Positions 1 through 64,000 of a DNA stretch of 64,000 nt are shown piece after piece. The notes below the pieces were generated by a model. The model searched no databases. It had not been told where the DNA came from and was given only the letters and a program-made list of their open reading frames with translations. Numbering within the stretch: position 1 is the first letter of the stretch; the number at the start of each line of letters is the position of its first letter. The position numbers and the translations under genes are program-made. Source of the stretch: Eledone cirrhosa (lineage: Eukaryota); NCBI GenBank assembly GCA_964016885.1, contig OZ024751.1, positions 39,370,001-39,434,000 on the forward strand. Reading direction: 5' to 3'.

Positions 1-16020: not shown

Positions 16021-16443
16021 CCCTTTAGCATTTAAACCGGCCATATCTGGCCAGTTTTCTGTCACTTCTTTCTGTTCAAACTTGCCAGTGGTCACTCATA
16101 ATATCAAGCATAAGGTATTGTTCTCAAAATAAATATCAAAATCTCATAGATTCGATATTATGTGAGATATTATGTAAGGTAAAGCCTTTGCCACAAAAAC
16201 ACAATAGTATATATAGAGTAATTGTTTCTACTTTAGGCATAAGGCCAGCAATTACCCAGTACATTACTGGTACTTTATTTTATCGACCCCGTAAGAATGA
16301 AAGGCAAAGTTAACCTCGGCGGGATTTGAACTCAGACTGTAAAGGGACGTAACTATGCTAAAAAGAATGGTGTCCGACCCTCTACCGATACTGCCAATCC
16401 ACCGCCCTTAGTTTAAATATAGAGTAATGTAAAGGCTAAAGGG
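16021..16443 (+). mobile_element. piggyBac-type MITE (TTAA|CCCTTTAGCATTTA...CTAAAGGG) interrupted by a SINE A
   Basis: Aligns by eye to the uninterrupted copy at 57571-57780; TTAA at 16017-16020. Confidence 0.8.
16221..16410 (-). mobile_element. SINE family A nested in the MITE
   Basis: Reverse complement of family A; ATATAGAGTAAT on both sides (TSD). Confidence 0.9.
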
Positions 16444-16780
16444 TTGCGACAGTGTTAAGAACATATCCTAACAAAAGGTTCTTACTTAGAATTACCATGT
16501 AAAGTTAAACTACAAATATAATCTCTTTACAATTAGTGGTTTTGTATTACCAAACTTCAGATGTCTCCAGCCATGTTGGTATTGAAAGGGTTAACCAATA
16601 AATAAATACATTAAAATCTTCCTATATTGATCAGCTATCGTTTTTTTTATTTTGTTTTTTATTTTTGTTTTGTCTTTTATCTGTCTGCCTATATTTTTGG
16701 TTCATTTATTTATCTGCTTCATATCACATCTTCTCCTCAGTCACTCTATCTCTTTCTCTACTTCCTTTCTCCTCTCTCTC

Positions 16781-16813
<33 letters not shown>

Positions 16814-16981
16814 TTCGCTTCATCCTCGGTCTCTCTCACTTTCTCCCTCTCACTATTTCTCTATCTATCTATATCTCTCTCTTGCACAATAAATTTCGTT
16901 TACACATTGTTTGAATATTGTCGTATGAAGTAGTGGGCTGTCGTGTTAGAATGACACCAGTTATGGGAGAGACAGAGATAA

Positions 16982-17041
<60 letters not shown>

Positions 17042-17077
17042 ACACTAATGTTGACACATTATCGAGTAGAGGGCCTT

Positions 17078-17109
<32 letters not shown>

Positions 17110-17856
17110 TACATATATAACAGATGGCGAGAGAGAAATGGGGAGGAAGAGCGATTCTTTTCGTTTTAAGCTGATCAATAACAATAATAACAACAATAAC
17201 AATGATAACAATAATAAACAGAGAAAACTAACAACAAGCCTGGTGATTGATTTGTATAAAAGATAACAAAGAATTGATTGCTTTCCATCATCGGCTAACA
17301 ATCGGAAAAGGATTAGAGATCAAAGAGGCAGGATTTAGATATCAATTGGTCGAGTGGTTAGGGTGCTAAACTCTACACAGCATCAATGAAACAATCAGAC
17401 AGCTTCCCACGTTTAAACAGTAGCGGATCAAAGACGCTGATCATTTTATATATATACCACCTTGAAACAAGAGGCAGATTGTGAATGCATGAGAGGGAAA
17501 GCCTTGTAATTATGAATTGTTAAATAGCAGTAAATAGATCTCGTATAAACTAGCTAATTTCTAATGATGGTTATCAGTGCATTTCTGTGAGCGGCTCTGC
17601 TTTGCTACAAAATGCTGACATTATAATAAAAGCATATTTATTGACTACTATCAACGTCGTTTCCTTTGTGTTGATAATGTTATTAGTAATGTTAACCACA
17701 ATGCTATCGATGTTTTATATAACTCTACTTTAACCAAGTCCCCGAGTTACGTTTATAGAAAATAGCAAATGGATCCAATCATAGGAATGCCATTTACAAT
17801 ATTGGATCCTTTATTTATTTATGTTCTTATTTATTTATGATTTTACACTGCATATA

Positions 17857-18280
17857 GGGCGCTGAAGTGGCAGTATCGCTGGAGGGTCGGACGCCATGCT
17901 TTGCAGCAAAGAGTTACCGCCCTTGATGATCTGAGTTCAAATCCCGCCGAGGTTAACTTTGCCTTTCCTCCTTACAAGGTCGATAAAATAAAGTACCAGT
18001 CACGCACTGGGGTCGATTTAATCGACTTTCCTCTCCCCTAAAATTGATCGCCTTCAGCCTATATAAGAAACCATTATTTTCATTGCAAAGGGGCGATGAA
18101 TTGGCAGTATCAGTAGAGGGTTGAACGCCATGATTTCTAGCATAGTTACGTTACTTTACGGTCTGAGTTCAAATCCCGTCGAGGTTAACTTTGCCTTTCA
18201 TCCTTACGGGGACGATAAAATAAAGTACCAGTAATGTACTGGGTTATTGCTGGCCTTGGGCCAAAAGTAGAAACCATTGT
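17857..18280 (+). mobile_element. Two tandem SINE family A copies
   Basis: Two complete head-centre-tail units (~17857-18080 and ~18090-18280). Confidence 0.88.
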
Positions 18281-18887
18281 TTTACGTTGCATAGAAGAAT
18301 ATTTAAGGCGATGAATAACGCAGAGATGGTGGCCTTGCGGTATTTGTTTCGGTTCTTTGAGCTCTAGTTTCAAATCCAGCCAGCATCCACCGTTACTTTT
18401 CATCCTTTTGATTGTCGGTAAATAAAGTACTAGTCCAGAACGCTTGCTGTGAATTGTAGGACTTTTTAGTACATAGTACTGAGCATTCCGAGTTCAAATC
18501 CCGTTCACATCAGTTTTAGCTTTCATATTTTTAGGGTCCTTAAAATAAATAAAGTGGCAATCCTGGTTGACACTGAATTGAAAGAATTGTTAGCGTTGAA
18601 CGATATGCAGCATAGTATCTATTTGAGATCTCTCCGACATTCCAAACCATTGTCTTAATATATATACTTACATTCTGTAACAGATATATGTTATAATCAC
18701 TTCAATCTTTGGATTGGTGTAGTTTTTACACGAAAGGGGTCGCTATTTTTCTTAGCAGAAATTTATTAAATCTTTTCTGTATCGTGATATTGGCTTACAA
18801 AGGAATCAATTCTGTTCGGAAATCTTCACTAGTTTCACAGTATTTAATGTCTAACCTATTATATTCCCCCATTCTTCCCCTCCCTTA

Positions 18888-19017
<130 letters not shown>

Positions 19018-19019
19018 TA

Positions 19020-19345
19020 TATCCAATGATGTTGACTTGTTCTTCTTTTTGGTAAATACCATCTTGGTTAAGAGAGTGGGACTGGCTTTGTGCAGTGCCT
19101 TTGCTCACTATAAAAGCTTCAGGGCACAGGCATTGCTTTATATCTGGAGATCTCTCTGCACTTGTCGTCACATGGTACCATGGGCCCAGCACTATGTGTC
19201 AATAATTGTCACAAGTGTAGTGTTTGTACCAGAGTTTTCAAGTCGCTGGCTGGACTAAAAAGTCATACTCGTTCAGCGCATCGGTAGGGTTTCTCCTACA
19301 TGGATATAAGTAGTGGCTGTACTAGAAAACAAGTTGGCAGCCACC
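19020..19345 (+). mobile_element. LINE (RTE-like) 3' fragment with terminal C2H2 zinc finger
   Basis: 19201-19287 translates to NNCHKCSVCTRVFKSLAGLKSHTRSAHR*, the CxxC-F-GL-SH-H end typical of some RTE ORFs; flanked by microsatellites. Confidence 0.6.
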
Positions 19346-19379
<34 letters not shown>

Positions 19380-19478
19380 GTATTTATATATGTATATATA
19401 TATATAAATATATATATATATACGTGTGTATGTGTGTGTGTGTGTACCTGCGTGTATTACACAAATCGTACACTAATA

Positions 19479-19537
<59 letters not shown>

Positions 19538-19886
19538 AGAAAAAAGAGAATCAGTGTTACGACGAAAGGAATTTATTGGACATATTACAAATGTTTCTCG
19601 GGCGACTAGCTCGAGGCACGATCGATATGGTGATCACCCCTGACTCTGAAATCAACACGGTCGTCAGATACGTCTCGATTTTCATATATATATATATATA
19701 AATTAATAAAATCAATGAAATAAAAACAAAAAACAAGTTCCTTATATTTAAAAATTCATCATTTTACGATCGTTTCTGGGATGTATATGTGCGTTGCTAT
19801 GTATATCATATAGATCTATGTAAAAATATTACAAATTATCAGAGGAAATATACATACCTTCATATATATATGCCCTCCTCAGAAAT

Positions 19887-19939
<53 letters not shown>

Positions 19940-20295
19940 CAAAATTAATATATCTTACGCAAATATACAAATCTAAACATTGACAAGCTTGTATACACAG
20001 CAGTGATCCTAGATGACATTCCAAGACACATTTATGGAGACACAACGACACACAGGAATCATATAAACCCCATATGATGATGATGATGATGGTGATGGTG
20101 ATGGTAATGGTGATGGTGATGGTGATGGTGATGATGATGATGATGATGGTGATGGTCTATCGTATCTACCGAGTCACGAGTGTGATGTTCGGATAACCGA
20201 AATTTGACGGAGGCCAAAGAGCAGGAATTTATATAGGAAATAGGAAAATGTAATTGTCTTTCTTGAGGAATCTATTACTTATGCTTAATGTAATG

Positions 20296-21010
20296 TTGTA
20301 CTTTTTTATTGTGTGTGGGGAGGGGGCATTTTATGGTGGGGGGGGTGATGTTGGTGGTGGTGGTGATGGTGGTTGTGGGGGTGATGTTGGAGGTGGCGGT
20401 GGTGGTGATGTTGGTGGTGGTGGTGGTGGTGGAGATGTTGGTGGTGGTGGTGGTGGTGGTGGGGATGTTGGGGGTGGGGGTGGGGGTGCTGGTGATGGTG
20501 ATGGTGGTTGTGGTGGTGATGTTGGTGGTGGCGGTGGTGGTGATGTTGGTGGTGGTGGTGGTGATGTTGGTCGTGGTGGTGGTGATGTTGGGAGTGGTGG
20601 TGATGGTGGTGGTGGTGGTGGTGGTGGTGGTGATGGTGGTGATGGTGGTGGTGATGGCGCTATTGGTGGTGGTGGTGGTGATGGTGGTGTTGTTGTTATG
20701 ATGGGATGTTGGTGATGGTGGTGGTGGTGGGGATGGTGGTGGTGGTGGTGATGGTGTGATGAGGTGGTATAGGTGGTGTTGTTGGTGTTGTGGTAGTGCT
20801 GGTGTTGGTGTTGTTGCTATGATGGGATATTGGTGATGGTGGTGGTGATGTGGGGGTGTTGGTCGTGGTAGTGGTGGTATAGATGGTCGTTTGTGGCAGT
20901 TGTGGTAGTACTGCTGTTGGTGTTGTTGCTATGATAGGATATTGGTGTTGGTAGTGGTGATGGTGATGGTGTTGCTGTGATTCTATGTTGGTGTTGGTGG
21001 TGGTGGTGCA
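20296..21010. repeat. (GGT/GAT)n low-complexity tract
   Basis: Direct reading. Confidence 0.9.
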
Positions 21011-21137
21011 ATTTATTTCGTTGTTGACATATATCTGGCTTAAAGGTGAAATAGTTTTTTCATATTAATAATTTTGTTACACGCACATATATATGTGTGT
21101 ATTTATATATATGTAAGTGTATATATATATATATATT

Positions 21138-21565
21138 CTAGGGCGGGTAAAATTCCCGAGATCCATGGACGAGTTCTCTCCAGCGGTCTCTGTCCCTCAT
21201 TATAGCTGCCATGTCCTGCTTCTCCAACAGACCAGTGTCTGTCCTTAGAGCATCAACATACGTTAACCTTTGTCTTCCTCTTCTAGTGTGTCCATGTAGG
21301 GGCTCCCACGGGAGCACTGAGTGCAATGTCAACTCTGGATGTCGGTGAGCATGTCCAGCTAACCTCAGTCTCCTCAGTCTCCTCTGTGTCACTTTTGAGC
21401 TAACTTTTGGGAGGCTCCCATACAGCTCTGAGTTTTTCATCCTCAATGTATACTGATTAATGTTCAGAGCCATCCTCAGCATTCTCGTGTAGCACCCATC
21501 CACCATCTGAGTGAGTTTCTTGGTCAGTGTCCAAGTCTCAGACCCGTACAGCAGCACAGACTCCT
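21138..21565 (-). mobile_element. 5'-truncated LINE (RTE/RTEX-like) C-terminal fragment
   Basis: LLYGSETWTLTK...DGCYTRMLRMALNI...RRLRLAGH...RRGRQRLTYVD...DRDRWR; (TA)n on both sides. Confidence 0.9.
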
Positions 21566-21774
21566 ATATATATATACACACACACACACACACATGTATG
21601 TATGTATGTATGTATGTATGCATCAGCCCATCTTTTTCCGTTCAGTGGGCTTATATGCTTTGTTATAATTAGACATTACGGTGAGTAACAAGACTCACTA
21701 ATTAGGCATGATAAATAAATATTTAAACTCTACTTCGGCATGGAATGCTCTTGTCTCTCGTCCGTCAACTACAT

Positions 21775-21814
<40 letters not shown>

Positions 21815-21931
21815 TTTTTTCCAGGTCCTCGGAGGAATAACAACACACCGAGAAGCTGGAAATATCGATGCATTGACGGAGTAAAACACACTTCAATAAC
21901 ATGTGTACCTGTCTCTACCACACCAATTCGG

Positions 21932-21986
21932 ACTGCCTGAAGAGGTCACAGCCAATGATGGTTGTCACCGAAATATATATAACAGT
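21932..21986 (+). ncRNA. Type I hammerhead ribozyme-like motif
   Basis: ACUGc CUGAAGA GGUcACAGCCA-AUGA-UGGUUGUcACC GAAA UAUAUAU A aCAGU: core, long stem II, palindromic AU stem III, stem I ACUG/CAGU. Confidence 0.7.
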
Positions 21987-22036
21987 AATTTTTTATTTAT
22001 AATAAACGAAGCCGAATTTTACATATTTGACTTAAT

Positions 22037-22078
<42 letters not shown>

Positions 22079-22240
22079 ATAATATATATATATATAAAAA
22101 TGAAACGAAATTTCATTTCCCACTCTTAGTACGGCTGTTACTTAAATATAAGTATGTACACGTACATACATATATGTATACATGCATGTATGTATATAAA
22201 TATACATACTACTGTACGTCTGTATACATATATGTATGTA

Positions 22241-22293
<53 letters not shown>

Positions 22294-22618
22294 CAGGGTA
22301 TATTGATATTTATTTCAATAACATAAATATTTTCAATTCTAATGTGTTTTGTGAAGATATCATTGCATGTAGAGCAGATTTTATTAAAATAACTTTTCAG
22401 CGGGGAATTTATTTAAACTGACGAGGTTTTAACTGGTGAAGTAGAAACTAACGTGTTACGTGAAGTAGATCTAATCTACAATGTACATTTTATGTATATG
22501 TTGTACAACTACAAATAGTGAACATTTTTATATATAAATACAATTAGGTCAACAAGTGAGTACACACACATACTCACACGTACAGACTCACACGCACAGA
22601 GAAACACAGTCACATGCA

Positions 22619-22661
<43 letters not shown>

Positions 22662-22831
22662 TCATACACGCACACAGTAACAGACACATATATGTAAACA
22701 TATAAATATATCAGAGATCAGCTGATGGGAAGGGATTGTCCAGTGTTTCGTACCTTGTCTTCGCCCATCTTATTATAAATTAAATTTATAAGATCTTAGC
22801 CACTCGGGACATGCTTTCAAATTGGTATATA

Positions 22832-22875
<44 letters not shown>

Positions 22876-23041
22876 TAAAATTGAAATATAGAAACGTACT
22901 TGTACAAACATATATATATATATATAGTATGTAAAAGTAATATATATATGTATATATACATATATTTCTGAACGTACATAGACAATTTACAATATATATA
23001 CATGATATATATACACATCTATATATATATTTCTCCCTCTT

Positions 23042-23132
<91 letters not shown>

Positions 23133-23183
23133 ATATATATATGTGTGTGTGTGTATATATACATATATTTATATAAATATATA

Positions 23184-23277
<94 letters not shown>

Positions 23278-23283
23278 TATATT

Positions 23284-23314
<31 letters not shown>

Positions 23315-24108
23315 ATGTGTGTGTGTGTGCATGCCTGGTAAGATATTTTGATAAGCTATATAGATAAGCTATCGACATTTACGAGTATTTTGTTCAATAA
23401 AGTGAGACTAACAACATAGTGTTCAACGATGAAAAAGTAATCAACGTATGTTTGCTGTATGAAGAGAAGAGAGAAAAGGAAGAGATTAGAAGAGATAGAA
23501 GGAGAGAGTCACAAGCGTCCATTTTTCTTTCTTGGCCAGTCCTTTTTCTATTAGAGACATTTCCCTGTTGACCAGCGCGTAGACTGTGATTGCAGAAGTT
23601 CGATTCACAACGCTGACCACTTAGGATTTACATGGTGAAAGTCCGTTGAGATAGTATACTATATAATATAACGTCTATATATTTTTCTAGATCACACACA
23701 CACTACTACTACTTAAGAGAATAAATGGATACAGAATTGGTCTCCAAAGACCCACCAGAATGGTAAATCTGGTTTCTATTGGAAAATAGCCATTATTTTA
23801 TTGTGGAAACGTAAAACCCGGTAATCAAAGTTATAGTAATAGTATTGGCAGTGTGCCGAATTCTTTCAAAATAGAACGATTTTCGTAAGGTGGGGAGTAG
23901 GATTGCTAAGGGGGATAAATATACATATATCTATCTATCTATCTATATATATATATGTATATATATATATATAGATAGATATATTATTTATTATTTAATT
24001 ATTTATTTATGTATTTATTATTACAAAATCCCTTTTAATAAAATGATAGCTACCACTGAGGTGTGGAGAGTATAGGAGGTTTGTAGAAGCTACAACAAAG
24101 ACAAAAGG

Positions 24109-24147
<39 letters not shown>

Positions 24148-24279
24148 CATATACACATATATATACATATATATATGTATATACATATATATATATATAC
24201 ATATATATACATATATATACATATATACATACATATATATATATACGAGGGGGGGTTCTAAATATATATATGTAAATTG

Positions 24280-24346
<67 letters not shown>

Positions 24347-24431
24347 AAGAAATTAAGAGTTAGAGTGAGTGAGAGATATACAGCTTTTCAAACAAACTCA
24401 CATATATATATAAATATATGTATATACACAT

Positions 24432-24463
<32 letters not shown>

Positions 24464-24511
24464 GTATAAATATGTACACACACACATATATATATATAAA
24501 TATATGTATAT

Positions 24512-24542
<31 letters not shown>

Positions 24543-24594
24543 AATATGTATACACACACACATATATATATATATATAAATATATGTATACACA

Positions 24595-24631
<37 letters not shown>

Positions 24632-25573
24632 CACATACATATATATGTATGTGTGTGTATATATCTCTGTATGTGTGTGTATGTAAACACATCTTATTAA
24701 GAGATAACACCTGAAAAAGATTGTGATGCTCTCTCAGTTCCATTCAATGTTGTGTTGGTGATGTTTCTATGTCCATCAATTGGTGGATGACAAAAGGTTG
24801 CAAGTTGAATGTAATCCAATTCAATTTTCTTTTTACTTAAACCAAGACATACAATCATGCCTTTCTTCATTAGCTGTAGCCATATTTGCAAACACTAAAA
24901 TCTCTTTCCTTCTTACAATCTGCTTTTGTCTTACGTTGGCAAATAATCGAATTTTCTAAAGTATTTTTCTTGTCCTTGATCCGTGCATTAATGAGCAAAC
25001 GGAAGATATTGAATTTGGGTCAGCACCCTACAAAACTATAAATCACTGAAGATGGAAAATTGCCCATTATTTACTAAGATATCCATTACTTTATGCCTTT
25101 ATATAATTAGGTAGCAAAGCCTAGTGGGAGGGCTCACCCTACTCTCCATTACACACCACACTGCACAGTTTCTTTCCTGGAATATTATTATTTCCTTTAA
25201 ACAAATAGATTATAAGTATAACATTATGAACTAATGAATCTATGACGCAGTATGGAGATATAATATTGATGGAGTTGGATAAAACTAAACATATACTGTT
25301 TAGATATATTTCAATGTTTCTAGATTTATAATTGATTAATCTGAGATCAAGTTTCACGAAGAAACCTTCTAGTTTATCTCATACATATTTGTTATACGTT
25401 TTATTCTGCTGTTAGATGATGTGGGCTACACAGATAAAGTGGTGTCATTCACAGGGACTCAACCAAATGTAGACACTGTATTTTACCTCAGAATTCTTAA
25501 CCCTTTTGATAAACCACCTGAAACTACAGCTGTTTCTATGATACAAACCTGTTTGTATTAAAATGTTTATATT

Positions 25574-25742
25574 GATAAGAGCGGTGGATTGGCAGTATCG
25601 GTAGAGGGGTCGGACGCCATGCTTTGCAGCAAAGAGCTACGGCCCTTTATGGTCTGAGTTCAAATCCTGCTGAGGGCTCGATAAAATAAAGTACCAGTAA
25701 TGCACTGGGATAATTGCTGGCCTTGTGCCTAAAGTAGAAACA
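25574..25742 (+). mobile_element. SINE family A (internal deletion) with 17-bp TSD
   Basis: ATTAAAATGTTTATATT at 25557-25573 and 25743-25759. It is inserted in another TTAA|CCCTTT-starting remnant (from 25497). Confidence 0.88.
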
Positions 25743-25944
25743 ATTAAAATGTTTATATTCATAAAAGAAAAAACCTTACATCATAATTTTATGTAAAAGC
25801 CTTTAAGATATGTTCCAAACTTAATAATAAGTAACATTATTCGATAGAGTGTGTAGCTCAGAGATATGAGAGTCACTCCTGGTAGAGCTGCTACTTCTCC
25901 GAATTGAGAGATCACAGCTCAGATACTATGGGCATGTGGTTAGA

Positions 25945-26105
25945 ATCATCATCATCATCGTTTAGAGTCTATCTTCCACGCTAGCATGGGTTTAGACGGG
26001 AATTGTCCCACTTAAGGCAAGATTGGTCGTCTCGCTCGTATGGGACTGTCTGGCAGGTTTTCTACGGCTGGGTGCCCTTCCTAACACGAACCACGTTTAC
26101 AGTCT
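25945..26105 (-). mobile_element. SINE family B 3' portion (CCATGCTAGCGTGG tail type)
   Basis: Reverse complement of GTTAGGAAGGGCACCCAGCCGTAGAAA...CCGTCTAAACCCATGCTAGCGTGGAAGATAGAC...(TGA)n. Confidence 0.7.
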
Positions 26106-26320
26106 CAGGAAAGAATCGCTGGACAGATTTTAAGGGCAAAAACCAACAAGCAGGAGACCCAGGGACAGACTGTGAGCAAGATGGTTGGATAACATCCATG
26201 AGCTTGGCGTGTCTCACTTGGGGATCCAACCAGATCAGGTGGAGACGGTTGCTTCTGGCAGGACCCCCTAGAAGTAGTGTTTGGGGACACTGTCCCCACC
26301 ATCCCCTCATCATCCTCACA
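26106..26320 (+). mobile_element. Degenerate LINE 3' fragment
   Basis: Reads ...RRPRDRL*ARWLDNIHELGVSHLGIQP...; related to the minus-strand segment at ~59250-59370 (shared CTTGGGGATCCA.CCA). Confidence 0.5.
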
Positions 26321-27010
26321 TAATAAAATACACTCAGCAAACTCTATATAGTTACAATACAGGCAAGGCACCTTTTGTCGTGTCACCAACACGACCATAT
26401 TACAGACATTAAATTATGATGATGATGATGATGATGGTGATGAGGAGGGGGATTTGAATGTGTAGACATTAATGGTCGGTGACTTTTAATGTGTCTATTA
26501 GATAACAGTGAGTTGGTTATTGAACATTTGCATACAAACTGGTGAAAATCATTTCCACTTTAATGGAGTAGAACTATAAAGATGAAACAGAATGAAGCTG
26601 TTAATATGGTCAGTCTAGTCAGGATCTGTAGATGTTGGCAATCAATGACCATAACAGGTTTTACTTGACTACAACACCATCACTTTCAACGACAATGCAG
26701 CTTCAGTGAGTTTTCTGGGTTTTTTAAGATTATGACAGGAATGCTGAATAAAATGTACACAAACACAGACATATATATATATATATATATAAGGGAGATG
26801 TATTTTAATTATGTCTCATATAAAATAATACAACTGGCTATCCGCAAAATACATATAGTTAGCACCCCAAACGTAAAATTGGGATTATACTAAGGTATAT
26901 CCTAATGTTTGTTGAGTGAGATGGAAGCCAGTCAGAGTATAGCTTAAAGCTTTCTCTGTTAATGTATTAAATATATATATATATATATATATATATAGGC
27001 ACACACACAC

Positions 27011-27374
27011 ATCATCATCATCATCATTTTATGTCCGCATTTCCCTGATTCTGGCTTGATTTCTACAGCTGGATGCTCTTCCTAACACCAACCTCATTTA
27101 CAGTGAGTGACAGGTGCTTTTTTACCATAGCGCCTACACGTCCACTTTACAGTTTGGGCCGGGTGCTTTTTTGCCGTGGCACCTCCACGACCACTTTGCA
27201 GTGCAATGATAAGGACCCCAGTCCCTATCATCTCATTTCTACAGCTGAGTAAACTGGAGCAATGTGAAGTAAAGTGTCTTGCTCAAGGAAACAACACATC
27301 ACCTTGTCTGAGAATTGAACTCACAACCTTTCGATTGCAAGGCCAATGCTCTAACCACTAAGCCATGTGCCTCC
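27011..27374 (-). mobile_element. SINE family B (tRNA head, CORE-like block, RTE-derived tail)
   Basis: A box TGGCTTAGTGG, B box GAGTTCAATTC, CCTTGAGCAAGACACTTT..CAGTTTACTCAGCTGTAGAAATG, (TGA)n tail. Confidence 0.9.
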
Positions 27375-27478
27375 ACATATATATATATGCACACACACAC
27401 ACACACACACACTCACATATACAATATACGTATTTGTGCATATGCCTGTGTGTATGTATATATATATATATATATATC

Positions 27479-27672
27479 CCAGTAGAAGGAAGATGCAATA
27501 GAGGAAAACCACGAAAATGATGGGCAGAGGTGGTGAGCGCTGACTTCAGATCGCTGAAGCTCACGGAGGAGATGACGAAGGACCGTGATGAATGGAGAGA
27601 TGCTGTGTTGAATAGGAACCATCCCACCCTTGCAAGCAGGGAAAAGTGGACGTAAAATGATGATGATGATAA
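27479..27672 (+). mobile_element. RTE LINE extreme 3' end
   Basis: Matches 48572-48761 (CCAGTAGAAGGAAGA...CCCACCCTTGCAAGCAGGGAAAAGTGGACGTAAAATGATGA). Confidence 0.9.
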
Positions 27673-27693
27673 TGATATTATATATATATATAT

Positions 27694-27778
27694 ATAGTTA
27701 TGTAATAAACAACATAAAGCAATTATTTCATTTTTCTAAAGTGAAATAATTGCCTTATGTTGTTTATTACATAACTAT
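27694..27778. repeat. 85-bp imperfect palindrome
   Basis: ATAGTTATGTAATAAACAACATAAAGCAATTATTTCA / TGAAATAATTGCCTTATGTTGTTTATTACATAACTAT. Confidence 0.9.
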
Positions 27779-28029
27779 TAGGCTCTGTTACTTACATAGA
27801 GCACTCTTTTTTCCTGGACTTTTCCGACGGAATTACTTCACATATATATATATATATGATGATATATATATATGATGATGATGATATCACATCGTGTTTT
27901 TGTTATTTTTGCATTCATTTTATACATGCACAAACATATGTATATATAACATACATATATTTTTTTTCACAATAGCGAGGCTACCCTTATGTTTATATAT
28001 GTTTTCATATAGCTCTCTCTCTATCTCTA

Positions 28030-28059
<30 letters not shown>

Positions 28060-28060
<1 letters not shown>

Positions 28061-28265
28061 AGGGCGGTGGATTGGCAGTGTCGGTAGAGGGTCGGACGTC
28101 ATGCTTTGACGCATAGAGTTACGGCCCTTGCCATTCTGAGTTCAAATCCCGCCGAGGTTAACTTTGCCTTTCATCCGTACGGGGTCGATAAAATAAAGTA
28201 CCAGTAATGCACTAGGTAATTGCTGGCCTTGTGCCTAAAGTAGAAACAATTATTATTATTATTAT
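28060..28265 (+). mobile_element. SINE family A, full length
   Basis: Complete head-centre-tail; (TTA)n on both sides. Confidence 0.92.
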
Positions 28266-28543
28266 TGTTTTTAGTTTTATCGTTATTATTACATTTGATA
28301 AGTAGAAGTAGAGCTTTAATAAAATCCTATTTAATGTCACTAAGTTGAGCCTTATAAACTGACGTATTGATTGCAGCTGTTCTGTGTATATGTGTGTATA
28401 TATGTGTATATTTGTGAATATGTGTGTATATATATGTGTGTATATGCAAATATGTGTGCATGTATATGTGTGTTTGTGTTTAGATATGTGCATATACGTG
28501 TGTATATAGGCAAGTATGTGTGCATGTATGTTTTTGCTTTGTG

Positions 28544-28635
<92 letters not shown>

Positions 28636-29165
28636 AGTGAAAGAGAGAGAGAGTGCGTCTGTGTAAATGTATATATGTATGTGTATATATGTATGTTCTG
28701 ATGTATGTTCATCCATATGCATATGTATATTGTAAGTATATGTTATTTGTGTCTGTATATATATATATATATATATATGCAAGAGTGTATGTGTGTAAGT
28801 GTTTATATGTGTGTCTATGAGTGTCTGCTTCTATACATGGCATCAGTACAATCACTTTACAGGGTTAACTGGGTACTTTTTGTCATGACATCAGTGCAAT
28901 TACATTACACGGTGGACTAGGTGCTTTTTTTGGTTAGGCACCAGCACAACCACCTTACAGAGTGGACTAGGTGCTTTTCTTGTTTAGCACCTACATGAAC
29001 ATCTTACAGTGTGGACGGGCTGCTTTTATTTATGGCACCAGCACTATATATGGATATATATATATAGTACTATACATATATATATATATAGTTCTATACA
29101 TATATATATATAGTTCTATACATATATATATATAGTTCTATACATATATATATATACATAGTACT

Positions 29166-29205
<40 letters not shown>

Positions 29206-29247
29206 ATACATATATATATATAGTACTATACATATATATAATGTACT

Positions 29248-29287
<40 letters not shown>

Positions 29288-29371
29288 ATATATATATATC
29301 TGCCCAACCCATGCTAGCATGGAAGATAGACGTTAAACGATGATGATGATGATATATATATATATATATAT

Positions 29372-29517
29372 ATATTTATTAAAATAACAGATTAAAGTTT
29401 AAGCAAAGAATCGTTGATTTCACCCTTAACGGGATCTTCTGAAACTTCAGAAGATCCCATTAAGGGTGAAAGCAGCGATTCTTTGCTTAAACTTTAATCT
29501 GTTATTTTAATAAATAT
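29372..29517. repeat. 146-bp palindrome containing hammerhead-like motifs
   Basis: ~72-bp arms with 3 mismatches around a 2-nt centre; each arm carries CAGAAGA-TCCC..GGGT-GAAA. Confidence 0.92.
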
Positions 29518-29603
29518 TTGCTCTACGGTTCTTATATATGTGATATATATTTATCCTTATCGAGCCCTCTTTGGATTTTAGTCTTCAAATGTATTATTAT
29601 TAC

Positions 29604-29648
<45 letters not shown>

Positions 29649-42819: not shown

Positions 42820-44335
42820 CTGCAGTGTTGTGACTAGGAAGACCACAAAACAGAGGGATACCCTATGTATGTGGAGAAGTAGAATGGGTATAGAGGAAGG
42901 TAAAAACCCAATCACGATGCCAAATTTAAAGTTGTAGGCCCCAAATGATAGACAACTGGAAACACTCCTGCAGACAGTAAATGGATTAAGAAAAGAAAGA
43001 GACATTGAATTAGAACTAGAAAAATGTGCCAACACAGACCTGCAGTGAAGAAAACTATGAAAAGCTTTAATATGACACTAGATAAAGAAACTGAGATAAG
43101 AGAATTAGATAAAAAAACAAGCATACTAATACTTAGGAAGCAATGAACTAGATAGGTTTCAACACAGCTAGATGCAAGAAAAGATTAGAAAGGAATACTA
43201 TAGACAGATTAGATTACTATTTAAAACAGAACTAAATATAAAGGATGAGGTAATAGACATCAATACTCTAGTAGTCCCAGTAAAAAGCTACACTTTCAAT
43301 ATTCCAAACTGGATACTAAAAGAACTAGCATGGCCAGACAGAAAAAACAAAAAACAAGAAACATAATGACTGAATAACTTAGATATAGAATGATTATACC
43401 AACCACAAACACAGTGAGGAAGAGACCTTATACTAATAGAAAACTATTATAAAATAACCATGGTTGGACTACAGAACGACCCAAGAATAAAGGGGCAAGG
43501 GACAAGCAAAATTCATAAAACTGGCAACGAAGCAGTGGAGGAAGACACTGAAGGATTTCTTATTGCAGCACAAGATTAAAACCTCCACACTAGAAACCAC
43601 CAAAAATACATAATGAAGCAGAACACAGCAAGTAACAGCAGAGTATGTGGTGGTGGTGGTGGTAGTGGTAATGTTGAGGAAGAAACAAATAACCCCATTG
43701 TCTCTGGTTGTCCCTGTCTTAGCCCCCAAAAATATATATCCAGACATGATAGAGTTAAGATTTACATACACTGAAAGCTATGCAATATCAACAGAGAAAA
43801 AGGTGGTACAGACGTATGCCAGAAAAGGTACTAGAGAGTGACAAAGCAAACATTGTCTAGAAGAGGCCCATGCACGCAGACAAGATCAAAGCCAAATGGC
43901 CAGATATTATAATCAAAGATGATGAAAGACCAAAAAGACAAAATGTCCTCTAATTGATGTCTTCAAACAAGAAAATAGAGAAATTATCCAAATATAAAGA
44001 TCTGGAGATAGAAATAAACTAAATGTAAATGATGAAAACTGAAACAATCCCTACAATAAAAGGTACTCTAGGAATAAATCACACACACAGATACATAACT
44101 AAAACCCAAGGACTTACAAATATATACAACATACGGAAATATACTACAATTGACACTGCACACATATTACAAACAGTACTCTCAATACAATAGTAACTGC
44201 ACTGAAAACAGCACTGCACATAGCCAAGGCTCACAGAGCTGGGCTCAGTAACAAAGTAACAACACGCAATAAAGATAAGATTGATAATGACGATAATAAT
44301 AGTAATGATGATAATAGTAATAGTAATAATAACAA
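42820..44335 (+). mobile_element. Decayed R4/Dong-like non-LTR retrotransposon (RT C-term plus restriction-like endonuclease)
   Basis: Fragments KIRKEYYRQIRLLFKTELN..INTLVVPV.SYTF, TEGFLIAAQD, IVSGCPVLA, PDI, KLSKYKDLEIEI and TAHIL in order, with many stops and frameshifts; ends in a (TAA)-rich tract. Confidence 0.8.
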
Positions 44336-44931
44336 CAACAATGATGGCAACAGTGGTGGCAATGATGATGATGTTAATGTAAGTGAACAACCATAATAAA
44401 GAGAGACAAACAAATATACAGACAGACAGAAAAGTGAGAGAGATTAAGAGGTGAATAGAGAGGGGGAGCAAGTGGGGGAATAGACAGAGACATCAGACAG
44501 ACAGACAGACAAAAGTATATTTAATAGTTTTGGACTCTTTCTACTTAGTTTGAACAGCTAACATTACGATCCTGACCTTCGTCCGACATCCCACATTTTT
44601 ACATTTAAATTAGAAGAAAAATGGTACGTCGTAATTCGCATAATAACTAACGAGATCAAGCTATGACTATAGCAATACCACCATCTTTCTGGCATTCTGG
44701 CTTTATGTCGGCTTTCTTGGAGCAAGGACACCGAAAGACAAACTCTGTTACGTTAACTTGAGAAGAAAGGCGGCAAAACAGACACAATGACAAACCTGAG
44801 AACAAAGAAATTACTTTTTCAAAGACACAGAGAGAGAGAGAGAGGGTGAAAGAGAGACATAGAGAAAGGGTGAAAGAGAGACATAGAGAGAGAGAGAGAG
44901 GGTGAAAGAGAGACATAGAGAGAGAGGGGGT

Positions 44932-44969
<38 letters not shown>

Positions 44970-45090
44970 AAGAGAGTGATGACTGTATTCTTCAGCAATT
45001 AGAGAATTTACAATTCTAGCACAAACACCAAGTGTGTATGTGCGTGTGTATATATAGATATATATAATATATATATATATACATATATAC

Positions 45091-45133
<43 letters not shown>

Positions 45134-45437
45134 GCGTACATACACACATATATATAATTAGAAATAATTATTTATCTCAGAAACGGGGTCAGCAATTTAA
45201 TACAATTACCATAATGGTAGGTAGAAGGTGGAGGAGGGTAAAGGGTTGAGGATATATCTTTGGAAAAATGTCAGTCATAAGATATTGCAAGGATCTGTGG
45301 ACAGTCTCCAAGACAGCAAGAGGGAGGAAGGGAGCGAGAGAGGAGAGAGAGCGAAGTATGTAGCCAGAGATGGGTGTGGAGAAAATAAAAGTAAAAACCA
45401 AATATATATGTCCGTGTGTATGTATATATGTATATAT

Positions 45438-45994
<557 letters not shown>

Positions 45995-46117
45995 GGGGAA
46001 GGAGAGATAGATACATATGTTACTTTTGCTGAACTTCAGAAAGAATTACTAGAAAGTTCTGTTAATAACAAAAGCAAAAATTATATATATATGTACATAT
46101 ATATACTTATATATATA

Positions 46118-46178
<61 letters not shown>

Positions 46179-46529
46179 ATGATATATATATATATATATA
46201 TATATGTGTGTATAAGTAACTCACCACCTCTTTAATAAGCCTTACTCCCAGCTGGTGATAATAAATGAAACACTAAGATTTGTAACCGTTCACCAAATTA
46301 TTGGGCTTTTTTTTTTCTATTGCAAAATTTATTGATTTGGGTCTTTTCTTTGTTTTTTTTTTTATTTATTTGTTATTGTTCTTTCTTTTTCCAGAAGAAA
46401 ACAGCGGAGCTAAAGGTATTTGCAATAACAGACATCAGACGAAAAACGCTGATAAGTTTCATTTCCCAAATCTATATGAAAATATAAATGATCTATCTAT
46501 TCTATTATTACTTACTACTACTAACATCA

Positions 46530-47800
46530 CCAACACCCACCGCTACCACCACTACAACTATTACCATCACCACCACCACCACCACTACTATTACCACCTT
46601 TACTACTACTACTACTGTTACTACCACCACCACGACCACTACTATTACCATCACCACCTCTACTACTACTACTACTACTACTACTGTTACTAGCATCACC
46701 AACATCCACCACTACCACCATGACCACTACTATTACCATCACCACCACCACCAACATCCACCACTACCACCACAACCACTACTATTACCATCACCACCAC
46801 CCACCACTACCACCACGACCACTACTATTACCATCACCACCAACATCCACCACTACCACCACAACCACTACTATTAGCATCACCACCACCCACCACTACC
46901 ACCACGACCACTACTATTACCATCACCACCAACATCCACCACTACCACCACAACCACTACTATCAGCATCACCACCACCCACCACTACCACCACGACCAC
47001 TACTATTACCATCACCACCATCACTAACATCCACCACTACCACCACGACCACTACTATTACCATCACCACCATCACTAACATCCACCACTACCACCACGA
47101 CCACTACTATTACCATCACCACCAACATCCACCACTACCACCACAACCACTACTATTAGCATCACCACCACCCACCACTACCACCACGACCAGTACTATT
47201 ACCATCACCACCATCACTAACATCCACCACTACCACCACGACCACTACTATTACCATCACCACCACCCACCACTACCACCACAACCACTATTATTACCAT
47301 CACCACGACCACTACTATTACCATCACCACCACCACCAAGACCCACCACGACCACTACTATTACCATCACCACCACCAAGACCCACCACGACCACTACTA
47401 TTACCATCACCACCACCACCACCAAGACCCACCACGACCACCACAACCACTACTATTACCATCACCACCACCCACCACTACCACCACGACCACTACTATT
47501 ACCATCACCACCATCACTAACATCCACCACTACCACCACGACCACTACTATTACCATCACCACCACCCACCACTACCACCACAACCACTATTATTACCAT
47601 CACCACGACCACTACTATTACCATCACCACCACCACCAAGACCCACCACGACCACTACTATTACCATCACCACCACCAAGACCCACCACGACCACCACAA
47701 CCACTACTATTACCATCACCACCACCCACCACTACAACCACTACTATTACCACCACTACCACCACCAACACCCATCACCTCTACTACTACTACTACTACT
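46530..47800. repeat. Compound (ACC/ACT) minisatellite with higher-order units
   Basis: CACCACGACCACTACTATTACCATCACCACC recurs many times. Confidence 0.92.
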
Positions 47801-47977
47801 ACCCTTTGTGGATATTCCCTTCTCTTTACTTGATGTAAGCCCTACTTAGTTTTCCATCCCTGTACACACAGTATTCTGCCCGTGTGGCCAATAAACGAAA
47901 CCATTATCATTTCTGTATTTATTATTACTTATTTTTACCTTTATTATTATTTTTCATCATCATCATCATCATCATCA

Positions 47978-48761
47978 GGATTAATGCACACAATGCAGAT
48001 CCTGGGTACACAAGAGATGTAGCGGGATAGCAGGCAAACTAACAGGTAGGGAGAAATATGTATGCAGTAGATGTACAGGGAAATTAGACAGTAGAGGTCG
48101 CATTGATAGACACATTTTTCAAATGCAGGCGGGTGCTATAGAAGTGGTGGATAGCTTCCGGTACCTAGGAGATCAGATTAGCATGGGAGGAGAGTGTTCC
48201 GAGGCCATAGTATCTAGAATAAGGATGGGTTGGAAGAAGTTTAGGGAGCTGCTTCCTCTGCTGACGAAGAAGGGTTTCTCCCTGCGTATGAAAGGCCAGT
48301 TGTGTGATGCCTGTGTGAGGAGCGCGATGCTGCATGGTAGTCAGACATGGGCAGCAACTGAAGAGGATATGCGACGGCTGGAGAGAAATGAGGCAAGCAT
48401 GCTCCGTTGGATGTGCAGTGTCAATGTGCATGAACGACCCAGCATGAATGTGTTGAGAGAGAAACTGTGTCTGAGAGGGATAGAATGTAGTGTACGGGAG
48501 AGGAGACTGAGGTGGTATGGACATGTGATGCGCATGGAGGATGACCGATGGGAGAAGAAGTGCCAGGAAATGCCAGTTGAAGGAAGACGTGGTAGAGGTA
48601 GACCACGAAAAACATGGGTGGAGGTGGTGTGAACAGACCTTAGATCGTTGAAGCTCACGGTGGAGATGACAAAGGACCGTGACGAGTGGAGAGATGCTGT
48701 GCTGAATAAGACCCATCCCACCCTTGCAAGCAAGGAAGAGCAGACGTAAAATGATGATGAT
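47978..48761 (+). mobile_element. 5'-truncated RTE-clade LINE
   Basis: CTQCRSWVHKRCSG...CSRC...VDSFRYLGD...GWKKFRELLPLL...MLHGSQTW...RLRWYGHV...GRGRPRKTW; 3' stem-loop and (TGA)n tail. Confidence 0.95.
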
Positions 48762-49072
48762 TTCCTTTGTTTCGTCACTGTTTCTTTCAGTGGAAGAAAC
48801 TAGTTAAAAATGTGCAACATTCTCACAAGACACGAAACCTAGGAAACCAAACATATTTGCAGTGAAGTAACTTAGTACTAACATATTTAATGTATGGACT
48901 ATTAGAATATTAATATATCAACCATAATAATAGACTATATCTGTTTGTATCTCTATCTATGTATCTATCTGGTGGGTGGTTTTTTTCGAGGCACCAACAC
49001 TATCACTTTACAATGTGGGGTGGGGTTTTTTTGTCGTGGCCCCAACATATATAACTGAATAGTTAAACTTAC

Positions 49073-49198
49073 CATAGTTCTCTGTGAGGTCTTCTGTAAA
49101 TGGGACTGTATGTGTGGAGTAAATACATCCAGATCAAAAGGATCAACATTTTCATCGAGTTGATCCACTATCTTCTTGATCCGAGCCTTCACATTTCC
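49073..49198 (-). CDS. COG1: COG1 internal exon (GNVKARIKKIVDQLDENVDPFDLDVFTPHIQSHLQKTSQRTM)
   Basis: Diagnostic DPFDLDVFTPH motif of the COG1 C-terminus. Acceptor ATTTCTTTTCAG, donor ATG|GTAAGT; 126 nt, phase 0-0. Confidence 0.93.
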
Positions 49199-50463
49199 CT
49201 GAAAAGAAATAGTTATGATGAATTTATACAATTACAAAATTACGCGGATGCAATATTTTGCTTTTTACTTACAAGAACTTTAAATATCAACCCGGCTAAA
49301 GCCAAATCTGGTTCTATGAAATAAAACCACCACATTTTAATGGTTTCCAATTAATATTAAATTCTTCCAACATAATTTTTTATATAAGAACCTTACATTA
49401 AGTTACTATCTTAGTAATGAAATAATTAATAATTTTGGTAAATCCCTCAAAATTCTTCATTAATTAATTGAAATAGAGTGTATTTCATTAGAAATATGGT
49501 CATGAAAGGGTTAAATATATCTCAATGAAACAGAATCAGGTTTCAAAGGTAAAAGAAAAACCTCTGTATAATACAAGAACACACAGTAATATATTGGGGT
49601 AGAAATCAATTATATTGACCCCATATATTGAGTGGCATTTTATTTTACTGACGTTTTGGTTCCACGAAAAAAAAAATACAATGTAAATGTGGTTGGCATT
49701 AGGAAGGGCATCCATCTGTAGAAACTAAGCCAGCATCAGTTCTGTATCAGCAGGACACAGTCATCTGATCTGGCTTGTCTCACAATGGGACAACTCGTCT
49801 ATCACATACAGGGATACAGTGCTCCTATTCTAAAATCTAGGACCTACATGGTACCAAACAATTTAGGTACCTCTTCCAACATACAAGGATACATTGTAAT
49901 TAATCTAAAACCTGGGACATTTTGAAACAGTGTTACACTACCAGATACTTTCCCACATACACACAACAACCCTTTTAGTCACCATATTTCAACATGGAGA
50001 GACGCAGTGAACTTATTTTCAAAACTGGGGTACACAGAATACAATGAATAAATTAAAAGTAAGATAATATTTAACAAAACAAAATAAAATTAAATTAAAC
50101 AAAATAAGCAATAACAGATACAAAAAAAAAAGAATAATATAAATTAGGTAATTCATAAAATGAACTTAGTTGCAAACAGAAACGTTGCTGCAGTGGTGGA
50201 AGGGTTGAAGAAGGGTAGGAAGGTGTCAGCTTGGGGGAGAGGGGGAGGAGAGAGGTGGTGGGGGAGAAAAAGAAAGAGGGAAACGAAGGCAAAAAGAATG
50301 TGATCTGCGTAAAGCTGATACAATCATATTGACCTGGTGAGTAAATTAAAACTGAAATGATTAAGTAAATTCTACAAGCAAGCAATAGGAACTCTTGCCA
50401 GATCTTCAAACGTTTCTCATTGAAATATTTATAAAAACATCTCGTAAAATATCTCCTTTTCCC

Positions 50464-50509
<46 letters not shown>

Positions 50510-50688
50510 TCCTGCAGAAAGTTATTCGAGATTAAAATTCTGACCTTTAGCAATGGCACCTCTACATCAAACTTAGAAGAAGAAGAGGGGTCAAATTGTT
50601 GATATGAATTAAATAAAATTCTAAGACAAGTTTAGGTTCAGTTTGCTTTAGAAAAATATTCAATATATATAATTATTATTACTATCAT

Positions 50689-50738
<50 letters not shown>

Positions 50739-51169
50739 TATATATATATTTATATATATAGATATATTCTACACTTTCTAGTAGTGCAACTGTAACTATA
50801 ATTATATAACTATAACTATATACCTATTACTAACAGTTCTTGTTAACCCACTGATGAGTTCTCTCTACCAATGGAGAGGATGAGTAGAAGAACCATGATG
50901 ATGTTTTAATTTGTTGGTCACAATGGCCCAGGACATTGAGGACAATACAAGGACAAAGACAACAACACAAGACAAAGTGAGGTTTACCCTTTAGCACTTA
51001 CATCACTCTATATATACTATTGTATTTTGATGACAATGATGGACATGATGATGGTTGTCATGGTGACTATGGTGGTGGTGGTGGTTGAACTAATGGTTAT
51101 GATGATGATGATGATGATGAAGGAAATGAAGATTGTGGTAGAGGTGGTTGAAGTGATGATGATGATGAT

Positions 51170-51425
51170 ATTGATGATGACAATGATGTTGGTGATGATG
51201 ATAGTGATGGTGATGACAATGATAGTGATGATGAGATTGGGAGCTGGTGGAGGCCATCTTGATGACAATGATAGTGATGATGAGATTGGGAGCTGGTGGA
51301 GGCCATCTTGATGACAATGATAGTGATGATGAGATTGGGAGCTGGTGGAGGCCATCTTGATGACTACGATAGTGATGATGAGATTGGGAGGAACTGGTGG
51401 AGGCCATCTTGATGACTACGATAAT
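51170..51425. repeat. ~54-bp minisatellite in a (GAT)n tract
   Basis: GATGACAATGATAGTGATGATGAGATTGGGAGCTGGTGGAGGCCATCTT repeated about 4 times. Confidence 0.9.
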
Positions 51426-51779
51426 ATTGGTGAAGATGAAGATGATGAAAATTATAATATTCATGAGAAGAATATTATTAATTTTATTTAATAATTAGTA
51501 CCTTCTAAAACTTTCTCTGGTTAATGACTCACACATACACACACTAACAGTAACACACATACACACCAATACATACACACGCTAACACCTATACACACAC
51601 AAACAGCCACACATACATATACCTTGATATATGCACACACACCTACACATATACAGACACACAGACACACATATATATGTCCGACCCTTGCAAGCAGGGA
51701 AAAGCGGACGTAAAATGATGATGACGATGATATATATTTATACATATAGACGCATATATATATACACACACACACGCAG

Positions 51780-51812
<33 letters not shown>

Positions 51813-51885
51813 ATATATACACACACATATATATATATAAACAAATGTATAACAGACATGGAGGAGGAATTACGCGCATACTTAC

Positions 51886-52081
51886 TGACTTGTCTCCCTT
51901 TGGTGGGATAATTAAGGTGATGAACTTGAGGTCAAACATAAGTTGAAGGGATCTCTGTTGATTAAGAGGCAATGAGTCAGGGGTGAGAGGCAACTGTTTA
52001 GTGTGAGCATTCTTCAAGAGATGTTCGTAGCAGTCAAGGACTCCCTCAAATATTTGGCTCACTATATCCTGTAGTACTTGT
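51886..52081 (-). CDS. COG1: COG1 internal exon (QVLQDIVSQ...NQQRSLQLMFDLKFITLIIPPKGDKS)
   Basis: Resembles COG1 Q.RALQL.(Y/F)DL.(Y/F)...KGD. Acceptor polyT..CTATTTCAG (phase 2), donor TCA|GTAAGT (phase 0) matching the next exon. Confidence 0.88.
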
Positions 52082-52488
52082 CTGAAATAGAACAAAAAAA
52101 AAAAAAAATGAAAGATAAGTAAACACATGAATATGGTTGTGTGGTTAACTCTTTACTTACCAACCAACCAATCTTCCCACCTACCAACCAACTAATCGAC
52201 CAAGCAGCCAACTAAACAGTCAACCAACAAAATAATGATCACCACAACATCATATATATATATATATAAAGTGCATGGCCTCAGCCGGATGGCTGGAACA
52301 GGTAAAAGAGAATATATATGCATATATATATATATATTATATATATGTAGGAGGTGAGTTTAGCCTTCATATCATGTTCTCCTGTTTTATCTGATGAAAA
52401 CACAAATATTATTGCATGATGATGTTTGTTTTTGAAATGCGCATAATAAAATACATGGAACTCCTTTAACCATCTTTTGATCTTATAT

Positions 52489-52519
<31 letters not shown>

Positions 52520-52657
52520 ATTAGAAATAGAAGCTTTTGGTGTATTTTTGACTAAAGATATTTTAGCCTGATAGTGGGGTTTAGAACTCTCAAAGAAATG
52601 GAAAAAGATGAGTATTGACATATGCATATATATATACACAACCAAACACACACACAC

Positions 52658-52688
<31 letters not shown>

Positions 52689-52886
52689 CATATATATAAA
52701 CATTTTCTTTTCAATGGCTGACAATACCGTACCAGCGCCACTCGAATAAGGTAGTTATTTAACCCAGAAATGGGGCCCTAACAGGTACTGGGAGTTATGA
52801 TAAATAAGGGGTAACTCCACATTCCCCACAGCTCCTGAACTCTCGAACTGGACCCTTGCCACTGGATGTAGTTTAATGTCATACGA

Positions 52887-53227
52887 GAATGCTGAGGATA
52901 GCTCTGAACCTTAATCAGTATACACTGAGGATGAAGAACTCAGAACTGTATGGGAGCTTCCCAAAAGTCAGCTCAAAAGTGACACAGAGGAGACTGAGGT
53001 TAGCTGGACATGCTCACCGAAATCCAGAGTTGACACTGCACTCAGTGCTCCTGTCGGAGCCCCTGCATAGACACATTGGAAGAGGAAGACCAAGGTTAAC
53101 GTATGTTGATGCCCTAAGGACAGACACTGGTCTGTTGGAGACGCAGGACATTGCAACGAGAATGAGGCACGACAGAGACCACTGGAGAGAACTCATCCAT
53201 GGATCTCGAGAAGTTTACCTGCCCTAG
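52887..53227 (+). mobile_element. LINE C-terminal fragment, same family as 21138-21565
   Basis: MLRIALNLNQYTLRMKNSELYGS...RRLRLAGH...YVDALRTDTG; ends at TAG followed by (ATAG)n. Confidence 0.9.
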
Positions 53228-53289
53228 ATAGATAGATAGATATATACACAACTAAACATACACACACAAATACACACACACACACACAC

Positions 53290-53323
<34 letters not shown>

Positions 53324-53778
53324 ATATCATTATATACACACACACACACATGTATATATATGGGTGTGTTAAGTTATTATGTAGTGATGGTGCGATAAAA
53401 CATACTTGATGAGGGAAACCTATCTGAGATCCAGTTTAGATTTCCAGATGTAACACTGTTGCTACTGTTCTTAGGAACAGATCAAGACATCTGGAATATC
53501 TCCTTTCACATTCCTTGGTGAGAGCAAAATAAAATTGTATCTTTCTTTATATTTATCAACTAAAGAGTCACTGTAATCTTGAAATTGAATTTGAGATTAC
53601 AACTTTATATAAACATATTATTGTAATGTCTGTTTTGTTTTTATTTTGAGCCAAGAGAGCAATTATTGGTAAAGTAGACAGTACGCTACTGTATATGATA
53701 AAGATAAAGATGAAGATTTCTTATCTATTAATATAATGATGGCTATTTTTTATAATATTCCAAGTCACATACGCCTAT

Positions 53779-53825
<47 letters not shown>

Positions 53826-53895
53826 GTTATTCCGGGTTGAATCGGAGGTAACCACAGTAAGTAAGGTACTCAATACATTGCAGAGTATAAAAGTG

Positions 53896-53970
53896 TTAAT
53901 ATAGATGAGATTCTACAGGACTAGAACTGTTTCATTCTTTAGAAATCATCAGGAATCTCATCTATATTAA
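53896..53970 (-). ncRNA. Complete type I hammerhead ribozyme fold
   Basis: UUAAUAUAGAUGAGAUUC CUGAUGA U-UUC-UAAA-GAA-U GAAA CAG-UUCUAGUC-CUG UA | GAAUCUCAUCUAUAUUAA: 18-bp stem I, intact core, stem III, GUA triplet. Confidence 0.75.
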
Positions 53971-54013
<43 letters not shown>

Positions 54014-54122
54014 AGTGTGTGTACTTATATTTACATGTGAGTGTGTGTACTTATATCACCTGAACTCATCTGTCTCATGACAAGACAACTTGTCTAACCC
54101 ATGCTAGCATGGAAAATGGATG

Positions 54123-54243
<121 letters not shown>

Positions 54244-54286
54244 TCCACTGTATAAATATCATGTTTCTTTGAACTTCAATAAATGT

Positions 54287-54348
<62 letters not shown>

Positions 54349-55914
54349 AGTGGATTTCAGGAAAAACTATGCAACATTTATATATGAATTCTTTTTTTTT
54401 AATTTTATCTTAAAAACCAATACATATTTGCAATATGTATCATCAAATTCAAATTCTGGAAATATAAACTCTAAGTTGGTAAATACCTCCTGCACTCATT
54501 TCCCAATTAATCATTAGGTGAAACTTGTATTGTAAGTAACTGCCTCTCACTGATATTATATATATATATATTATAGAATTATGAACACAGTGTGTATATT
54601 TAGAATTCCTTCACCTTCACTTCACTTCACAAAACAGTCTGAAGAAAGAAATTAGATTAAACTATATTGTTTACTGATTGAAAACTTTTACCAATACTAT
54701 GCTGTAAGTCTGTACAAAGCCAGCATCATCATATCATCATCATCATCATGTGTAAGATGTTGCCATGGAAGATCCTCAGGAATAAGTGAACAAACAAGAG
54801 GAGTCAAGGAAAGTATGTTTCTATTGGTGCATCCACTGCTGATACTATTAGTGGGGCCAAACTCTTGGAAGAAGCTTCACTGCTTTTTCACTGAGAGTAT
54901 GAGGCAGAAATTGAACCCGGAATGTACAGTCAGAAGAATGTAATGCAGAGTATCCTGTCCATTACTCTAACTATTCTGACAATCCTCCTCCTCTTCTTCT
55001 GCCAACACCACCACCTCCACCACTGCTAGCACCCCCCCCCCCCCAGAAATGGTGTCTTATTTATCATATCAAGCACCAGAAAGAAATGGACAGCAAAGTT
55101 GAAGTCGGCAGGATTTAAACACAGAGTTCAGATAGCCATAACAAATACTGCGCAACATTTAATCTGACGCCATAACGACTCTGCCAATTTGCTGCCTTAT
55201 TAAATAAATAAATCTGTTCCTTCTACTAAAATAATAATTCTTAAAAAGTTTCTTTTTTTCTTTTCTTTTTTTACTTTCCAACAAAAGAATATAAAAGAAA
55301 AGAAACACCGAAACAACACAACAAATAAATTATATTTCGTAAAAATAAAATAAATTTCAGAAATTTTTTAAATATTGCCTGCAGCACTGTTATAACAAAT
55401 TTGAAGAATATATTGCTAGGAATTAAATATTCTGTTCTATCCTCTTTCCATTTTTTTTTTTTGTTATTTTTTATTTTGTTTCTTTGTTGTTTTTTTTTTT
55501 GTTATTTTTTCTCTCCTCATTTCCTTTTTCCTCTAAACACTGGAAAGAAGAGAAGTAAGAATGGTTTGGTAGATGAGTGGAGTAACATTGAGACAGAGAG
55601 AGAGAGAGAGAGAGAGGAGAACAAATAGTAACTTGGCAAAGGTGATCGGAAAAGAGCTAGTAATGACTGTTGTGGAGAGAAATAGAATGAGATGGCTAGG
55701 TCATGTGCTGAGGCAGGATGAAAGTGACTGCGTGAGAGGAACACAACTAGTGATAAATATTGTGGAGAGAAATGGAATGAGATGGTTATGTCATGTGCTG
55801 AAGAATTGACATAAGAATAATGATGATGGTGATGATGATATATATTTTTAACTTTAATCCACAAACAACCCCTCACACACACATCATCATCAGTGTCATT
55901 ATCACTTTATGTTC

Positions 55915-56025
55915 AATTCCTGTCAAGGTCAACTTTGACTTTCATCCTTACGGGGTCGATAAAATAAAGTACCAGTAATGCACTGGGATAATTGCTGGCC
56001 TTGTGCTAAATGTAGAAACAATTAT
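55915..56025 (+). mobile_element. SINE family A 3' half
   Basis: Central block plus tail. Confidence 0.8.
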
Positions 56026-56615
56026 CACTTTATGTCAATTTTCCAAGCTGGCTGGGTTGGGTTTTGATGGGTTGTCTTGGTCAGACATTAGACTAGTCAA
56101 AGAACCACATGTTGCTCAGACATTACATTTCTGGCCTGGATTATATGGCTGAATTCCCTTCCTAACAGCAGCCACTTTACAGAGTGCATCGGATACCTTT
56201 TTATCAGGGCACCAGCATTTTCCACTTTACCGAGGCTGACCCTGGGCTAAAAAGCCAACATGCCAGATCAGTCCAAATCACAGGAATATTTCTTCTTCTT
56301 CTATTGAAGCAAGCAGAAAAAGAAAATAAACTACAAGAATGTTTACTGTGAAGAAGAAATTATTTTTTATAATTTCTAAATAATTAAAAAGTCATTGAAA
56401 AAATTATTTCTATAACATGGAATTTAATTTTGATTTTGGTAAGTAAGGATAATCTAGAAAAAACAAAAACAAGAATTTTAGATATTTCACTGTAATCTCT
56501 CTGTCTGCCTATCTATCTATCTCTGCCTATCACTCACTCTCTCTCTCTTAGCCTCACAAACACACAGATGTAGCGATAGTCACACACTCACATAAATAAC
56601 TAAGTATATATATGC

Positions 56616-56723
<108 letters not shown>

Positions 56724-56819
56724 GTATATATATATACATATATATGTATATATATATATACATATATATATACACACATATATATATATGGTGGTGGGGG
56801 TGGTGTTGTTGATACTAAG

Positions 56820-56888
<69 letters not shown>

Positions 56889-57001
56889 ATATATATATTG
56901 ATCTTTTATCTAGATAGAAAAATTACAATTTTTTTTTTGTAGACATGTTTGCACATGTGCATGTTTCTAAGTAAATATGCATCTGCATGAATGCACACTT
57001 A

Positions 57002-57201
57002 NNNNNNNNNNNNNNNNNNNNNNNNNNNNNNNNNNNNNNNNNNNNNNNNNNNNNNNNNNNNNNNNNNNNNNNNNNNNNNNNNNNNNNNNNNNNNNNNNNN
57101 NNNNNNNNNNNNNNNNNNNNNNNNNNNNNNNNNNNNNNNNNNNNNNNNNNNNNNNNNNNNNNNNNNNNNNNNNNNNNNNNNNNNNNNNNNNNNNNNNNNN
57201 N
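57002..57201. other. Assembly gap (200 N)
   Basis: Run of N. Confidence 1.
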
Positions 57202-57570
57202 CGATCCAACTGTCAAACAACCACAACAACTACAACTACACTAATTTGAAATAGGAGAGGAGTATGGAAGGAGGATAGAAAAAAGAACTTTAAAATAAAA
57301 ACTAATGTTTATTACATTCTGTTATAGAAAGATAAATATAAGAGGTGATAATTAGAAATATATAAAGAGAAGAAAAGAGAAGCCTTTCAGATCAATAAGG
57401 GTGCTGGGAATTGAACCAGAGTTCATGATTATGGCAGCTTACCAATAACTTCTGGTGAACAAATGAATAACAACACCACATTGAGTGAGAAACTCTACTG
57501 TTAACAACTACAACACACTTACATAAGAAATGTTAGTATTAAACAACAACCACAACAACAACACACTTAA

Positions 57571-57780
57571 CCCTTCAGCATTTAAACTGGCTGTATCTAG
57601 CCAGAATTATTTCACTTCTTTCGTTTAAACCGGCTGTAACCGACTGCTCGTATTGATGTTAAGGTATTGTTCTCAAAATGAATAACATCGAAATCTCATA
57701 GAAGATTTGAATATTATGTGAGGTAAAGCCTCTACCGTGAAATGTAATAGTATATATAGAGTAATGTAAATGCTAAAGGG
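57571..57780 (+). mobile_element. Intact piggyBac-type MITE (210 bp)
   Basis: TTAA|CCCTTCAGCATTTA...TAAATGCTAAAGGG|TTAA: TIRs and TTAA TSD at 57567-57570 and 57781-57784. Confidence 0.88.
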
Positions 57781-59419
57781 TTAAGTAAGAATCGTTATTG
57801 TTAACAACAACAATACAAGTACGACACGCTACTGATAACAATAACAGCAGCACAATCGAAAAACGCTATTGTTAACTTTTTCAAGACTGTATTACTAATG
57901 AGATACAGTTTATTTCAGGGTTTTCAAATTGCCCGTTTCAATCTATTAGTAAGACACTAAACAAACAGAATAGACCAGGATCGGGGTATTAAGATAAAGT
58001 CTCCCCAAATAAGTTTGTAATACAAAATATATCTCTTGGTGTGGATCGTAGTAAATATATTAAAAAAAAGGTTTGGTAAATACTGGTTAATTTCAATTAA
58101 TAATGAAGTATTTTGAGGGATTTATTAAATATTATTGAATATTATTTCATTATTAAGATGGTTCTTATATGAAATTATGTTGTAAGATTTTAATTTTAAA
58201 AGAAACCCTTTATAATGTATTTATATATATATATCAAGAGAACAAGAACTGAACAAACAATGAGGAGGGTGCATTAACATAAAGTCGTATTAGTTTCACG
58301 TTTAAAAGAGAGTGAGGTACATATTGATGTATGGATGTGTGTAAATATATGTATATATATGTATGTATGTGTGATAGAAAATTAAATAGAAAACAATACA
58401 GTGCAATTAAGATATCATATATATTAGTTTAATGGTCGTTAACGACAATAAGGATTATCTGGCTGCTATTTCTAGCAGTTAAATGGCATCCCTCAGATAT
58501 TTATGAATGTTACTAATAAAGATAATGCAATGAGACAGTGAAGAGTCCAGAAAGTTCTTTCAACACCATAGTTGATGGACTATCGTTATTGATTGGCAAA
58601 CACCACACCATAGGTTAGCAAGACTAAAAGAAAAAAAAGCTTGAGGAGCTTGGAGACTTTATTTGCAGTAGACTGAGGATTGTCATTGTTGTTGTTGCTG
58701 TCATTGGCTAAAATTGCTCCAACAATTCTTCTTTGTCTCTGTTTATTATCAAGAGACCTAACCAATTAATCTCAAATACTTATTCTTAACTTTGATGTTA
58801 AAAGACCAATTTTATTTAATTTATTTGCTTTATTTTATTTTATTTTATTTTTGTTGTGTGGTTTGTTTTGATTTTGCTTGTCCAGAAGAGAGAGAGAGTG
58901 AGATAGAGAGAGAGAGAGAGAGTTATCTTTCACAACAAAGCCACAACTAACTCTCTAATGGTCCTTGAGATATCGTGTGTTTGGTATAGAAAGTTTAGTA
59001 TAAAATATGAACTGACAAAATTGTACAATTCTTAATTCCTTGTGTGTGTGTGTGTGGAGGCATGGTTAAAAAAGTTCACTGTACAGTCAAGAAGTCTTCC
59101 ATTGGACCCCAAAGTCTAAACATGTCTTTACTATAACCTGGGCTTGGTCGTAACTGGAACAACTCTTTCCATCCTACTAATATATCTGCAAATGAGGATT
59201 TACTCAAGACAATACACATTCTTCTTCTTCATTGCCCACTTATCCTGAAAGGGTCCTCTCAGCAGAGTCCTCAAACACTCCTACCAATGTGTCCTGTCAA
59301 AAGCTATCATCTCCAACTGATTGGCTGGATCCCCAAGCGTGAAACCAACCACAACAAAACACCACTGGTGGTAATTTCCCTGTATTTGTGGGAGTTGATT
59401 GTAATGATGGTAGTAGTGC

Positions 59420-59875
59420 CTCTACTGGAGATGGTTTGCCTCTACTGGTGGTGGGCTGACCTTTACTGGAGGGTTTGACTCGAGTGATGGTGGGCTGACT
59501 TTAATGGAGATGGTTTGCCTCTACTGGAGATGGTGTGCCTCTATTGGAGATGGTTGCCTCTATTGGAGATGGTTTGACTTTACTGAAGATGTTTGACTTT
59601 ACTGGAGGTAGTTTGACTTTACTGGAGGTAGTTTGACTTTACTGGAGGTAGTTTGACTCGAGTGGGGCAGTTTGACTCTAGTGTGGTATTTGACTCTAGT
59701 GAGGTTAGTCTGACCTTTACTGGAAGTAGTTTGACTCTAATGGGGGTGGCCTGGCTTTACTGATGGTAGTTTGACTCTAGTGAGGGTAGTTGACTCTAGT
59801 GAGGGTAGTTTGACTCTAGTGAGGGTAGCTTGACTCTAGTGACGGTAGTTTGACTCTAGTGACAGTAGTTTGCCT
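59420..59875. repeat. ~20-bp minisatellite (TTTGACTCTAGTGAGGGTAG-like)
   Basis: Units such as TTTGACTTTACTGGAGGTAG and TTTGACTCTAGTGAGGGTAG in tandem. Confidence 0.85.
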
Positions 59876-60878
59876 CAAATGTTTCACTTCATGTATTTTT
59901 AATTGTTCATTTGTTTTTCTTATTTCTTATTTTTCCCAAACATCCCCACCCACACAACCCACCCGCCCCACACAACCCCACCAAAACACATCTATTATGC
60001 AACAATAGGAGAGAATAAGGTTGACTTATAAGAAAAAAAAAGAAATTTAAACAAAAAAATAAATTCTAAATATATATATCACAAACACAAAAGAAAAAAA
60101 AATTTCCGAAGAAACAATTTTTTAAAAAATTCCCTGTAAAACATTACGTAAAACAACAAACCAATCCAATCCATTGTTTTGGAGTCGTTTCTGTTGTTAT
60201 TCTATGAGATTTTATTTTTCAAAGGAAGAAACGGTGTGGAGGGAGGGGGGAAGAGGGGTGAGAAGGTTGGGTGAATCAGTTAAGGCCTAAAATATAATCT
60301 CAGGTTGTGTGTGTTTTTTTGGTGTGTTGTTTCTTTGTTTCTTTTTAAAGAAAAAAAAAAAGATTTATACTTTTTAACAAAAGATGTGGCCCAAAGATAT
60401 ACAGGAGGAGGGGGGTGGTGTGGAGTGGTGGTAGTGGTAGTGGTGTGGGTGTGGTGTGGTAGTGGTAGTGGTGGTAGTGGTGGTGGTGGTGGTGGTGGTG
60501 TGGAGTGGTGGTAGTGGTGGTGGTGCTGTGGGGTAGTGGTGTGGTGGTGTGGAGTGGTGGTAGTGGTAGTAGTGGTAGTGGTGGTGGCGGTGGTGGTGAT
60601 GGCGGGATGAACACAGACAACAACAAACACAAAAGATGAAGAAGAAGAAGAGATGAGAGAAATAATGTTTGACAAATTAAGTGAGTGCAGGGAAAGATAA
60701 AGGTTTTACTGTTGTGTAGAGATGAGTTTGAAAATTAAACAACAAGATATGTTGAAACGAATCATATACACACTCATGTGTGTACGTGAGTACACACATA
60801 CACATATATATATACATATATATATACATATATATAAAATATATGTTATAGATGTATATATATATATATATATATATA

Positions 60879-60947
<69 letters not shown>

Positions 60948-60965
60948 GTATATATATATATATAT

Positions 60966-61009
<44 letters not shown>

Positions 61010-61033
61010 GATATATATATATGTATTCTATAG

Positions 61034-61085
<52 letters not shown>

Positions 61086-61087
61086 GA

Positions 61088-64000
61088 ATCTGCGAGCTAC
61101 CAAGCACCCACGTGAAGCGCCAACCCAGACCCTCCCCTACGAGTGTCGACAAATGCCCAAAACTCCGAGTTGGGTACCATCAAGTGTAGGCTCAATGAAA
61201 GGAAGAGCAGGGAGAAATCGTAGAAATGCTAGAGCGAAAGGAAGTTGATGTATGCTGTGTGCAAGAGACTAGATGGAGAGGAGGGTCTGCTAGAGTCCTT
61301 GTAGGAAAAGGCCAGTGCTACAAATTTTTCTGGGTGGGAAATGACGATGGGATGGGTGGTGTAGGTATACTATTAGCTGACAAGTGGGTAGATAAAGTAA
61401 TCTCAGTGTACAGGGTAAATGCAAGAATCATTAAACTCAGACTAGTCCTGAATAAGACAATTACCACAATAATATCAGCTTACGCACCCCAATCGGGGCT
61501 GCCAGACGAACTTAAGGATAGGTTTTACGAGTCCCTAATACACACTACTGCTCTAACAGACGACAAGGACTTCCTAATCATTGCAGGAGATTTTAACGGA
61601 CACGTAGGTAAACACTGCGACGGCTTCAATAGAGTACATGGAGGCCATGGAGTTGGCACAAGGAATGAGGAAGGATTCAGACTTCTAGAATTCTGCGACG
61701 CCAATGACATGTCGATATGTAACACAAACTTTAAAAAACCCGACAACCACCTGATCACCTATAGATCAGGGGAGCACTCTAGTCAGTTAGATTTTATCCT
61801 CATCAGAGGACGTGACAGGATGGACGGTCGTAAACACAAAAGCCTTCCCTAGTGAGGAATGTACATCCCAACATAGCTTAGTTGTCAGCGACCTCACGGT
61901 CAGAACTAGACGAGCCCTGAAACAGAGCCAACCTGGAGAAGAAAGATCTGGAAGCTGAAAGTCCCCTCAACCAGTAACAGATTTAAAGATATTTTACTCA
62001 ACGCCTACGACAGTAAAGAAGAACAGATAGAGACATTTAACGTAGAAGAGAACTGGGAGTTCCTAAAAAATAACTTACTAGAGGCGACGGATGAGGTTTG
62101 TGGCTGGAGTAAGACCTCAAGCAGGAGGAGAGTGACTTGGTGGTGGAACAATAAGGTAGATGAAGCAGTCAAGGCCAAGAGACAGGCATGGAAAGAATGG
62201 AAGAACGGGGGGAGCAGGGTACATTACATAGAGACCAAGAGGGAAGCTAGGCGACAAGTATACTTAGCTAGGAGGGAAGCAGAGGATAGAAAATTCAAGC
62301 ATGTTTTACAACGTGAGGACCAGAAACAGGAGGTATTCAAGATTGCGAGGCAGTGTGTCAGAGATAGTTGTGATGTCATTGGAGAGAAGTGTATCCGGAA
62401 TGATAAAGGTGAGCTTGCCCTCACAAGTGCTGAGAAGAAAGATGCATGGAAGAGTCATTATGATAGATTACTAAATGAGGAGAATGCATGGAAGAAGAGA
62501 CCCTACCCCACGTAGACCCTATAGAGGGACCAGCAGTACAAGTCAGCGGCAGCGTAGTAAGTAAGGCAATCAGAGATATGAAGATAGGGAAGGCAACCGG
62601 TCCATCGGGTATAGCTGCCGAGATGCTGAAGGCATCTGGGTCTGTAGGTCACACTATAACCACACGTATCGTTAACCAGGTAATACTAGAGGGGGCCATA
62701 CCAAAAGATTGGTGCAGTAGCATCATTGTCAACTGCTACAAAGGTAAAGGCGATGCACTAGATAGAGGAAACTATAGAGGTATAAAGTTGATGGACCAGG
62801 TCATGAAAGTAACAGAAAGAGTTATAGCACAGCTGATTAGGGACCGGGTGAATATAGACGAGATGCAATTTGGGTTTGTTCCAGGGAAAGGCACCACTGA
62901 TGCGCTCTTCCTTGTGAGGCAATTACAGGAAAAGTACCTAGCTAAAAGTAAGCCACTCTACTTGGCATTTGTCGACCTTGAGAAAGCCTTTGACAGAGTT
63001 CCACGTGCAGTAATCTGGTGGGCTCTTAGAAAACTAGGAGTAGATGAATGGCTTGTGAAAGCGGTACAAGCCATGTATAGGGGAGCAGTCAGCAAAGTTA
63101 GGATTGGCAATGAGTATAGCGAGGAATTTAGCGTACAGGTTGGGGTCCACCAGGGCTCTGTTCTTAGCCCTCTCTCCTGTTTCATCATAGTCCTGCAGGC
63201 AATAACGGAGGAGTTTAAGACCGGATGCCCATGGGAACTCCTGTATGCTGATGACCTCGCACTCATAGCTGAATCTATGGTAGAACTAGAGAATAAATTC
63301 CAAACCTGGAAGCAGGGACTAGAGAGAAAGGGCCTCAAAGTCAACATGACAAAGACTAAGGTCCTTATAAGTAGACGAGAAAACAGAACCCAGATCCCCT
63401 CAGGGAAATGGCCTTGCTCAGTATGTAGGAAAGGTGTAGGTAGGAACTCCATTCTCTGCCCCAAATGCAAACAATGGGTACACAAGAGATGTAGCGGGAT
63501 CTCAGGAAGCTTAATTAAGAATGTAGGATTCACATGCAGCAGCTGTGCTGAAACAGCAAGCAAACAGCCACAGGAAACAAGTACCACCAATCTCTGGGAG
63601 GGCCCTGTAGAAACAGTAGACAGCTTCTGCTACCTAGGTGACCGAATTAGCAACGGAGGTGGGTGCTCAGAAAGTACAATAACTAGGGTAAGAACGGGAT
63701 GGAAGAAGTTTAGGGAACTACTACCACTGCTAGCTGCAAAAGGCTTCTCCCTCAGAATGAAAGGCAGACTGTATGATGCGTGTATCCGAACAGCGATGTT
63801 GCATGGTAGTGAGACCTGGGCGCTGAAGGTGGAAGACTTACGTAGATTAGAGAGAAACGAAGCCTGCATGCTCCGATGGATGTGTAACAGTAATATACGT
63901 GAACGACAAAGCATAAATGAATTGAGAGAGAGACTGAGCATAAGAGGAATCAAATGCTGCGTGCAGGAGAGGCGGTTACGCTGGTATGGACATGTGATGC
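61088..64000 (+). mobile_element. Near full-length RTE-clade LINE (APE endonuclease, RT, PHD-type finger); runs off the window
   Basis: APE motifs CVQETRW, AYAPQ, GDFNGH and QLDFIL; RT motifs FVDLEKAFD, GVHQGSVLSP, LLYADD (YADD from 63244) and YLG. Frame is open from ~62510 to 64000; a few frameshifts lie upstream. Confidence 0.96.

Follow-up and report, generated by a model that had tools for sequence, protein, structure and literature searches.

A hammerhead motif in a COG1 intron as the truncated end of a Hydra-clade Penelope-like element

The minus strand of the window (the whole 64-kb stretch of DNA analysed here) carries a complete type I hammerhead, which is the end of a young, very high-copy Penelope-like element (PLE). 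Our results make it very probable that a Hydra-clade PLE left this end, 5'-truncated and partly inverted, in (TA)n repeats within a COG1 intron, with a ribozyme of its own that is likely slow and without effect on COG1 splicing. Signed positions below are relative to the predicted cut site.

The window hammerhead and its COG1 intron

A motif descriptor, together with reading of the sequence, identified a three-stemmed type I hammerhead with an open stem I at 53970-53896 on the minus strand; this was the only descriptor match for the class on either strand of the 64 kb. All consensus positions examined are present (C3 U4 G5 A6 N7 G8 A9, G12 A13 A14, A15.1-U16.1, and H17), whereas the 10.1-11.1 base pair, usually G-C, is replaced by U.U. 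The full minus-strand hammerhead proposed in an earlier note on this DNA therefore stands, with its core, GUA triplet, stem I of 18 consecutive pairs and stem III of four pairs (counting A15.1-U16.1, around an 8-nt loop), as does the weak stem II closed by U-U. The features of the insertion and its surroundings are as follows.

53975..54004: (AT)15 microsatellite target, on the 5' side of the insertion
53974-53953, minus: inverted arm, 22 nt, reverse complement of the element between the predicted cut site and +21
53952-53946, minus: hammerhead core CUGAUGA, by sequence reading
53945-53934, minus: stem II, with U10.1.U11.1, three pairs and a 4-nt loop differing among subfamilies
53933-53930, minus: GAAA, by sequence reading
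53933-53914, minus: block of GAAA, stem III, and GUA
53916-53914, minus: GUA triplet, predicted cut between 53914 and 53913
53913-53896, minus: stem I 3' strand, native part 53913-53908; the remainder pairs with the inverted arm alone
53895-53825, minus: remaining pLTR and "tail", to the usual 3' end of the family
53776..53824: (TA)n target microsatellite, 3' flank of the insertion
51886..52081, minus: COG1 exon on the 3' side of the insertion, corresponding to about residues 742-807 of reference P0001
49073..49198, minus: next COG1 exon, in frame with exon 51886-52081
36526..36625, both strands: relic, older and from a related subfamily, made up of an inverted arm at 36578-36526 (minus) and a tail at 36590-36625 (plus)

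The final 6 nt of the inverted arm (53958-53953) are the native 5' strand of stem I, upstream of which the parents L021, L022, and L077 carry other sequence. The two arms of the window copy (53953-53974 and 53892-53913) differ at one base; L021 and L022 share the direct-arm variant, and the inverted arm has the usual letter, reflecting either a recurrent mutation or arms derived from two different RNAs.

Structure prediction gave a mixed picture. The motif is strongly folded (z = -5.8, with none of 200 shuffles as stable), but this stability comes from stem I, and the minimum free energy (MFE) structure lacks stems II and III. ViennaRNA gives the active fold a free-energy penalty relative to the MFE of 3.4 kcal/mol in the window copy and 4.2 kcal/mol in the parent; pairing in stems II and III is rare in the predicted folds (P of at most 0.07), while stem I of the window copy is predicted to be stable (P 0.89). 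At the gathering score, Rfam detected no hammerhead in the window, its matches being two likely tRNA-derived SINE heads alone, and Hammerhead_HH9 was matched below threshold (15.3 bits, E 0.6, versus a gathering score of 52). These two tRNA-like matches, at 33296-33359 (minus) and 40713-40770 (plus), are near-identical and barely over the gathering score.

A homolog search matched the minus-strand exon 51886-52081 to Octopus sinensis COG1 at 83%, the sole ground here for calling the host octopus-like; Pfam searches of the window open reading frames (ORFs) did not name COG1. A tblastn search of the window together with the next 60 kb of contig places COG1 exons on the minus strand, in window numbering, at 91683-91600, 74419-74343, 52081-51886, and 49198-49073, the last three with GT-AG ends and matching phase. 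As the earlier note had placed it, about 1.8 kb before an exon, the hammerhead is intronic and in the sense orientation: it lies inside a 22,261-nt GT-AG intron, 1,832 nt before the acceptor, with the upstream exon (74419-74343) beyond the window end. A minus-strand stretch at about 37780-37560 carries a motif by which we take it to be a probable later COG1 exon; reference P0001, isoform X4, has a different end.

Older relatives are also present. The truncated copy noted previously near 36559 is real, but consists of an older-subfamily inverted arm joined to a tail, without CUGAUGA and with a broken stem III. The COG1 intron that hosts the hammerhead also contains, beside (TA)n, a second older, broken relic of a related subfamily with an incomplete core (L070:6015-6097; window numbering 70015-70097, minus). 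A further fragment is found at L074 (window numbering about 113079-113134). LINE-like retrotransposon fragments occupy 47985-48632, 52877-53227, and 61199-63629 (plus), the last with an endonuclease domain.

A young repeat family and its parent element

The window insertion is a 150-nt element end between (TA)n tracts, and positions 53958-53825 are identical to L021 over 134 nt. A 161-nt query returned 1,099 genome candidates, the best 40 of which were 96-100% identical, and (TA)n flanks and a common 3' end recurred among the 30 copies fetched from these candidates. The genome-wide family count proposed in the earlier note was obtained with two exact probes: the 38-nt tail is present in 7,347 copies and the 35-nt core, allowing three variable loop letters, in 13,640, with 0 for the control in both cases; the core count is strand-skewed, and tandem arrays may add about 2,000 to it. 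One tandem array of the family end, with 12 pLTR copies at about 1.08-kb spacing, lies at G000:C1:83679806-83691731.

The coding part of the family was found at loci such as L061, where the order is inverted pLTR, truncated RT-GIY-YIG ORF, microsatellite-like stretch, pLTR. An RT query gave 981 candidates, the best 40 at 98-100% identity, showing that the parent family amplified recently. The pLTR and hammerhead directly precede the ORF in 8 of 30 loci fetched (L077, L086, L089, L092, L094, L100, L102, and L103), and in full-length copies the pLTR/tail sequence corresponding to window positions 53895-53825 continues into the ORF leader. The RT beside L021 had also been considered as an unrelated neighbor, which was rejected because full copies join pLTR and ORF. 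In the intact parent (L077), the ORF encodes 715 amino acids, with RT followed by a C-terminal GIY-YIG by motifs: RWR at 40, DKT at 118, YRDD at 349, CxCx5C at 569, VY..YIG at 589, CxxC at 669, and CxH at 697. The translation has a single Cys within the GIY-YIG core, and GxKF/Y, DKG, and DKA are absent from this ORF.

These motifs match the Hydra-clade signature that Craig et al. 2021 define in their section 11 (PMC8557442), which includes RWK, DKT in place of DKG, CxCx5C, and CxxC/CxH around the EN E and N, without GxKF/Y or CCHH. Pfam recognized no RT or GIY-YIG domain in the 715-aa ORF itself, and a PDB profile search gave weak RT matches, the best being a retron RT (E 0.011). The domain assignment rests on the motifs, on 78 ORF homologs at 32-53% identity, some of which carry PF00078 and PF01541, and on by-eye collinearity with Hydra-1_Obim of Octopus bimaculoides, which is listed in File S1 of Craig et al. 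(PMC8557442). Insertion in (TA)n, a pLTR hammerhead, and tandem or inverted ends are all present in this family. Placed by motifs, insertion features and by-eye comparison, the parent is a Hydra-clade PLE, which bears out the kinship with Penelope and retrozyme type I hammerheads suggested earlier; the family is new, its protein being set apart from Hydra-1_Obim by eye, and the kind of element is already known. Naiad and Neptune were rejected as parents, the EN being C-terminal and the linker CxCx5C occurring with DKT.

The ORF measures 2.1 kb and at least 1.2 kb of microsatellite-like stretch lies ahead of the 3' pLTR, against a clade length criterion of less than about 3 kb. More than 1 kb of (TA)/(TG)-rich microsatellite-like sequence separates the ORF and 3' pLTR at L061:2670-3900, L062, L064, and L067, and at L079 another repeat is inserted in this stretch. 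By carrying its own (TA)/(TG)-rich stretch, the element spreads its own kind of target.

Two properties of the window motif that had seemed special are explained by the family. Native stem I in the parents is 6 bp, and the extra 16 nt of the window copy repeat downstream sequence in inverted orientation. This makes the 18-bp stem I a by-product of the inversion junction; by hand count, the long-stem junction occurs in 41 of 100 among the matches listed of 138, or about 55 copies, less than 1% of the family. The U.U at 10.1-11.1 is ordinary, occurring in 14 of 25 Hydra-clade families (hand count from File S2 of PMC8557442) and in 24 of the 62 hammerheads found in related metagenome loci (50 of 78 loci carried them; 1 was found in shuffles). 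It is a natural variant and the best-tolerated mismatch (Perreault et al., PMC3088659).

Stem covariation and conservation, which the earlier note had proposed to examine, were assessed next to each other. Among nine hand-picked subfamily rows, two pairs of stem I changed on both sides and 99% of cells were paired, whereas stems II and III were invariant; these two-sided changes in native stem I, with stems II and III unchanged, argue that the ribozyme was kept in master lineages. Among 90 copies, divergence was 1.2% in the core and 3.9% in the flank, so that the core did appear better conserved, but the flank fell to about 1.1%, equal to the core, without three subfamily-diagnostic sites. It follows that individual copies decay neutrally and that the core is spared only among changes in the master lineages. 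Loop II varies freely between copies and subfamilies; contacts between stem I and loop II give speed at low Mg2+ (PMC3088659).

Copy formation, RNA start, and cleavage

The 90 copies were selected by the tail alone, as the first 90 of 7,347 along C1, two of which share a flank. An adjacent inverted arm was present in 57 of them, mostly beginning at +15 to +18 by alignment, and the loop II variant was common to both arms in 30/32. The far ends of the 57 inverted arms fell at -36 to -45 in 42 cases, at -46 to -50 in none, beyond in 9 and earlier in 6, and 42 of 86 direct arms started at -33 to -47. We propose that the GIY-YIG nuclease of the element would cut the (TA)n target and that both DNA ends would prime reverse transcription on element RNA, with one start at the end of the tail, at about +89, and the other at +15 to +21; both cDNAs would run to the RNA 5' end and then be joined, yielding an inverted arm and a direct arm. 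In the window copy, the short arm would have been joined via the 6-nt stem I repeat, or would have run off an already-cut RNA, a join that would have lengthened stem I to 18 pairs by accident. By analogy with PAc in vitro (PMC11167929), we infer that two-end priming at two sites around the tail fits the arm data; for PAc, uncut RNA was the main insertion substrate (PMC11167929). Where arms stop at -44/-45, a few added bases often complement the cDNA immediately preceding them, as though its end had folded back once it ran off the template, and such snap-back-like junctions were seen at L004:939, L029:2892, L120, L134, and L178.

Position -45, the first base of stem I, lies within CCAGATT, 30 nt behind TATAAATA. 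CCAGATT resembles an initiator. The TATAAATA box and its spacing persist in diverged subfamilies (L136 and L180), and genome-wide matches across -30 to -64 numbered 1,837 arms versus 13,640 cores. Among 36 de-duplicated relatives, from 51 with enough flank, TATAWAW occurred 33-47 nt before the core in 9 versus 2.5 expected (0 of 2,000 rotations), an interval picked after seeing the data, and the strict box was missing from the other 27. Copy ends piled at the first base of stem I behind a recurrent TATA box suggest that the element RNA likely starts there, with the ribozyme, 30 nt behind the box. The wall at -45/-44 has two rival readings. It could be a 3' splice site, as in D. virilis, although no upstream exon is common to the 90 junctions and diverged subfamilies lack a pyrimidine tract while retaining TATAAATA and CCAG; alternatively, it could result from cDNA fold-back. 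Contigs of two sequencing runs span the whole element and are silent on start, strand, or level.

A broader proposal, to which we attach an even balance of belief and doubt, is that a TATA box in the Hydra-clade pLTR, about 36 nt before the core, fires at the opening base of stem I, so that the RT mRNA would begin with the hammerhead as a capped 5' leader that acts as a switch. If so, uncut RNA would be capped, translated, and copied, whereas cutting would remove a 45-nt capped leader, and twin-armed insertions would be run-off copies that map the RNA start and, less so, the cut site. No description of a TATA-plus-hammerhead layout was found in the available portion of the literature on Penelope hammerheads, most subscription papers lying outside the search.

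Cleavage was evaluated from arm ends, with hand counts over the span common to both listings, C1 to C4:355 Mb. Arms leaving at the cut site, from element to element and without long microhomology, made up 17 rows (15 loci), which is what 69 cut-site rows leave after subtraction of 24 long-stem, 3 tail-microhomology, 6 two-base-microhomology, 12 substitution or indel, and 7 unassigned rows. Control positions gave 4 rows at the matched -8, 0-1 at -6, and 6-7 at +2 (17 vs 4, p 0.007 for -8; 17 vs 7, p 0.064 for +2). About 16 such rows were found at -2 in a shorter span, where TA microhomology confounds the count. A sharp pile-up at the cut site was therefore not shown, -2 having about as many junctions; the excess of arm ends near the cut site is broad and only suggestive, and some cleavage in vivo by this family is likely. 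Arms that span the core number 13,640, compared with 138 matches that leave at the cut. In either case, uncut RNA was the template for about 99% of arms. The scarcity of cut-site ends may not measure the rate, as cut RNA may be a poor template.

Cleavage of COG1 pre-mRNA by the window hammerhead is possible, and as a monomer this copy may be more active than its parent, with a locked stem I, a real four-pair stem III, and a tolerated U.U. Metazoan PLE hammerheads cleave weakly in vitro (PMC4209133), and slow intronic ribozymes have no effect on splicing whereas fast ones abort it (Fong 2009, cited in PMC10919898). At the quoted mammalian transcription rates of 3.5-4.1 kb/min, the 1.8 kb to the acceptor would take about 30 s, so that a weak minimal hammerhead likely loses the race with splicing. 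Because most insertions derive from uncut RNA and the active core is disfavored by about 3-4 kcal/mol, slow cleavage with no gene effect is likeliest. Retrozymes are depleted from Xenopus introns (Li et al. 2026, 10.64898/2026.07.22.740005), and a small cost is therefore possible.

Alternative readings and comparison with known systems

The first alternative is that the accidental 18-bp stem I turned this copy into a fast monomeric ribozyme, which would cleave COG1 pre-mRNA ahead of splicing and so reduce COG1 output. The sense orientation in a real intron, the complete core, the stable stem I (P 0.89), and the modest excess of cut-site arm ends (17 vs 4 rows, p 0.007) speak for it, as does the finding that fast intronic ribozymes abort splicing (Fong 2009, cited in PMC10919898). 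Yet only 1.8 kb, about 30 s at mammalian rates, separates the motif from the acceptor, stems II and III are mostly unformed in prediction despite the long stem I, and no conserved loop contact of the kind that gives low-Mg2+ speed (PMC3088659) is present, making this reading improbable. Far less credible still is a domesticated, conserved intronic regulatory hammerhead similar to amniote HH9/HH10 or the CPEB3 ribozyme: the intronic sense position and the weak HH9 match (15.3 bits, E 0.6) would suit it, but that score is far below the gathering value of 52, the 134-nt identity to a dispersed copy makes the insertion very young, and it is one of more than 7,000 copies.

An independent non-autonomous retrozyme or SINE-like family, with the 150-nt long-stem fold as its unit, would account for the roughly 55 copies with the long-stem junction (41 of 100 among those listed of 138 matches) and for short, ORF-less copies being the majority. 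We regard it as highly unlikely. The window insertion is a solo 150-nt copy rather than a tandem one, junction positions shift from one copy to the next over -33 to -47, the same junction is found facing either way with respect to the tail (L113 vs the window), long-stem copies differ in loop II, and identical sequence lies within ORF-bearing parents. We thus retain the Hydra-clade PLE end as the preferred reading. The functional link to COG1 raised previously is not supported for what is one of more than 7,000 young copies; we found no support for a host role in this analysis, and COG1 is most likely unaffected. Genome scans call for caution, given that sense intronic hammerheads are expected by chance with more than 13,000 cores from one family and that perfect long stems can be insertion scars. 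Being young, with intact ORFs and thousands of junctions, the family offers useful material, and these junctions bear on the role of PLE hammerheads and on where PLE RNA starts.

Other hammerhead repeats were encountered in the fetched sequence. L075:1-3211 (on G000:C11, 7-10 kb ahead of the window) and L068:4457-7637 are tandem arrays of a 310-bp unit, with 10.4 copies at 99% and, in L068, two inverted blocks. The hammerhead of this unit has a stem II resembling that of the present family (U.U, UUC/GAA) and a palindromic stem III (CGCG), and the arrays are retrozyme-like and probably stem from a related PLE. By chance, the fetched flanks also contain at least five more hammerhead families, several with a palindromic stem III (L041, L050, L057, L116, L119, L038, L011, L060, L134, L166, and L193). 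Lunse and colleagues reportedly described dimeric PLE hammerheads in 2017. HH9 is conserved, and HH9 and CPEB3 are conserved single-locus motifs, unlike the window hammerhead, which is a recent repeat insertion. These intronic host ribozymes (HH9, Rfam RF02275; CPEB3, PMC10919898) are similarly intronic and sense and could compete with splicing. Metazoan non-LTR retrozymes (PMC7229834; Li et al. 2026, 10.64898/2026.07.22.740005) also have a type I hammerhead, a relation to PLEs and non-coding copies, but form tandem arrays (PMC7229834; 10.64898/2026.07.22.740005), whereas here a solo truncated pLTR has a non-palindromic stem III.

PAc, a Poseidon element of Anolis (Frangieh et al. 2024, PMC11167929), resembles the present family in having two internal reverse-transcription start sites that bracket the tail, priming on both DNA strands, and uncut RNA as the main template. 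It belongs to a different clade, and its hammerhead overlaps the start codon (PMC11167929), whereas here it lies about 130 nt upstream of that codon. The closest likeness is to the Hydra clade of C-terminal EN+ PLEs itself (Craig et al. 2021, PMC8557442), which shares the single RT and GIY-YIG ORF, the RWK-like, DKT, CxCx5C, CxxC, and CxH motifs, (TA)n targets, the pLTR hammerhead, and tandem or inverted 5'-truncated insertions with a tail. Some of its hammerheads also have U.U closure of stem II, ACAG/CUGU in stem III, and GUA (PMC8557442). Relative to that clade, this family has a tail of about 68 nt rather than 30-40 (PMC8557442), a long microsatellite-like 3' region, an 8-nt loop III, and recent amplification; Hydra-1_Obim in particular has another hammerhead sequence and, by eye, a collinear but diverged protein.
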